Source of the DNA: Chloroflexota bacterium
GTDB lineage: Bacteria > Chloroflexota > Dehalococcoidia > Lucifugimonadales > JADFKI01
DNA length: 64,000 nt
NCBI GenBank assembly: GCA_027623195.1
Contig: JAQBUT010000011.1
Location: 6,432-70,431 of the forward strand
Direction of reading: 5' to 3'
Shown: positions 1 through 64,000 of the stretch, piece after piece
How positions within the stretch are numbered: position 1 is the stretch's first letter
Layout: every line of letters begins with the position of its first letter
Notes under the pieces: generated by a model
What the model saw: only the letters and a program-made list of their open reading frames with translations
Databases searched by the model: none
What the model was told of the DNA's origin: nothing
Position numbers and translations under genes: made by a program

Positions 1-2
1 AA

Positions 3-164
3 GAGACTCTTGACTATTTCATCGAGGTAATGAAAACTATAGCGCGGGAAGCCCGCGACGAGCCTAGTCTGCTGCATGACGCTCCTCACGACACTCCGAA
101 TTCACGACTGGATGAGGCCAGGGCAGCCCGTCAGCCCGACCTTCGGTGGCGTCGACAGACTTAG
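3..164 (+). CDS. gcvPB: Glycine dehydrogenase (decarboxylating) subunit 2, C-terminal fragment (5'-truncated by window edge)
   Basis: Frame 3 reads [49 protein letters not shown], the typical GcvPB C-terminus; stop TAG 162-164. Confidence 0.85.
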
Positions 165-218
165 TCTCCATTGGCTCCCGTGACCGAAACCTTGGAATTT
201 CCTAGTTAGGAGTAAAGC

Positions 219-677
219 ATGGCAGATGTTGGACAGCAGGCGCCGGATTTCACACTTCCAGCGCAAGATTCGAGCGCGGTATCGCTCAGCGATTACAAAG
301 GGAAGAAGAACGTAGTTCTCTCGTTCCACATATTCTCATTCACAGGTGGTTGAACGGACCAAGTCTCCTTGTTCCGCAGGGCCAACGCCCTGTTCGAGGA
401 GAAGGATACCCAGGTTCTGGGTATAAGCAACGACTCCAGGCCGACACAGACGGCCTATTCGATGTCTTTGGGTAATATTTCTTACCCAATATTGTCGGAC
501 TTCCATCCCAAGGGACAGGTGACCAATGCCTATGGGATTTGGAACGAGCAGCGCGGGGCGTCCAACCGCGCAATCTTCGTAATAGATAAAGAAGGCGTTA
601 TCCGTTTCAAGCGGATCTACGACAGCGCCGCCGATCTGGACCCCAAGGACATCCTGGCGGAGATCGATAAGCTGTAG
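219..677 (+). CDS. Selenocysteine-containing peroxiredoxin (AhpC/TSA, AhpE/BCP-like), 152 aa, in-frame TGA at 351-353
   Basis: AGGAG RBS then ATG 219; MADVGQQAPDFTL...VVLSFHIFSFTGG-TGA-TDQ continues in frame into ORF 369..677 (GISND, LSDF, RAIFVIDKEG); TGA occupies the peroxidatic Cys position of FTxxC. Confidence 0.85.
355..376 (+). promoter_or_regulatory. Candidate SECIS hairpin immediately 3' of the Sec UGA
   Basis: CGGA-C-CAAG/TCTC loop/CTTG-T-TCCG stem-loop beginning 1 nt after TGA. Confidence 0.5.
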
Positions 678-789
678 GGATTCCTGAGGGTTAGGCAAGT
701 ATAGAGGGCCGGCTGAACAATACGCAGACCGGCCCTCTCGTGTTTTCCAAAATCTGTATGGGCCGCTGGGACGGTTCTGGAGTAACTAT

Positions 790-1644
790 ATGGTGGAAAT
801 TAAGGCGCCTTCTCAGCTCTTTGGCGTGGGCGACAAGGTTCTTATACAGGACAAACGAGGTAGGCATTACCTCATCACACTGGCCCTATCCAAAAAATTT
901 GAGTCGCATATCGGCGCCTTTCCGCATGAGGACTTGATCGGTCAGGAGGACGGTGCGTGGGTGACCACGAACAAAGGCCATGTCCTGCTGGCAGTGAAGC
1001 CCACCATGGCCGAATATGTCGTTGAGATGCCTCGTATCGCCACCGTTAGCTATCCAAAGGACACTGGAGCAATTCTTGTGTATGGCGATATCTTTCCGGG
1101 CGCTCGGGTGCTGGAAGCGGGCTCCGGCTCTGGCGCGCTAACGATGAATTTGCTTCGGGCCGTGGGTGAGCATGGCCGGGTGTACTCATATGACTTGCGC
1201 GAGGATATGCTGGCCCGGGCCCAAAAGAACGTAGAATCCATGCTGGGAGACGCGCCTAATGTCGAGTTCAAACAGGGCGACGTCTACCAGGGAATCGACG
1301 AAGACGATTTGGACCGCGTAGTCTTAGACCTGCCTGAGCCTTGGCAGGTAGTGCCGCATGCTTCGGACAAGCTGGCGCGCGGCGGTCTGTTCGTTAGCTT
1401 CCTGCCAACCGTTTTGCAAATTCATGAGTTGACCAATGCCCTACGAGAACAACGCACCTTCGAGATGATCGAGACTTTTGAGGTTCTCATGAGGCCATGG
1501 GCCGTGAGTGGTCGCAGCGTTCGGCCATCGCACAGGATGGTCGGGCATACAGGATTCATTACTACGGCACGCAGGTGCGCGCCCCGCCCCTACCCTTCCG
1601 CCCTACAGGAAGAAGCGCCGGAAACTGAGGAAACTACTGACTAG
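790..1644 (+). CDS. trmI: tRNA (adenine-58-N1)-methyltransferase, TrmI/GCD14 family
   Basis: YPKD, VLEAGSGSGALT, LDLPEPW and RPSHRMVGHTGF motifs. Confidence 0.92.
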   Translation: MVEIKAPSQLFGVGDKVLIQDKRGRHYLITLALSKKFESHIGAFPHEDLIGQEDGAWVTTNKGHVLLAVKPTMAEYVVEMPRIATVSYPKDTGAILVYGDIFPGARVLEAGSGSGALTMNLLRAVGEHGRVYSYDLREDMLARAQKNVESMLGDAPNVEFKQGDVYQGIDEDDLDRVVLDLPEPWQVVPHASDKLARGGLFVSFLPTVLQIHELTNALREQRTFEMIETFEVLMRPWAVSGRSVRPSHRMVGHTGFITTARRCAPRPYPSALQEEAPETEETTD

Positions 1645-2867
1645 TCGTCCTCTTTGCCTTCGTCCGGCCACAAAGCGTCTAACGTGAAGTTTGATTGCGG
1701 GTAGGTGGATTCCGTTGTGGACATGTGATGATCTGCCTTAATCGGTGGGGTTACATCTTCCAGGAAAGCCTTGGAGGGAAACAGGTTCCCTGCAGACAGG
1801 CCCGGAATGCCTTTGGACTGCACCAGGACTTTGAAGTTACCGAAGCCTTCGGCGTCAGCCAGTTCCTGCATGGCTCGCAAGTTGGAGGTACGTTCGCGCA
1901 GAGGGATGTCCAGCCTTCTCAAGCCCTCCATCATGGCGTCCAAACCAAGCCCCTTAAAGTAATCGCCCTGGTTCAGGTAGGTCACGTTTCGCAGTCCGCT
2001 TGATTCCCCGTCCGACATTAGCTGCGAAAAATCGACGTGAGCCGTGAGGTCTTGTCTCCCGATGCGCTGGTAAGGGCTGGAACCATCTACATGTTTGTAG
2101 TAGGTCTGTAGGGTGCCCATAGTTCTGGCTGGTGAATAGAGCTCTTCCGATAGGTATCCGTAATCGACGGTAATCACGAAGCCTCGATCAAGTGAAGACG
2201 CTATTTCTCGAATCCAGGGTTCCATGTGCAAGTTGACCTCGCCCTCATAACCGTCCGGCCAACCCCAGTCCAGTCTAGCCAGCCGCCTCTCGATGTCGGG
2301 AGTTGAAGGCTCTCCCGTCACCTCAATGATTCCGTCGCGGTCATTGTATGAAACGTAAATCTCTCGAAGGCGGCCCGCCTCCATACGGAAGCGATGTACT
2401 GGAAAGGCGTCCGGTAGCTCGTTCGAGAAAATACATCCCGTAATGCCTCTTAGTGGTACGCCTTCCGTAAGAATGCGTTGGCCTGTGCTGGATTCAACAG
2501 ACGTAGGATACCTGTCCAGAGACAAGTAACAAATGGATGTCTGAAAGGCCAAGGGAAGATTGCTCACATAAGCGGCAAGGTCTCGACTGAGGATGCCTGC
2601 GCCCGCCCCAAGCTCAACGGCGTAAAATGGGCTCGGCCTGTCCAGTAGCTCCCACATGCTATAAAGCTGATTGGCGATGCAGGCCCCAAACGCTGGGTGT
2701 ACGGCGGGGCCTGTGTAGAAGTCGCCAGACTCCCCAAAAGGCGCGGGCGATGAGTAATAACCTCCGTCCGGGTGGTATAGCGCCAGCCGCATGAACTCTT
2801 CGAAGGTGATCTTGCCTTCTTGTCTTATTCTGCGCCTGATCTCTTTCTCTGGTCCGCTTTTACTCAT
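1641..2867 (-). CDS. SAM-dependent methyltransferase, MidA/NDUFAF7 family
   Basis: FMRLALYHPDGGYY, GDFYT, ELGAGAG, FSNELPDAFP, DYG and QDLTAHVDF motifs. Confidence 0.88.
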   Translation of the reverse strand: MSKSGPEKEIRRRIRQEGKITFEEFMRLALYHPDGGYYSSPAPFGESGDFYTGPAVHPAFGACIANQLYSMWELLDRPSPFYAVELGAGAGILSRDLAAYVSNLPLAFQTSICYLSLDRYPTSVESSTGQRILTEGVPLRGITGCIFSNELPDAFPVHRFRMEAGRLREIYVSYNDRDGIIEVTGEPSTPDIERRLARLDWGWPDGYEGEVNLHMEPWIREIASSLDRGFVITVDYGYLSEELYSPARTMGTLQTYYKHVDGSSPYQRIGRQDLTAHVDFSQLMSDGESSGLRNVTYLNQGDYFKGLGLDAMMEGLRRLDIPLRERTSNLRAMQELADAEGFGNFKVLVQSKGIPGLSAGNLFPSKAFLEDVTPPIKADHHMSTTESTYPQSNFTLDALWPDEGKEDD

Positions 2868-2882
2868 AGTATTGACCTAAAT

Positions 2883-2915
2883 AAAAAAGGGAGGCACCTG
2901 CGAAGATGCCTCCCT
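2883..2915 (-). terminator. Intrinsic terminator downstream of the small Zn-finger gene
   Basis: AGGGAGGCA/TGCCTCCCT stem with an A-run on the plus-strand 5' side (U-tract on minus). Confidence 0.75.
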
Positions 2916-2938
2916 GATATTCATAAATTACGACGAAT

Positions 2939-3142
2939 TTAGGTAGTCGTTTTGGCCTGTTTAGCACGCCTGCCCTGTGGGTTTTCTCGGTCCCAGCCGG
3001 AACCTTGAATTGAGTTCTTGAACTCGGATCGCTCGCCGCAGTGCTTGCAGACACCGTTGCTGACTGGGCCATTGGGGCTATCGATCATCCAGTAATGTTG
3101 GCACTCTGATACTGGTTGCTCCACTTCTTCATCTGCTGTCAA
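2939..3142 (-). CDS. Small hypothetical protein with a putative Zn-binding CxH...CxxC motif
   Basis: CQHYWMID...GVCKHCG; GGGGG SD-like sequence before the TTG start; followed by a terminator. Confidence 0.7.
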   Translation of the reverse strand: MTADEEVEQPVSECQHYWMIDSPNGPVSNGVCKHCGERSEFKNSIQGSGWDRENPQGRRAKQAKTTT

Positions 3143-3174
3143 AGTTCATTCCCCCTAATCACCACCCAAGGTGT

Positions 3175-4323
3175 TTAAATACTTTGGCGTTCTTCCATAG
3201 GTACGTACGGTACGTCCATCTCACCTACATATTGTAGCCTGGGCCGAAGCAGAATGTTATTTTCGAACTGCTCCACAACCTGAACCGTCCAGCCCGGTAT
3301 GCGACCCATCGCGAAAATAGAGATGAACAGGTCGTCCGGTATTCCTAGCAGGTAGTAAATGGCACCTGAGAAGAAGTCCACGTTTTGGCAGATACCTCGC
3401 CTGGAATACGGCTCCATACTCTTGGTCACCGACTCCAATATGGAGAACCATTTGGGCTGGCCCTTGCGCTCACCCAACTCTTTGGCGTCATCCTTCAGGT
3501 GGAAGGACCGCGGGTCGGTGGCTCGGTATACCCGATGGCCAAAGCCCATAACGCGCCCGCCGCCGCTGAGCAGATCTCGAACGTACTCTTCGGCCTTGTC
3601 TTCCTCACCGATATCCAAGGCCATCTTCATGACCTCTTCGGCCGCGCCGCCGTGCGATGGGCCTTTAAGGACACCGATGCCTGTGGTGACTGCGCAATGC
3701 AGGTCCGCTTGCGTGGAGGCCGCAACCCTTGCTCCGAACGAGGAGGCGTTTATGCCGTGCTCGGCGTGCAAGATGAAGTCTTTGTCAATCAGGTGGGCAT
3801 CTCGTGGGTCCGGCTCTTCTCCGAAAAGCATATACAGGAAGTTGGCCGCCTGATTCATGGTAGTGCTTGGCGCGATAGGCTCTTTGCCATCGCGTATGCG
3901 GGCATGGGCCGCCACGATGGTCGGAGCCATTGCCGTTAGACGAATACCCTTACGAATTGTCGCTTCAATGGAATTGTCTTCCGTCTCGGGATCGAAAGCT
4001 GAAAGCGCAGATACAGAAGTCCGCAGCACATCCATAGGATGCGAGTCTTTTACGATTTCGATGACCGAAAAGATATCCTCGGGGAGAGCCCTGTTGGCCT
4101 TCAATTCCAATTCAAAGGCATCCAACTGGCTCTGAGTGGGAAGTGCCGCGTACATGAGGAGGTATATTGTCTCCTCGAACGTGGACTTCTGAGCCAAGTC
4201 GTCAATGTTATAGCCCCTGTAAAGGAGCTTTCCGATCTTGCCGTCTATGAAGCTGGACTTGGTTCGATCTATGTATACATCTCGAAGGCCTCTTTTGATC
4301 TCGACCTTCTGTTCAGACGCCAT
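3175..4323 (-). CDS. gltA: Citrate synthase (or 2-methylcitrate synthase family)
   Basis: LYRGY, HAEHGINAS, GPSHGGA, MGFGHRVY and NVDF motifs; GGAGG RBS before ATG 4323. Confidence 0.9.
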   Translation of the reverse strand: MASEQKVEIKRGLRDVYIDRTKSSFIDGKIGKLLYRGYNIDDLAQKSTFEETIYLLMYAALPTQSQLDAFELELKANRALPEDIFSVIEIVKDSHPMDVLRTSVSALSAFDPETEDNSIEATIRKGIRLTAMAPTIVAAHARIRDGKEPIAPSTTMNQAANFLYMLFGEEPDPRDAHLIDKDFILHAEHGINASSFGARVAASTQADLHCAVTTGIGVLKGPSHGGAAEEVMKMALDIGEEDKAEEYVRDLLSGGGRVMGFGHRVYRATDPRSFHLKDDAKELGERKGQPKWFSILESVTKSMEPYSRRGICQNVDFFSGAIYYLLGIPDDLFISIFAMGRIPGWTVQVVEQFENNILLRPRLQYVGEMDVPYVPMEERQSI

Positions 4324-4408
4324 ACCAAATCCTCCAGGGCAAATATTTTGTTTGACTGTTATTAAATTGGTCGTCCTCGTGGGTGCCATCGCCCGCGAGA
4401 GCATGCCA

Positions 4409-4437
4409 ATTTTAGCATTACGCCTATATGCTGTCAA
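4409..4437 (-). promoter_or_regulatory. Sigma70-type promoter of citrate synthase
   Basis: TTGACA-N17-TAAAAT with extended -10 TG on the minus strand. Confidence 0.65.
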
Positions 4438-4583
4438 GAAACGAATAAAGGCATAAAAACTCCCTTGGAGCAGCTTATTACCACGTGCAAGGATCCCAAC
4501 TGTTCGGTGCTGATGTGAATGATTTCTAGTTCAAAAGGTAGGTGTTACCTTGATGGCAATCTAAACCTCTGCTACGATTTAAG

Positions 4584-4601
4584 TAGTGATTACATTCACA
4601 A
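4584..4601. promoter_or_regulatory. Rex operator (rex autoregulation)
   Basis: TAGTGATTACATTCACAA matches 12/14 of TTGTGAA-N4-TTCACAA; 5 bp upstream of the rex -35. Confidence 0.7.
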
Positions 4602-4606
4602 AGTTA

Positions 4607-4635
4607 TTGACGAACTATTTGAGTAATTATAGAAT
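4607..4635 (+). promoter_or_regulatory. Sigma70-type promoter of rex
   Basis: TTGACG-N17-TAGAAT. Confidence 0.65.
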
Positions 4636-4740
4636 ATTGGCGTTCGGATGTGATAATGCGCAGGGTGCGTAGGAACCCTTATTTAGTTCGGTGAATTCGC
4701 ACCTTGAGAACCGATCAATGCTGTATCCCTAGGAATGTGC

Positions 4741-5361
4741 ATGGACTCATTTTCAGTCCCAGAAGTAGTGGTGCTTCGGCTCCCTCTTTACGTTAGGGCG
4801 CTCAGCCAACTGAGGGACGGTGGGACTGATGTGGTCAGTTCACAACAGCTTGGCAGCCTTCTGCAGATGACGCCTGCGCAGATTCGAAAGGACCTCAGCT
4901 ACTTTGGGAGGTTTGGCAAGCAGGGACGCGGCTATAACGTGCGGTTCCTTTTGCACGAGTTGCGGGAGATCCTGGGACTCGACCGCGAGTGGAGGGCCTG
5001 CCTCATAGGGGTGGGTCGTCTGGGCCACGCCATCATCAACTACCCCGGATTCTCTCCTGAAGGCTTCAAGATAGTTGCGGCCTTCGATGGCGACTCCGAT
5101 CAGGTCGGCACCTCCATCGGCGGATTCAAGGTGCGACCCATGGAAGACCTCGCCGAGGTTGTCAACGAGATGAAAATCTCCATTGGCATTGTTGCCGTTC
5201 CGGCTTCTCAGGCGCAGGAAGTCATCGAGAAGCTAATCGAAAACAAGGTAAAGGGTATCCTGAATTATGCCCCTGTTGCGCCTCAGGTCCCGATGAACAC
5301 AGTTATTCGGAACATTGATCCCGTGCTATCCCTTCAATCCATGACCTTTTACCTGAGGTAG
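4741..5361 (+). CDS. rex: Redox-sensing transcriptional repressor Rex
   Basis: RLPLY, QIRKDLSYFGRFGKQGRGY winged helix; GVGRLG Rossmann motif; ILNYAP. Confidence 0.95.
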   Translation: MDSFSVPEVVVLRLPLYVRALSQLRDGGTDVVSSQQLGSLLQMTPAQIRKDLSYFGRFGKQGRGYNVRFLLHELREILGLDREWRACLIGVGRLGHAIINYPGFSPEGFKIVAAFDGDSDQVGTSIGGFKVRPMEDLAEVVNEMKISIGIVAVPASQAQEVIEKLIENKVKGILNYAPVAPQVPMNTVIRNIDPVLSLQSMTFYLR

Positions 5362-5514
5362 CCTTCCTCGGTTCTGGTATTCCAATGAAGTGGGTCTAGG
5401 CATTCCGACCATTGAAGCCTAATTGACCATTCTCCTCCGTTGATGGCGATTTGGAGCGACATTTAACGTGCGGCCTTGTGCAAAATTGCATCAAGGACAA
5501 TATGGCAACAATAT

Positions 5515-5549
5515 AAAAAGACCGGTGATTCTTGTTCACCGGTCTTTTT
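5515..5549. terminator. Bidirectional intrinsic terminator between rex and atpC
   Basis: AAAAAGACCGGTGA-N7-TCACCGGTCTTTTT perfect inverted repeat with A/T tails. Confidence 0.85.
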
Positions 5550-5578
5550 ATTTGGATTCGGTTTTTTCCGAAGGGAGT

Positions 5579-6028
5579 CTACTGTGTAGGCGGTTGTTGC
5601 GTCGGGCGCTCTCCCCGCTGCTGCCTCCGTCGTCGCGTGACGACCCCGATCCGGGCCTGAGATCGCTTGAGCGAGGCCATCGCTCTCTGCAGATCCATTT
5701 CTGAAACGGCAGACGAAATGCGCTCCTGAGCCCTCTTGAAGGCGGCCTCTGCTCGCTCGGCGTCGATATCCTCAACGCGTTCGGCCGTGTCCGCCAGTAT
5801 GGTGACTGTGTTGGACATGACCTCAATGAAGCCCCCGCTTACGGTCATGTAGGTCTCTTTGCCGTCCTTGCTGACTCGAATTTCTCCGGGCTGCAAAACC
5901 GTAAGAAGCGGCGCGTGTCGCGGCAAAATGCCCAGCTCACCTTCGATGCCTGGCGCAACCAAGACATCTACATCCTCAGAGTAGACCAGCCGCTCTGCGG
6001 TTACTATTTCCAGTTTCATTGGGGCCAT
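5579..6028 (-). CDS. atpC: ATP synthase F1 epsilon subunit
   Basis: LEIVTAER, GELGILPRHAPL and SGGFIEV motifs; operon position. Confidence 0.95.
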   Translation of the reverse strand: MAPMKLEIVTAERLVYSEDVDVLVAPGIEGELGILPRHAPLLTVLQPGEIRVSKDGKETYMTVSGGFIEVMSNTVTILADTAERVEDIDAERAEAAFKRAQERISSAVSEMDLQRAMASLKRSQARIGVVTRRRRQQRGERPTQQPPTQ

Positions 6029-6061
6029 TGGTTAGTCCTCAGCAGACTTTGAATTATCGGG

Positions 6062-8351
<2,290 letters not shown>

Positions 8352-8366
8352 CGATGCTAGAACCTA

Positions 8367-9878
8367 TTAGTAAGGCACATTGGCCTTGAATTCCGTAATG
8401 GCTGCGTTCAGGGATTCGGCAGTTTCGTCGGAAACGTCTCCCGAGTCGGCTATGGTGCCGAGCAGGTCTCTATGACTTGAAACCATGTAGCTGTGGAAGC
8501 CAGCCTCAAACGCGGCGATTCTTGGAATCTCCACGTCGTCCAGATGGCCGTTGATGAGAGCGAACAGAATCCCTACTTGCTGCTCCACAGGCAATGGCGA
8601 GTTCTGCCCTTGCTTCAAGATCTCGGTTGCTCTCTGACCGCGCTCCAGCTGCTGTCTTGTGGATGCGTCCAGATCGGCGGTACCGAACTGAGCGAAGGTT
8701 ACAAGCTCTCGGTACTGGGCCAGGTCCAACCGAAGCCGTCCCGCGACCCCTCTGACTGCCCTGGTCTGAGCGGCACTGCCCACGCGCGAAACTGAGAGAC
8801 CTGCATTCACAGCGGGCCTGATTCCGGCGTTGAACAGCTCGGGCTCCAGGTATATCTGACCGTCGGTAATGGAGATGACGTTGGTGGGCACGTATGCCGA
8901 CACGTCGCCGGCGAGGGTCTCAATGATAGGCAATGCAGTGACCGAACCGCCGCCGTGGGCCTCGTCTAGCTTTGCCGCGCGCTCAAGCAGGCGGCTGTGG
9001 AGGTAGAAGACGTCACCAGGGTACGCTTCACGTCCCGGAGGGCGTCTTAGCAGGAGGGACATCTGTCTATATGCCCACGCATGCTTGGAAAGATCGTCAT
9101 AAATGATTAGGGCATCCTTGCCCTGCCACATGAATTCCTCGGCCATGGCGCAACCCGCGTAAGGGGCGAGGTATTGCATTGGGGCCGGGTCTGATGAGTT
9201 GGCGGCCACTATGATGGTATGTTCCAGTGCGCCGTGCTCTTCAAGGAGGCCTAGCACCTGTGCCACCTTGCTGGCCTTCTGGCCAATGGCAACGTAGATG
9301 CAGACCAGATCGCCGCCCTTCTGGTTGATGATTGTGTCAATTGCGATGGCGGTCTTGCCCGTGGAACGGTCCCCGATGATGAGCTCACGCTGTCCTCGGC
9401 CTACCGGGATCATGGCGTCGATGGCCTTGATACCCGTCTGTACAGGCCTGTTAACCGAGCTGCGGATTGCCACGTTAGGCGCGACGACTTCAACCTCACG
9501 GGTGCTGGTGGTGTTAATTGGCCCCTTGCCGTCTATCGGCTGTCCCAGGGCATCTACGACGCGGCCCATAAGAGCCTCGCCAACGGGAACCACCACAACT
9601 CGCCCGGTACTTCGGACCTCGGTGCCCTCCTTAATCCCTAGAGGTTCACCCATGATGACCGCGCCGACGCTGTCTTCTTCAAGGTTCAGCGCCATTCCCA
9701 TGATGCCTCCCTCGAACGACAGCAGTTCGCCGTACGCTACACCTGAAAGCCCATGGATCTGCGCAATGCCGTCACCGACTGCGATTACGGTGCCCACGTC
9801 TACCATTTCAAGCTCTTGACCGAACCCTTCGATCTGACGCTTGATTACCGACGCAATGTCTTGTCCTCTGACTGCCAT
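8367..9878 (-). CDS. atpA: ATP synthase F1 alpha subunit
   Basis: [41 protein letters not shown]. Confidence 0.98.
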
Positions 9879-9912
9879 TCCAGCCTCCGTGGATTTTACG
9901 GTTTTACTATCT

Positions 9913-10452
9913 TTAGGCTTGCTGTACTAACTCTCGGCGGAGACCCTCCAGCTTAGTGCGGGTGCTGCCGTCGATGACCCTGTCGCCGACTCGAGCCACG
10001 ATTCCGCCAAGTATCTGAGGATCGATGCGGACCGTGAGGACGATCTCTTTGCCTACTATCCCTTTAAGCATGTTCCCTACCGAGGACTGTTGCTCGTCCG
10101 TCAGTGGTACCGCCGATATGACCTCGGCGCGTTCAATGCCGCGATGGGCATCCAGCATTTCCTGATACGCCTCTGCTATGGCCGGCAACAAATGTACGGA
10201 GTTGCGACTGGCAAGAAGCGTCATCAGGTTACGGGTCAGCGGATTTATGGAGCCGCCAACAGTCTCGTCAATCAGACCGCTTTTCTGACTAACCGTAACT
10301 TGCGGCGCGTCTAGAATCTCAGAAAACTCCTGGCTTTCCATGGCGCCTGCAAGGTAGCCCAGGTCGTCAGACCACGTTTCGAACTCGTCCTTCTCCAGGG
10401 CTAGCTCAAATGCGGCTTGGGCATATCTACGTGCTGAAGCACCCTTTGGCAT
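9913..10452 (-). CDS. atpH: ATP synthase F1 delta subunit
   Basis: ARRYAQA N-terminus, [21 protein letters not shown]-terminus; start taken at ATG 10452. Confidence 0.93.
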
Positions 10453-10536
10453 AGAAGTTCTCTTTTCGTGAATTTGGTGGCGACGGCCCCGACCGTTAAG
10501 AGGCCGTCGATTCGCTAACACATGAGTAGTGTCAGA

Positions 10537-11040
10537 CTAGTTTCGGCCCGCCCGTGAGTTGCCCTCTTCGAGCACTCGGTTGATGATGTCCTGATGTGTC
10601 GGTGCGTCAAGTGACCTTTCGATCACCCTTTCAGCCGCCATGATAGCCATCCCAGCGAACTCGCGGCGCAAGTCTTCAATCGCCGCGTCGCGCTCGCGCT
10701 GGATGTTCGCGGTCGCCCTGGTCCGCTCGCCTTCGATATCCTGGCGGGCCTTGGCCAGCTCCTCTTCACGGAACCTGTCGGCAACCTCTCTGGCCTGGGC
10801 AATAAGCTGCTGGCCTTCGGTGCGGGCCGCCTCGATTTGCCCCTGCATTGCTTCCTGCTGCGAAGTGGCTTCCTGGCGCACGCGATCCGCCGTCTCCAGG
10901 CTCTCCTGAATTCGGTTGGCACGCTGCTCCAGCATTCCCAATATGGGCCTATACAGCAGCTTGTAAAGTATCGCAAAGAGTATTACGAAGCTGACAATCT
11001 GAGTAATTAGGCCGACTAAATTGATTCCTAAGGCTCCCAT
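10537..11040 (-). CDS. atpF: ATP synthase Fo b subunit
   Basis: N-terminal TM helix then long charged coiled coil; operon position. Confidence 0.93.
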   Translation of the reverse strand: MGALGINLVGLITQIVSFVILFAILYKLLYRPILGMLEQRANRIQESLETADRVRQEATSQQEAMQGQIEAARTEGQQLIAQAREVADRFREEELAKARQDIEGERTRATANIQRERDAAIEDLRREFAGMAIMAAERVIERSLDAPTHQDIINRVLEEGNSRAGRN

Positions 11041-11108
11041 GCCTTCTCCTCTAAATAGTCTGGATATGTGAGTTGGCTAAATCCCTTATACCAGGGATGG
11101 AGCCGTCA

Positions 11109-11339
<231 letters not shown>

Positions 11340-11412
11340 TTACTCCTCATTTAAGGTTGTGTTGATTTATCTAGCAGCCGCTCTCTCTTCGGGGGGCCGC
11401 CAATTAACAGAC

Positions 11413-12483
11413 TTAGTGATGATCCTCGCCGCCATGGCTGGTCGTCGCCATGACTGCGAATACCAGGGTGAGCATCGCGAAGATGAACGCTTGGATGACC
11501 CCGACGAAAAGCTCCAGCCCCAGGAAAGGAATGATTCCGATCAGGGGAAGCAGGAACGCCATGGCAACCAGCAAGACCTCGCCCGCGAAGATGTTGCCGA
11601 ATAGTCGGAAGGTAAAGCTGATTATCCTGGCAAGCTCGCTGATGGCTTCTAGTATACCTACGAAGAACCCAATAGGTCCTTCCTTAAAGTTAATGAACTT
11701 CCCTATATGCCCAAGGAACCCCAGCGTGGAGAAGCCCCAGAAGTGCACCATAACCATTGCCACCAGGGCGATGGCCAGGGTTGTGTTTACATCGGTGTTT
11801 GCGCTACGCAGGAACGGTATCAAAAGACCGGCTGTCTTACCATCGCCTGCGCCCTGGTCGTGTTCAAACTGCTCGGCCGTGATCTGCTGATCCAACGACC
11901 CAGGAGCCAAATAAACGAACCCGCCATCGCCCTCAAACACATGAAGGTTGATCTCCTCCAGGTTCGCATGGCCGCCGTCATCTTCGGCGAGCTCTTCCTG
12001 GTGATGGATAACCTCTTCGGCAGGCTCTATCCAGCCTATCGTGCCATACCCCGGCAGGATGCCCATCCAGTTGGAGATCATGATGTACAGGAAGATAGTC
12101 ATAACCAAGGGGAAGAAGCGACGCGCCCGCTCTTTGCCGGCGATGCTTTCCGCCAGGTTCAGGAAGAACTCGATGAAGACCTCGAGCAGATTTTGCATTC
12201 CGCGAGGGACTTCGCTTAAGTTTCGGGTGGCCAGATAGGAGATGACTGCAAGTACGATGATTGACAGCCATGCCGTAACCATCGTGTTCATAAGGGTAAA
12301 GCCAGGGAAGAGTTCGCCCGGTAGGAAGGGTTCTGCCGGAATTTGAATAGATGCGATTGGTGTGCTTAGGAAGCCGAATCCGAAGGCATTACCAAGCGCC
12401 CCGCCGGCAAGACTTGTGAGAAAAACGATGCCCGTAATTATCAATATGGCGAGCACCTTGGGATTCCCCAGGAGTCCTGACAC
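11413..12483 (-). CDS. atpB: ATP synthase Fo a subunit with a long acidic loop insertion
   Basis: PRGMQNLLE, NWMGILPG, SFTFRLFGNIFAGE and QAFIFAMLT motifs. Confidence 0.95.
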   Translation of the reverse strand: MSGLLGNPKVLAILIITGIVFLTSLAGGALGNAFGFGFLSTPIASIQIPAEPFLPGELFPGFTLMNTMVTAWLSIIVLAVISYLATRNLSEVPRGMQNLLEVFIEFFLNLAESIAGKERARRFFPLVMTIFLYIMISNWMGILPGYGTIGWIEPAEEVIHHQEELAEDDGGHANLEEINLHVFEGDGGFVYLAPGSLDQQITAEQFEHDQGAGDGKTAGLLIPFLRSANTDVNTTLAIALVAMVMVHFWGFSTLGFLGHIGKFINFKEGPIGFFVGILEAISELARIISFTFRLFGNIFAGEVLLVAMAFLLPLIGIIPFLGLELFVGVIQAFIFAMLTLVFAVMATTSHGGEDHH

Positions 12484-12511
12484 TATCTTTTACCTTCCTG
12501 TAGCAAAGATT

Positions 12512-12757
12512 TCATTTCGCGGTACCAGTAGGCTCATCTGGTCCCGAGTTGTCGGAGAGTACAGCCATGAGCATTCTGAACATGCCGAGTACGGCTACTG
12601 CGATTCCGACAGCCAGACCGAGGAGTGTAAGCAATGGGCCAGTGTCGAATTGTTTATCCAACCATAGCCCTCCAAAGCCGCCCCCGCCAATGCATATTCC
12701 AACGTACCAACCAATGCCTATAAGCTGGAGTACGGTGGCCATTTTACTGGCGTTCAT
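12512..12757 (-). CDS. AtpZ/AtpI-family small membrane protein, first gene of the atp operon
   Basis: Two TM helices around GLWLDKQFDTGP; GGAGG RBS; operon position. Confidence 0.85.
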   Translation of the reverse strand: MNASKMATVLQLIGIGWYVGICIGGGGFGGLWLDKQFDTGPLLTLLGLAVGIAVAVLGMFRMLMAVLSDNSGPDEPTGTAK

Positions 12758-12776
12758 AGGGCCCCTCCACGAAAGC

Positions 12777-12794
12777 TTGTGTAGTATATCACAA
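12777..12794. promoter_or_regulatory. Rex operator overlapping the -10 of the atp operon promoter
   Basis: TTGTGTAGTATATCACAA (12/14 to Rex consensus) contains the minus-strand -10 TATACT (12783-12788); TTGACC -35 at 12807-12812. Confidence 0.7.
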
Positions 12795-12833
12795 TCATTT
12801 TCAGAGGGTCAATTCTCAAATTAAGTGTCCAAT

Positions 12834-12868
12834 AAAAAGTGCGCCCCGTCGGTAATGACGGGGCGCAC
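12834..12868 (-). terminator. Intrinsic terminator of the DUF151 gene
   Basis: GTGCGCCCCGTC-N6-GACGGGGCGCAC stem with a U-tract on the minus strand. Confidence 0.8.
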
Positions 12869-12921
12869 GATATTTTTCGTATGCTTATATTAACCCGGGT
12901 GGGCCGGTGTTATTGCTGAGA

Positions 12922-13467
12922 CTAGGTGTTCTCTCCCTGCCCTAGGTCTTCCAGGTCCAAGGTTCCAATGAAGTCCTGGAACGCAGACAGGCTCTTCAAC
13001 TCCTCTTCACGCAGGGGTCGCTCCTCACCGTTCTCGCCCTCCTCAATGATGGGCTTGCCGGTCTCCATGTCCATTTGCACGCCAGCCTTCTCCACCACGC
13101 TGTCGTCCGCGAATATGGGAGCCTGCGTTCGCACTGCCAGCGCAATTGCATCGCTGGGGCGCGAGTCTATCTCAAGCTTGTCGCCATTGTGCTGAATAAC
13201 GATCTTGGCGAAGAAAGTGTCGTTGCTCAGGTCCGATACGATAATGTGGTCGACCGTTGCGCCAAGCGTGTTAATGATTGATCGAAGCAGGTCGTGAGTT
13301 AGCGGCCTTGGCACGGAAACATCCTGCAGCTTGAGAGCTATAGCGTCCGCCTCCGATGGCCCTATCCAAATGGGAAGGTACTTGTCCGAGTCTTTGACTC
13401 GGAGAATTACCACCCTCTGGTAGTTCATGAGGCTTACTCTTATGCTGTCAATGACTAGTTCCAGCAT
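12922..13467 (-). CDS. Bifunctional nuclease family protein (DUF151)
   Basis: LPIWIGPSEA, RPLTHDL and DSRPSDAIALA motifs; GGAGGAG RBS before ATG 13467. Confidence 0.92.
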   Translation of the reverse strand: MLELVIDSIRVSLMNYQRVVILRVKDSDKYLPIWIGPSEADAIALKLQDVSVPRPLTHDLLRSIINTLGATVDHIIVSDLSNDTFFAKIVIQHNGDKLEIDSRPSDAIALAVRTQAPIFADDSVVEKAGVQMDMETGKPIIEEGENGEERPLREEELKSLSAFQDFIGTLDLEDLGQGENT

Positions 13468-13691
13468 TGACTCACTCCTCCTTGGGACTCCGGGCTCAAT
13501 GCCATCGGGACCCTCTGGGAAACGCAATTTCATTTTAGGTAGTGGTAAATACGGTGTCAACGGGATTGACGGCAGTCAGGCTCTATTATTGAGCAGTTTC
13601 GGTAGAAGCCTCTGTTTCCGAATCACCAGTCTGTTAACCGTTAAATAACCGTTTACCCCACAAATCACGCATAAACATATACGGCGTGGGG

Positions 13692-13898
13692 TCAAACTTG
13701 CGGAGGTGATTTCCAGGGAGAGCCTTTGATCCTTTTTGCCAGGTCCGACCTCGGCATTATCACCTTACGGTCGCAGCCCTGGCAGCGTATTCCGATATCG
13801 GCGCCAACCCGCACCACCTGCCATTCGTAAGCCCCGCAAGGGTGTACCTTCTTTAGCCGTACGGAGTCGCCTATCTCTACCTCTAATTTTATGGCCAC
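13692..13898 (-). CDS. DUF951 family protein
   Basis: LKKVHPCG, RVGADIGIRCQGC motif. Confidence 0.85.
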   Translation of the reverse strand: MAIKLEVEIGDSVRLKKVHPCGAYEWQVVRVGADIGIRCQGCDRKVIMPRSDLAKRIKGSPWKSPPQV

Positions 13899-14725
13899 TT
13901 CATGCCCTCCAGCTTCAGAATACGATTGATGTTGTCACGCAGATTCTGAGCAACAGACCGAGCGGCCTGGGCAAAGTCGTCTTTATCCGACGAAGCGTAA
14001 AGGACACTTCTGGAGGAGTTGATGATGATGTTGGGATATTCGGAATCCATGCCGAATTTTACAGAGTTCTCCAGGTCGCCCCCTTGCGCGCCGATAGCCG
14101 GAATAAGCACTGGCATTCCAGGGCAACGCTCCCTGACAACGCTGAGCTGATCGGGGTAGGTCGCTCCAACTACCAGGCAGACGTTTCCGTGGGTGTTCCA
14201 TTCCCTGGACCGCTCGGCCATCCACTCGTAGAACCTTGGCTCCTGGCCGTCGGCGCTTACTCGCAGGTCTTGGAACTCTTGGGATCCGGGATTGGAAGAC
14301 CTGCACCAGACGAATACGCCTTTGTCCTCGTATTTGAAAAATGGCTCCAGGGACTCGCCGCCTGCGAAGGCGTTCACAGTGATGGCGTCGAACCCCCACA
14401 CATCGAAAAGAGCCTTGGCGTAGGCAGCGTTGGTGGAAGCGATGTCCCCACGTTTGGCGTCGCCAAGTATAATCACCTCAGGGGCTACTTCCCTTATATA
14501 GTCAATGGTCTTACGAAGCGCCTCCAGGCCGGGCATGCCCAGGGCTTCGTAAAATGCCAGGTTGGGTTTGTACGTGCAGACCAGGTCCTTAGTAGCGTCG
14601 ATTATACCCTTATTGAAGTCGATAATTTCCACGGGCATGCGCTCGGGGTCCGGGTCCAGCCCAATGCTGACCAGACTACCGGTGGCGTTGCAGGCGTCGC
14701 TCAAGCGTTGTAGGAATGGATTCAA
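13889..14725 (-). CDS. pyrF: Orotidine-5'-phosphate decarboxylase (type 2)
   Basis: GLDPD, YKPNLAFYE, DAKRGDI, SSNPGS, VVGAT, GAQGG and NSSRS motifs. Confidence 0.94.
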   Translation of the reverse strand: MNPFLQRLSDACNATGSLVSIGLDPDPERMPVEIIDFNKGIIDATKDLVCTYKPNLAFYEALGMPGLEALRKTIDYIREVAPEVIILGDAKRGDIASTNAAYAKALFDVWGFDAITVNAFAGGESLEPFFKYEDKGVFVWCRSSNPGSQEFQDLRVSADGQEPRFYEWMAERSREWNTHGNVCLVVGATYPDQLSVVRERCPGMPVLIPAIGAQGGDLENSVKFGMDSEYPNIIINSSRSVLYASSDKDDFAQAARSVAQNLRDNINRILKLEGMKWP

Positions 14726-14883
14726 GGCTGGGCTCCCCCTCTGGCAAAGGCCATTGGCCCTTGGAACTGTAGATTCAGTTTAGTCGGCCCATGCGCCCGG
14801 GGCAAGGCGATATTTTTGGATTTACATCTCTTATTATTGGTGGGGATTTTCGCCTTAAAAGTTTTCATGTAGGCTGAACTAAA

Positions 14884-15588
14884 GTGTTATTGCCGAGAAA
14901 TCTTAAAAAAGCGACTTTCGTTGAAAGACTGAATCGTTTTGCCATGCTAGCCGATGTTGACGGCCAACAAGTCCTCTGTCATGTGGCCAACTCCGGCAGG
15001 TTACGGGAGTTGCTTTCCCCTGATAATACTCTCTGGCTTACCCCTGCCCCAGAAGGTGCTGACCGCAAAACAACTCATGACTTGCGGTTGGTGGGCATTG
15101 GTGGCGTGCTGGTTTCCGGCGACGCTCGACTGCCAAACCATCTGCTGCGTGAGGCCATAGAAAGCGGTAGGCTTCCAGAATTTGGCGGGTTCGACGAGGT
15201 GCGAAGCGAGGTAACCTATGGCGATAGTCGCCTGGACCTGGTGTTGACGGGCAAGGATGCCTCCTGTCTTGTGGAGGCGAAATCGGTGACGCTGGTGGAA
15301 AACAGGGTGGCGCTGTTCCCGGATGCGCCGACAAGCCGGGGCAGAAAGCATGTTTTGAATCTGTGCAATGCTGTCGGGGAAGGCTATCGGGGTGCCGTGG
15401 TTTTCGTCGTTCAGAGGCCAGACGCCGATTCTCTGGAACCTAACGTGACTTCCGATCCTAAGCTTTACGACGCGCTGTTGGAGGCAGAGGCCGTCGGCGT
15501 GGAGATTTACGCCTACACGTGCCGCGTGAGTCTGGAAGAAATTTCCATAACCGACCGCATTCCCGTGAGGCTGCACGATCTTGGATGA
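14884..15588 (+). CDS. sfsA: DNA/RNA nuclease SfsA
   Basis: RLNRF, HVANSGRLREL, SRLD, VEAKSVTL and FPDAPTSRGRKH motifs. Confidence 0.92.
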   Translation: MLLPRNLKKATFVERLNRFAMLADVDGQQVLCHVANSGRLRELLSPDNTLWLTPAPEGADRKTTHDLRLVGIGGVLVSGDARLPNHLLREAIESGRLPEFGGFDEVRSEVTYGDSRLDLVLTGKDASCLVEAKSVTLVENRVALFPDAPTSRGRKHVLNLCNAVGEGYRGAVVFVVQRPDADSLEPNVTSDPKLYDALLEAEAVGVEIYAYTCRVSLEEISITDRIPVRLHDLG

Positions 15589-16294
15589 GATCGGTGCCGA
15601 CGAAGTCTCACTAGGTGACACGCTTACGACAGTATACGATGTGCTGTTAAATCGTTATGGCCCGCAGCACTGGTGGCCGGGAGATTCGCCTTTCGAAATG
15701 ATGGTGGGAGCAGTCCTGACGCAGGCAGCCTCCTGGACCAACGTAGAGAAGGCTATAGCCAATTTGAAGGAAGCGGACGCGCTGTCGCCAAGGGCTATAC
15801 GTGAGCTAGAACAGGACGACCTGGCGCGGCTTGTCTACCCCAGCGGCTACTACAACGCCAAGGCCCGTAAGCTGAAGGCGCTGGCCGAGTTCATCGGCAG
15901 CAAATTCGCCGACGATATCACTTCTATGGCGTCTGTGGACACTGGGGTATTGAGGGCACAGCTTCTAGGCGTACACGGCATTGGCGAGGAGACCGCAGAC
16001 GACATCCTGCTCTACCCGTTAGATAAGCCAGCGTTCGTTATCGACGAATACGCCAGGAGACTGCTGTTTAGGCTGGGCATCGCCCCTGAGGTGGGACCTT
16101 ATAAGTTGTATCGCTCGACGTTCACCGACAACTTGCCGGAAGATACAAAAATGTTCGCGGAGTATCACGCGCTTATCGTTCGACATGGTAGGGAGAATTG
16201 CCAGAAGAGTCCAGTGTGTGGCGGTTGCTGCCTTCTGGAAATCTGCCCAACGGGACAGTCAACGGAAGTCGTTTTGCACGGTATTGACGATTAG
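15581..16294 (+). CDS. Endonuclease III-related HhH-GPD glycosylase with a C-terminal Fe-S Cys cluster
   Basis: WWPG, GAVLTQ, GIGEETADDILLY, C-x6-C-x2-C-x5-C. Confidence 0.88.
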   Translation: MDEIGADEVSLGDTLTTVYDVLLNRYGPQHWWPGDSPFEMMVGAVLTQAASWTNVEKAIANLKEADALSPRAIRELEQDDLARLVYPSGYYNAKARKLKALAEFIGSKFADDITSMASVDTGVLRAQLLGVHGIGEETADDILLYPLDKPAFVIDEYARRLLFRLGIAPEVGPYKLYRSTFTDNLPEDTKMFAEYHALIVRHGRENCQKSPVCGGCCLLEICPTGQSTEVVLHGIDD

Positions 16295-16312
16295 CCGAAT
16301 GAGGGCGACCAG

Positions 16313-17404
16313 CTACCTTGGCGCGTCCAACACGACCACGCTGTTGGTTTTGATAATGAGGTAGATGTCTTCGCCGACTTTCAGACCGAGGTCGGTGAGT
16401 GACGCCTGGGTAATCTCCACGATAACCTGGGTGCCTATGTCGGCGTAAATCAGCACCCTGGAACCCAACACGTGTATTTCGCGGACTGTGGACTTAACTA
16501 TATTACGGGCGCTCATTCGCGGCGGAATCTCGTCGGCCAAAATGACGTCGCCCGCCCTGATGGACACCATTACCTTTTCCCCGGGGCCCCGTTTAGTCTC
16601 GGGCGCAAACAGCGTCGCGTCGCCGATTTTTAGTTCGGCCAGACCGTCGCTCCCCTGCACTACCATGACCTCCGCTTCCAGGAGATTCTCAAGGGTAGCG
16701 TAATCGGCGATCTCGGCCAGGCCGGGGTGGACCAGGGAATTTGAAACGTTGCCGTAAGTCACGGGCCTTCCCTGCTTCAGCACCAGCATTTGATCGGCCA
16801 ACGCCATCACCTCTGATACTGAGTGGGAGACGTAAATTATCGGCGTGTCTAACTCTCGGCGTATGCGGTTCAGGTACTCGATAATCACTCCGCGAAAGCC
16901 ACCGTCCAGTGACGCCAACGGCTCGTCCAGAAGCAGAAGGTCTGGAGATGTGGCCAAAGCCCTGGCCAGCGCCACTCTTTGTCTCTCTCCACCGGATAGG
17001 TTGTCTACCCTTCGGTTCATCAGGCCGGACAATTGCAAAAGGTCGGCCACCTTTTCCGGTCCGATTTTTCGCAGAGGCTCGGGAGTCAGGTTGAATCCGT
17101 ACATGAGGTTGCCTTTGACATCCATATGTGGGAACAGTGCAGAGTCCTGAAAGACGTATCCGAATCGGCGCTTTTCCGGAGGCAAATGCTCTCCACTTTC
17201 GGACGAAAAAAGACGCTTTCCCTTGAAGTCGATATAACCCTGGTCCGGGTGGATCATACCGGCGATGCAGTTCAGGAGCGTCGATTTGCCGCTGCCGGAG
17301 GCTCCGAAAATAGCTGTTACTCCAGACTCGAATGACGCCTGGCAGTCCAAAGTAAAATTCGAATATTCCTTGATGACGTGGAAATCTACAATTGGACTCG
17401 TCAT
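16313..17404 (-). CDS. modC: Molybdate ABC transporter ATP-binding protein with TOBE domains
   Basis: GASGSGKS, LSGGERQRVA, LLLLDEP; C-terminal mop/TOBE region. Confidence 0.92.
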   Translation of the reverse strand: MTSPIVDFHVIKEYSNFTLDCQASFESGVTAIFGASGSGKSTLLNCIAGMIHPDQGYIDFKGKRLFSSESGEHLPPEKRRFGYVFQDSALFPHMDVKGNLMYGFNLTPEPLRKIGPEKVADLLQLSGLMNRRVDNLSGGERQRVALARALATSPDLLLLDEPLASLDGGFRGVIIEYLNRIRRELDTPIIYVSHSVSEVMALADQMLVLKQGRPVTYGNVSNSLVHPGLAEIADYATLENLLEAEVMVVQGSDGLAELKIGDATLFAPETKRGPGEKVMVSIRAGDVILADEIPPRMSARNIVKSTVREIHVLGSRVLIYADIGTQVIVEITQASLTDLGLKVGEDIYLIIKTNSVVVLDAPR

Positions 17405-17416
17405 AACTGGTATTCC

Positions 17417-18094
17417 CTACCTCGCCTCCGTGTTACCTTGCGAGCGTTCCAAGAGCCAGTTGTGAAGAGCCAGCGTTAACGCCGCCAGGCCGACGGATAC
17501 GGCTACCAGACGCAAAGCCATGTCGTCGTCTCCTAGCTGCACCCTGGAGAATATTGCCAGCGGTAGCGTCTGCGTACGTCCCGGGATGTTCCCTGCCACA
17601 ACGATGGTGGCTCCGAACTCGCTCATCGCCCTAACGAAACCCAGGAGAATACCTGCCAGGATTCCTCGGTATGCCAGAGGGACGGTGATGGTGAAAAGGA
17701 CGCGCCACGGCCCTGCGCCCAGGCTTCTGGCAGAGCGCTCCAAAACCGGGTCTACGCCTCTCATTGACACCATGATCGTGCGCGCCATCAAGGGGAAGGA
17801 CACTATGGCGGCGGCAATGGCAGCAGCAACCCAGGTGAAGGTCACGTCTGCCCCGAAAACATTCTGAATTATGCCGCCCAATGGGCCATTCCTGCCGAGA
17901 AGCATAAGTAGTAGATATCCCACCACTACCGGGGGCACCGCGAGGGGTAGGGACATAAAAATGTCCAGGACGAAGCTCCCGGGCACTCGCTTTTTGATTA
18001 TTAGCCAGCTCAGGCCCACCGCGAAAGGCACGTCGATGATTGTGGCTACCAGAGCTATCTGCAGAGTCAGCCCTATTACAGGCAGGATTTCCAT
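17417..18094 (-). CDS. modB: Molybdate ABC transporter permease
   Basis: LPLAVPPVVVG, ARSLGA, EFGATIVVAGNIPGRTQTLPLAI. Confidence 0.94.
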   Translation of the reverse strand: MEILPVIGLTLQIALVATIIDVPFAVGLSWLIIKKRVPGSFVLDIFMSLPLAVPPVVVGYLLLMLLGRNGPLGGIIQNVFGADVTFTWVAAAIAAAIVSFPLMARTIMVSMRGVDPVLERSARSLGAGPWRVLFTITVPLAYRGILAGILLGFVRAMSEFGATIVVAGNIPGRTQTLPLAIFSRVQLGDDDMALRLVAVSVGLAALTLALHNWLLERSQGNTEAR

Positions 18095-18134
18095 TAGAAG
18101 CCGATGGCCTCCCCGTTATTACTTTCGAACATGA

Positions 18135-18926
18135 TTACTTCCCACCTTCGAGAATGCTAAAGCCATGGTTTACCAAGATTCGCAATGCCTCTTCGCCATT
18201 TAAAAAATCGAAGAATTCCGTCGCTGCTGCCGGATTATCACCACCGCTCAACAGGACCGCAGGGTAGGCTATTTTGGAGTAGGAATCGATTGGCACCACG
18301 TCAATAACTTCGAGACCGCCTGCAATCGCGGCGTCCGTCTGGTATACAAACGCAACATCAGCATTGCCGGACTCCACGTACGCCATGGTGGCCCTTACGT
18401 CGGCACCAAACGCCATCTTACTCTGTAGCTCATCCCACAGCCCCAGGTTGACGAGGGATTCCTTGGCGTAACCGCCAGCAGGCGCAAGGTCCGGGGCTGC
18501 CATAGCTACTCGACCGACCTTGTCGGAGGTGAGGTCTAGCAGGTCATTCAAGTTCGGGCCGTTTTTCTCAGTCACCAGCACCAGCCTGTTGGACAACAGG
18601 TCCGTTTTGTTCAGCATTCCAACCTCCCGCTCTTCCAGGAAGTCCACTGGAAACCGACCTGCCGAGATGAAAATATCCGCAGGCGCGCCCGTGGCAATCT
18701 GTTGCGCCAGCGTTTGAGACCCACCGTAGCTAACCAGCACTTGAACTGTGTTTCTGGCCTCGTAAGCCGCGATTGCCTCATCCAAGGCGTTCGTGAGGCT
18801 GGTTGCTGCGAAGATCAGGATCTCGCTGTTGCCGGAGTTTGCAGAGCCGCACGATGTTCCGGCCAACAGGCCCAAAAACAGGAGGACTGTCCCTACGGTG
18901 TGTCTAACCTGCAGGATTGACATCAA
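18135..18926 (-). CDS. modA: Molybdate ABC transporter substrate-binding lipoprotein
   Basis: Lipobox LAGTSC, AATSL, GAPADIFISA, PAGGYA, DVRAT, VYQTDA. Confidence 0.92.
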   Translation of the reverse strand: MMSILQVRHTVGTVLLFLGLLAGTSCGSANSGNSEILIFAATSLTNALDEAIAAYEARNTVQVLVSYGGSQTLAQQIATGAPADIFISAGRFPVDFLEEREVGMLNKTDLLSNRLVLVTEKNGPNLNDLLDLTSDKVGRVAMAAPDLAPAGGYAKESLVNLGLWDELQSKMAFGADVRATMAYVESGNADVAFVYQTDAAIAGGLEVIDVVPIDSYSKIAYPAVLLSGGDNPAAATEFFDFLNGEEALRILVNHGFSILEGGK

Positions 18927-19097
18927 CTCACATATTTCCGAAAAAATTCCCTGGCCTTTAAAGTCTCAAGTGCCTTGGACATGGAATTAGAAGCGTAGGC
19001 GGGTAAGCTATTATAAGTCGGCCCGCAAAATAAATCCCGTAGAGGTAACCATGACGCCGAAAACGGGTATGGGGACGTATTTTTTAGCCCACTCAGC

Positions 19098-19127
19098 TTG
19101 AATAGACAAGGGTTGAAATGCTATAAT
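19098..19127 (+). promoter_or_regulatory. Promoter of the nusA operon
   Basis: TTGAAT-N18-TATAAT with extended -10 TG. Confidence 0.6.
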
Positions 19128-19152
19128 CTGATAGGAATTGGCTCTTTTTATA

Positions 19153-19180
19153 AAAGTGGGGTGTCCCCACTTTATTTTTT
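19153..19180 (+). promoter_or_regulatory. Leader hairpin with U-tract upstream of nusA (attenuator-like)
   Basis: AAAGTGGGG-TGT-CCCCACTTT followed by ATTTTTT, between promoter and start codon. Confidence 0.55.
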
Positions 19181-19225
19181 AGGAGGAGCTTTAGTTACAA
19201 TTGTTATAAGGAGGTGGCTGAAGTT

Positions 19226-20809
19226 ATGAAAAGCGATTTCATAGTCGCGCTAACTCAGTTGGCAGCTGAACGCGGGCTTCCTAGAGAAATTGTGCTATCA
19301 GCCATCGAGGCTGCGCTGGTGTCTGCCTATCGCAAGGACAGCATAACGGCGGGCCAGAATGTATCTGTGAAACTAGACCCTGGCAGTGGTGACGTCACCG
19401 TCTACATACTGAAGACGGTTGTAGAGGAAGTTACAGACCACCAGATAGAGATCACCCTGGCGGACGCCCAGAAGATCGATCCCACCGCTGAGATGGGGGG
19501 CACTGTAGTCACAGAGAGCATGCCCCACACGCCGGGACGTATCGCAGCCCAGACGGCCAAGCAGGTCGTTATGCAGAGGCTACGGGAAGCCGAGCGTGAA
19601 ATCGTATTCATGGAGTACGAGGATAAGGAAGGCGAGGTCTTCTCGGTGAACATCCAACGGGTGGAGCCGAAGCAGGTCATCGTCGATCTTGGACGAGCGG
19701 AAGCTGTTCTACCGATTAGTGAGCAGGTGGCTGCTGAAAGGTATCGTAGCGGAAGTAAGATGAAGGTTTTGCTGAAGACCGTGGAGCGATCTGGCAAGGG
19801 GCCAGAGCTAATCGTCTCCCGGGCGGACACGCAACTCCTGCGGCGGCTGTTCGAAATGGAAGTGCCGGAGGTATTCAGTGGCGCTGTGGAGATTGACTCC
19901 ATTGCCCGCGAACCCGGTTCTCGCAGCAAGGTGGCCGTAAGAGCTACGCAAGATGGAGTAGACCCCGTAGGTTCATGTGTGGGGCTCCGAGGCGTGCGCA
20001 TTCAAAATATCGTTAACGAACTTCACGGTGAAAAGATCGACGTGGTTGAGTGGAACAAGGAAGCAGCCATTTTCCTTGCTAATGCTCTTAGCCCCGCGCA
20101 GGTCATGAAGGTGGAGTTGAATATTGATGACCAGACCGCCAAAGCGATTGTCCCTGAACGTCAGTTGTCCCTGGCTATAGGCAAGGAGGGCCAGAACGTT
20201 CGTCTGGCTGCACGTCTAACCGGTTGGAAGATCGACATCAAGGGCAACGTCGAATACGAGGCAGAGCTTGCAGAGCGTGCGGTGAATGAGGCCGAGGCTA
20301 TTGCCACCGGTGCCGTCGCCGTTGAGGAGCCACCGGTAGTAGAAGAGGTTGAGGCGGTAGCTGAAGAGGCCGTCGCGACTGAGGCAGTGGAAGCAGAACC
20401 GGCAGTCGCCAAGGTCGAAGAGGCGGTTGCTGAGGAAGCCAAGGCTGAAGTTGAAGTCGTTCCTGTTGCCGAAGAGGCGCCTGTCGTAGAACAGCCCGTG
20501 GTTGTGGCTGAGGTAAAATCCGAGCCTAAGCCCGCCCCTGTGCGCCAACCTGTGGCGCCTGCCGAGCGCTCCGCTTCGTTGCGTGATGTACCGGAGGCTA
20601 TCTGGTCTGTTAGGCGCGCCCGTCGATCTTCACCTGATGCCAATGAGCCCGGCCAGATTAGGTTCGCGGAAGATATCGCGGGACTTCGAGGAGGGGTTAC
20701 GGCTTCCAGAAGAGGCAGGCGTCGCGATGATCCTGATGCCGTTCCCGCTGCGACCGCACAGCCTGAGGCGCCCAAGCGCAAGACCAAGGCTGGAAAGAAG
20801 CGCCGCTAG
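19226..20809 (+). CDS. nusA: Transcription termination/antitermination factor NusA with a long acidic C-terminal extension
   Basis: GRIAAQTAKQV, AREPGSRSKVAV, SLAIGKEGQNVRLAARLTGWKIDI; AAGGAGG RBS before ATG 19226. Confidence 0.96.
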   Translation: MKSDFIVALTQLAAERGLPREIVLSAIEAALVSAYRKDSITAGQNVSVKLDPGSGDVTVYILKTVVEEVTDHQIEITLADAQKIDPTAEMGGTVVTESMPHTPGRIAAQTAKQVVMQRLREAEREIVFMEYEDKEGEVFSVNIQRVEPKQVIVDLGRAEAVLPISEQVAAERYRSGSKMKVLLKTVERSGKGPELIVSRADTQLLRRLFEMEVPEVFSGAVEIDSIAREPGSRSKVAVRATQDGVDPVGSCVGLRGVRIQNIVNELHGEKIDVVEWNKEAAIFLANALSPAQVMKVELNIDDQTAKAIVPERQLSLAIGKEGQNVRLAARLTGWKIDIKGNVEYEAELAERAVNEAEAIATGAVAVEEPPVVEEVEAVAEEAVATEAVEAEPAVAKVEEAVAEEAKAEVEVVPVAEEAPVVEQPVVVAEVKSEPKPAPVRQPVAPAERSASLRDVPEAIWSVRRARRSSPDANEPGQIRFAEDIAGLRGGVTASRRGRRRDDPDAVPAATAQPEAPKRKTKAGKKRR

Positions 20810-20813
20810 GAAG

Positions 20814-21101
20814 ATGGTGGCACGCACTCGGCACGAACCTCAAAGGACGTGCGTGATTTGTAGCCGAAAAACTTCTAAAAATGAGCTTACTCGACTGTGT
20901 GCTAACCCTGATGGTTCGGTAACAGTCGACACAACGGGGAAGGCTCCGGGTAGAGGGGCCTACATTTGTACCGGAGGGGGATGCTACAAGAAAGGGCTTA
21001 ACAGAGGACGCTTGGAGTATGTGCTGCGAACTAAAATGGATCAGGATAATTGGGAGCGGATATTGTCGGAAATGTCCGCTCCCAATGATTTAATGCCCTA
21101 A
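20814..21101 (+). CDS. ylxR: YlxR/RnpM family protein (DUF448)
   Basis: PQRTCVIC, DTTGKAPGRGAYIC; lies between nusA and infB. Confidence 0.9.
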   Translation: MVARTRHEPQRTCVICSRKTSKNELTRLCANPDGSVTVDTTGKAPGRGAYICTGGGCYKKGLNRGRLEYVLRTKMDQDNWERILSEMSAPNDLMP

Positions 21102-21163
21102 AAATGCTAAAATAAGAACTGCTATATTAGCAGTATTAAAAATAACCAACATAACGGGGGAAT

Positions 21164-22972
21164 ATGACTAACAGGATCGATAACGGAACCCAGCAGGTCA
21201 GCGACAACGGTGCGGAAGAAGAAATTTACGATATTGAACCTTTAGAGGTGCCGGCTGCGATATCAGTTCACGACCTTGCTGATCTGATGATGACCACGCC
21301 TGTCGAAGTTATCAAGGAATTCATGCGCACCGGCCACATGTACTCCATTAATGATGTGGTGCAGCATGATGTCGTCAGCGTTATTGCCCCCGCCTTCGGA
21401 TTCGAAGTGCTGTCTCAGGAAGCGGCGACTAGACCCGGATCCATCGTTCTTTCCATGGACGAGGAAGACCCTAGCCAATTGGTTGCGCGGCCCCCTGTCG
21501 TTACCATCCTGGGGCACGTTGACCACGGAAAGACGACGCTTCTGGACACAATACGAAAGAGCAATGTTGTATCAGGTGAAGCCGGAGGTATCACTCAGCA
21601 TATCGGGGCCTACCAGGTGAAGTCTAATGGCCATGTTATTACCTTCCTGGATACCCCAGGCCACGCTGCATTCACAGCCATGCGGGCGCGAGGTGCCCAG
21701 GTTACGGACATAGCAATTCTGGTGGTGGCTGCGGACGACGGCATTATGCCGCAGACGGAGGAGGCCATTGACCATGTGAAGGCTGCCGGGGTGCCAATTG
21801 TCGTGGCCATCAACAAGGTGGATCGTCCCGACGCAGACACTGAAAGGGTCAAGCGCCAGTTGGCAGAGCACGACTTACTCATTGAAGAGTGGGGCGGCAA
21901 CGTGATCTCAGCCTCGGTTTCTGCCCTAACGGGTGAAGGTGTGCCAGAGTTGCTGGAGAGCATTATCATTGTCTCCGAAGTAGAAGAGCTTAAGGCCAAC
22001 CCACATGCATTAGCCAAAGGTGTTGTCGTCGAGGCAAGGCGAGACAAGAGCCGTGGTACGGAGACCACCATGCTCGTGCAGAACGGCACTCTTAAGGTTG
22101 GAGACAATCTTGTAATCGGGACATTGCGAGGCCGAATACGGGCCATGTTTACCGATCGCGGCGAGGCGATTGAATCTGCCGGGCCTTCCCAGCCGGTGGT
22201 GATACTCGGTATGACTGGCCTTCCTGAAGCCGGACATATATTCCAGGTGGTCGCAGACGAAAGAGAAGCTCGTCAAGTCGTGGAAAGCCGGCAAAGACAA
22301 GCCGATATGCAGAAGTCCTCAGGGCCGACCCTGGAAGACGTGCACACTCGTATCGAGTCGGGTGAGATAAAGGGTCTAAACCTGATAGTAAAGACGGACG
22401 TTCAGGGTAGCGTTGAGGCCATCAAGGGCGCGCTGAACAATCTGAACACCGACAGGACCAGGGTTAACCTGGTGCATGCGGCCAGCGGTTCCATTACCGA
22501 GAGTGACATACTTTTGGCAGTGGCGTCTCAGGCTATCGTAATAGGATTCAATAGCACTCCCGAGCAGGCAGCTCAGGCCTTCGCAAACCAGGAAGGCGTG
22601 GAGATTCGGCATTACAGTATCATCTACAATCTGCTGGACGATGTTGAATTGGCGCTGACTGGTCTCTTGGAGCCGGTCTACCAGGACGTGGTTGAGGGAC
22701 GAGCAACGGTTAGAGCCATATTCAAGGTCGGCAGAAGGCAAGAAGTTGCAGGGTTCTACGTGAACGAAGGGCGCTTTGCTCGTGACTCCAAGGTGCATGT
22801 GTTACGCGGGAGAGAGCAACTTTACGTTGGAACACTGACCAGCCTGAAGCACTTCAAGGACGATGTCCGAGAAGTTGCCACGGGATTAGAGGGCGGCCTG
22901 ATGGTCGATGGCTTCAACAGCTTTGAAGAGGGTGACACGCTGGAAGCACACCGTTCCGTGAGAGTGAGTTAG
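21164..22972 (+). CDS. infB: Translation initiation factor IF-2 (short N-terminus)
   Basis: [35 protein letters not shown] and NKVD motifs. Confidence 0.97.
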
Positions 22973-23031
22973 CGTCTCGTCTACCCCTACCCCAACCGTC
23001 CGGAATAGCTAATTCCAAAGAGGTCGTCCCA

Positions 23032-23427
23032 ATGAGCCGCCGCATGGAACGCGTTAATGTACTTGTGCGCCAGGAGATCAGCCAGATCATGTTTGCTGAC
23101 CTCAATGACCCCCGGCTTTCGGGTGTCGTTAGCGTCACTCGCGTGGATACCGCTCCCGACCTGCGTAGCGCCAAGGTGTACATCAGCGTATACGGTGACG
23201 CGGAGGCGAAGAAGCGCAACATGGCGGCGTTAACGTCTGCGGGTGGTTTCATTCACAGAGTGCTGAAACGTAACCTCTCTTCTCTCAAGTACATACCAGT
23301 CCTCTCCTTCGAATTGGACGAGTCAATTGAAAAAGGCGCCGAGATGATTAAGATGATCAACAAGATCGTCCCGGACCTGCCTCCGGAAAATGACCCTGAC
23401 AATCCGCCGGATATTGCGAATGAATAA
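23032..23427 (+). CDS. rbfA: Ribosome-binding factor A
   Basis: RRMERVN, DPRL, DLRSAKVYIS, P-L-F-DES motifs. Confidence 0.94.
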   Translation: MSRRMERVNVLVRQEISQIMFADLNDPRLSGVVSVTRVDTAPDLRSAKVYISVYGDAEAKKRNMAALTSAGGFIHRVLKRNLSSLKYIPVLSFELDESIEKGAEMIKMINKIVPDLPPENDPDNPPDIANE

Positions 23428-24364
23428 GCCCAAATACGACGGCATCATTAATGTGGACAAGCCTTACGGGCTCACGTCCATGGAAGTGGTTCGTCGACTT
23501 AAGCGGGCTAGCGGGCAAAAGCGGGTTGGTCACGGGGGTACATTGGATCCCATAGCCACGGGAGTTATCGCCATATCCTTTGGGCAGGCGACGCGCATGA
23601 TGGAAGACCTCATCAACGGCTCCAAGGGCTACAAAGCTGCCGTTGAATTGGGAGTCATCACGGACACGTACGATGCTCTTGGTGAAGTGGTGGAAACCAG
23701 AGACGCCTCGGCTATTACCTATGCAGATATAGAGAAAGCTGTTGCCGGGTTCATTGGTGTTATTGAGCAGGTCCCGCCCATGTACAGTGCCCTGAAAAAA
23801 GACGGCCGCCGCCTGTACGAGCTCGCACGTGAGGGCCTGGAAGTAGAGCGTGAGGCACGCTCAGTCATGGTGCATGGCATTGACATCGTGGACTGGGATA
23901 GCCCTGTGGTCACTATCGAGGTTTTTTGCGGACGGGGCTTCTATATGCGCTCATTGGCATACGACCTTGGAGACGCGCTGGGCTGTGGCGGTCACATGAA
24001 GAGCCTTGTCCGCCTGAAAAATGGACCCTTTTCCTTGGCCAATTCCCTGTCTCTGGAAGAAGCGGAGCAGAAATTGCAGGATGGCGAATGGCAGGACATA
24101 TTGCACTCGCCGGATGTGGTGCTTTCATCCATGGACGCCGTAGTAGTAGGAAAGCCTACCGAAGACCTGATCCGCAACGGACGCTCGTTGCCTCTTGGCC
24201 TTCGGCTGCCTGGAGGGAAGGCGGATGACCGATGTCGCGCCTATTCCGTCGATGGACGATTTCTTGCAATACTCATCTTCGATTCGACTTCCGGTCAGTG
24301 GCGCCCAGACAAGGTTTTCGCATTGGAGTACGCTCAACCAGAAGGTGTGCCGCAATTCTCTTGA
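23420..24364 (+). CDS. truB: tRNA pseudouridine(55) synthase
   Basis: DKPYGLTS, VGHGGTLDPIATG, QVPPMYSALKKDGRRLYELAR. Confidence 0.95.
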   Translation: MNKPKYDGIINVDKPYGLTSMEVVRRLKRASGQKRVGHGGTLDPIATGVIAISFGQATRMMEDLINGSKGYKAAVELGVITDTYDALGEVVETRDASAITYADIEKAVAGFIGVIEQVPPMYSALKKDGRRLYELAREGLEVEREARSVMVHGIDIVDWDSPVVTIEVFCGRGFYMRSLAYDLGDALGCGGHMKSLVRLKNGPFSLANSLSLEEAEQKLQDGEWQDILHSPDVVLSSMDAVVVGKPTEDLIRNGRSLPLGLRLPGGKADDRCRAYSVDGRFLAILIFDSTSGQWRPDKVFALEYAQPEGVPQFS

Positions 24365-24410
24365 CCACGAAGCTCCCAGCGTCCTAAAATGTGTTGCTGA
24401 GGTATTTAAT

Positions 24411-24728
24411 ATGGTTACATACGCAATAGTACAAACTGGCGGTAAGCAATACCGCGTTCACACGGGGGAAACCGTACGTGTGGAGTCTTTGCCAGGCGAT
24501 GAGGGTGACCTGATCGAATTGGAAGACGTTCGCATGGTTTCAAACGAAGGTGATGTCAAGCTTGGCTCTCCCTCCATTGCTGGCGCTAAAGTAACGGTTG
24601 AAATTGTTGGCAATGGTCGAGGCAAGAAGGTCATCGTTTTCAAGTACAAGGCCAAGACGCGTTATCGTCGTAAGAACGGCCACCGGCAAAACTACACCGA
24701 AATCAAGGTAACTGACATCTCACTGTAG
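24411..24728 (+). CDS. rplU: 50S ribosomal protein L21
   Basis: [35 protein letters not shown]. Confidence 0.96.
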
Positions 24729-24754
24729 TAGATGATGTAAAGACGAGGTTTTTC

Positions 24755-25009
24755 ATGGCTCACAAAAAAGGTGGCGGAAGTACCAAGAACGGTAGAGATA
24801 GCAATGCAAAGCGGTTGGGCGTAAAGCGCTACGATACTGAAATAGTAACCGCTGGTTCGATTCTAGTGCGTCAGCGCGGGACCAAAATTCGCCCAGGTAA
24901 TAACGTGGGCGTCGGACGGGACCATACGCTGTTTGCGCTGATCGACGGTTCAGTAAAGTTCGAGCATGCGACGCGCGACCGTAAGAAGGCCAGCGTCTAC
25001 CCCGTCTAG
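24755..25009 (+). CDS. rpmA: 50S ribosomal protein L27
   Basis: [30 protein letters not shown]. Confidence 0.97.
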
Positions 25010-25022
25010 AGAGGACAATCCA

Positions 25023-25229
25023 TTGAAAGCAGACATACATCCCGAATATCACGCTGAGGCGTTGGTGACCTGCTCATGCGGGTCTACCTACACCACAGGC
25101 TCAACTAAGCCCACTCTCCGGGTCGAAATTTGCAATATGTGCCATCCCTTCTTCACGGGAGAGCAGCGAATCGTCGACACCGAGGGTCGAGTTGAAAGAC
25201 TGAGGCGCAGGTTCAACCTGGGGCAGTAA
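25023..25229 (+). CDS. rpmE: 50S ribosomal protein L31 (Zn-binding type)
   Basis: TTG start after GAGGA; [30 protein letters not shown]. Confidence 0.95.
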
Positions 25230-25254
25230 CAGAAAATTTTATCATAAAAAGTAG

Positions 25255-25286
25255 ACAGGGGTGGGCTAGCCAACCCCTGTTTTTTT
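25255..25286 (+). terminator. Intrinsic terminator after rpmE
   Basis: ACAGGGGT...ACCCCTGT stem plus T-run. Confidence 0.75.
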
Positions 25287-25401
25287 ATTCCTATTATTGG
25301 CTAGAATCATTTCCAGGAATATCTCGTCCATGGGTGCGAGGCCTGATTCGGACGTGCCTGCATCCAAAAATTAGTATCCATTAAGGCGTTAGCGATAACT
25401 T

Positions 25402-26298
25402 ATGAGTGCTCAACAGGGACACACCTATGGAGGACAGGCCGTCATCGAGGGCGTGATGATTCGCGGTCAAAAGAATATGGCTGTCGCAGTGCGCCGCCAC
25501 GATGGGTCCATAGCCGTGCAGTGCCTGCCGCTTAGCGCATTCTTTACCGGTAATCTGCGGCGCATCCCCCTGGTGCGTGGGATTATCACTCTAGCCGAAA
25601 CTTTGACGCTTGGTATGCGCGCGTTGAGTTACTCGGCCAACGTCGGCATGGAATCGGAAGGCGAGGAGATAGGCAAAGGGTCCATCGCGCTAATGATGGT
25701 GCTGTCCTTAACCATTGCCATTGGTCTATTCTTTTTACTGCCATTAGCGGCAAGCTGGTTTTTAGAAGGCGTCCTCGGTTCCAGTCTCGCTGCCAACGTG
25801 GCCGAGGGAGTTATACGGCTGGCTCTCTTTGTCGGGTACATACTGCTCATCGGTCAGATGAACGACATCAAACGTGTGTTCATGTACCACGGCGCAGAAC
25901 ACATGACCGTGCATGCTCAGGAGCGGGGCGATCCCCTGGAGGTGGAGTATATCCGCAAGTATTCCACGGCTCATCCACGTTGCGGTACAGCGTTTCTGCT
26001 AGTGGTAATGGTGCTTGCCATAGTGGCGTTCATTTTCGTGGGTAGGGAGCCGCTATGGTGGCTTTTCACGTCCAGGGTAGTCCTCATACCGGTCATAGCA
26101 TCGGTAAGCTACGAGGTAATCAGGTGGAGCGGTCGCTACTCTGGGAATTCTCTGGTTGGGCTGATCACCGGGCCAAGCCTGGCGTTGCAAGCTCTCACCA
26201 CGAAGGAGCCGGACGACGATCAGATCGAGATAGCAATCGCGGCTATGAACAGCGCTCTTGAGGCCGATAGAGGGGTTTCACCGACGGCCTCAGAATAA
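25402..26298 (+). CDS. DUF1385 family membrane protein
   Basis: GGQAVIEGVMIR, FMYHGAEH, HPRCGTAF and TTKEPDD motifs. Confidence 0.9.
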   Translation: MSAQQGHTYGGQAVIEGVMIRGQKNMAVAVRRHDGSIAVQCLPLSAFFTGNLRRIPLVRGIITLAETLTLGMRALSYSANVGMESEGEEIGKGSIALMMVLSLTIAIGLFFLLPLAASWFLEGVLGSSLAANVAEGVIRLALFVGYILLIGQMNDIKRVFMYHGAEHMTVHAQERGDPLEVEYIRKYSTAHPRCGTAFLLVVMVLAIVAFIFVGREPLWWLFTSRVVLIPVIASVSYEVIRWSGRYSGNSLVGLITGPSLALQALTTKEPDDDQIEIAIAAMNSALEADRGVSPTASE

Positions 26299-26328
26299 GG
26301 CTGGAGGCCGGCAGTCCTGCCTAACAGG

Positions 26329-26949
26329 CTATCCCTGACGCTGGCGAAGCTCCGCCCACACGTCTTTCGGGGGAACTCCGTTGGCTGATAACAGCACCAT
26401 GACGTGATAGAGAAGGTCTGCGGTTTCCCTTACCAGGTGTTCCTTATCCCCAGTCATGCCAGCGAGGGCCGTCTCTCCGCCCTCTTCGATAACCTTCTGG
26501 CTGATGCGCTCCATGCCGTCCTGGAATAGCTTGGTTGTGTAGCTACCCTCTGGCATGGCCTCTTTTCGGTCCTGTATAACGGCGAACAGGTCTTCCAAAA
26601 CTCCGGGTCCAGTCTCTTCGCGGAAGAAATCTGGTTGCTCGCTCAGGTCAGTGAAGAAGCAAGTAGGGTTTCCCGTGTGGCAAATGGGGCCGTCGGGCTC
26701 AACCTTCAGGATAATCGTGTCGCCGTCGCAGTCCACAGAGGCCGACTTTACACGCATGTAGTTTCCCGAAACTTCGCCCTTATGCCACAGTTCAGACCGG
26801 CTGCGGCTGTAGAACCAGACCTCGCCGCCCTCCAAAGTACGTTTGAGGGAGCCAGGGTTCATGTAGCCCAGCATTAGCACGTCTCCGGTGTTAACGTCCT
26901 GCGCTATGGCCGGCACCAGGCCTTTTTCGTCTAGTTTCACGTCTACCAT
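26329..26949 (-). CDS. hisIE: Bifunctional phosphoribosyl-AMP cyclohydrolase / phosphoribosyl-ATP pyrophosphatase
   Basis: YSRSRSELWHKGE, DCDGD, CHTGNPTCF, SYTTKL, KVIEE, ETADLLYH. Confidence 0.95.
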   Translation of the reverse strand: MVDVKLDEKGLVPAIAQDVNTGDVLMLGYMNPGSLKRTLEGGEVWFYSRSRSELWHKGEVSGNYMRVKSASVDCDGDTIILKVEPDGPICHTGNPTCFFTDLSEQPDFFREETGPGVLEDLFAVIQDRKEAMPEGSYTTKLFQDGMERISQKVIEEGGETALAGMTGDKEHLVRETADLLYHVMVLLSANGVPPKDVWAELRQRQG

Positions 26950-26968
26950 GCGTCACCTGTAAGAGAAC

Positions 26969-27799
26969 TCATGCCTTGGGTTTGCCCCGTATCGGCATAC
27001 CGTTCTTTGCTAGATATTCCTTGACTTCCCCAATGGGATGGGTGCCGTAGTGAAATATGCTGGCGGCCAACACGGCATCGGCTTTGCCCTCGTCCAGCGC
27101 CTCCAACAGATGTTGGGGGTTCCCTGCCCCGCCACTGGCGATCACTGGGATTGTCACGCCCTCTGAGATTGTCCGGAGCAATTCCAGGTCGTAGCCTGTG
27201 AGTTGCCCGTCGGTATCCATACTGGTTACGAGCAGCTCGCCTGCGCCCAGGTCCGCGGACCTCTTGGCCCATTTCACGGCATCAATGCCCATAGGGGTGC
27301 GTCCCCCGTGGGTGTATACCTGCCACCTGGAAGTCTCGTCAAGCGCGAGGTCCGGGTCGACGCCTGGTTTGGGGTGCCCCAGGCTGTCCTCGTCGGTGCA
27401 ACCCTTGGCGTCTATCGCTACCACAATGCACTGAGATCCGAAAAAGTCGGCAGCATCTGCTATGAGCTGTGGATTTTCGATAGCCGCCGTATTCAGCGAT
27501 GTCTTGTCGGCCCCCGCTTCCAGCATGCGGCGAATGTCTGCGACGCTGCGCAGGCCGCCCCCGACCGTAAGCGGTATAAAGACCTGCTCAGACACCTGCT
27601 TTACCACTTCTATCATGATGTCGCGGGCGTCGGCGCTGGCCGTGATATCGAGGAAGACCAGTTCGTCAGCGCCCTCTTTGTCGTAGAAGGCAGCTAACTC
27701 TTTTGGGTCGCCTGCGTCCCTTATGTCGACGAAGCTGACGCCCTTCACCACCCTTCCCCTGTCAACATCAAGACACGGGATGATCCGCTTGGTTAGCAT
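26969..27799 (-). CDS. hisF: Imidazole glycerol phosphate synthase cyclase subunit
   Basis: [41 protein letters not shown]. Confidence 0.96.
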
Positions 27800-27806
27800 G
27801 AGTACC

Positions 27807-28361
27807 TTACTTGCGCATAATCAGCATGTACTGATTGTCGTTCAGGCTGTGCCGTGAAGTCAGGCGGAATCCAACATCCTGTGCCATCTTCAGAAGGTCG
27901 GCTTCGCTAAGTCGCTGGCGGAGTGGCGGTCCTGCATTTCTGTCCATCTTGTTCCACTCGATCAACGTAAGCCAGGCACCACGGTGCATACATCGAAGGG
28001 CCTCTTGCAAAAGCCCTTTGGAGTCCTTGGACTCCGCAACGGAAAATGCCGCAAACGCCCCGTCCAAGGAATCATCATCAATAGGTAGTTTGCCGTCCTG
28101 AGATAGCCTGGTTTCAGTATTCGTGAGGTTGATTTTTTTGATCTGTTCCGCAGTAGCGTTCAGCATTTCCTGGTCTTCATCCACGGCGTAAACCTTGCCG
28201 CTGAATACGTACTTGGCAAAAGGCACAGTGAAGTAGCCCGAGCCGCAGCCAATGTCCACGATGGACTGGTAAGGCAGCATAGGAAGGATTGCCAGCACCC
28301 TCTGAGGATCGATCTCTTGGTAATGTGTGGTTATAGTTGCTACGCTCTTGTCTTCCGGCAT
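27807..28361 (-). CDS. Class I SAM-dependent methyltransferase, possible independent internal start
   Basis: AAGAGGT SD upstream of in-frame ATG 28361 (MPEDKS...); motif I VDIGCGSG; C-terminal GPPxxxR. Confidence 0.55.
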
Positions 28362-29111
28362 TAACACGTACCTCTTATTCAGTTTGTGTCCTACATTATT
28401 CAGGGCTTCGATAGCTGTGGTCAACGAGATGTCACCCGTATAAAGCGCGGTCCCCACTACGGCTCCCTCTACCCCAATGGAGGCGAGTCGCAGTATGTGG
28501 TCGCACGTGGATATGCCTCCAGCAGCTATTAGACTGACCACCTGTTGTGCAATGAGCTGCTCGATGGCCTGGAAATTGGGCTCCGTAAGCGTTCCATCCC
28601 GCGAGATGTCTGTGTATAAGAAGCGGGTTACGCCTCTTTCGCCCATCTCTTTTATCACGTCGGACGCCATAACCTGACTGCTTTCGGTCCATCCACGAAG
28701 GGCCACGAGGCCGTCCTTAGCGTCCACGGTGACGATAATCCTATCAGACCCCAGGCTCTGCACCAGGCCCTTTATGAGCTCTGGATCATCTATGGCAGCG
28801 GTGCCTACCATGATACGCGCTGCCCCTGCGGATACCAGTTCCTCCGCCGATTCTCTGGTGCGCACCCCGCCCCCTACTTGGACAGGCACCTTGACGGATG
28901 AAGCAATGGCTCGTATCACATCCAGGTTTGCGGGCTTACCATCTTTCGCGCCGTCCAGGTCCACCACATGCAGCCTGGTCGCGCCCATTTCCACCCACCG
29001 GTTCGCCATCTCGGTCGGGTCGTCTGAGTATACCGTTTCGCGGGCGTAATCTCCCTGGTAAAGACGGACGCACTTGCCACCTCGCAGGTCTATGGCAGGA
29101 ATTATCTCCAT
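27807..29111 (-). CDS. hisA: HisA (ProFAR isomerase, about aa 1-238) in frame with a C-terminal class I SAM-dependent methyltransferase domain
   Basis: [44 protein letters not shown]; then DIGCGSGYF; no stop between the domains. Confidence 0.88.
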
Positions 29112-29746
29112 ACGCCGGCCGCTTTAGTCTGCTCTACCAGTTTAACGAAATTTTCGTAAATGATAAGGCCAACATCGCCGCTCTTTTCAGGATGGAACTG
29201 AACCGCCGTCACGTTGTCCCAGGCGACGGCGCTGCAAAAGTTCATTCCGTAGTCGGTGGTTCCGGCGATAACGGACTCATCTTCAGGGTCTGCATAATAA
29301 CTATGCACGAAATAGAAGTAAGAACCGGCAGGAATGCCTTTTAGGACCGGGTGGTCCAGTTTGAAATCCACCTGGTTCCAGCCCATGTGCGGTATCTTCT
29401 GTCCAGCCGGTAGCCTGCGTACCCTGCCCTTCAAGATTCCGAGACAGGCCTCGTCCCCTTCGTCAGACTCCTCAAGCAGAAGCTGTAAACCCAGGCATAC
29501 GCCCAGGAACGGCTTTCCGCTGAGAATAGATTCCTTGATGGGCCCCTCAAGGCCCAACTCGCGAATGTGTCGCATGGACGAATCGCACGCGCCCTGGCCT
29601 GGGAAGACAACACCGTCTGCCTGCCTGATGGCTTCGGGGTCCGAAGTCGCGATCGCTGCCGCGCCACATTTCTCCAGCGCCTTCTGCACGCTGCGAAGGT
29701 TTCCCGCCTGGTAGTCTACTATGGCGATTTGGGGCCTGTTCTCCAA
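29102..29746 (-). CDS. hisH: Imidazole glycerol phosphate synthase glutaminase subunit
   Basis: VDYQAGNLRSV, GVCLGLQ, PHMGWN, YFVHSY, QFHPEKSG. Confidence 0.96.
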   Translation of the reverse strand: MENRPQIAIVDYQAGNLRSVQKALEKCGAAAIATSDPEAIRQADGVVFPGQGACDSSMRHIRELGLEGPIKESILSGKPFLGVCLGLQLLLEESDEGDEACLGILKGRVRRLPAGQKIPHMGWNQVDFKLDHPVLKGIPAGSYFYFVHSYYADPEDESVIAGTTDYGMNFCSAVAWDNVTAVQFHPEKSGDVGLIIYENFVKLVEQTKAAGVWR

Positions 29747-29747
29747 T

Positions 29748-30314
29748 CTAGTCTGCCTTTACACGGGTGCCGGTTACGATCTCCATGGGTAGGTCTCTGT
29801 CAACATACCTGGCCATCATGAACAGAAGGTCTGCCAGTCGATTGACGTATCGAAGTATCTCGGGGTTGGGGAGTTGGCCTGCCTGGTCCAAGGCGACAAC
29901 ACGCCGTTCGGCACCTCGGAGGGCGCTCCTCGCCAGATCCAGCGCACCGGAAGTCGGCGAAGCGCCGGGTATGATGAAATTCGGTGGTAGCTCAACCTCA
30001 GATCCCAGTTCGTCTATCCAGACTTCAAGCTGATCCACGTTGGCAGAAGTTATGCCCTCGAACGTCGATGTGTACTTCTCATAATTCTCGATGCCCGTCG
30101 CCAACTCTCCGCTGAGAGTGAACATCTCTCGTTGGAGCTGAAGAATCATTTCCTGGACACGGGGCTCTGTCGCCAACGCCCGCGCGAATCCCATGGCAGA
30201 GGTGGCGAAGTCGGCCTCACCGTATGCAACGCACCTGGGATCGGTTTTGGACACCCTTCCACCGAACAGCAGGCCGGTCGTTCCATCGTCGCCCGACTTG
30301 GTGTAAATCTTCAT
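29748..30314 (-). CDS. pduO: ATP:cob(I)alamin adenosyltransferase, PduO type
   Basis: MKIYTKSGDDGTT, FIIPG, RGAERR, YVNRLADLLF-AR. Confidence 0.88.
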   Translation of the reverse strand: MKIYTKSGDDGTTGLLFGGRVSKTDPRCVAYGEADFATSAMGFARALATEPRVQEMILQLQREMFTLSGELATGIENYEKYTSTFEGITSANVDQLEVWIDELGSEVELPPNFIIPGASPTSGALDLARSALRGAERRVVALDQAGQLPNPEILRYVNRLADLLFMMARYVDRDLPMEIVTGTRVKAD

Positions 30315-30412
30315 TTATTTCGACCTCCGGTACTGGTGGCATTATATCAGCTACGGGTATGGCCGGACAGGGATTTGGGTGCGCTTCCGAATGGGTAAAC
30401 GGCTATAACAGA

Positions 30413-30447
30413 ATCGACCCGACGATATGTGTGTTCGTCGGGTCGAT
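30413..30447 (-). terminator. Strong hairpin downstream of hsp20 (likely terminator)
   Basis: ATCGACCCGACGA-N9-TCGTCGGGTCGAT perfect 13-bp inverted repeat; weak U-tract. Confidence 0.55.
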
Positions 30448-30505
30448 GGCTAGGACGTGGCGCTTCCAGATTAGCCAGGGCGCCTTCCAGGCTTAAAGGC
30501 TGACG

Positions 30506-30943
30506 TTATGCGACCTTGATCTCCAGGCGCTTGGCCTTTTTGGCCTCAGCCTTGGGGAAGGTAATCGTGAGCACACCGTCCGCGTATACGGTCTCTACCT
30601 TCTCGGTATCAACGGTGTCAGGTAGTCGGATGGCACGATAGAAGTTGCCGGCCCTACGCTCGCGTAGCAGGTACTTATCACCACGTTCCTCGTGCTTCTC
30701 TTTCGTTTCGCCTTTTATGGTCAGGAGATCGTCTTCCACGGTTACGTTAATATCCTCGGCCTTGATGCCTGGTAGCGTAGCCTTTACCAGTATCTTGTCG
30801 TCCTCGGCGACCACATCCAGCGGCACGGCCCATCGTTCTATGTCCGCATCCGCAAGTCCGTCGCCATTGGAACGCCAGGTCCGATTGAACGCTTCGTCTA
30901 GCTTTCGCATCTCCTTGAACGGATCCCATCTCATCATGACCAT
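30506..30943 (-). CDS. Hsp20/alpha-crystallin family small heat shock protein
   Basis: RWDPF, LPGIKAEDI, LTIKGE, ERRAGNFYR, DGVLTITFPK. Confidence 0.94.
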   Translation of the reverse strand: MVMMRWDPFKEMRKLDEAFNRTWRSNGDGLADADIERWAVPLDVVAEDDKILVKATLPGIKAEDINVTVEDDLLTIKGETKEKHEERGDKYLLRERRAGNFYRAIRLPDTVDTEKVETVYADGVLTITFPKAEAKKAKRLEIKVA

Positions 30944-31016
30944 GACATTCTCCTCTCCACTTATTACTTGTTGCCTCTACTGATGATTGGGCGATCATTC
31001 GTCACCCTTCATGACA

Positions 31017-31104
31017 ATTATAATTAGTATGCTTTTAACTTATCAAGAAACTTATAGAAAATAAAAGAAGTTATGTTGTTGGGTCACATAATATATGCTA
31101 AAAT
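31017..31104. promoter_or_regulatory. Divergent hsp20/cbpA promoters with candidate HspR operators
   Basis: Minus TTGATA-N18-TATAAT (31046-31017); plus TGnTAAAAT (31096-31104); dyads TTAGT-N9-ACTTA (31024-31042) and TTATGT-N9-ACATAA (31071-31091). Confidence 0.45.
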
Positions 31105-31113
31105 CAATTTGCT

Positions 31114-32013
31114 ATGCCAACAAACTATTACGACATACTGGGCGTTTCTAGAAACGCCGACCAAAAAGAGATAAAGCAGGCCTACAGAAAGTTGGCCCGC
31201 AAGTATCACCCTGACCTTAATTCCGGCGACAAAGAGGCCGAGAAGAAGTTCAAGGAGATCAACGAGGCCAATGAGGTGCTGTCGGACCCAGAAAAACGCA
31301 CCAAGTATGATCGCTATGGTGACAACTGGAAGCACGCGGAAAGGGTCCAGCAGTCGGCAAATGGTGCGCCATTCAGGTGGTCCAGTGGGGGAGGGTCTTT
31401 CCAGGATGCCGACTTCAGCTCCTTTGGCAACATGGAGGACCTGATGGGTGGCATGGGCGGGGTCTTCAGTGGCGGTCGCCGCAGGCCCGCACCCAGGCCC
31501 CATGTTGATGTAGCTGTGGAAGTATCGCTTGAGGAGGCGTTTTCCGGCACTAAACGTCAGGTATCCATGCCTTCCGGAACCGGCAGCCGTCGTATCGAGG
31601 TGTCGATTCCTGCAGGCGTCAAGACGGGTTCGAGGGTTCACATCGCTGTCGACAAAAATACGCAACTGTTCCTTCGAATAACGGTGAATGCGCATCCCAT
31701 ATTCCAGCGGGAGGGCAACGACCTCTATACCGACGTTAGCATACCGTTTGAGGACGCTATTCTAGGTGGTGACGTCGATGTACGGACACTAAAAGGGAAG
31801 GTTCGCCTGAAGGTGGCACCTGACAGTCAGGGTGGTCAGAAGATTCGTCTGGCAGGGCAAGGCATGCCTGTCCTGAATGACATCAAGACTCGCGGCGACC
31901 TTTATGTGACTCTTCGCCCTACCCTGCCCAAAGGCATTACAGACGAAGAGCGAGAGCTTCTGGTGAAGTTCAAGGCCTTGCGCGCTGAGGTTGAAGCGGT
32001 GGAGGCGGAGTAA
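31114..32013 (+). CDS. cbpA: DnaJ-class chaperone lacking the Zn finger (CbpA-like)
   Basis: J domain with HPD, G/F-rich linker and DnaJ C domain; no CxxCxGxG repeats. Confidence 0.85.
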
Positions 32014-32019
32014 TCGATT

Positions 32020-32346
32020 ATGGCGACAGACGAAATGTTTGGCCATGAAGAGCCAATATTTATCATAAGCGTAGCTGCACGCATGCTGGGCGTACGAACG
32101 CAAACGCTGCGCTACTACGAGCGTCTTGGACTTATCGAACCAGATCGCACTCAAGGCAACCAGCGGATTTTCTCTCGCAGCGACATTGAGCGAGTGCAGC
32201 GCATACGGAGCCTGATGGAAGAGCTGGGTGTGAACCTCGCCGGTGTTGAGGTTGTGCTGAAGCTTCTGGCGCGGCTGCAGACCGCAGAGGACGAAATTCA
32301 GGCGCTGAAGGACCAGAACCAGCGGCTCAAGGAACGCATTTCCTAG
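32020..32346 (+). CDS. hspR: MerR-family heat-shock repressor HspR
   Basis: ISVAARMLG--TQTLRYYERLGLIEP-RT-GN-R, ELGVNLAGVEVVL; directly downstream of the dnaJ homolog. Confidence 0.85.
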   Translation: MATDEMFGHEEPIFIISVAARMLGVRTQTLRYYERLGLIEPDRTQGNQRIFSRSDIERVQRIRSLMEELGVNLAGVEVVLKLLARLQTAEDEIQALKDQNQRLKERIS

Positions 32347-32413
32347 CGCCGATTTCGCCAACATTCGTCGTCTAAGAATAGGCCCGTTATTGACTAAGAG
32401 GGGCCATTCACCA

Positions 32414-32442
32414 GAATGTCATTCCTAGGCGGAATGACATTC
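32414..32442. repeat. Perfect 12-bp inverted repeat (REP-like GTCATTCC...GGAATGAC)
   Basis: GAATGTCATTCC-TAGGC-GGAATGACATTC between convergent genes. Confidence 0.6.
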
Positions 32443-32479
32443 AACATCGTTTTTATGCAAATCTGAATCAAGTAAATAA

Positions 32480-33235
32480 TCAGCGGAAAATCTTACTTAT
32501 CACAACCTCATCGCCGAGTAAGACTTCAACATTTACGGGTTCACGGATTTCTGTAATTATTCGGACGTTGTAATCTCCCGAAGCTGACTCTATGGTTTCG
32601 TATATTCCATCTTCGGTAACTCTCTGTGTTGTGAATACGAATGGCTCAAGCTTAAATAGGCTTAATGATGCAATACTTGGGCACGCTGCATAGACGGTAA
32701 CCGAAGGGACTGAGAAGGGTGTGTCCACTGAGAGAATGGCGTCGAACATAGGCCGACACTTGTGCATTCCCAATTCTGGATTCGTGAGATTCAATTTTGG
32801 CGCCGTTAATTGTGGTGAACCTTTCTTATCTTCTTCAGACTGAGCATGTGGAGGGCTAGGAGAAGGCCGCGGGTCAGTAATTCTAAATAATTCTGTATAG
32901 GTATCGCGCCCATCGGCCCTAGCTCTAATACGTGCCGAATATTCTTTGGTTTCATTGTCCATTGCATTGGTCATTGCGTATGCCGGTACTGTAAAGGAAA
33001 CGTGATTTCGCCCCGTCCCCATTAGCTTCAACGGATAACTTACCCCAATCGCAGGGAATTCTACATCGGCAATCTGAAGCCATAACTCACTCACATCAGT
33101 CACTAGCATTGAAGGTCTTAACGTGAGGTGAACCTGCACCTTGAATGTGCCATTGTTGGGTTGCTGGGACTTAACCAAGGCCTCGTGTATATCGATGTTC
33201 ACTGGTGGCGGAAGGAAATCTTCAAACTGATACAC
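32480..33235 (-). CDS. Hypothetical protein (AT-richer orphan; possibly the frameshifted continuation of 33222..33515)
   Basis: 251-aa open frame with no recognisable motif; composition differs from the flanks. Confidence 0.45.
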   Translation of the reverse strand: MYQFEDFLPPPVNIDIHEALVKSQQPNNGTFKVQVHLTLRPSMLVTDVSELWLQIADVEFPAIGVSYPLKLMGTGRNHVSFTVPAYAMTNAMDNETKEYSARIRARADGRDTYTELFRITDPRPSPSPPHAQSEEDKKGSPQLTAPKLNLTNPELGMHKCRPMFDAILSVDTPFSVPSVTVYAACPSIASLSLFKLEPFVFTTQRVTEDGIYETIESASGDYNVRIITEIREPVNVEVLLGDEVVISKIFR

Positions 33236-33515
33236 TACCCGAATTTGTAACGGATGGTACTTCGGCCTCTACTGTGACCTTGGGTTTGGTCCACCAAAGA
33301 CCCCACAGCAGCAGTGCTAAGCCCACAACTGGAAAGCCAATTTGGAAAAAAGAGAGTGTGGGATTGAAAGTAACGACGGTACTCTCATTGCCAGGTGTGT
33401 ATCGGTCGATGATGGATAACCACGAGTCAAAAGCACCTGGTGCCGTGACCAAAAGAAAGACGATAATAACAACGGCAATTCGGCGTTTGTCCATACGGGA
33501 ATCATATCTCAACAC
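33222..33515 (-). CDS. Hypothetical membrane protein (two hydrophobic segments)
   Basis: RRIAVVIIVFLLV and GFPVVGLALLLWGLWW segments; overlaps the next ORF by 14 nt. Confidence 0.5.
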   Translation of the reverse strand: MLRYDSRMDKRRIAVVIIVFLLVTAPGAFDSWLSIIDRYTPGNESTVVTFNPTLSFFQIGFPVVGLALLLWGLWWTKPKVTVEAEVPSVTNSGSVSV

Positions 33516-33572
33516 CCCGCACGAAATAGATATTCACCAATCACTGATTGAAAACCCCCAAATCGCGGACGC

Positions 33573-33605
33573 AAAAAAGGGGCGCACTTATGTGCGCCCC
33601 CTTTT
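33573..33605. terminator. Intrinsic terminator after moeB (bidirectional tails)
   Basis: AAAAAAGGGGCGCAC-TTAT-GTGCGCCCCCTTTT. Confidence 0.8.
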
Positions 33606-33627
33606 ATTGAATTACATTCGGTTCGGG

Positions 33628-34461
33628 CTAATGAGCCAATGAAGGCATACCGCAGAACATTTCGTAATCGATAAGTTCTGTAACGGTAGGGTTGTCCCCG
33701 CATAGCGGGCACTCCGGGTTCCTTCGTAGCTTAACGGTGCGGAAGTCCATATCTAGCGCGTCGATGAGGAGCAGTCTTCCCGACAGCGACTTGCCGACTC
33801 CGAGAATCAATTTGACCGTCTCGGTGGCCTGGATAGTGCCGACCATTCCCGGCAGCATACCTAGCACGCCGGCCTCGGCGCAGCTTGGCACCTCACCCGG
33901 AGGCGGGGGCGTTGGGAACAGGCAGCGGTAGCAGCCAGCGCCCGGCAGGTACACAGACGCCATGCCATCAAATAGAAGAATGCTTCCATCCACCAGAGGC
34001 TTGTTGCTCAGGTACGCCGCGTCGTTTACCAGGTAACGAGCAGGGAAGTTGTCGGCCCCGTTAACGATGATGTCGTATTCGGGGATGATGTCGAAGGCGT
34101 TCGCCGAGGTAATGGGCTCTTCGTGTAGGATTACATTTACATCCGGGTTGTAAGCTTTCAGCGTGGCGTAGGCCGATTGAGCCTTAGACTTTCCGATGTC
34201 GTCGTTCTGGTGCAGAATCTGGCGCTGCAGGTTGGTAACGTCAACAGTGTCGAAATCGACAATGCCGATTGTGCCCACCCCTGCCAGTGTGAGATAAATT
34301 GCGATTGGAGAGCCCAAGCCGCCTGCTCCAACCATCAGTACTTTGGCGTCGAGAAGCTTGCGCTGTCCCGCGCTTCCAACCTGAGGCATGATAATGTGCC
34401 GGCTGTACCTTTGAACTTGATAAGGCGTTAGCGCCTGGGTCTGAGTTTCGGTCTGGGTCAT
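33628..34461 (-). CDS. moeB: ThiF/MoeB-family sulfur-carrier adenylyltransferase (no rhodanese domain)
   Basis: RYSRHI, GAGGLGS, DFDTVDVTNLQRQILH, CYRCLFP, SCAEAGVLG, CPLCG. Confidence 0.88.
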   Translation of the reverse strand: MTQTETQTQALTPYQVQRYSRHIIMPQVGSAGQRKLLDAKVLMVGAGGLGSPIAIYLTLAGVGTIGIVDFDTVDVTNLQRQILHQNDDIGKSKAQSAYATLKAYNPDVNVILHEEPITSANAFDIIPEYDIIVNGADNFPARYLVNDAAYLSNKPLVDGSILLFDGMASVYLPGAGCYRCLFPTPPPPGEVPSCAEAGVLGMLPGMVGTIQATETVKLILGVGKSLSGRLLLIDALDMDFRTVKLRRNPECPLCGDNPTVTELIDYEMFCGMPSLAH

Positions 34462-34564
34462 ATTTGGATTTCCTCCGTGGCCTTTAATCTTTAGATGCCT
34501 ATTCGCAAGAACCGGTGCTACTGTTTAACTAAATCTCTGGTATTCCGGCCCAAAGTTAAGGAAT

Positions 34565-34605
34565 AAAAAAACTCCACTAAAAACCGCCTGGGGGTCACAG
34601 TGGAG
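34565..34605 (-). terminator. Attenuator terminator in the moeB leader
   Basis: mRNA CUCCACU...AGUGGAG followed by U7, about 100 nt upstream of the moeB start. Confidence 0.75.
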
Positions 34606-34694
34606 CTTGGTCTGGTCGCTGGCCACTGGGAATGGAATCCCACTAACCAACGTTGTTCAAACCTGGTTGGCCTACTCGAGGCCAACTCCCTGTT

Positions 34695-34748
34695 TTAGAC
34701 CACCTGATATTTGGTGGAGCAACAGAGGCAGCTAGCTTTGCAAATCAT
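34695..34748 (-). CDS. Cysteine-rich leader peptide MICKASCLCCSTKYQVV (putative attenuator of moeB)
   Basis: ATG 34748 to TAA 34695; 4 Cys in 17 codons including CLCC; lies between the promoter and the leader terminator. Confidence 0.7.
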   Translation of the reverse strand: MICKASCLCCSTKYQVV

Positions 34749-34787
34749 GCTTTTCTCGATAAACAGCGTTTGCGCGCGTGCATTAGA

Positions 34788-34816
34788 AGTATAGCATGGC
34801 GGGGTTTTGACTTCAA
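34788..34816 (-). promoter_or_regulatory. Promoter of the leader-moeB transcript
   Basis: TTGAAG-N17-TATACT with extended -10 TG on the minus strand. Confidence 0.65.
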
Positions 34817-34909
34817 CTGAGGCATATGTCGTCCCTTAGTCCAACTCCTGCGGACCGCCCTATACGCCTGCGCGCGCCCTTGTTGCCTAAATAGTATCCT
34901 AAATTTGCG

Positions 34910-34938
34910 TTGACATGCCTAGGTGCCGCAGTTAACAT
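34910..34938 (+). promoter_or_regulatory. Promoter upstream of otsA
   Basis: TTGACA-N17-TAACAT. Confidence 0.6.
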
Positions 34939-34982
34939 ACGGGCCACTGATGAACTCGTGTTCAGATGCTCAGGCGCGGGTG

Positions 34983-35014
34983 AATCAGTCCATGTAAATC
35001 AGTCCATGTAAATC
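34983..35014 (+). repeat. 14-bp tandem duplication (AATCAGTCCATGTA x2.3)
   Basis: AATCAGTCCATGTA AATCAGTCCATGTA AATC. Confidence 0.85.
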
Positions 35015-35182
35015 CCCCCCAATAAAATGTCCGCCTGAGTCTCGGCTTCTCTAAATCAGGATTCACTCGGGTCCGAGTTTGTTGGTTGAGAGCTATTCGA
35101 CCCGCATGAATTGTCCTGCCGGGTGAACTTGTTATCCATGTCCCGTGTCATTAGTTAGGGGCAGACAGCGTATGAGGTAACG

Positions 35183-36607
35183 GTGCAACAAGGTCAGAGA
35201 CTGGTTGTCGTTTCTAATAGGGTTCCCCCTGCTTCTGCGGTCACTCCTCAAGACGGCAACGGCTCGGCTCCCGTAGGTGGCCTGGTTAGCGCCATCAAGC
35301 CCACAATGGAAAAGTATGGCGGGCTTTGGCTGGGATGGAGCGGAAGGAGCACGCAGCGTCGGGGTGGCTACGAGCCCACCGTATCCGACCTCGGCCCCGT
35401 TCAGTTGGCCACGCTGGACTTTGCGGAAGAAGAGGCCAGTATGTATTACATAGGCTATTCCAACCGCACGCTTTGGCCCCTACTTCACAGCTTCCCAGGC
35501 CGCGTGGTTATACGCCATGACACATACAGGTTCTACCGTCGGATCAATCGGCGATTCGCTGAGGCACTTTTCTCCGTCTTAAAGCCAGGAGATCAGGTCT
35601 GGGTACACGATTTTCACCTATTCCACCTGGGGTTTGAGTTGCGGCAACTAGGTTGGACTGGCAGCATAGGATTCTTCCTGCATGTCCCCTTCCCTGCGGC
35701 GGACATCTTCTCGATTTTGCCATGGTCCAAAGACACCCTGGAGGCCCTACTGCACTACGATCTCGTCGGAGTTCATACGGATAGGTACCTGCGTAACTTG
35801 CATGATGCCTTGGACTCGGAGCTAGGTGGCTCAGTTGACAGCAGCGGCGTCTACTCGTACGGAGCCCTATCGTCCAAGCTAGGCGTGTATAGCATTGGCA
35901 TAGATCCGTCCGTTTTTCAGGAGAAAACGATGCTCGGCAGTCGTAGCCTGACGGAGGAGCTCTCGTTAAATCTGAACCCGAGTCATCGCCTGATAATAGG
36001 CGTGGACAGGTTGGACTATACCAAAGGCATACCACACCGACTGCGTGCCTTCGAGCGTATGCTGGAGCAACATTCAAATTTGCGCGGTAAGGTTATATAC
36101 GTCCAGATATCTTCGCCCTCCCGCACACGCGTGCCAGAGTACATACAGGAGAAGGAGCAGGTGGAGCGTCTGGTGGGTCAGATTAATGGCAGGTTCTCTG
36201 AAGCCAACTGGGTGCCCATCAGGTACCTTTATCGGTCCTATCCCCAAAACGTGCTTGCCCGCTTTTACCACGACGCTGACGTGGCAATGGTGACTCCCCT
36301 TAGGGATGGGATGAACCTCGTAGCCAAGGAGTTCGTCGCGGCGCAGGGGGAGGAAAATCCGGGCGTCCTGGTTTTGTCTCAGTTCTCGGGGGCTGCCACT
36401 TCATTGGTTGATGCAGTTATTGTGAATCCATACGACGTGGACGGCATGGCGGAGGCTACCTACCGCGCTTTACGAATGCCTTTGGCAGAACGTCTGGCCC
36501 GATCCAAGAGCCTGATGAAGGACGTTTTCACGGATACTGCCGCCTCGTGGAGTGAATCCTTTTTGGATGACCTTAAGCTGAATTCCAGGCGGGCACCTGT
36601 CAATTAA
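35183..36607 (+). CDS. otsA: Trehalose-6-phosphate synthase (GT20)
   Basis: VVSNRVP, GGLVSA, WVHDFHL, GFFLHVPFP, GVDRLDYTKGI, TPLRDGMNLVAKE. Confidence 0.9.
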   Translation: MQQGQRLVVVSNRVPPASAVTPQDGNGSAPVGGLVSAIKPTMEKYGGLWLGWSGRSTQRRGGYEPTVSDLGPVQLATLDFAEEEASMYYIGYSNRTLWPLLHSFPGRVVIRHDTYRFYRRINRRFAEALFSVLKPGDQVWVHDFHLFHLGFELRQLGWTGSIGFFLHVPFPAADIFSILPWSKDTLEALLHYDLVGVHTDRYLRNLHDALDSELGGSVDSSGVYSYGALSSKLGVYSIGIDPSVFQEKTMLGSRSLTEELSLNLNPSHRLIIGVDRLDYTKGIPHRLRAFERMLEQHSNLRGKVIYVQISSPSRTRVPEYIQEKEQVERLVGQINGRFSEANWVPIRYLYRSYPQNVLARFYHDADVAMVTPLRDGMNLVAKEFVAAQGEENPGVLVLSQFSGAATSLVDAVIVNPYDVDGMAEATYRALRMPLAERLARSKSLMKDVFTDTAASWSESFLDDLKLNSRRAPVN

Positions 36608-36690
36608 ACCTGCCTAAAGCCGATGAGGCCAGATGAGGTTTGCCCGAGACCTGAAGATTATCGTAATCATTTCGGGCGGCGAGAGCCTCA

Positions 36691-37590
36691 TCACTCCAGC
36701 GTAACTGTCCCGTTAGCTGCATTTATCACCAGCTCTGCCTCTCCCAATCCTATGATGCCCGAGAAGTTTTTGTCGTCCGCTGTGCCTGCCGCCAGGGCGA
36801 GGCTGCTGACTGCGCTGCCGTTTGTGGCCGACGCCAGAACCCTCAGACTGGGGTCGCCGTCTAGCTTCACCACTACGTTGCCGTTGGATGTGAGGAAGCC
36901 GTTCTTGCCGCCAGGCGTAAGCTCCCCCTGAAAGTAAATGGTGCCGCTTCTCGTTGCCAGTTCGAAGGCGCCCTTGCCGCGCTCCACCCTCACTGTGCCG
37001 TTGGTGGTTTCCAGGGAGGCATTGCCTATCATAGAGTCGATGCTAATTCCCCCGTTGGTAGTGCCGCCGTTGAAATTGCCGCTGACGTCCTCCAAGGTGA
37101 TTCCTCCATTGGAGGTTACCAGGTTGCCTGAGGCCTGCATGCCCGAAATTTCCACGTCTCCGTCATTAGTAATGAGGTCTATAAACGTGGTGCTTGGCGC
37201 GGTGATAATAATATCTGCGCTGGGGATATTTAACTTGGCCAGGTTACGAAGCCCAGGATGCTGTTTCGCAGCGATGATAATGGTGTCGCCTTCCCGCCTG
37301 ACTTCGTACTCCAGCTTTTCCGGGTTTTGAATCGAGGACTGGACTACGATGACGCCGGGTGGACCGGCGCGCACATCCACGCGTCCGCCGTCACTCTCAA
37401 CCAGCAGCTTTGGAGACGATCCAACACTGAAAGTGTCGTCGTGTATTGCGCCCTGTGCGGAACTCGGCGTGCAAGCGCCAACAAGCAGCGCCAACATCAG
37501 GAAGACTATGGTGGACAAGCGGCGAGGCAGGCCCCCCCAGATCGTAGGGCCTCCGTTGGCAGCCAAAATTTTGGTCCACATTCGCCCCAT
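36691..37590 (-). CDS. DUF4097 family beta-strand-repeat lipoprotein
   Basis: Lipobox LLVGAC; repeated T-(S/T)-NG motifs; AAGGAG RBS before ATG 37590. Confidence 0.75.
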   Translation of the reverse strand: MGRMWTKILAANGGPTIWGGLPRRLSTIVFLMLALLVGACTPSSAQGAIHDDTFSVGSSPKLLVESDGGRVDVRAGPPGVIVVQSSIQNPEKLEYEVRREGDTIIIAAKQHPGLRNLAKLNIPSADIIITAPSTTFIDLITNDGDVEISGMQASGNLVTSNGGITLEDVSGNFNGGTTNGGISIDSMIGNASLETTNGTVRVERGKGAFELATRSGTIYFQGELTPGGKNGFLTSNGNVVVKLDGDPSLRVLASATNGSAVSSLALAAGTADDKNFSGIIGLGEAELVINAANGTVTLE

Positions 37591-38003
37591 TAGAGGCTCC
37601 TTCAACCTGAAGAACTTAGACCCGCCACGGAAACATATTCCAAAACATCAATCAGGTATTACCTATATAAACTATAGCGTACGCATGTAGTGTTTTCTGT
37701 TAGAAAAGCGTGCCTTTTGTGTTTGCGAGTCGATTGACGCTGGCTGCGGGTGCTGCAATCGGCGAAAACATCGGGTTTACGAGAACATAAATCTCCATAG
37801 GATTTCCGTAATCTAATTGGTTGGACACCACGGGCTTCGTAAGGGGGTAGATTACTGCTTTTCGCGCTTCTGTGACGCCATGTGGACTATTTGGCCGTGC
37901 TGCTTTGATTGGCGGCGGCAATGGTCGGTTTATTCCAAGAGCGTAGGGATTCATTGGGCATTAACTCAAATTAGAAATTACGAAACGTATTTGGAGGCGA
38001 GAG

Positions 38004-39254
38004 ATGTTGGGTTCAAAGGAAATTACAGTCTACGAGGAGGTAAATGTCTTCTTCGATCGCGCTGCTGAGCGTCTTGGGCTGGAAGACGGCGTGAGGGAGA
38101 TGCTGCGTAGGCCGTGGAGAGAGCTTCAGGTTTCGGTGCCCATCAGAACCGACGAAGGCGATATCAAAGTCTACACAGGGTATCGCGTGCAACATAACGG
38201 AGCGCGCGGTCCATACAAGGGCGGAGTGCGGTACCACCCGCTGGCGGACCAGGAAGAGGTCAGAGCACTGGCGTCGCTAATGACGTGGAAGAATGCGCTG
38301 GTGGACATTCCATTTGGCGGCGCCAAGGGGGGTATCCAGTGTGATCCACGGACCATGAGCGAGGGAGAATTGAATCGTCTTACCCGACGCTACACCCTGC
38401 AGATAGAGCACCTGCTGGGGGTGAACCGGGATATTCCCGCGCCGGACCTGGGAACTAATTCTCAGACTATGGCCTGGATGATGGACACCTACGGCCAGGT
38501 ACACGGCTACACGCCTGGTGTAGTAACGGGGAAGCCCGTAGAGCTTGGGGGCTCTGTAGGGCGGGATTCGGCTACCGGCCGAGGCGCAGTCTATGTGCTG
38601 CGGGAGGCCGCCAAAGACCTTGGGATTTCGCCGGATGGGGCTCGAATCGTAGTGCAGGGCTTCGGGCAGGTCGGGTCGTGGACGGTACGGCTGTTGGGGG
38701 AAATGGGCTGCAAGGTTATTGGCGTAAGTGATGTAGATGGCGGCATATACAATCCTAATGGAATTGATGTGAACGCGCTGGTGCAGCACAAGGAATCTTG
38801 CCGTACGGTATCTACCTTTCCAAATGGTGACCGCGTTACAAATGAGGAATTGCTGGAGTTGGATTGCGAGTTCCTGGTGCCGGCTGCTATCGACAAGGTC
38901 ATTCACCGGGACAATGCACCCAAGGTAAGGGCCAGGGTCGTTGTGGAGGCCGCTAACCACCCTTTAACGCCGGAGGCGGATGAAATATTGAATGCCGCAG
39001 GGGTCACAGTGATTCCAGATATACTGGCCAATGCCGGTGGCGTTATCGTCTCCTATTTCGAATGGACCCAGAACTTCTACCAGCACCAGTGGGACATGGA
39101 AAGAGTTAATGACGAACTAAATAAGATCATGACTCGCGCATACATAGCGGTGAAGGAAAAGGCCGCATCCGAGCGAATTACCTTGCGAGAAGCCGCCTTC
39201 TTGATTGGCGTTGGGCGAGTCGCCAAGGTAGCAAAAATGCGGGGCTTTATCTAA
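38004..39254 (+). CDS. gdhA: Glu/Leu/Phe/Val dehydrogenase (glutamate dehydrogenase)
   Basis: GPYKGGVRYHP, PFGGAKGG, DIPAPD, TGKP, QGFGQVG, PDILANAGGV-VSYFEW. Confidence 0.9.
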   Translation: MLGSKEITVYEEVNVFFDRAAERLGLEDGVREMLRRPWRELQVSVPIRTDEGDIKVYTGYRVQHNGARGPYKGGVRYHPLADQEEVRALASLMTWKNALVDIPFGGAKGGIQCDPRTMSEGELNRLTRRYTLQIEHLLGVNRDIPAPDLGTNSQTMAWMMDTYGQVHGYTPGVVTGKPVELGGSVGRDSATGRGAVYVLREAAKDLGISPDGARIVVQGFGQVGSWTVRLLGEMGCKVIGVSDVDGGIYNPNGIDVNALVQHKESCRTVSTFPNGDRVTNEELLELDCEFLVPAAIDKVIHRDNAPKVRARVVVEAANHPLTPEADEILNAAGVTVIPDILANAGGVIVSYFEWTQNFYQHQWDMERVNDELNKIMTRAYIAVKEKAASERITLREAAFLIGVGRVAKVAKMRGFI

Positions 39255-39364
39255 CACGTCGGCATGATAGTCTTGACCCGAAACGTCTCAAGGGGGTAGC
39301 CTTGGCTTAAAATTTGTCTTTTCGTTTTACGCCAGCCCCAACACTCGCCTGAAGGAGAGCATCC

Positions 39365-40414
39365 TTGGAGTTCGGGTCATTCGTCGAGTTTCACCGCCGG
39401 GAGGGCAGCAGCTTTGCCGACGCATTTCAGGAGTCATTTGATCACATTGAGCAGGCCGAAAGCCTGGGTCTAGACGGGGTCTGGCTATCCGAGTCTCACT
39501 TCAACCCCGGCAGGTCTGTGCTATCTTCGCCGCACTCCATAGCGGCTGCTATTGCGGCCCGGACTAAAAGACTCAAGATAGGCACTGCCGTAAGCATTCT
39601 CCCTTTGGGCAATCCGCTCAGGATGGCTGAAGAGACCGCAACCATCGACCAGATTAGCCAGGGTAGGTTCCAATTCGGAGTCGGTAGGAGCGGCCTTCCA
39701 GGTTCTTATGAAGGCTACGGCATGTCGTATGCTGAGAGCCGGGAACGATTTTTCGAATACCTGGAAATTATCGTGAAGGCTTGGACCCAAGAGCGTTTCT
39801 CCCACCAGGGCAACTACTTTTCGTACAACGACGTTTGCCTGGTGCCCAAGCCGCTTCAGTCTCCACATCCTCCGGTACGTATCGCTGCAACCACATCGGA
39901 CACCTTCCCTATTATCGCCAAGATGGGCTTCCCAATCTTCATTGGCGTTCGAAGCCTCGGTTTGGACGCGGTGGCAGAGCAGGTGGCTGATTACAAACAG
40001 GCCTGGAAGGACGCGGGACATCCCGGGCCAGTGGATATTTCGATTCGGATACCAGTCTACGTTGCCGATACCAAGGAGCATGCCATCGCTGAGGCTGAGG
40101 ATAGCTTTATGCGACAGTTCAGGCGCCTTGGTGGCCAGCTCTCCGCTTCTGCCACGAGGGTAGGTTCGGTCGCCTCGGAGGCCCGGTCCGAGCGTGGCCA
40201 GCAGTTGGCAGACCTGACGTGGCAAAACGTAATGGGCAGTAAAGCACTGGTTGGCACCTCGGAAATGGTTATCGAACAGCTTCACCATTTGAAAGAGACC
40301 CTTCATTTTAGTGGTGTTGTTGCCGAGCTTAACGCCGGCGAACTAATTCCCAGGGAGAAAATAGCCAGGTCTCTTCGCCTGTTTTGTGAGGAGGTTGCTC
40401 CCGCTTTTTCTTAG
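39365..40414 (+). CDS. LLM-class flavin-dependent oxidoreductase (luciferase-like monooxygenase)
   Basis: WLSESHF, IGTAVSILP, ATIDQISQGRFQFGVGR, PKPLQSPHPP, EEVAPAF. Confidence 0.9.
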   Translation: MEFGSFVEFHRREGSSFADAFQESFDHIEQAESLGLDGVWLSESHFNPGRSVLSSPHSIAAAIAARTKRLKIGTAVSILPLGNPLRMAEETATIDQISQGRFQFGVGRSGLPGSYEGYGMSYAESRERFFEYLEIIVKAWTQERFSHQGNYFSYNDVCLVPKPLQSPHPPVRIAATTSDTFPIIAKMGFPIFIGVRSLGLDAVAEQVADYKQAWKDAGHPGPVDISIRIPVYVADTKEHAIAEAEDSFMRQFRRLGGQLSASATRVGSVASEARSERGQQLADLTWQNVMGSKALVGTSEMVIEQLHHLKETLHFSGVVAELNAGELIPREKIARSLRLFCEEVAPAFS

Positions 40415-40462
40415 CAAGAGGCATAAGATCTGGCACCATATTCATGCAAAGGGGATTTGCGA

Positions 40463-41293
40463 ATGCTTTCATCGGCCATAACGGACGCCTACACACCGCG
40501 AGAGATCGCGGACAAGGTCCGGGCGCTGGGCGTAGCCAAGGCCAGAGGCGACGCGTTAACGATACTGGTTCTGAGCGTGTTGGCGGGCGCTTTCATCAGC
40601 CTGGGGGCAGTGTTCTTTATGGTCGTGGTGACCGGCACTTCCCTGGGCTTTGGGGCGACGAGGCTCCTGGGAGGCCTGGCATTTAGTCTCGGGCTGGTCC
40701 TCGTCGTCGTTGCCGGGGCAGAACTTTTCACAGGGAACAACCTGGTGTCCATGGCGTGGGCGTCGCGGCTTATTACTTTTCCGGAGCTACTTCGGAACTG
40801 GGTTTTAGTGTACGTCGGAAACGTGGCCGGTTGCATAGGTACGGTGGTCTTAGTGCTAGCCGCAGGCGTGGATGGTTTCGGCGGCGGCGCGGTCGGAGAA
40901 ACGGCCAAGGCAATTGGCGAAAGCAAGGCTATGCTGGACCCGCTGCAGGCCTTCGCCCTTGGCGTTTTATGCAATGCCCTGGTATGCCTTGCGGTATGGC
41001 TGACGCTAGGCGGCAGGACGGTTACAGACAAGATCCTGGCTATTATCTTCCCCATCACGGCCTTTGTTACCATAGGGTTTGAACATTCCATAGCCAACTG
41101 GTTCTTCCTGCCCTACGCGATTGCACTGGACGGCTTTCAGTCTGGCTATCTGGTGACCGGGGCCGTGGTGAATCTCGTCGCCGTCACGTTAGGCAATGTC
41201 TTGGGTGGCACGCTGCTGGTGGCAGGCGTCTACTGGTTGGCATACCTTCGAAACGATCGCGCGGCCAACACCTCGAATACCGGGCAGTCGTGA
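40463..41293 (+). CDS. Formate/nitrite transporter (FNT) family protein
   Basis: GAELFTGN, GVLCNALVCLAVW, GFEHSIAN, VTLGNVLGG. Confidence 0.92.
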   Translation: MLSSAITDAYTPREIADKVRALGVAKARGDALTILVLSVLAGAFISLGAVFFMVVVTGTSLGFGATRLLGGLAFSLGLVLVVVAGAELFTGNNLVSMAWASRLITFPELLRNWVLVYVGNVAGCIGTVVLVLAAGVDGFGGGAVGETAKAIGESKAMLDPLQAFALGVLCNALVCLAVWLTLGGRTVTDKILAIIFPITAFVTIGFEHSIANWFFLPYAIALDGFQSGYLVTGAVVNLVAVTLGNVLGGTLLVAGVYWLAYLRNDRAANTSNTGQS

Positions 41294-41416
41294 GCAGGCG
41301 TCTTATAGCGATTTGGGCCTGTTTCCCTGTATTGCCTGATGCAGCGGGTTGTGGTGCTTGGTGCTATAATTTACGTTGTAATAATAGGACTTGAAACAAG
41401 GTCATTTGGCCTTTAA

Positions 41417-42661
41417 GTGAAAATATTGGCAGACGCGAATGTAGCGGTATTAATTGACTTCGAAAACGTGGGCCTGGATGCTATCCAGTACCTGCTGGAT
41501 CAGCTTTCTGACGTTGGTCGCATAATCATCAAGAGGGCTTACGGGGACTGGTCGGTACAGCGAGGCAAGCAAGAGCAGCTCATCGAGCAAGGCATCGAAG
41601 CTGTGCACCAGTACCGGTCTAACAGGTCGGGCAAGAACTCCAGCGACATACGCCTAACTATTGAAGCCATCGATCTATTCCATACCTCCCCTATCGACAC
41701 CTTTGTAATCGTGTCATCCGACAGCGACTTTGTTCCCCTGGTGGGCAAATTACGCTCTTCAGGCAAGACTGTTATAGGCTCAGGCCGAAGAGAGGCCACT
41801 TCCTCCACACTGATTCGCAGTTGCGACAGGTACATCTTTCTTGACGATGTCACGAAGCGACGCCCACCTGTGGTGGCGCAGCCCGCCCGTAGGCGTAACG
41901 CTGCGGCTGCTTTTAGGCCGACCGATAGCGACGATACATCGTCCGTTTCGAATTCGGGTGAGACATCTCTGGTAATGCGTGCCTACGAGGCCTCCATGGA
42001 CGACCTTGGATATGTTGCAGGGTCCAAGCTGTACCAGACAATGCGGCGCATAGACCCTGGATTTGACTACAGAGTGCTGGGGTTCCGAACGTTCATACAG
42101 TTCTTGGAAGCCAGCAGTGAAATTGAAATTAACCGTCCTCAAAATGGCGGAGATGTTCAGGTCGCAACAAAACAGGGGAGGGACCAGGCCGGGTCTCCTT
42201 CTCCAGATCCTCAAGAACAGCCAGAATCTAATGGACAGCGGGGCCCGCAGCGACGAGGTCGAGGGCAACGACAGCCCCTCCCAATAGAAACCTCACCTGT
42301 TGTTGAGGAACAGGCAGTTCCCCCTGCGTCCGTGTCTGAACAGGTGCCCCCTCCCGCAATGATAGAGGAGGAGACGGCTCCTGTTGAACCAGACGAGGAA
42401 GAGAGGCCTGTAGTCGTCCCAACGAATGGTGCCTCTTATGGGTCATCGGGCCTGAACTGGGAGCGCGAAGTAGATGCTGCGTGGACTAGACGTCAACGCA
42501 ATACCATTTCGGGAAGAGCAGCAGCCACGGACGCTGCCAAGGCCCTGAAGGTGGATAAGCTAAGCTCATCACAGTTCCCTTCACTGGACAAGCTTCTTGG
42601 AGCCAGTAAACTACTGCAACTCAATTGGCGACGCGAGGGGAATACCATTGTTAAGAAATAG
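41417..42661 (+). CDS. NYN-domain ribonuclease with an OST-HTH/LOTUS domain and Pro/Glu-rich linker
   Basis: LIDFEN, KRAYGDW, GKNSSDI, VSSDSDF, CDRYIFL; then RRIDPGFDYRVLGFRTFIQFLE. Confidence 0.85.
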   Translation: MKILADANVAVLIDFENVGLDAIQYLLDQLSDVGRIIIKRAYGDWSVQRGKQEQLIEQGIEAVHQYRSNRSGKNSSDIRLTIEAIDLFHTSPIDTFVIVSSDSDFVPLVGKLRSSGKTVIGSGRREATSSTLIRSCDRYIFLDDVTKRRPPVVAQPARRRNAAAAFRPTDSDDTSSVSNSGETSLVMRAYEASMDDLGYVAGSKLYQTMRRIDPGFDYRVLGFRTFIQFLEASSEIEINRPQNGGDVQVATKQGRDQAGSPSPDPQEQPESNGQRGPQRRGRGQRQPLPIETSPVVEEQAVPPASVSEQVPPPAMIEEETAPVEPDEEERPVVVPTNGASYGSSGLNWEREVDAAWTRRQRNTISGRAAATDAAKALKVDKLSSSQFPSLDKLLGASKLLQLNWRREGNTIVKK

Positions 42662-42700
42662 CGCTGGATTCGGCCTGGCAACTTAGTTCGTGAATTGGCA

Positions 42701-42766
42701 TGTGGTTCGACAAGCTCACCGTGAACGTGGCAAAGAAAAATCGTTCGCTCTGAGTCTGTCTAAAGG
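42701..42766. repeat. REP-like palindromic element, copy 1
   Basis: TGTGGTTCGACAAGCTCACCGTGAACG...CGTTCGCTCTGAGTCTGTCTAAAGG; 24/28 identical to 55563-55590. Confidence 0.6.
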
Positions 42767-42890
42767 CAGGCCGCGCTTTTGTGCGTAGCCGCCGAGTATC
42801 ACCTTCTTCGGAAGTTAGGACGAATCGGTTTATCTATAGCCTGAACCTGTAGGCCTGGACATTCGACCAAGGGAACTGTGAGTCCTGACG

Positions 42891-43655
42891 ATGCTTCTTG
42901 CGCTAGACATAGGGAATACCAATATCACCCTGGGAATTTTCCAGGGTGATAATATTCACGCGACCTGGCGGGTGGCCACAGACGCCTCCAAGATGCCGGA
43001 CGAGTACGGGATTCTCTTGAACCAACTGCTCGGTCTTAAGGGCATGGACTCATCGAATGTGGATGCTGTGGCGGTCTGTAGCGTAGTTCCACCTCTGACA
43101 CCCGTATTCCTAGAGCTCTGCAGGACTTATTTCAAAATCGAACCGCTGGTAGTTGGCGCGGGAACCAAGACTGGCATTCGAATACTCTACGATAATCCCA
43201 GGGACGTTGGCGCTGACAGAATTGTAGACGCAGCAGCAGCACTCAAAATGTATGGTGGTCCCGTTATCGTTGTCGACATGGGCACCGCGACCGTATTCGA
43301 CGCTGTTACGGGGGATGGGAATTACCTGGGCGGAGCCATTGCCCCTGGTATGGCCATTGCCGCCGATGCCTTATTTCACACGACTTCCCAGTTGAGGCGC
43401 GTTGAGTTGGTAAGCCCAGGTGTGGCCATTGGCAAGAACACGGTCCACGCAATTCAGTCGGGGCTGGTGCTGGGATACGCCGAGCTGGTCAAAGGCATGG
43501 TAGGCAGGTTCGACCGAGAGCTGGGCGGTGGCGCCAAGGTCGTGGCAACCGGAGGCCTCGCCCCTGTTGTGGCACAGGAGGCAGGCGTATTCGACGCTGT
43601 TGACCCCGACCTTACGCTCACTGGCCTTCGTTTGATTCACGAGATGAATTCTTAA
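42891..43655 (+). CDS. coaX: Type III pantothenate kinase
   Basis: LDIGNTN, SVVP, VGADRI, VDMGTAT, GGAIAPG, ATGG. Confidence 0.95.
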   Translation: MLLALDIGNTNITLGIFQGDNIHATWRVATDASKMPDEYGILLNQLLGLKGMDSSNVDAVAVCSVVPPLTPVFLELCRTYFKIEPLVVGAGTKTGIRILYDNPRDVGADRIVDAAAALKMYGGPVIVVDMGTATVFDAVTGDGNYLGGAIAPGMAIAADALFHTTSQLRRVELVSPGVAIGKNTVHAIQSGLVLGYAELVKGMVGRFDRELGGGAKVVATGGLAPVVAQEAGVFDAVDPDLTLTGLRLIHEMNS

Positions 43656-43727
43656 TTGGCGGCTCATTCACACCTTCATGTTGACCCCGTGGCAATGTCA
43701 GTAAGCGGATGCAAGGATATCTAAGAA

Positions 43728-44927
43728 ATGCCTAACCCTCTGGAAAATAGGCACATTGCCCTTGGCGTGACGGGAAGCATTGCCTGCTACAAGTCCGTCG
43801 ATTTGGCCAGCAAACTCACACAGGCCGGCGCGCTGGTAGACGTACTAATGACACCCGAGGCGACCAAGTTCCTTGCGCCGTTAACCTTTCGAAGCATTAC
43901 ACACCGGCCCGTTATCACCGATATATTCGCTCCGGAATCGGAGCTTAGTATTAACCACGTGGCCGTAGCGGAGCGGGCTGACGTAGTGATAGTTGCCCCT
44001 GCTACGGCGAACACTATCGCCAAGCTGGCTCACGGTTTAGCGGACGATCCCGTCACGACTACTGTCCTGGCTACCCGAGCGCCGGTCATCGTCGCTCCGG
44101 CTATGGATGCCAATATGTACGAAAATGCAGCAACTCAGCAAAACGTGGCCGCACTGCAGGGCCGAGGTTACATAATCGCCGGGCCTGCCTCCGGTAGATT
44201 GGCATCGGGACTTATTGGACTGGGCCGAATGCTGGAAACACCTGACCTTCTTGGCTGCATCAAGGTCGTGCTCGGGCGTGACGGGGACCTTGCCAATCGA
44301 AAGGTTGTGGTCAGCGCTGGGGGTACGCAGGAGCCTATCGACCCGGTACGTGTTATTGCCAACCACTCAACGGGCAAGATGGGATACGCATTGGCCGAGG
44401 CCGCCCGAGATCGGGGCGCCGACGTATCGCTGGTCACCACGCCCACTGCTCTGGAAGACCCCTATGGCGTCAACGTCATCAAGGTGCGTACTGCTTTGGA
44501 GATGCGTAGTGCCCTGCTTCATCAGTGCTCCAACGCCGACGCGCTAATTATGGCCGCGGCGGTGGCGGATTGGCGTCCCACAGAGACTGCAGACCACAAG
44601 CTGAAAAAGGGTGATTCCGATACCTGGAGCATCGACCTGGTTAAAAACCCCGACATCCTCGCGGAGATTTCCGGAGAAGGTCTGATTAAAGTCGGATTCG
44701 CTGCCGAGAGCGAAGACCTCATAGCTAATGCTCAGTCCAAGCTTGTGAGCAAAGGACTGCACCTCATAGTTGCCAATAACATCACGGCACCCGATAGTGG
44801 TTTCGGAACGGATACAAACAGGGTTACCCTAGTGGATAGGGAAGGCCGGACCACTGAGTTGCCTCTGCTAACCAAGTACGAGGTAGGCCACGAGATTTTG
44901 GATAGAGTCGCAAAGGTCCTGGCGTAG
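43728..44927 (+). CDS. coaBC: Phosphopantothenoylcysteine decarboxylase/synthetase
   Basis: GVTGSIACYK, APATAN, PAMDANM, EPIDPVR, STGKMG, AAAVADW, GFAAES. Confidence 0.95.
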   Translation: MPNPLENRHIALGVTGSIACYKSVDLASKLTQAGALVDVLMTPEATKFLAPLTFRSITHRPVITDIFAPESELSINHVAVAERADVVIVAPATANTIAKLAHGLADDPVTTTVLATRAPVIVAPAMDANMYENAATQQNVAALQGRGYIIAGPASGRLASGLIGLGRMLETPDLLGCIKVVLGRDGDLANRKVVVSAGGTQEPIDPVRVIANHSTGKMGYALAEAARDRGADVSLVTTPTALEDPYGVNVIKVRTALEMRSALLHQCSNADALIMAAAVADWRPTETADHKLKKGDSDTWSIDLVKNPDILAEISGEGLIKVGFAAESEDLIANAQSKLVSKGLHLIVANNITAPDSGFGTDTNRVTLVDREGRTTELPLLTKYEVGHEILDRVAKVLA

Positions 44928-44954
44928 CCCTTAAAACCGGCTGGAGGCGTCGCG

Positions 44955-45332
44955 GTGACCTTGCAAAATATATTCAAAACCATATCGGAACGCCTTCAGA
45001 CTACCGCCACCGTTAAGACAGTTTATGGCGATCCCATTATTGCCGAGGGCAAAACGATCATCCCGGTTGCCAGGGTGCGCTTCGGATTCGGCGCAGGGTT
45101 TGGCGAGGGGGAGGCAGGCGACGAAGGCACCGTTGCCCGCCCAGCAGGTGGAAAAGGCGGTGGTGGCGGCGGAGGGGTTGAAGTCCGCCCCGTCGGCTTC
45201 ATTGAGATAACACCGGGAGAGACGCGCTTCGTCTCCATTGAGGGACACCAGAAGGCCACACGTTGGGCTATTATGGGTCTACTGGCAGGGTTCTTTTTGT
45301 TCAGGCGACGGCGCAGGCGAAAAGGGTCATAA
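44955..45332 (+). CDS. GerW/YtfJ-family protein
   Basis: VYGDPI, TIIPVARVRFGFGAG, GGGGGGG-V-PVG. Confidence 0.75.
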   Translation: MTLQNIFKTISERLQTTATVKTVYGDPIIAEGKTIIPVARVRFGFGAGFGEGEAGDEGTVARPAGGKGGGGGGGVEVRPVGFIEITPGETRFVSIEGHQKATRWAIMGLLAGFFLFRRRRRRKGS

Positions 45333-45402
45333 AGAACTATTTAATGGAATGCATTCACTGAAACGGTTACAATTTGACGGGGTAACTCAACTGGAGGGGA
45401 CG

Positions 45403-45588
45403 ATGCCGATAGTACGAATCGAGATGTGGCCCGGCAGAAGCCACGCACAGAAGGCGGAGCTGGCCAGGGTAATCACGGACGCAATGGTCAACATTACCCA
45501 GACGACCCCTGACTCCACCATAATTGTCTTTGAGGACATTCCCAAGGACAATTGGGCTCAGAACGGCATGCTCGCGTCCGACAAGTAA
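45403..45588 (+). CDS. 4-oxalocrotonate tautomerase family protein
   Basis: Catalytic Pro1 (MPIVRI), GRS-AQK, WAQNG; GGAGG RBS. Confidence 0.88.
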   Translation: MPIVRIEMWPGRSHAQKAELARVITDAMVNITQTTPDSTIIVFEDIPKDNWAQNGMLASDK

Positions 45589-45659
45589 TCGCGCTGGACG
45601 CAATGGTCTTGACAGGCCTGGCGAATCGCACTTATAGTAAATTCAATTAACAAAAAAAG

Positions 45660-45950
45660 GCTACGAACAGGACTAGTAGGTCTCCAGCGAAGCTCAGAGA
45701 GCCGGGTAAGGTGTGAGCCGGCGCTAAGCGCAGGGACTGAATGGACCTGGGAGCTGCCGCCCGAAGGTCTGCCTCAAGCGGACTGTAGGCGTGGACGGAA
45801 GGGCACCGTTACTGAAGCCCAGGGTATCGAGCCAGAACGATTGGCTCCGTGCCCGAACAAGAGGTCATTCGAGCTGGAAGCGGCTTTGGATGGCGAATTA
45901 GGGTGGCACCACGGTTAGAACCCGTCCCTTGCTAGGGCGGGTTTTTTTAT
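45660..45950 (+). ncRNA. Trp T-box riboswitch with terminator
   Basis: AGAGA and GGTG stem I motifs; specifier GAA-TGG (45742-45744); T-box AATTAGGGTGGCACCACGG (45896-45914); terminator 45919-45950; promoter TTGACA at 45609. Confidence 0.9.
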
Positions 45951-46000
45951 TGCCTAATTGTTCTTGATATTTGGAAATTGGAACACGGAGGTGCAGCGCA

Positions 46001-46051
46001 ATGGGATCTTTCTGCGCGTGCTTGTGGCCTAGGGGCGGATCTTTAACCTAG
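46001..46051 (+). CDS. Putative 16-aa mini-ORF MGSFCACLWPRGGSLT between the T-box and trpS
   Basis: GGAGGTG SD upstream of ATG 46001; one Trp codon; stop TAG 46049-46051. Confidence 0.3.
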   Translation: MGSFCACLWPRGGSLT

Positions 46052-46110
46052 GACACACCGAATGACCAGCGTCTACTAAATACTGAAGATTTCGCTAGGC
46101 GATACGAATA

Positions 46111-47154
46111 ATGCAAACCAGTGAATTGACAAGAGAATCAGAAGCGCCCAGCAAGCGAAGGGTGTTCAGCGGCATACAGCCCTCGGGCGACGTGCAACTG
46201 GGGAACTACTTGGGTGCGATAAAAGGCTGGGTGGAGCGGCAGTCGGAAAAAACTAACTTCTTCTGCCTGGTGGACTTACACGCCATCACGGTGTACCAGG
46301 ACCCGGAGCAACTGCTCCGCCAGACTCGGTCCTTGGCCGCCATTCTTTTCGCAGCCGGGTTGGACCCCGAAAGGAGCACCGTCTTTATCCAGAGCCACGT
46401 CCCGGCCCACGCCGAGGCGTGTTGGATATTGAATTGCGTTACGCCTATGGGCTGGTTGGAACGCATGACCCAGTTCAAAGACAAGTCCGCCAACCAGGAG
46501 CGGGTGTCCGCTGGTCTGCTGGACTACCCCGTGCTGATGGCGGGAGACATACTGCTGTACGACACCCACGAGGTGCCTGTGGGCGAGGACCAGCGTCAGC
46601 ATGTTGAGCTGGCAAGAGACATCGCGGAACGCTTCAATCATTTGTATGGCGAGACTTTCGTGGTGCCTCAGGCTGTAATCGCAGAGGTTGGGGCCAGGGT
46701 CATGGGACTGAACGACCCGACCGCGAAAATGTCCAAGAGCTTTTCGCACATCCGGGGCCACGCTATTGGCATGCTTGACGATCCCAAGGAAATCGAGCGC
46801 TCCTTTAAGCGGGCCGTGACGGACTCCGGCAAAGATATTACCTTTTCAAATGATCCGGAGCGAGCGGGAGTTAACAACCTTCTCGGCATATACAAGGTCA
46901 TCACAGGGCGCAATACGTCCGAGGTAGAAAACGACTTTGCGGATGCCAGGGGTTACGGCGACCTCAAGGCCCGTGTGGCAGAGGTTGTTACCGAAGAGTT
47001 GATGCCCATTCAAAAGCGATATCACGAAATAATGGACGACGTGAGTGAGCTGGACAGGCTTCTGGCCAGAGGCGCGGAGCACGCCGCTTCTGTCTCTACG
47101 CCAAAGATGGACGAGCTAAAGAGGAAAGTGGGTCTCACATTACCCCGAGGCTAG
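46111..47154 (+). CDS. trpS: Tryptophan--tRNA ligase
   Basis: FSGIQPSG, LGNYLGA, DLHAIT, YPVLMAGDIL, VPVGEDQ, KMSKS. Confidence 0.96.
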   Translation: MQTSELTRESEAPSKRRVFSGIQPSGDVQLGNYLGAIKGWVERQSEKTNFFCLVDLHAITVYQDPEQLLRQTRSLAAILFAAGLDPERSTVFIQSHVPAHAEACWILNCVTPMGWLERMTQFKDKSANQERVSAGLLDYPVLMAGDILLYDTHEVPVGEDQRQHVELARDIAERFNHLYGETFVVPQAVIAEVGARVMGLNDPTAKMSKSFSHIRGHAIGMLDDPKEIERSFKRAVTDSGKDITFSNDPERAGVNNLLGIYKVITGRNTSEVENDFADARGYGDLKARVAEVVTEELMPIQKRYHEIMDDVSELDRLLARGAEHAASVSTPKMDELKRKVGLTLPRG

Positions 47155-47200
47155 TCGTCTACCTGACCGGCCATCACGTCGAACGGTAAGGACAATTAAC

Positions 47201-48652
47201 ATGTACCAACCAACGCTAGAACAGGTGCGGAAGCTGGCGGACCAGGGAAACCTGATTCCAATTTTCCGCGAAATCAGCGCGGACCTGGAAACGCCGGTGT
47301 CCGCTTACCTCAAGGTAGCGCGGGCACCTTACTCCTTCCTGCTGGAGAGCGTGGAGGGCGGCGAGCGCATAGCACGGTTCAGCTTCATAGGGACTGAGCC
47401 ACATAAGATCATCAAAACCGGGCCCGGTCAGGAGTACGGCGCCGTGGACCCGCTCATACTAATAGAGAAAGAGCTATCCCAGTACAAGGTCGTGAGCGTG
47501 CCGGAGCTACCGCGCTTCAATGGCGGGGCCGTGGGATACCTTTCCTATGAGACCGTGGGCTATTTCGAGAAGCTGCCATCTCCGAAGAAAGTGGCCACAG
47601 ACGTTCCAGAGTCCATTTTCATGTTTGCCAACACGTTCCTGGTCTTCGATCACCCGCGCCACAAAATGCTGGTGGTTAGCCACCTGGAGTTGGATGGTGA
47701 TATCGACTCCTCTTATGCCGACGCGGTGAATCGCATCGAGGAAATCGTTGGAAGGCTGCAAGGACCGATCAACCTGCCCCATACGGAAGACGCCGTCGTG
47801 ACGCAGAAAGCGGCCATGGACTCCAACGTAACAAAGGACCAGCACGAGGCTATGGTGGAGCGCGTTAAGGAGTACATAGTTGCGGGCGATGTCATACAGA
47901 CCGTCGTCGCCCAGCGGTTGGCAAGGCCCACCACCGCTCACCCATTCCAGATCTATCGAGCCCTCAGGGCCATCAATCCTTCGCCGTACATGTACTACCT
48001 CGAGCTGGACGGATTCCAGATAGTCGGGGCGTCGCCGGAGATGCTGGTGCAGGTGGAAAACGGCGTAGTAGCGACGCACCCAATTGCGGGTACCCGACCT
48101 CGTGGGGCCAACGCCGCTGAGGACGATGCGCTGGAGGCGGAACTGCGCAACGACGAGAAAGAACAGGCAGAGCACATCATGCTGCTAGACCTCGGGCGCA
48201 ATGACATCGGGCGGGTCAGTGAGCCCGGCACAGTAGAAGTCACGCAGCTTATGGACGTGGAGCGTTACTCCCACGTCATGCACCTCGTCTCCCACGTGAC
48301 GGGCAAGCTGCGCAAGGACTACACCAGCTTCGACGCGTTAAGGGCATGCTTCCCTGCCGGCACTGTATCCGGCGCGCCAAAAATACGAGCCATGGAGATT
48401 ATCGCCGAGCTGGAGCCTGACAAGCGCGGACCTTACGCGGGCGCCGTGGGCTACTTCGACTTCTCGGGCAACATGGACACGGCCATTGCCATTCGCACCC
48501 TGGTGGTGAAGGACGGCGTGGCGTACGCCCAGGCCGGAGGGGGCATCGTGTACGACAGCGTGCCGGACACTGAGTACCGCGAAACGTTACACAAGGCCTC
48601 CGCTGTATTACGGGCCATCGACCAGGCTGAGTTAGAAGGCTCGCCGGAATAG
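47201..48652 (+). CDS. trpE: Anthranilate synthase component I
   Basis: FLLESVEGG, NPSPYMY, PIAGTRPRG, EHIMLLDLGRND, FPAGTVSGAPK. Confidence 0.95.
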   Translation: MYQPTLEQVRKLADQGNLIPIFREISADLETPVSAYLKVARAPYSFLLESVEGGERIARFSFIGTEPHKIIKTGPGQEYGAVDPLILIEKELSQYKVVSVPELPRFNGGAVGYLSYETVGYFEKLPSPKKVATDVPESIFMFANTFLVFDHPRHKMLVVSHLELDGDIDSSYADAVNRIEEIVGRLQGPINLPHTEDAVVTQKAAMDSNVTKDQHEAMVERVKEYIVAGDVIQTVVAQRLARPTTAHPFQIYRALRAINPSPYMYYLELDGFQIVGASPEMLVQVENGVVATHPIAGTRPRGANAAEDDALEAELRNDEKEQAEHIMLLDLGRNDIGRVSEPGTVEVTQLMDVERYSHVMHLVSHVTGKLRKDYTSFDALRACFPAGTVSGAPKIRAMEIIAELEPDKRGPYAGAVGYFDFSGNMDTAIAIRTLVVKDGVAYAQAGGGIVYDSVPDTEYRETLHKASAVLRAIDQAELEGSPE

Positions 48653-48677
48653 GCGGCGGTTTGACTGGAGAAAAATC

Positions 48678-49268
48678 ATGATACTGCTAATAGACAACTA
48701 CGATAGCTTCACGTATAACCTGTACCAATACCTGTGTGAACTGGGCGCCGACGTGAAAGTGGTGCGTAACGACGAGATAACCATCGAGGAGATCGAGGAG
48801 ATGGCGCCGGAGAAAATCGTGGTCTCTCCCGGTCCCAAGACTCCCGAGAAGGCTGGCATATCGCCCGAGGTAATCAGGCGGTTCGGCGCTAAGATACCCA
48901 TGCTAGGCGTGTGCCTTGGTCACCAGTGCATAGGCTACGCCTACGGCGGCACCGTTGGCGGCGCGGGGGAGATAATGCACGGCAAGATGTCCTTGATTCA
49001 CCACGACGGCAAGGGCGTATATAAAGGCCTCCCCAACCCATTCAAGGCCATACGCTACCACTCACTGGCGGTCTATAAAGAGGATTTGCCAGACGACCTG
49101 GAGGTCTCCGCGTGGACGGACAACGGCATCGTCATGGGCGTAAGGCATAAGGAACACCCTGTGGAGGGAATCCAGTTCCACCCAGAGTCGATCATGACCG
49201 AAGTGGGCCACGATCTCCTACGAAATTTTTTGGAGAGCGGCCCGCAGGCAAACGGTGAAGACAGATGA
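48678..49268 (+). CDS. trpG: Anthranilate synthase component II
   Basis: IDNYDSFTYNL, SPGP, GVCLGHQ, RYHSL, QFHPES. Confidence 0.93.
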   Translation: MILLIDNYDSFTYNLYQYLCELGADVKVVRNDEITIEEIEEMAPEKIVVSPGPKTPEKAGISPEVIRRFGAKIPMLGVCLGHQCIGYAYGGTVGGAGEIMHGKMSLIHHDGKGVYKGLPNPFKAIRYHSLAVYKEDLPDDLEVSAWTDNGIVMGVRHKEHPVEGIQFHPESIMTEVGHDLLRNFLESGPQANGEDR

Positions 49269-50278
49269 TTCGAGAAGCCATAGAAGCAGCCGTGGAGGGC
49301 CGTTCCCTTACAGTCGAAGAAGCCGCGCAGGCAATGGAAGAGATAATGACCGGCGAGGCCACGCCTGCGCAGTTCGGAGCCTTCGTGACGGCGTTGCGCA
49401 TTAAGGGCGAGACTGTAGACGAGATCACCGGCATGGCTCAGGTTATGCGGGAGAAGTCGTTGCACGTCAACGTCGAGGGCGCGCTGGTGGACACCTGTGG
49501 CACAGGGGGCGACGCCTCCGGCACCTTCAACATATCGACCACGGCGGCCTTTGTGGTGGCTGGCGCTGGCGTTAAGGTTGCCAAGCACGGCAATCGGGCA
49601 ATGTCCGGCGCATGTGGCAGCGCAGACGTATTGGAGAGCATTGGCGTAAAGATCGACCTCGGTCCAGAAGGCGTGGAACGCTGTCTACTCGAAACGAATT
49701 TTGGCTTCATGTTTGCTCAGACTTTCCACCCGTCTATGCGATTTGCCGCAGGTCCGCGTCGGGAGATTGGCATACGGACGGTATTCAACATCCTTGGGCC
49801 TCTTACCAATCCGGCGGGAGCCCAGTCACAGGTCATAGGCGTGGCAGACCCTGCTGTAGCCGATAAGATGGCGCAGGTCCTCGCCAAGTTGGGCAGCACT
49901 CACGCGCTGGTGGTGCATGGCGGCGATGGCCTGGACGAGATTTCCCTTAGCGGCCCGACACAGGTTTGGGAGATGCAAGGCGGCGTTGTCACTGAGAAGT
50001 CTATAAGTCCAGCCGATGTGGGTTTGTCTTCGTCGCCAACGTCGGCTATTCAGGCAGGCGGCGTGGAAGAGAGCGCGCGGATATTGCGTGAAGTTTTGGC
50101 CGGCAAGACCGGACCAGCGAGAGACATAGTGCTGATAAATGCAGCGGCGGCTTTGCTTGCTGCAGATAAAGTGTCGTCCCTTGCAGACGGAGTTAGGGTT
50201 GCAGCCGAAGCCATCGATAGCGGCAATGCACAGGCCAGCATGGAGAGCTTCGTGAAGCTGAGTCAGAGCCTGGAATAG
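49265..50278 (+). CDS. trpD: Anthranilate phosphoribosyltransferase
   Basis: DTCGTGGD, FNIST, KHGNR, GSADVLE, RTVFNILGPLTNP. Confidence 0.96.
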   Translation: MIREAIEAAVEGRSLTVEEAAQAMEEIMTGEATPAQFGAFVTALRIKGETVDEITGMAQVMREKSLHVNVEGALVDTCGTGGDASGTFNISTTAAFVVAGAGVKVAKHGNRAMSGACGSADVLESIGVKIDLGPEGVERCLLETNFGFMFAQTFHPSMRFAAGPRREIGIRTVFNILGPLTNPAGAQSQVIGVADPAVADKMAQVLAKLGSTHALVVHGGDGLDEISLSGPTQVWEMQGGVVTEKSISPADVGLSSSPTSAIQAGGVEESARILREVLAGKTGPARDIVLINAAAALLAADKVSSLADGVRVAAEAIDSGNAQASMESFVKLSQSLE

Positions 50279-50330
50279 TCGGGGTTTAAGGTTTCGGTAC
50301 GACTTCCGAAAACCAGCTAAGAGGAATGAA

Positions 50331-51146
50331 TTGGTACAAGGCGGCACCCCGGACATTCTGAAAAAAATCGTCGGCGTAAAGCGAGTCGAGGTGGAGCGTC
50401 TCAAAATCGAGATGCCCCTGGCCGAGTTGCAACGTCGTATTGCAGCACGCCAGCCTGCCCTGGACTTTGCCGACGCGCTTCGTGGCGACCCCGCTGACCC
50501 CACGGACAAGGTAAAGATAATTGCTGAGGTCAAAAAGGCCTCGCCATCAAAAGGCCTTCTGCGGGCTGATTTCGATGCGGTGGACCTGGCAAAGACCTAC
50601 GTAGCCAACGGCGCTGCGGCTATCTCCGTCCTCACGGAAGTAGACCACTTTCAGGGCAGCATCGATTACATGGCTGCCGTTCAGGAGGTAGCATATCCGC
50701 ATAACGTTCCTGTACTGCGCAAAGAGTTTATCTTCGATACGTACCAAGTCTACGAGGCCCGCGCCTATGGGGCCGACGCCCTGTTGCTCATCGTGGCAAT
50801 GCTATCACCGGAATGTCTGGTAGAGCTTTTTGACCTAAGTGGTTCGCTGGGTATGCAGTGCCTCGTGGAAGTCCATGACGAGTCTGAGGTAGATGTGGCG
50901 CTAAAGGCAGGCGCTGACGTAGTTGGGATAAACAACCGCGACCTCAGGACCTTCATTACAGACCTGTCCGTGACCGAGCGGTTGGCAACCCGCGTTCCCT
51001 CCGATAAAATAATAATTAGCGAGAGTGGTATCAACAGTCCGAAAGACCTGGTAAGGGTTCAGGCGGCTGGAGCCAACGCGGCGCTTATAGGCGAGGCTCT
51101 GGTGACGGCATCGGACGTGGGCGCAAAGCTTAGGGAGCTTGCATGA
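50331..51146 (+). CDS. trpC: Indole-3-glycerol phosphate synthase
   Basis: IAEVKKASPSKG, ISVLTE, LRKEF, GINNRDL, ISESGI. Confidence 0.95.
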   Translation: MVQGGTPDILKKIVGVKRVEVERLKIEMPLAELQRRIAARQPALDFADALRGDPADPTDKVKIIAEVKKASPSKGLLRADFDAVDLAKTYVANGAAAISVLTEVDHFQGSIDYMAAVQEVAYPHNVPVLRKEFIFDTYQVYEARAYGADALLLIVAMLSPECLVELFDLSGSLGMQCLVEVHDESEVDVALKAGADVVGINNRDLRTFITDLSVTERLATRVPSDKIIISESGINSPKDLVRVQAAGANAALIGEALVTASDVGAKLRELA

Positions 51147-51805
51147 CCGAATTTAAGATATGTGGCCTAAGGACGCTGGAAGATGCGTTGGCAGCAGCTG
51201 ACGCCGGCGCGTCGTTTTTGGGATTTGTTTTCGTTCCGGGCGTGCGTAGGCAAATAGACGAGGAGTTGGCTTCCGAGATTATCCAGGAAGTCAAAAAGCA
51301 CACGGGTTCGGACGGACCACGTATCGTAGGCTTGTTTGCAAACCAGCCTTTGCCTGACGTAAATCGCATCGTCGGCAAATGCAATCTGGATTTCGCTCAA
51401 CTCTGTGGCGACGAGCCACCTGACTACTGGGATAACGTCGAGGCCTGGGTCATCAAGATGCTGAAGGTGGCAGACGACGGCCCCAAGGAAAAGCTGGTGG
51501 CAGGCCTTCGCAAGCATATCGAGGATGCGGTGAGTCGCATGCACCTGTGCTTGCTGGATAAGTACACCGCCGGGGCCCTGGGAGGCACTGGCAAGTCCTT
51601 CGACTGGAACATCGCTGCGGAGATTGCCAGACATTACCGCATCATACTGGCAGGCGGGCTTACGCCCAAGAACGTCCGCGAGGCCATGTCGACGGCTGGA
51701 CCCTGGGGCGTCGACGTATCCACGGGCGTCGAGACCGACGGGGTCAAGGACATCGAGAAGATTAAGGCGTTTGGCAACACCGTCCGCGCATTTGGCGCTG
51801 CCTAG
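51143..51805 (+). CDS. trpF: Phosphoribosylanthranilate isomerase
   Basis: KICGL, GGTGKSFDW, ILAGGL, GVDVSTGVE. Confidence 0.93.
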   Translation: MTEFKICGLRTLEDALAAADAGASFLGFVFVPGVRRQIDEELASEIIQEVKKHTGSDGPRIVGLFANQPLPDVNRIVGKCNLDFAQLCGDEPPDYWDNVEAWVIKMLKVADDGPKEKLVAGLRKHIEDAVSRMHLCLLDKYTAGALGGTGKSFDWNIAAEIARHYRIILAGGLTPKNVREAMSTAGPWGVDVSTGVETDGVKDIEKIKAFGNTVRAFGAA

Positions 51806-51887
51806 CCGAAATCCTTTCGGATATACGGCTCATCTGATTGCCAAAAGCAGGGTCTGCTGAGGCCCCCCGAATTGGAGACACCCTTAC

Positions 51888-52394
51888 ATGGCAAAGCCGA
51901 TACGTCTGAAGACCCACCGTGTTCGAATCAATGCTCCCCGCGAACTCCTCTATCAGATGATGTCGTCCTTTGGACGTGGCCGCCTCGCAGGCGACAACAA
52001 CGAGTCCTCAGAGGTTATCTCACGTGAAGGCGACACACTGGTCGTAAAGTTCCGCACCAAAGCGGGGCCCATCTCCTACGACACTGTGGAAGAAGTTACC
52101 CTGGAGCCGCCGAGTCGCATAACCTTCCGGCATATGTCCGGACCCCTTCACCACGCCTGGGAAGAGTTTGTCTTTGAAGAAATTACTGAGTTCGAGATGG
52201 AACTGGTCCACGACGGTGAATTCATCTGGAAGCGGTTCCCGTTTTTCGGATGGTTTGGCGGCATGATCTACACCAAGCCCACCTTCGAGCGCGTGCTGAC
52301 GAAACACATGGCCCAGATCAAAGAGTCCGCCGAAGCCAGGGCCGCCCGTAGCCGGGTGTTTCCACGACCCCCTGCGGACACTGGCCGCGCTTAG
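51888..52394 (+). CDS. SRPBCC/polyketide cyclase-like protein
   Basis: INAPRELLYQ start and RITFRHMSGP motif typical of the START/SRPBCC fold; GGAG RBS. Confidence 0.65.
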   Translation: MAKPIRLKTHRVRINAPRELLYQMMSSFGRGRLAGDNNESSEVISREGDTLVVKFRTKAGPISYDTVEEVTLEPPSRITFRHMSGPLHHAWEEFVFEEITEFEMELVHDGEFIWKRFPFFGWFGGMIYTKPTFERVLTKHMAQIKESAEARAARSRVFPRPPADTGRA

Positions 52395-53458
52395 GCCGTC
52401 CTGACCGCCTTGGTCACTGCAGTGGACGAGACCTTCGGCCCCCAACTGGGAATTACACCGCACATGGTCTTTTCTGCGCCGCCCGCGAATACTACCAGGA
52501 TATCCTTAGGGCTTGCTATCAGCGGCAGCAGCGTTGTCTCATCCTCCGGTGTTATATCGCCCTTGATCTCCGCCGCACGCTTCAGGTCGGCCACGGAGCG
52601 TTTCATCTTGCCGTGAACCGTCCGCTTAACGTCGGCCTTGCTCCAGCCGTCCCACACGCTGCTCTCGCCGGATATCACCAGGGTGAGCTCACCTTGTCGT
52701 ACTACGGCGCTATAGTCGTTGGTGGAGCCAACAGTGGAAAGTGACGTGCCGAGGGTGCTTGCAACGTCGGCCACAGTTGTGAGTATATTCTCGGGGTCTC
52801 CGCTGGTCCGGGCCTGTCGCGGTCCGTCACATGCGAAAACAGTTACGGTGCTCTGCTCTGCTGAGAAGCCGCGCTCCACGTGAAGCGGAGTCCAGTGCGT
52901 CTCCGTCTCGGCCTCCGCGATGCAGTAGCTGTACTTGCCGGGGTGGCCAAGCACGCTGCGATCGAACAGGCCTGGTATGGCTGCACAGGCGTTCATTAGA
53001 ATGAGCCTTACTGCCCTGCCTATAGTGGCATTGGCTCTATTCCCTGGCCCGAACAGGTTGTTCCTGGAATTGATGTTCAGCTCTCGCGTCACGGGCCCGT
53101 TGACGATGACCATGATGGCGGAGCCGCCAAGGCTGGACGATGGGCCAACCAGGTTGAACAGCGGGTCCAGCATGGCCTCGGAAGCGGCCAGCACCACCGG
53201 GAAGTACTCCGGCCTGCAGCCCGCCATGACGGCGTTGGCCGCGATCTTGCCTACCGTGATCTCCCGACGACGTTCCGGCAGGGTGCCGACTACCTCATCG
53301 GCTGGCCTGCCTCCGATTTCGAGGAACTGCCCTACCCGCTCCTCGGTGGGAGGCACAACCGGCAGGCCATCGGTCCAGCCCAACTCGTAAATCTGCTCAA
53401 TAGCGTCGACAGGATCGTCCCATTCGATGCTGCGGGCGTCATTGGAACCGGTACTCAT
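52391..53458 (-). CDS. Conserved hypothetical protein (GWTDGLPVVPPT family)
   Basis: GWTDGLPVVPPT, KIAANAVMAGC-PEYFP, RANATIGRA-RL, PGKYSYC-AE, W-PLHVERG. Confidence 0.75.
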   Translation of the reverse strand: MSTGSNDARSIEWDDPVDAIEQIYELGWTDGLPVVPPTEERVGQFLEIGGRPADEVVGTLPERRREITVGKIAANAVMAGCRPEYFPVVLAASEAMLDPLFNLVGPSSSLGGSAIMVIVNGPVTRELNINSRNNLFGPGNRANATIGRAVRLILMNACAAIPGLFDRSVLGHPGKYSYCIAEAETETHWTPLHVERGFSAEQSTVTVFACDGPRQARTSGDPENILTTVADVASTLGTSLSTVGSTNDYSAVVRQGELTLVISGESSVWDGWSKADVKRTVHGKMKRSVADLKRAAEIKGDITPEDETTLLPLIASPKDILVVFAGGAEKTMCGVIPSWGPKVSSTAVTKAVRTA

Positions 53459-53638
53459 GGCTGAACCTCTCAATGCGACATTCTTGGGTAACCAAGCAAA
53501 GCTAGCACAAGGTCAGAGACAGGTCAACGAGAGCCGCCGGTAGCCGCCTTGACAGTGCTATGAGGCATGCCATAGGCTGTCGGGCGACCGTCCCAAAGTG
53601 GGGGTCATATAGCTGTAAATATGAGAGGAGTCCTTCCA

Positions 53639-54037
53639 ATGGCTTTTGCATTTGAGCACGTGCATCTAAAGGCGCGAGACCCTGAGAAGACCGCGAACTG
53701 GTACGTTGAGGCGTTCAACTTCACTATAGTCAACGACAGAGGCGTTCGCCCTTCAGGTGACCGCTTCATTGAGTGCAACACGGCAGACGGGGTAATCATA
53801 AGGATATCCGGAGCCCGCACCGGTGAGGATATGGGACCTGGCAATGCCAATGTCCACTACGGTCTGGAGCACTTCGGTATCACCGTGGATGATATGGACT
53901 CGGAGCTGGAACGACTAAAAGCCCTGGGCGCTGTTGTCGATGAAGGCCCCAAAGACGGCGGTCGGCCTGGAAGCAAGGTTGCCTTCATCAAGACCCCTGA
54001 CGATGTTCGCATTGAGGTTATGCAGCTAGGTAGCTAG
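53639..54037 (+). CDS. VOC/glyoxalase family protein
   Basis: EHVHL, EHFGITVDD, AFIKTPDDVRIE; GAGGAG RBS. Confidence 0.88.
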   Translation: MAFAFEHVHLKARDPEKTANWYVEAFNFTIVNDRGVRPSGDRFIECNTADGVIIRISGARTGEDMGPGNANVHYGLEHFGITVDDMDSELERLKALGAVVDEGPKDGGRPGSKVAFIKTPDDVRIEVMQLGS

Positions 54038-54073
54038 CTGAGGGATCGACCAAACGTTATTTTAGGAGTTTGA

Positions 54074-54604
54074 ATGATAGATCGAATATTGGGTGCGCTG
54101 CGGCTGAACCCTCACACCTTTGAGGAAGTGGAGGCCGACACCAGCGCGACGAAGCAGGCGGCTTTCGTTGTTATTATCGTCGCCATAGCTACAGGTATTG
54201 GTGGGATAGGTGGTGGCCCGCTTGGCTTCATAATGGGCATCGTCTCGGGCCTAATTTTCTGGGCGGCCTGGGCCTTCCTGACTTTCATCATCGGGACGAC
54301 CATACTCAAGACACCTGAGACGCATGCGAACTGGTCGCAACTGGCTAGAACGACGGGCTTTGCCCAGGCTCCCGGCATCTTGAAGCTGTTTGGTTTCATT
54401 CCGGTGTTGGGCGGCATTATTGTCTTCATAGCCTCGGTGTGGCAATTGGTAGCCATGGTAATCGCTGTTAGACACGCATTGGATTACACGTCCACGATTA
54501 GAGCCGTGGCCGTTGTGATTATAGGTTGGATAGTCGTTATGATAATCGTCGGTTTGTTTGCGGTCACTTTTGGCGGTGCCCTAATCGCCGCCGGAGGGCC
54601 ATAG
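54074..54604 (+). CDS. YIP1-family membrane protein
   Basis: Several TM helices; EEVEAD, RTTGFAQAPG, AVRHALD motifs. Confidence 0.7.
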   Translation: MIDRILGALRLNPHTFEEVEADTSATKQAAFVVIIVAIATGIGGIGGGPLGFIMGIVSGLIFWAAWAFLTFIIGTTILKTPETHANWSQLARTTGFAQAPGILKLFGFIPVLGGIIVFIASVWQLVAMVIAVRHALDYTSTIRAVAVVIIGWIVVMIIVGLFAVTFGGALIAAGGP

Positions 54605-54627
54605 ACGAAACATGGGAGCGAAATAAA

Positions 54628-55011
54628 TTGGCAAGACAGACTTTCTTTTCCAATCCAGACAAAAAGCCGTCAGGATTCTCCCCTGCCACCAGGGTCGGCA
54701 ACCAGGTATTCATCTCGGGCCACGTCTCCGTTGACGCCGAGGGTAATGTCGTTGGCGTTGGCGACGCTGGCGCTCAGTCCGAGCAGTGCTTCAGGAATAT
54801 CGAAGCTGCCCTTACGGCCGCTGGCGCCACGTGGGGCGACGTAACGAAGATAACCTGCTTCATGCTGCACCGGGAGGACTACCCCGCCTACGCTGCGGTA
54901 CGGCTGAGGTACTTCCCTGAGAACGGGCCTGCCAGTAGCACGGTGTTCATTCCCGGGCTGGTCCGGCCCGAATACCTCATCGAAATAGAGGCCACGGCGG
55001 TATTGGGGTAG
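54628..55011 (+). CDS. RidA/YjgF/UK114 family protein
   Basis: FISG, NIEAAL-AAG, VTKI, PASS, LIEIEATA. Confidence 0.88.
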   Translation: MARQTFFSNPDKKPSGFSPATRVGNQVFISGHVSVDAEGNVVGVGDAGAQSEQCFRNIEAALTAAGATWGDVTKITCFMLHREDYPAYAAVRLRYFPENGPASSTVFIPGLVRPEYLIEIEATAVLG

Positions 55012-55089
55012 GCAATTGTTGTGCGCAGAGGTACAGGTCAGAACAAACTTTAACTGGGAAAATGGATTTATCCCGGATTAGGTGGAAAC

Positions 55090-55437
55090 ATGACAGACGA
55101 AGACTGCATCTTTTGCAAGATTAACGCTGGGGACATTCCCAGCGAAAAGCTTTTTGAGGACGACGACTGCTTCGCAATTCGAGACATCGCGCCCAAGGCG
55201 CCGACGCACCTGCTGGTCATACCCAAGGAGCACTTCACCTATTTGACGGGAATGACGGCAGGGTTTCAGCCCGTCATTGGCAGTATGTATAACGCTGCGC
55301 GACAGTTGGCCATATCCGAGGGCGTTGCGGAGCCTGGCTACAGGCTGATCGTCAATCAGCGGGACGATTCGGGCCAGGAGGTGCCGCACCTGCATATGCA
55401 CCTGCTGGGTGGACGCAAGCTTGGCCCCATGGGCTAG
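55090..55437 (+). CDS. HIT family nucleotide-binding protein (HinT-like)
   Basis: CIFCKI, DIAPKAPTHLLVIPK, GQEVPHLHMHLLGG. Confidence 0.93.
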   Translation: MTDEDCIFCKINAGDIPSEKLFEDDDCFAIRDIAPKAPTHLLVIPKEHFTYLTGMTAGFQPVIGSMYNAARQLAISEGVAEPGYRLIVNQRDDSGQEVPHLHMHLLGGRKLGPMG

Positions 55438-55465
55438 GTCTAATGGCCAAGTGAATGGATGAACG

Positions 55466-55503
55466 AAAAGAGGGCTTCCCAAGATCGGGAAGCCCTCTTT
55501 TTT
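55466..55503. terminator. Bidirectional intrinsic terminator
   Basis: AAAAGAGGGCTTCCC-AAGATC-GGGAAGCCCTCTTTTTT. Confidence 0.85.
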
Positions 55504-55562
55504 GCTTGGAAGCTGGTTCGCAACGATAATACCGGGCCTTGCATAGAAAGCTATTGGACACC

Positions 55563-55626
55563 TGTGGTTCGACAGGCTCACCACGAGCGTTGGGGTAGAA
55601 TCCTGGTCACTCAAAGCTTGTCGAAT
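55563..55626. repeat. REP-like palindromic element, copy 2
   Basis: TGTGGTTCGACAGGCTCACCACGAGCG...AGCTTGTCGAA (inverted second arm). Confidence 0.6.
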
Positions 55627-55670
55627 GATTGGCGGCGAAAAATTCTACTTTTTGCGAAGAGGAAAGGATG

Positions 55671-56558
55671 CTATACGGGCATTTCCCGCTTCGTGTGCGC
55701 CCTGCCGATCTTGGCTGCCTCTTCGTTGTTTCCTGCGATTACCATGACACCTTCGTCGATCATATCAGTCACGTCGGCTGGAGTGACCGAGTTGAGGAAG
55801 AACAGGCCAGCTTTTTCGCACGCGGACTTGATGCGATTACGGGCCGCCGTAAGCTCAGGAGGCATCTGGTCCTTGGGTGGTAGGTGCTTGTAGCCGTGCA
55901 CCAGACTCATGTCGCCGGGACCCCATTCCGCGAAGGCAATGCCTGGAATTTGCGTGCTCAACTCCACGTTGGACAGCGCTCGCTTGTTCTCGATCTTGAG
56001 GCCCAAGAGCATCTCGCCATTGGGATTTAGCGGCCATGGGTCTGCCTTGTCCAGGTAATCGTCGCCTGAAATGCCCCAGACTTCGCCAGCCTGGTTTTGC
56101 CCGCCAGCGCCGCGATGACCCTCGCCCAGGTTTTGGTCTACGCCGATCTTGTTGATGGGGTATCGGCAAGACTCAACAAACGCTCGGACCGCTCCGGGAT
56201 TCTCCGCGTGGCAAAGGAGGATTCCATGCACGCCCCTGGAAAGGATCTGCCGGAACTGCCACGCATTTGCCCTGACAACCTCAGCGCTACCGCCGTCGAC
56301 AGGAACTTCCACGATTACAGCGGGAGTGCGGTGGCCGCTGTTGGTGGGCCCACCGTCGATTAGGCCTCGCATGAACTGGTCTAGCCCGGCCATGTCGAAG
56401 GCGCCATGCTCCATACCAACGTTGATATAGTCGGCCCACGTTTTGGACATCTTAAGGCCCTCTTCGTAGTTCAGCACCGCCCCCGAATGCGCCCCGGTGT
56501 AATAGATAGGCTGGCCCTGTTCCAGAAGTTCGATCATCTTGTTTATTCTTTTTGGCAT
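55671..56558 (-). CDS. HpcH/HpaI aldolase/citrate lyase family protein
   Basis: MEHG, GVHGILL, KIE, EWGPGDMS motifs; GAGG RBS before ATG 56558. Confidence 0.75.
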   Translation of the reverse strand: MPKRINKMIELLEQGQPIYYTGAHSGAVLNYEEGLKMSKTWADYINVGMEHGAFDMAGLDQFMRGLIDGGPTNSGHRTPAVIVEVPVDGGSAEVVRANAWQFRQILSRGVHGILLCHAENPGAVRAFVESCRYPINKIGVDQNLGEGHRGAGGQNQAGEVWGISGDDYLDKADPWPLNPNGEMLLGLKIENKRALSNVELSTQIPGIAFAEWGPGDMSLVHGYKHLPPKDQMPPELTAARNRIKSACEKAGLFFLNSVTPADVTDMIDEGVMVIAGNNEEAAKIGRAHTKREMPV

Positions 56559-56642
56559 ATTATTTCCTCTCGGCTTTTCGTCATTCCTTTGTTCGGGGAG
56601 TTTACCCCAATTCCGATTTGACGCCAACTGTCTCGCCGAAGT

Positions 56643-57146
56643 TCAGCGGGCCGGTACGACCTCGCGGATTTCCACGGTTACGTCGCCCGCGTCCAGCGTC
56701 AGTATGGCAATAGTCGCCGGCACCATAAAGGACGCGTAGGCCTGGCCTGGATTTACGAACAGCACGCCGTCTTTGGTCTCGTTTACTGGCACATGCAGGT
56801 GGCCGTAGAGGATGATGTCTACCGGCTCAGGGAAATCTGGGAGCAGCGCCTCGGGCTCGAATTCGGGGCCGCCCCAGGCCGGGTGTATCACCCCGACGCG
56901 CTTGCCCTCCACTTCGATTACCTCCACGTAAGGGATGGCGTTGCGCAGGTTCACAGGGTCCGTGTTGCCATGCACTACCACGGAGCGTTTGGCCTCCTGC
57001 TTGAAGCCTTCGACCACGTCCATTCGGACGAAGTCCCCGCAGTGGACGGCGATATCAGCCTCAGCGACGGCCTGTCGAATATCCGGATGCACTTCGTCCC
57101 ATTTGTGGAAGTGGGTATCGGAGATGACTACTATTTTAGTGCTCAT
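56643..57146 (-). CDS. YfcE-family metallophosphoesterase
   Basis: ISDTH, HCGD, GNTD, GHLH, NPG. Confidence 0.88.
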   Translation of the reverse strand: MSTKIVVISDTHFHKWDEVHPDIRQAVAEADIAVHCGDFVRMDVVEGFKQEAKRSVVVHGNTDPVNLRNAIPYVEVIEVEGKRVGVIHPAWGGPEFEPEALLPDFPEPVDIILYGHLHVPVNETKDGVLFVNPGQAYASFMVPATIAILTLDAGDVTVEIREVVPAR

Positions 57147-57312
57147 GCAGCGCGGATTTTAGCATACGTTGACCTATGATTCGCCGCCGGGCGAAGCCGA
57201 TTTAAATATATGTCCTTCGTTTCTGTAATCGGTCTACTTGAGGGATTGACCTTTGTGCTACAATGCCGCCGTTAATTTATGGATATTTGGGCCATTGCGT
57301 CGGAGGCTGTTG

Positions 57313-58563
57313 ATGTTTTCTAAAGGTTCTGTGAAGGTAGACGGACCCCTGAAGGGCGTTAAAGTCCTGGACTGGACCGTGTGGCAGTTTGGGCCTGTTT
57401 CTACTGCCATGATGGCAGACATGGGCGCGGATGTCATCAAAATAGAGTCGCTGGACGGCGACTCGGGCCGGGGGCTGTGGAGGGCGTCCAGCCTGACCAT
57501 GGACCTTGGTGGCGGACGCAACGCCTACTTTGAGACGACAAACCGCGGCAAGCGCGGTATGGCAATAAATTTCAAGACCGAAGAGGGACGTGAGATCGCA
57601 TACAAGCTGGTGAAGGATGCCGATGTTTTCGTGCAGAACTTCCGCCAGGGTGTGGCCGAGCGGCTAGGTATGGGTTACGAAAAACTCAGCGAGATCAACC
57701 CAATGCTGGTTTATGGTTCGGCTAACGGCTATGGCCCGAATGGTCCCGATTCTCACCTGCCTTCCTTCGACGGTTGCGGACAGGCCAGAAGCGGCCTGAT
57801 GGTCTCCGCATCCGACCCCAAGGCTGAATACCCTACTCGCATCACTCAGGGCGTGTCCGACCAGATAGGCGCCATTATCCTGTGCCAGGGAGTCCTCGCG
57901 GCGCTGGTATGCAGGCACATTCAAGGCAAAGGCCAGAAGGTAGATACCTCTCACTTGAGCGCGAACATGTGGCTCCAGGGCATGGGCATGACAATGTCCT
58001 TGCTAAACAACGGTCGCAGCTTCCAGTCCTATGACCGGGAAGCCCCCACCAACCCATTGTCGAACCTATACAAGGGGTCGGACGGCAGGTGCATTCAGAT
58101 GATGCACCTGCAGCCTGACCAATACTGGGAACCCCTCGCTCGTGTGATGGGCCTAGAGCACCTTGTGGGCGATCCCAAATTTAGTGACATGGCGGCTCGC
58201 GCCGAAAACTCAGTGGAGCTGGTTAAGATCATTGACGAGGTCTTCGCCACTAAGACAGCTGACGAGTGGGACGAGGCTTTCCGAGCGTCGGGAACGGACT
58301 TCATCTACGCCAAAGTGCAAAGCGTGGAGGAGTTGGTGGACGACCCGCAGGTGATCGCCAATGACTACATAACGGAATTCGAGCATCCTGTGCTCGGCTC
58401 TGTTAAAATGTGCAATCATCCCAACATATACAGCGAAACGCCTGCGGGAATCTGGCGGGAAGCCCCTGAACTTGGGCAACATACCGAAGAGATTCTCATT
58501 GATCAGCTGGGATACGATTGGGATGATATACAGAATCTCCGGGAGGCCGGAGCAATACTTTAA
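57313..58563 (+). CDS. Family III CoA-transferase (CaiB/BaiF/Frc)
   Basis: PLKGVKVLD, ADMGADVIKIE, NRGKR, NFRQG, catalytic-position Asp in GVSDQ, APELGQHT. Confidence 0.92.
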   Translation: MFSKGSVKVDGPLKGVKVLDWTVWQFGPVSTAMMADMGADVIKIESLDGDSGRGLWRASSLTMDLGGGRNAYFETTNRGKRGMAINFKTEEGREIAYKLVKDADVFVQNFRQGVAERLGMGYEKLSEINPMLVYGSANGYGPNGPDSHLPSFDGCGQARSGLMVSASDPKAEYPTRITQGVSDQIGAIILCQGVLAALVCRHIQGKGQKVDTSHLSANMWLQGMGMTMSLLNNGRSFQSYDREAPTNPLSNLYKGSDGRCIQMMHLQPDQYWEPLARVMGLEHLVGDPKFSDMAARAENSVELVKIIDEVFATKTADEWDEAFRASGTDFIYAKVQSVEELVDDPQVIANDYITEFEHPVLGSVKMCNHPNIYSETPAGIWREAPELGQHTEEILIDQLGYDWDDIQNLREAGAIL

Positions 58564-58637
58564 GAGCGTAATTATTTCGCTAAGGTGAGCCATGTGCTTA
58601 CCCATATCCGGTATTCCAAAAACACTTAGGAGGAGCG

Positions 58638-60302
58638 ATGGCTGAGATAAGCGGCGGGCATATATTTGCCAAGGCACTTAAGCATGAGGGTATAGAGTAC
58701 GTATTCACGCTGAACGGTGGCCACATCTACAACCTATACGAGGGTTGTGCAGACGAGGGTATCGAGATAATAGATTTTCGTCATGAGCAGGTAGCGGCCC
58801 ACGCGGCTGAGGGTTGGGCCAAAGTAACGGGTAAGCCCGGCGTGTGTATCGTCACGGCTGGCCCAGGTGTCACGGACGCGGTGACTGGAATTGCAAATGC
58901 TTTTCAGGCGCCAAGCCCTATGATTATCGTAGGTGGTAACGCCGGCATCAGCGATCACCTTCGTGGCGGTCTGCAGGATTTTGATAGCGCCACCTTCCTT
59001 CGTCCCATTACCAAGTTCTCCGAACAGGTCAAGCGCACGGACCGTATTGCGGACTACGTCTCCATTGCTTTCCGGCATGCCATGTCCGGCGTTCCTGGCC
59101 CCGTTTACCTGGAGATGCCTATCGACGTCGTAAATGGTATGGCCGAAGAGGACAACATTAAATACCCTGAACGCTACAGGACCGAAGCCAGGGCTTACGG
59201 CGATCCTGAGTACATCCAGAAAGCCATCGACATCATAAAGAGCACGGAGCGACCGATGGTGTTGGCTGGGTCTGATGTATGGTGGACACAGGCCTCTGAA
59301 GAGTTGAGGGAGTTCGTTGAGTTGATTGGCTCGCCAGTCTTCCTAAACGCAATGGGTCGAGGCAGCATTCCCTCCGACCATCCCAATCTAGGCAGTTTGG
59401 GCCGTCGCTACGGCATGGTAAAGTCTGACAGCGTAATCCTCATCGGAACGCCAATTGACTTCCGCCTAAGCTATGGCGCGGAAAGCCTGTTTCCCCAGAA
59501 TCCCAAGCTGATCGAAATAATGACGGACGGATCCAAGATTGGTCAGAACCGTGCTGTCGATGCCGGTATCGTTGGCGACACCAAAGTCATTCTTCGGGCG
59601 ATAATCGATGGCCTGAAGGCCTCAGGATATCAGACCCCGGGACGGGAATGGGTAGAAGAGGTCATCACCGAGGATGCGGCTCTCAAGGCAGTCGACGGAC
59701 CTATGCTGAAAAGCGACTCCACGCCGATTCATCCCATGCGTCTGGTTGGCGACCTTCGTGACTTCCTGGACCGCGATGCCACTGTCATCGGAGACGGTGG
59801 TGACATCGTTACCTTCGCAGCCCGCGTGCTTAACATTAACGAGCCTGGACACTGGCTCGACCCGGGACAGTTCGGCTGCCTGGGTGCCGGTAGCGGATTC
59901 GCTGCGGCGGCGCAGCTTGCGCGTCCCGGCAAGCAGGTGGTCATTGTCTACGGCGACGGTGGATTTGGTCTGACCGGATTTGACGTGGAGACATACGTCC
60001 GCTTCAACCTTCCCATCGTCTCGGTAGTAGGTAATAACGGAGCCTGGAACCAGACCACCCAGGGCGTTCTAAAAAGGACTGGCCGGGCTTTGGCTACATA
60101 CCTTTCGCAAGATACCGACTATGCCAAGATTATGGAAGGCATGGGCGGCTACGGCGAGCGCATTACCGATCCTAACGAGATCAAGCCCGCGCTGGCCAGG
60201 GCATTCGCCTCGGGCAAGCCTGCTGTGTTGGACGTCGTAATCGATCCTAACGTCTCCTACGGAGATATGGGTGGACGGTCCAGGGCACAGAGGCAGTACT
60301 AA
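58638..60302 (+). CDS. ThDP-dependent enzyme (acetolactate synthase-like; 2-hydroxyacyl-CoA lyase/oxalyl-CoA decarboxylase-like)
   Basis: FTLNGGHI, RHEQVAAHAAEG, TAGPG, GDGGDIV, WLDPGQFGCLG, GDGGFG...GNNGAW. Confidence 0.85.
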   Translation: MAEISGGHIFAKALKHEGIEYVFTLNGGHIYNLYEGCADEGIEIIDFRHEQVAAHAAEGWAKVTGKPGVCIVTAGPGVTDAVTGIANAFQAPSPMIIVGGNAGISDHLRGGLQDFDSATFLRPITKFSEQVKRTDRIADYVSIAFRHAMSGVPGPVYLEMPIDVVNGMAEEDNIKYPERYRTEARAYGDPEYIQKAIDIIKSTERPMVLAGSDVWWTQASEELREFVELIGSPVFLNAMGRGSIPSDHPNLGSLGRRYGMVKSDSVILIGTPIDFRLSYGAESLFPQNPKLIEIMTDGSKIGQNRAVDAGIVGDTKVILRAIIDGLKASGYQTPGREWVEEVITEDAALKAVDGPMLKSDSTPIHPMRLVGDLRDFLDRDATVIGDGGDIVTFAARVLNINEPGHWLDPGQFGCLGAGSGFAAAAQLARPGKQVVIVYGDGGFGLTGFDVETYVRFNLPIVSVVGNNGAWNQTTQGVLKRTGRALATYLSQDTDYAKIMEGMGGYGERITDPNEIKPALARAFASGKPAVLDVVIDPNVSYGDMGGRSRAQRQY

Positions 60303-60320
60303 TTCAAACCTAGGCCAATC

Positions 60321-60358
60321 AACGGGCGACCCGCAATTGCGGGTCGCCCGTTTTTTTT
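60321..60358 (+). terminator. Intrinsic terminator
   Basis: AACGGGCGACCCGC-AATT-GCGGGTCGCCCGTT plus T-run. Confidence 0.85.
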
Positions 60359-60451
60359 ACTACTTTGGCTATTAGGGCTATAATGCCGCATAGAATATAA
60401 ACCTAATTTTAAAAGGCGATACGGACCTGCCCGGTTTGGAGGGTGCTAATC

Positions 60452-61687
60452 GTGACAAACCAGACTAACGGGGCCAGGGGGCCTCTGGACGGTATACGCG
60501 TAATTGACTGGACCATGTGGCAGTTCGGCCCTGTTTCGACCATGATGCTGGCGGACCTTGGCGCGGAGGTAATCAAGGTCGAGTCGTTGGACGGAGACCA
60601 CGGTCGGCAGTTCGGTATCATCGGTGGCGTGCAGTCGGACCTCGGCGAGGGCATCAATTCGTACTACTCCAGTTTGAACCGCAACAAACGGGGTATTGCC
60701 CTTGACCTTAAGAATCCCAAAGGCCTTGAGATCATGCAGGGGCTTATCAAGAAGTCCGACGTATTTGTCGAAAATTTCCGTCAGGGTGTTGCCGAGCGCC
60801 TGGGGCTGGGCTACGAGGATGTTGCCAAGATCAAGCCGGATATCGTGTATGGTTCCGGCTCAGGCTATGGACCAAACGGCCCTGATTCCGGCAAGCCCGC
60901 CTTTGCCCTCACGGGGGAGGCCAGGTCCGGTTCCCTATGGTGGGCTGGCCCCGAGGACGATGTGCCTTACAACATCAATGGCATGGCCGATCAGATGGCG
61001 GGCATTATGCTTTCTTACGGCGTTCTGGGTGCCATCATTGCCAAGGAACGCTTCGGCATTGGCCAGCGGGTTGACGCATCTCATCTCGGCAGCATGATGT
61101 GGCTGGGGGGAATGCGGGATGGCATAGCGTTGCGCGCGGGGAAAATGATGGAGCGTCAGCACCGCGAAAGGGCGGGAAACGTTCTTTGGAACACGTACAA
61201 GTGCCGGGATGGCAAGTGGATTGCCTTCTCTATGAGTCAGGGTGACCGGTATTGGCCAGTCTTCTGCAGGGCGTTGGCCAGACAGGACCTGGTGGAAGAC
61301 GTACGATTCAGCACTATGGATTCCCGCAGCGACAATCGGGAAGAACTTATAATTATCCTGGACGAGATATTTATGACTAGGCCGCGTCTGGAATGGGAGC
61401 AAAGACTTGATGAAGCCGGCGATCTTATCTGGGAAAGGGTTCAGGACATCATGGACCTGCCTAACGACCCACAGGTTATAGAGAACAATTACCTGGTTGA
61501 TTATGACCACCCGGTTTTGGGCCCGACCAAGTGGCACCAGACCCCGGTAGCATACAGCGAGACACCGGTCTCCACACGGCGCATGGCGCCTATGCACGGT
61601 GAGGAGACGGAGACGATACTTATCGATTTACTTGGGTACACTTGGGACGACATCGTAGTCCTCAAGGACGAAGGTGTTATTCTTTAA
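60452..61687 (+). CDS. Family III CoA-transferase, second paralog
   Basis: PLDGIRVIDWT-WQFGP, LADLGAEVIKVE, NRNKR, GMADQ; GGAGG RBS before GTG 60452. Confidence 0.92.
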   Translation: MTNQTNGARGPLDGIRVIDWTMWQFGPVSTMMLADLGAEVIKVESLDGDHGRQFGIIGGVQSDLGEGINSYYSSLNRNKRGIALDLKNPKGLEIMQGLIKKSDVFVENFRQGVAERLGLGYEDVAKIKPDIVYGSGSGYGPNGPDSGKPAFALTGEARSGSLWWAGPEDDVPYNINGMADQMAGIMLSYGVLGAIIAKERFGIGQRVDASHLGSMMWLGGMRDGIALRAGKMMERQHRERAGNVLWNTYKCRDGKWIAFSMSQGDRYWPVFCRALARQDLVEDVRFSTMDSRSDNREELIIILDEIFMTRPRLEWEQRLDEAGDLIWERVQDIMDLPNDPQVIENNYLVDYDHPVLGPTKWHQTPVAYSETPVSTRRMAPMHGEETETILIDLLGYTWDDIVVLKDEGVIL

Positions 61688-61731
61688 GAGCGGTACTGAA
61701 GCTAGGCAAGAATCAGAAAGAGGAGGCAGCA

Positions 61732-62607
61732 ATGGCCCAGCGAGATGTAAGAAATCCTGATGAGGCATTCGTAGGGAAAGACCTGGGTTCCATAGATTTC
61801 GCGGTGTCCGACCAGGCCATAAAGGACTACTTCGTTGGTCTTGATGTGGACTCAGAGTTTTATAACGAGACGTCACTGTACGGCAAGGCACTTACCCCGT
61901 CCATGGTGCTTACCAACGTGGACACAGGTTTTGCAGGCGCAGGCTTTAAGGATAACTTCGGCAATCTATGGATACGCCAGGAGTGGGACCTACGCAAACC
62001 CATGCTTCAGGGCGAGAGCTACAGCAAATCATCCAAAATCGTAGACATTTACGAATGGAGGGACCGCACCGTTGTCAAGCAGGAGGTAACCCTCTTCAGT
62101 CCTGATGGCGAATTGATGGCGCGTGGCTTGCATCACCAGAGCTTCCTTTTGGGCAAGAGCGACCAGGGAACGGTTAAGTTGCGAGACCCAAATCAAAAGG
62201 AAGGCATCAGAAAATTCCAGGTGCCGGATGGTGAGGCTGTCGGCCCTGTGGAGAGCGATATCAGTCTTGAAATGTGCGGCACGTTCTTCCACGGCAACAA
62301 GAGTTACCACACCAGCGAAGAAGCAGCTAAGGAGTTGGGCTTCGAGAAGGTTGTGGTCGGCGGCCGTATGACAATGTCCTACATTGGCGACATGATGGAC
62401 CGGCGCTTCGGCAAAGGCTGGTTCGAGGGCGGTAAAATGGACATCAAGTTTACCAACATAGTTTGGCCTGATGACCATATCATCGCTAAAGGCGTAATCA
62501 CGGATAGGGTGGCTGAGGACGGCGGCACGCGAGCTAACGTGGCCGTGTGGGTGGAGAAGACCGACGGCACCGTTTGCATCGTTGGTACGGCCAGCGCCCT
62601 GGAGTAA
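61732..62607 (+). CDS. MaoC-like double hot-dog dehydratase family protein
   Basis: YHTSEEAAKELGF--VVVGG-M, KFTNIVWP, VGTASA; GAGGAGG RBS. Confidence 0.75.
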   Translation: MAQRDVRNPDEAFVGKDLGSIDFAVSDQAIKDYFVGLDVDSEFYNETSLYGKALTPSMVLTNVDTGFAGAGFKDNFGNLWIRQEWDLRKPMLQGESYSKSSKIVDIYEWRDRTVVKQEVTLFSPDGELMARGLHHQSFLLGKSDQGTVKLRDPNQKEGIRKFQVPDGEAVGPVESDISLEMCGTFFHGNKSYHTSEEAAKELGFEKVVVGGRMTMSYIGDMMDRRFGKGWFEGGKMDIKFTNIVWPDDHIIAKGVITDRVAEDGGTRANVAVWVEKTDGTVCIVGTASALE

Positions 62608-62646
62608 CCTCCGGTCGCCTCAATCCTAAATGAACAGAGTGCAGCT

Positions 62647-62675
62647 AAATGGCGGGTCGAAAGACCCGCCATTTT
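62647..62675 (+). terminator. Intrinsic terminator
   Basis: AAATGGCGGGTC-GAAA-GACCCGCCATTTT. Confidence 0.8.
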
Positions 62676-63118
62676 CTATTTGGTGCGATGGTTAGAACCG
62701 ACCGACTTATGTTGTTTTCCTATCCCTACCAACTACTTAAATCCACCTCTCAAATGATGAAGCAGTGGTTATATTTGTCATAACCAAACCAAATGCAATC
62801 TTCTTGCACACGAAGCACTCACATAACGGCCCCCCTCTGCGTCTAAATTAGTAATAATCTGGTCAGCCAGCCCAGCCCACGGGCCAAAGTGAATTCAAGC
62901 GTCGGGAGAATTTCACTCCGGTTACCCAGGGTTTCGTATATGACGGTATTGGCCGCGGACCTTTCCAGGGATGATGTGAATGTGAAGCGGATAACCGGAA
63001 AAATGTGCGATAAGGATTGGACAGCGCACTTTATGTGTATCTCTAGGAATGGACGGCAATACGTCAGGAGCTTTGGGACATCAACCAAGGCTCCCCCATA
63101 TGAAAGGAGACATAGTTC

Positions 63119-64000
63119 ATGACGGTTGAGCGCTTGCTTGGTAGTGACGGGATGTATGAAACGCCCGATGGTTATAAGGAAAAATCGCCTGATGCTCTAA
63201 CCACGGAGTGGGAACAAGCTCCTGCTCGGATTAAAGTCATTGGCGTTGGCGGCGGCGGATGCAACTGTGTCCGGCGCATGCTACAGCACAGACACGTTCC
63301 TGGCGTTGAGTTTGCCGTAGTCAATACAGATGTCAAGTCTTTGGAGTCGGTTCAGGGCAACCACAACATAGACTCCATACAGATCGGCGAAAAGTCCACA
63401 CGAGGCTGGGGCGCAGGCGGCGACGCCAATGTAGGTGCCAAGGCTGCCGAGGAGTCCTCGGCTTCACTGCGCAAGGTACTTAAGGACGCCGAGCTAGTTT
63501 TCGTAACCGCAGGCATGGGCGGTGGAACCGGAACGGGCGCAGCGGCATACGTCGCTTACCTGGCCAAAGAGATGGGCGCCGTTGTGGTCGCCGTCGTAAC
63601 CACGCCGTTCAGCTTTGAGGGCAGTCGCCGGGTTGACAGGGCTATTGCCGGTGTCGCCAGGCTGCGACCTTACGTTGATAACCTGATCGTCATTCACAAC
63701 GACCGACTGCTGGAGTATGTGGACCACGACGCCGAGATGATTGAGGCGTTCCGCACCGCAGACGAGGTCGTTACCCAGGGCATCATGAGCGTCTCCGAGA
63801 TAATCAACGTTCCTGGCGAGATCAACGTTGACTTCGCCGATGTCAGGACGATTCTCTCTAATCCAGGCGGGGCTTTGATGGCTATAGGCAACGGCCACGG
63901 CCACCTGGGTGCGCTGGAAGCTGCCAAACAGGCCATAGCCAATCCTCTGTTGGATATCTCCATCAAGGGAGCCAAGGGTGTGCTGTTCTCCGTCAAGGGC
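63119..64000 (+). CDS. ftsZ: Cell division protein FtsZ (divergent; 3'-truncated by window edge)
   Basis: AAGGAG RBS, ATG 63119; PARIKVIGVGGGG, VNTD, AGMGGGTGTGAA tubulin signature, TPFSFEG, INVDFADV. Confidence 0.92.
   Translation, partial: MTVERLLGSDGMYETPDGYKEKSPDALTTEWEQAPARIKVIGVGGGGCNCVRRMLQHRHVPGVEFAVVNTDVKSLESVQGNHNIDSIQIGEKSTRGWGAGGDANVGAKAAEESSASLRKVLKDAELVFVTAGMGGGTGTGAAAYVAYLAKEMGAVVVAVVTTPFSFEGSRRVDRAIAGVARLRPYVDNLIVIHNDRLLEYVDHDAEMIEAFRTADEVVTQGIMSVSEIINVPGEINVDFADVRTILSNPGGALMAIGNGHGHLGALEAAKQAIANPLLDISIKGAKGVLFSVKG

What the first reader, a model, noticed from the sequence alone, without database searches (positions are those of the whole stretch)
34565..34816. Cysteine-sensing leader-peptide attenuator controlling a sulfur-carrier activating enzyme (moeB/thiF)
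Seen on the minus strand, in order: promoter TTGAAG-N17-TATACT; a 17-codon ORF MICKASCLCCSTKYQVV (34748-34695, Cys at codons 3, 7, 9, 10); an intrinsic terminator (CUCCACU/AGUGGAG-U7); then moeB. The helices are mutually exclusive. Helix 1:2 pairs CUCUGUU+CCACC (over Cys9 and just 3' of Cys10) with GGUGG+AACAGGG. Antiterminator 2:3 pairs ACAGGGAGUUGG (34693-34682) with CCAAGCUCCACUGU (34610-34597), 12 bp with two bulges, and sequesters the terminator 5' arm. A ribosome stalled on Cys codons would free segment 2 and allow readthrough; one reaching the stop would mask segment 2 and allow termination. Established: this is trp/his-type attenuation logic, poly-Cys leaders are known in Actinobacteria, and MoeB/ThiF enzymes adenylate MoaD/ThiS/CysO sulfur carriers, including in CysO-CysM cysteine synthesis. 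Inference: a Cys-tRNA-sensing transcription attenuator on an E1-like sulfur-relay gene in Chloroflexota, which I do not know to be described. It suggests this MoeB serves cysteine/sulfur assimilation rather than only Moco synthesis. A competing local hairpin (GUUGGCCU/AGGCCAAC, 34686-34666) complicates the model.
Basis: partly seen in the sequence, partly recalled or inferred. Interest (0 to 1): 0.88.

Follow-up and report, generated by a model that had tools for sequence, protein, structure and literature searches.

The report
Cysteine-codon leader attenuator before moeB
A short upstream reading frame rich in cysteine codons, followed by a switchable transcription stop signal, most likely lets this bacterium make more of its only sulfur-carrier-activating enzyme when cysteine runs short, and the same device sits before the sulfate-reduction gene cysH across a whole order of Dehalococcoidia.

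Summary
No Rfam family matches.

The leader is not limited to one genus. Homologous leaders precede moeB in many families of the order. An unbiased test found at least 2 Cys in a 5-codon ORF window in 17 of 25 leaders, against 3.8 ± 1.8 in shuffles (0 of 300 reached 17). No other amino acid stands out. The terminator shows compensatory changes. A segment at the uORF stop codon can pair with the terminator 5' arm and loop, with weaker covariation. A covariance model hit once per genome in 21 of 151 order genomes. Of the 20 non-self hits, 19 lie directly upstream of moeB.

Independently, cysH carries its own Cys-rich uORF (25 of 31 regions against 8.6 ± 2.4 in shuffles) and, by a separate scan, usually a terminator.

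I refine the antiterminator and widen the scope to a cysteine-attenuation regulon. This is a new member of a known kind. Cys-codon attenuators are already described in mycobacteria (translational) and predicted before cysS in Rhodobacterales. Expression and cysteine response remain untested.

The parts
34788..34816 (-). Promoter: -35 TTGAAG (34816-34811), 17-nt spacer, extended -10 TGnTATACT (34796-34788)
   Evidence: The consensus scan lists it. The same -35/-10 pair is kept upstream of moeB in relatives.
34695..34748 (-). Leader ORF of 17 codons plus TAA; Cys at codons 3, 7, 9 and 10
   Evidence: Frame, ATG, TAA and the tandem Cys are kept in 3 other leaders of the genus. A different Cys-rich ORF sits at the same place in another genus. 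A Shine-Dalgarno match is weak or missing.
34713..34727 (-). Segment 1: codons Leu8-Cys9-Cys10-Ser11-Thr12, the 5' strand of helix 1:2
   Evidence: MFE fold. A ribosome with Cys9 or Cys10 in the A site would cover it (footprint model).
34686..34704 (-). Segment 2: last codons, stop codon and 9 nt beyond. It is the 3' strand of helix 1:2 and the 5' strand of the antiterminator.
   Evidence: best duplex with the terminator 5' arm plus loop, -21.3 kcal/mol, starting 11 nt before the end of the stop codon. for the truncated-transcript folds.
34666..34686 (-). Hairpin H2 (8-bp stem), enclosed by the antiterminator
   Evidence: It is kept with changes in relatives.
34609..34663 (-). Long hairpin H3. 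Its base (GGUUUG/CAGACC) is conserved in the genus and its interior is variable.
   Evidence: This middle domain varies in length and sequence in other families.
34590..34605 (-). Segment 3: terminator 5' arm (lower and upper stem)
   Evidence: Covariation with segment 4 is.
34565..34588 (-). Segment 4: terminator 3' arm (34588-34572) and U7 (34571-34565)
34471..34498 (-). Conserved GCAUCUAA box (34498-34491) and the strong GGAGGA Shine-Dalgarno (34476-34471) of moeB
   Evidence: The box is seen in 21 of 86 moeB upstream regions. Its role is unexplained.
33628..34461 (-). moeB/thiF-family E1-like adenylyltransferase, 277 aa, no rhodanese domain
   Evidence: Pfam ThiF 8.7e-80. NCBIfam MoeB subfamily NF004281 scores above its cut-off. 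It is the only ThiF-family gene found in the 87%-complete genome.
33573..33600 (-). Intrinsic terminator after moeB (9-bp GC-rich stem plus U6)

Best explanation
This is a ribosome-mediated (leader-peptide) transcription attenuator that reads the supply of Cys-tRNA(Cys).

Proposed sequence of events:

1. Transcription starts just after 34788 and the 17-codon leader ORF is translated.
2. If Cys-tRNA is plentiful, the ribosome runs to the TAA at 34697-34695. There it covers segment 2 (34704-34686), or after release segment 2 re-pairs with segment 1. Segments 3 and 4 then form the terminator, and RNA polymerase stops at the U7 tract (34571-34565).
3. If Cys-tRNA is scarce, the ribosome stalls with Cys9 or Cys10 in the A site. 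It covers segment 1 but ends about 3-4 nt short of segment 2. The freed segment 2 pairs with the terminator 5' arm (segment 3), enclosing hairpins H2 and H3. The terminator cannot form, and transcription continues into moeB.

Shown here: the anatomy, its conservation, the Cys-codon enrichment, the terminator covariation and the exclusive link to moeB.

Inferred: translation of the leader ORF, stalling and the actual switch.

By further inference, MoeB is the only E1-like activator found for the four ThiS/MoaD-type carriers and is induced on cysteine shortage together with cysH. It therefore likely acts on the supply side of sulfur amino-acid synthesis through protein thiocarboxylates, as well as serving Moco and thiamin synthesis.
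For: **1. Anatomy.** All features are at the stated coordinates, and the fold is far more stable than shuffles.

**2. Genus level.** Four distinct leaders are 68-72% identical. They have no indel inside the ORF, they keep the ATG, the TAA and the tandem Cys, and the other codons change mostly non-synonymously.

**3. Another genus of the family.** A different uORF with 5 Cys in 13 codons, plus a homologous terminator, precedes an 88%-identical moeB.

**4. Order level.**
- MoeB orthologues occur in 194 of 201 genomes.
- Of 60 sampled upstream regions, a strict scan found a hairpin plus T-run in 27. I judged 21 of these to be uORF-type homologous leaders, and 8 more by eye.
- The conserved ORF core is Cys-x-Cys(-Thr), with synonymous variation of the Cys and middle codons.

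**5. Unbiased enrichment.** 17 of 25 leaders have at least 2 Cys in a 5-codon ORF window, against 3.82 +/- 1.82 in 300 dinucleotide shuffles (maximum 9; 0 of 300 reach 17). Of the 20 amino acids only Cys stands out.

**6. Geometry.**
- The best partner of the terminator 5' arm plus loop starts within -35 to +20 nt of the end of the uORF stop codon in 24 of 26 leaders (expected 16.6, P = 4e-4).
- It starts 13-31 nt after the last clustered Cys codon in 22 of 26.

**7. Covariation on 24 leaders.**
- Terminator: 80.5% of cells paired against 36-53% when slid; 8 of 13 pairs changed on both sides; score 0.264 against 0.197 (2 of 500 shuffles reach it).
- Antiterminator boxes: 64.6% paired against 26-49% when slid; 21 both-side cells against 12.2 (2 of 500) (ungapped table).

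**8. Truncated-transcript folds of the window's leader.** The count is terminator 5' arm plus loop bases paired with upstream sequence: 7 of 21 with no ribosome, 15 of 21 with a ribosome on Cys10, 3 of 21 with a ribosome on the stop codon.

**9. Specificity.** Covariance model R1 hits once per genome in 21 of 151 order genomes. Of the 20 non-self hits, 19 lie directly upstream of the moeB place.

**10. Independent second case.**
- cysH in this genome and in a sister genome has a promoter, a Cys-rich uORF (C-x-C-C-C) and a terminator.
- Across the order, 25 of 31 cysH upstream regions have at least 2 Cys in a 5-codon ORF window, against 8.55 +/- 2.42 in shuffles (0 of 200 reach 25). 20 of 31 have at least 3.
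- A terminator-like hairpin with a T-run was listed for 30 of the 31 regions, in 29 of them roughly 45-105 nt before the cysH start (L138 only far upstream, L122 none). ATG-started Cys-x-Cys uORFs were listed for 24 of 31.
Against: - No expression data exist: no RNA run was listed, which is not evidence either way.
- The leader ORFs lack a clear Shine-Dalgarno sequence, whereas moeB has a strong GGAGG. Some leaders start the ORF 6-9 nt after the -10, so they may be leaderless. In the window the ATG is 39 nt after the -10.
- Several leaders have only one Cys codon: 8 of the 26 ORFs chosen.
- Two leaders (L056, L060) have the terminator 65-69 nt after the promoter, with no room for a uORF.
- In full-length MFE folds with a stalled-ribosome mask, the terminator still wins in the window's leader.
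- In truncated folds across 26 leaders the expected order (stall > stop) holds in 12, is reversed in 7 and is equal in 7.
- Duplex energies are only modestly better than mononucleotide shuffles (median z = -0.87).
- The antiterminator changes are mostly one-sided (G-U/A-U/G-C), and the MAFFT alignment of that region is imperfect.
- The conserved boxes (GCGCGAGG and the UUGCGU loop) could also be read as a ligand or protein site.
- The sequences are related, so the shuffle tests overstate independence.
Confidence: 0.78

Rival explanations
1. A translation-independent leader, either a riboswitch or a protein- or tRNA-binding RNA. Its conserved boxes form a sensor that chooses between antiterminator and terminator, and the short ORF is incidental.
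For: - The fold is strongly structured (z = -5.35).
- Primary-sequence boxes (GCGCGAGG, and UUGCGU in the terminator loop) are conserved across families.
- The ORFs lack a clear Shine-Dalgarno sequence.
- Two leaders have a terminator but no room for an ORF.
Against: - No Rfam family matches even at E <= 10.
- The domain between the boxes varies widely in length and sequence, unlike an aptamer core.
- The window's genus lacks box 1 altogether yet keeps the ORF and the Cys codons.
- The in-frame Cys enrichment (17 of 25 against 3.8), with synonymous variation of the codons, is not expected of a non-coding element.
- The unrelated cysH leader shows the same Cys-codon feature.
Confidence: 0.12
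2. The short ORF encodes a functional peptide. Examples would be a substrate adenylated by the ThiF-like enzyme, as MccA is by MccB in microcin C synthesis (recalled from knowledge), or a Cys-rich metal-binding or RiPP precursor. The terminator would only set the peptide-to-enzyme transcript ratio.
For: The gene order, small ORF then partial terminator then ThiF-family gene, resembles mccA-mccB (recalled). The C-terminal residues are identical within the genus.
Against: - Outside the genus the peptides share nothing but Cys-x-Cys. They vary from 13 to more than 50 residues with unrelated C-termini.
- Within the genus the conserved C-terminal codons are invariant at the nucleotide level and form helix 1:2.
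- The enzyme is a 277-aa MoeB-type protein whose ThiF domain spans residues 19-252, leaving no extra peptide-binding domain.
- It is 84-88% identical in the genus g4 genomes that lack the ORF.
Confidence: 0.03
3. A chance ORF in front of an ordinary leader terminator, or a small RNA ending at the U-tract, with no amino-acid sensing.
For: Cys-containing short ORFs are common by chance. 152 of 29,359 intergenic short ORFs in this genome have at least 3 Cys in 6 codons.
Against: - Conservation of the frame and the Cys codons.
- The shuffle tests.
- The exclusive placement before moeB.
- The position of the stop codon relative to the antiterminator strand.
Confidence: 0.05

Closest known systems
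Classical leader-peptide transcription attenuators (trp, his, leu, thr, ilv, pheA operons of enterobacteria). This is recalled knowledge; the mechanism is also summarised in the introduction of bioRxiv 10.1101/834739, passages seen.
   Same: A promoter-proximal short ORF enriched in codons of the sensed amino acid, four segments forming 1:2, 2:3 and 3:4 helices, an intrinsic terminator with a U-tract, and a stop codon placed so that a terminating ribosome masks segment 2.
   Different: - The sensed amino acid is cysteine.
- The regulated gene is an E1-like sulfur-carrier activator rather than a whole biosynthetic operon.
- About 80 nt of independent hairpins lie inside the 2:3 loop.
- The Shine-Dalgarno sequence of the leader ORF is weak or absent.
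- The host is a Dehalococcoidia lineage.
Polycysteine leaderless short ORFs of mycobacteria (Canestrari et al. 2020, bioRxiv 10.1101/834739; passages seen)
   Same: Short upstream ORFs with consecutive Cys codons that make downstream cysteine-related genes respond to cysteine. Several loci form a regulon, each controlled in cis.
   Different: - Those ORFs act on translation: the Cys tract pairs with the Shine-Dalgarno sequence of the next gene, and a reporter showed no transcription termination.
- They are leaderless.
- Here an intrinsic terminator lies about 100 nt before the moeB ribosome-binding site, and the window's ORF starts 39 nt after the -10.
- The words moeB, moeZ, cysO, cysH and ThiF do not occur in that paper's main text.
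uORFC-8-2 motif upstream of cysS in Rhodobacterales (Brewer et al. 2021, PMC8632094; passage seen)
   Same: A conserved AUG uORF with two tandem Cys codons inside a stem, followed by a U-run terminator. It was predicted to be ribosome-mediated transcription attenuation sensing Cys-tRNA.
   Different: The phylum differs (alpha-proteobacteria), the gene differs (cysteinyl-tRNA synthetase), and no sequence relation was seen. That case too is a prediction without experiments, according to the passage read.
[quoted passage not shown] 2005, PMC1262725; passages seen)
   Same: Short ORFs with runs of Cys codons near the stop codon, before cysteine-synthesis genes.
   Different: That paper reports no conserved terminator hairpins and suggests Rho dependence. 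Here a covarying intrinsic terminator is present.

Membership tests
Leader-peptide (ribosome-mediated) transcription attenuator | Short ORF with start and stop codons between the promoter and the structural gene | tested here: met
   34748-34695. An ORF is present in 26 of 26 analysed homologous leaders, though it was chosen by Cys content. ORFs are listed without choice.
Leader-peptide (ribosome-mediated) transcription attenuator | Enrichment of codons for one amino acid in that ORF | tested here: met
   4 of 17 codons are Cys in the window. 17 of 25 leaders have at least 2 Cys in 5 codons, against 3.82 +/- 1.82 in shuffles (0 of 300). Cys is the only one of 20 amino acids to stand out.
Leader-peptide (ribosome-mediated) transcription attenuator | Intrinsic terminator (stem plus U-tract) upstream of the regulated gene | tested here: met
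   On 24 leaders, 80.5% of cells are paired and 8 of 13 pairs change on both sides.
Leader-peptide (ribosome-mediated) transcription attenuator | Antiterminator that shares bases with the terminator 5' arm and with the helix formed with the ORF | tested here: inconclusive
   - It is present and favoured in truncated folds of the window's leader (15 of 21 against 3 of 21).
- It is the MFE in two relatives.
- Covariation is modest.
- Results across 26 leaders are mixed (12 as expected, 7 reversed, 7 equal).
Leader-peptide (ribosome-mediated) transcription attenuator | Spacing such that a ribosome stalled on the regulatory codons covers segment 1 but not segment 2, and one at the stop codon covers segment 2 | tested here: met
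   In the window, segment 2 starts 16 nt after the first base of Cys10 and 11 nt before the end of the stop codon. The distance from the last clustered Cys codon is 13-31 nt in 22 of 26 leaders. Segment 2 starts near the stop codon in 24 of 26.
Leader-peptide (ribosome-mediated) transcription attenuator | The leader ORF is translated and read-through responds to charged tRNA | not testable with these tools
   No RNA run was listed. The Shine-Dalgarno match upstream of the ORF is weak.
Mycobacterial polycysteine leaderless sORF translational attenuators | Leaderless start (the transcript begins at the start codon) | tested here: not met
   The window's ATG lies 39 nt after the -10 hexamer. Some distant leaders start 6-9 nt after the -10.
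Mycobacterial polycysteine leaderless sORF translational attenuators | The Cys-codon tract pairs with the Shine-Dalgarno sequence of the downstream gene, and there is no terminator | tested here: not met
   A terminator is present. The Cys codons pair with the segment at the uORF stop codon. Pairing with the moeB Shine-Dalgarno sequence was not specifically folded.
Known riboswitch or leader families of Rfam 15 | Match to a curated covariance model | tested here: not met
   There was no match on the leader at E <= 10. The only family in the 64-kb window is a T-box at 45654-45932.
MoeB/ThiF E1-like adenylyltransferases (the regulated gene) | ThiF nucleotide-binding domain over the full length | tested here: met
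   Pfam PF00899 matches residues 19-252 with E = 8.7e-80. NF004281 (MoeB subfamily) scores 278.9 bits, above its cut-off of 266.

The most novel reading that the evidence does not exclude
An order of Dehalococcoidia runs a cysteine-attenuation regulon, comprising at least cysH and moeB, each with its own Cys-codon leader peptide and intrinsic terminator. Membership of moeB would mean that in these bacteria the single E1-like enzyme is a committed, cysteine-controlled step of sulfur amino-acid synthesis through protein thiocarboxylates (CysO/CysM-like or MetO/MetM-like routes). The Cys leader could then be used as a genomic tag to find still-unknown cysteine-supply genes in uncultured lineages.
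Probability: 0.45. Interest if true: 0.72.

Novelty: new member of a known kind. Interest (0 to 1): 0.62.

Why it matters
Leader-peptide attenuation is textbook for Trp, His, Leu, Thr, Ile/Val and Phe. For cysteine, I found only translational cases in mycobacteria and one predicted terminator-type case before cysS.

This finding adds a well-conserved, terminator-type Cys attenuator family in Chloroflexota. My literature searches found no leader-peptide attenuation described for that phylum.

The family is placed before two genes. One is cysH, the expected target. The other is moeB, which is unexpected and gives regulatory evidence about metabolism in organisms that are known mostly from metagenome bins. 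It suggests that activation of ThiS/MoaD-type carriers is tied to cysteine supply. This fits three genome observations:
- No serine acetyltransferase was found.
- A CysK/M-like gene is present.
- A threonine-synthase-like/NIL/carrier operon is present.

The claim can be tested directly with reporter or in vitro systems.

Tried and rejected
1. My first filter for Cys leaders required CC or at least 3 Cys. It missed the order-wide Cys-x-Cys core, so I first thought the element was limited to one genus. Searches corrected this.

2. Genome-wide scans for Cys-rich short ORFs are very noisy: 193, 709 and 152 candidates. Only the moeB and cysH cases had a promoter, a terminator and a sulfur gene. Candidates at C3, C44, C47, C50 and C11 were inspected and dropped as gene ends or as lying upstream of a promoter.

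3. Exact-pattern scans gave little. The genome-contig scan found 2 records and the metagenome-contig scan found 4, of which 2 were chance matches. Together they added only one new leader.

4. Full-length MFE folds with ribosome masks did not show the switch for the window's leader. Truncated-transcript folds did.

5. No RNA holder was listed for the region, so no read mapping was done.

7. The second frame of the cysH leader (L-C-C-P-C) was considered and rejected, because it is not kept in the sister genome.

8. The microcin-C-like reading was rejected (see rivals).

9. R1 found nothing in 150 other genomes sampled from the class, most of them from other orders, using strict filters. That is 'not found', not 'absent'.

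10. Structure prediction, complex prediction and protein-homology searches were not needed and were not run.

11. Supplements of the papers are closed. Table 1 and the supplementary tables of the mycobacterial paper could list related genes that I could not see.
Full report
**Observation**

- The promoter is TTGAAG-N17-TATACT (34816-34788), preceded by TG, and the scan lists it.
- The ORF runs from the ATG at 34748 to the TAA ending at 34695. It has 17 codons, with Cys at positions 3, 7, 9 and 10.
- The terminator has its 5' arm at 34605-34599, its 3' arm at 34578-34572 and seven U at 34571-34565.
- After about 100 nt and a strong GGAGGA comes a 277-aa ThiF-family gene (34461-33628). Pfam gives E = 8.7e-80, and NCBIfam names it MoeB/MoeZ-like with no rhodanese domain.
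- The gene has its own strong terminator (33600-33573), so the leader controls a single gene.
- The 236-nt leader folds to -89.3 kcal/mol, against -64.4 +/- 4.7 for 200 shuffles (z = -5.35).
- No Rfam family matches the leader, even at E <= 10.

**Close relatives**

BLAST in 61 related genomes found the leader only in the two other genomes of the genus, at 72% and 68% identity, and once in the window's own genome. Exact-pattern scans of the genome and metagenome collections added one more distinct copy and two chance matches.

In the four distinct leaders the ORF has no indel, although the flanks do. It keeps the ATG, the TAA and the tandem Cys9-Cys10. Cys3 and Cys7 are lost in one or two of them. 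The remaining differences are almost all non-synonymous. This is what a regulatory leader peptide looks like, not a functional peptide.

**Other genera**

MoeB is 84-88% identical across the family. In one other genus its upstream region carries the same promoter, a different 13-codon ORF with five Cys, and a terminator homologous to the window's. The 21 genomes of the largest genus keep the promoter but have a short leader with no such ORF or terminator.

Across the order, MoeB orthologues were found in 194 of 201 genomes. I fetched 60 upstream regions from other genera.

- A strict hairpin plus T-run scan was positive in 27 of the 60.
- I judged 21 of these to be homologous uORF-type leaders.
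- Two have the homologous terminator only 65-69 nt after the promoter.
- Four are unrelated.
- Eight more homologous leaders were seen by eye.

The terminator sequence is recognisably the same throughout. Upstream of it lies a short ORF whose only conserved part is Cys-x-Cys, often followed by Thr. The Cys codons appear as both UGU and UGC, and the middle codon varies.

**Tests**

1. *Cys enrichment.* I took all 25 leaders that have a recognisable promoter and terminator, chosen without regard to Cys. Of these, 17 contain an ORF with at least 2 Cys in five codons. Dinucleotide shuffles give 3.82 +/- 1.82 with a maximum of 9, and none of 300 reaches 17. Among the 20 amino acids only Cys stands out. 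The next are Thr (14 against 9.6) and Lys (7 against 4.0), each reached by 12 of 300 shuffles. Some rows are close kin (four from one genus and two other pairs). Removing duplicates still leaves a large excess.

2. *Geometry.* ORFs were chosen by rule in 26 leaders. The best duplex between the leader and the terminator 5' arm plus loop starts within -35 to +20 nt of the end of the stop codon in 24 of 26 (expected 16.6; P = 4e-4). It starts 13-31 nt downstream of the last clustered Cys codon in 22 of 26. In the window these figures are -11 and +16. A ribosome stalled on Cys10 (about +12 nt of cover) would therefore hide segment 1 and leave segment 2 free. A ribosome on the stop codon would hide segment 2.

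3. *Covariation on 24 aligned leaders.* In the terminator, 80.5% of cells are paired against 36-53% when the partner is slid. Eight of 13 pairs have changes on both sides, and the score is 0.264 against 0.197, reached by 2 of 500 shuffles. The antiterminator was written as two boxes pairing with the terminator loop and upper 5' arm. It is paired in 64.6% of cells against 26-49% when slid. It has 21 both-side cells against 12.2, reached by 2 of 500 shuffles. This evidence is weaker: most changes are one-sided, and the alignment there is imperfect.

4. *Folding.* With the whole leader present, the terminator remains the MFE in the window's sequence even with a stalled-ribosome mask. The antiterminator enclosing the two middle hairpins is the MFE in two relatives. 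When the 3' arm is not yet transcribed, I counted terminator 5' arm plus loop bases paired with upstream sequence. The window gives 7 of 21 with no ribosome, 15 of 21 with a ribosome on Cys10 and 3 of 21 with a ribosome on the stop codon. Across 26 leaders the expected order holds in 12, is reversed in 7 and is equal in 7. Thermodynamic modelling therefore supports the switch here but not uniformly.

5. *Specificity.* A covariance model of the box-to-terminator region hit exactly once per genome in 21 of 151 order genomes, under strict filters. Of the 20 non-self hits, 19 lie immediately upstream of the moeB coordinates. The twentieth is on a small contig of a genome with no moeB match listed. 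None of 150 other genomes sampled from the class, most of them from other orders, had a hit.

**Refined model for the window**

- Segment 1 is 34727-34713 (codons 8-12).
- Segment 2 is 34704-34686 (the last codons, the stop codon and 9 nt beyond).
- Segment 3 is 34605-34590.
- Segment 4 is 34588-34572, followed by U7.

Segment 1 resembles segment 3, and segment 2 resembles segment 4. Segment 2 can therefore pair with either partner. The upper part, 34704-34698 with 34596-34590, was missed.

**A second, independent Cys leader**

A scan of the whole genome found one other convincing case, upstream of cysH. The cysH assignment rests on PAPS_reduct with E = 8.6e-47 and on the APS/PAPS reductase models. 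The leader consists of a near-consensus promoter, a 33-codon ORF with C-x-C-C-C, and a strong terminator. No Rfam family reaches its threshold there. The sister genome keeps this frame and the Cys cluster but not the alternative frame.

Across the order, cysH was found in 71 of 201 genomes. In the 31 best loci:

- A terminator-like hairpin with a T-run was listed for 30 of 31, and in 29 it lies roughly 45-105 nt before the cysH start (L138 only far upstream, L122 none).
- ATG-started ORFs with Cys-x-Cys clusters were listed for 24 of 31.
- A fixed 230-nt window, chosen without regard to Cys, has at least 2 Cys in five codons of an ORF in 25 of 31. Shuffles give 8.55 +/- 2.42, and 0 of 200 reach 25.
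- 20 of 31 have at least 3.

Cys-codon attenuation is therefore a general device in this order, and moeB belongs to the same regulon as cysH. Of the 20 genomes with an R1 hit, 12 are among those with cysH.

**Metabolic context**

The genome is 87% complete, so 'not found' is not 'absent'.

- This is the only ThiF-family gene found.
- Four ThiS/MoaD-family genes were found. One lies beside moaE. One lies beside thiG and thiE. One lies beside a molybdopterin-binding protein. One is the last gene of an operon with a threonine-synthase-like enzyme and a NIL-domain protein.
- That last carrier ends in Gly-Gly-Phe, so it would need trimming. Two JAB-domain genes exist elsewhere in the genome.
- A CysK/M-like gene is present, scoring 300.8 bits, below the model's cut-off of 344.
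- No serine acetyltransferase was found.

Induction of the sole carrier activator on Cys-tRNA shortage fits a role on the supply side of sulfur amino-acid synthesis. This is inference.

**Comparison with the literature**

- Seliverstov et al. 2005 predicted Cys leader peptides without terminators in actinobacteria (passages).
- Canestrari et al. 2020 showed that leaderless polycysteine ORFs act as translational attenuators in mycobacteria. They stated that uORF-mediated attenuation for cysteine had not been described before (passages).
- Brewer et al. 2021 predicted a terminator-type attenuator with tandem Cys codons before cysS in Rhodobacterales (passage).
- Full-text searches for moeB + leader peptide + attenuation, and for Dehalococcoidia + attenuator + cysteine, found no papers. 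A search for Chloroflexi + leader peptide + attenuation + cysteine found one paper, unrelated by its title and abstract. A search around cysH found only the papers above.

The kind is therefore known. The lineage, the target gene moeB and the paired cysH leader family are new as far as these searches reach.

**Verdict**

The main open points are translation of ORFs that lack a clear Shine-Dalgarno sequence, leaders with a single Cys codon, and the absence of any expression data.

Noticed in passing
G000 contig C56, locus L049 12996-13195 (minus strand); related loci L051 and L117-L145: cysH (APS/PAPS reductase) has its own leader: a near-consensus promoter, a 33-codon ORF with C-x-C-C-C, and a strong terminator. 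Across the order, 25 of 31 cysH upstream regions show Cys clusters in an ORF (shuffles 8.55 +/- 2.42), and many of the peptides end in Val-Gln-Val/Ala/Glu.
   Followed up: yes
window 45654-45932 (+), with genes 46111-47154 and 47201-48652: A T-box leader (105.5 bits) whose specifier position reads UGG (Trp). It lies upstream of a class I W/Y tRNA synthetase gene and anthranilate synthase component I. This is an ordinary Trp T-box.
   Followed up: partly
G000 contig C11, locus L036 1495-3238 (minus strand) and the 200 nt upstream (C11 about 46640-46830): An operon of a threonine-synthase-like enzyme (with a Zn-ribbon-like N-terminus), a NIL-domain protein and a ThiS/SAMP-like carrier ending in Gly-Gly-Phe. 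It is a candidate MetM/MetO-type or CysO-type route. Its leader has a consensus promoter followed by a 6-codon ORF whose end lies in a short GC hairpin plus U-run.
   Followed up: partly
window 34498-34491 and the same place in relatives: A GCAUCUAA-like box between the leader terminator and the moeB Shine-Dalgarno sequence. It recurs in 21 of 86 moeB upstream regions, including some without a detected terminator. Its role is unknown.
   Followed up: no
loci L056 and L060 (moeB upstream regions of two genomes of one genus): The homologous terminator follows the conserved promoter after only 65-69 nt, leaving no room for a leader ORF. How read-through is achieved there is unexplained.
   Followed up: no
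loci L014-L034 (largest genus of the family): These regions keep the same promoter. Several leaders also contain a CAGCGCGAA-like box, but no Cys ORF and no terminator. The attenuator seems to have been lost or replaced in this genus, which also lacks a cysH match (0 of 22 genomes).
   Followed up: no
window 34783-34745 (minus strand): A 12-codon ORF starts 4 nt after the -10 hexamer and ends in a UGA that overlaps the ATG of the Cys leader ORF (AUGA). It is not kept in the other leaders of the genus.
   Followed up: no
G000 contig C3, about 56700-56880 (plus strand), locus L039: A consensus promoter (TTGACA-N17-TAATAT) is followed at once by a GC hairpin with U7, before a 146-aa gene with no Pfam match. 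It is divergent from a JAB-domain gene. This may be another attenuator of unknown signal.
   Followed up: no
G000 contig C24, locus L112 about 2415-2470 (minus strand): The CysK/M-like gene has a short leader. A 10-codon ORF containing Cys-His-Cys overlaps its likely TTG start in another frame. This is probably chance.
   Followed up: no
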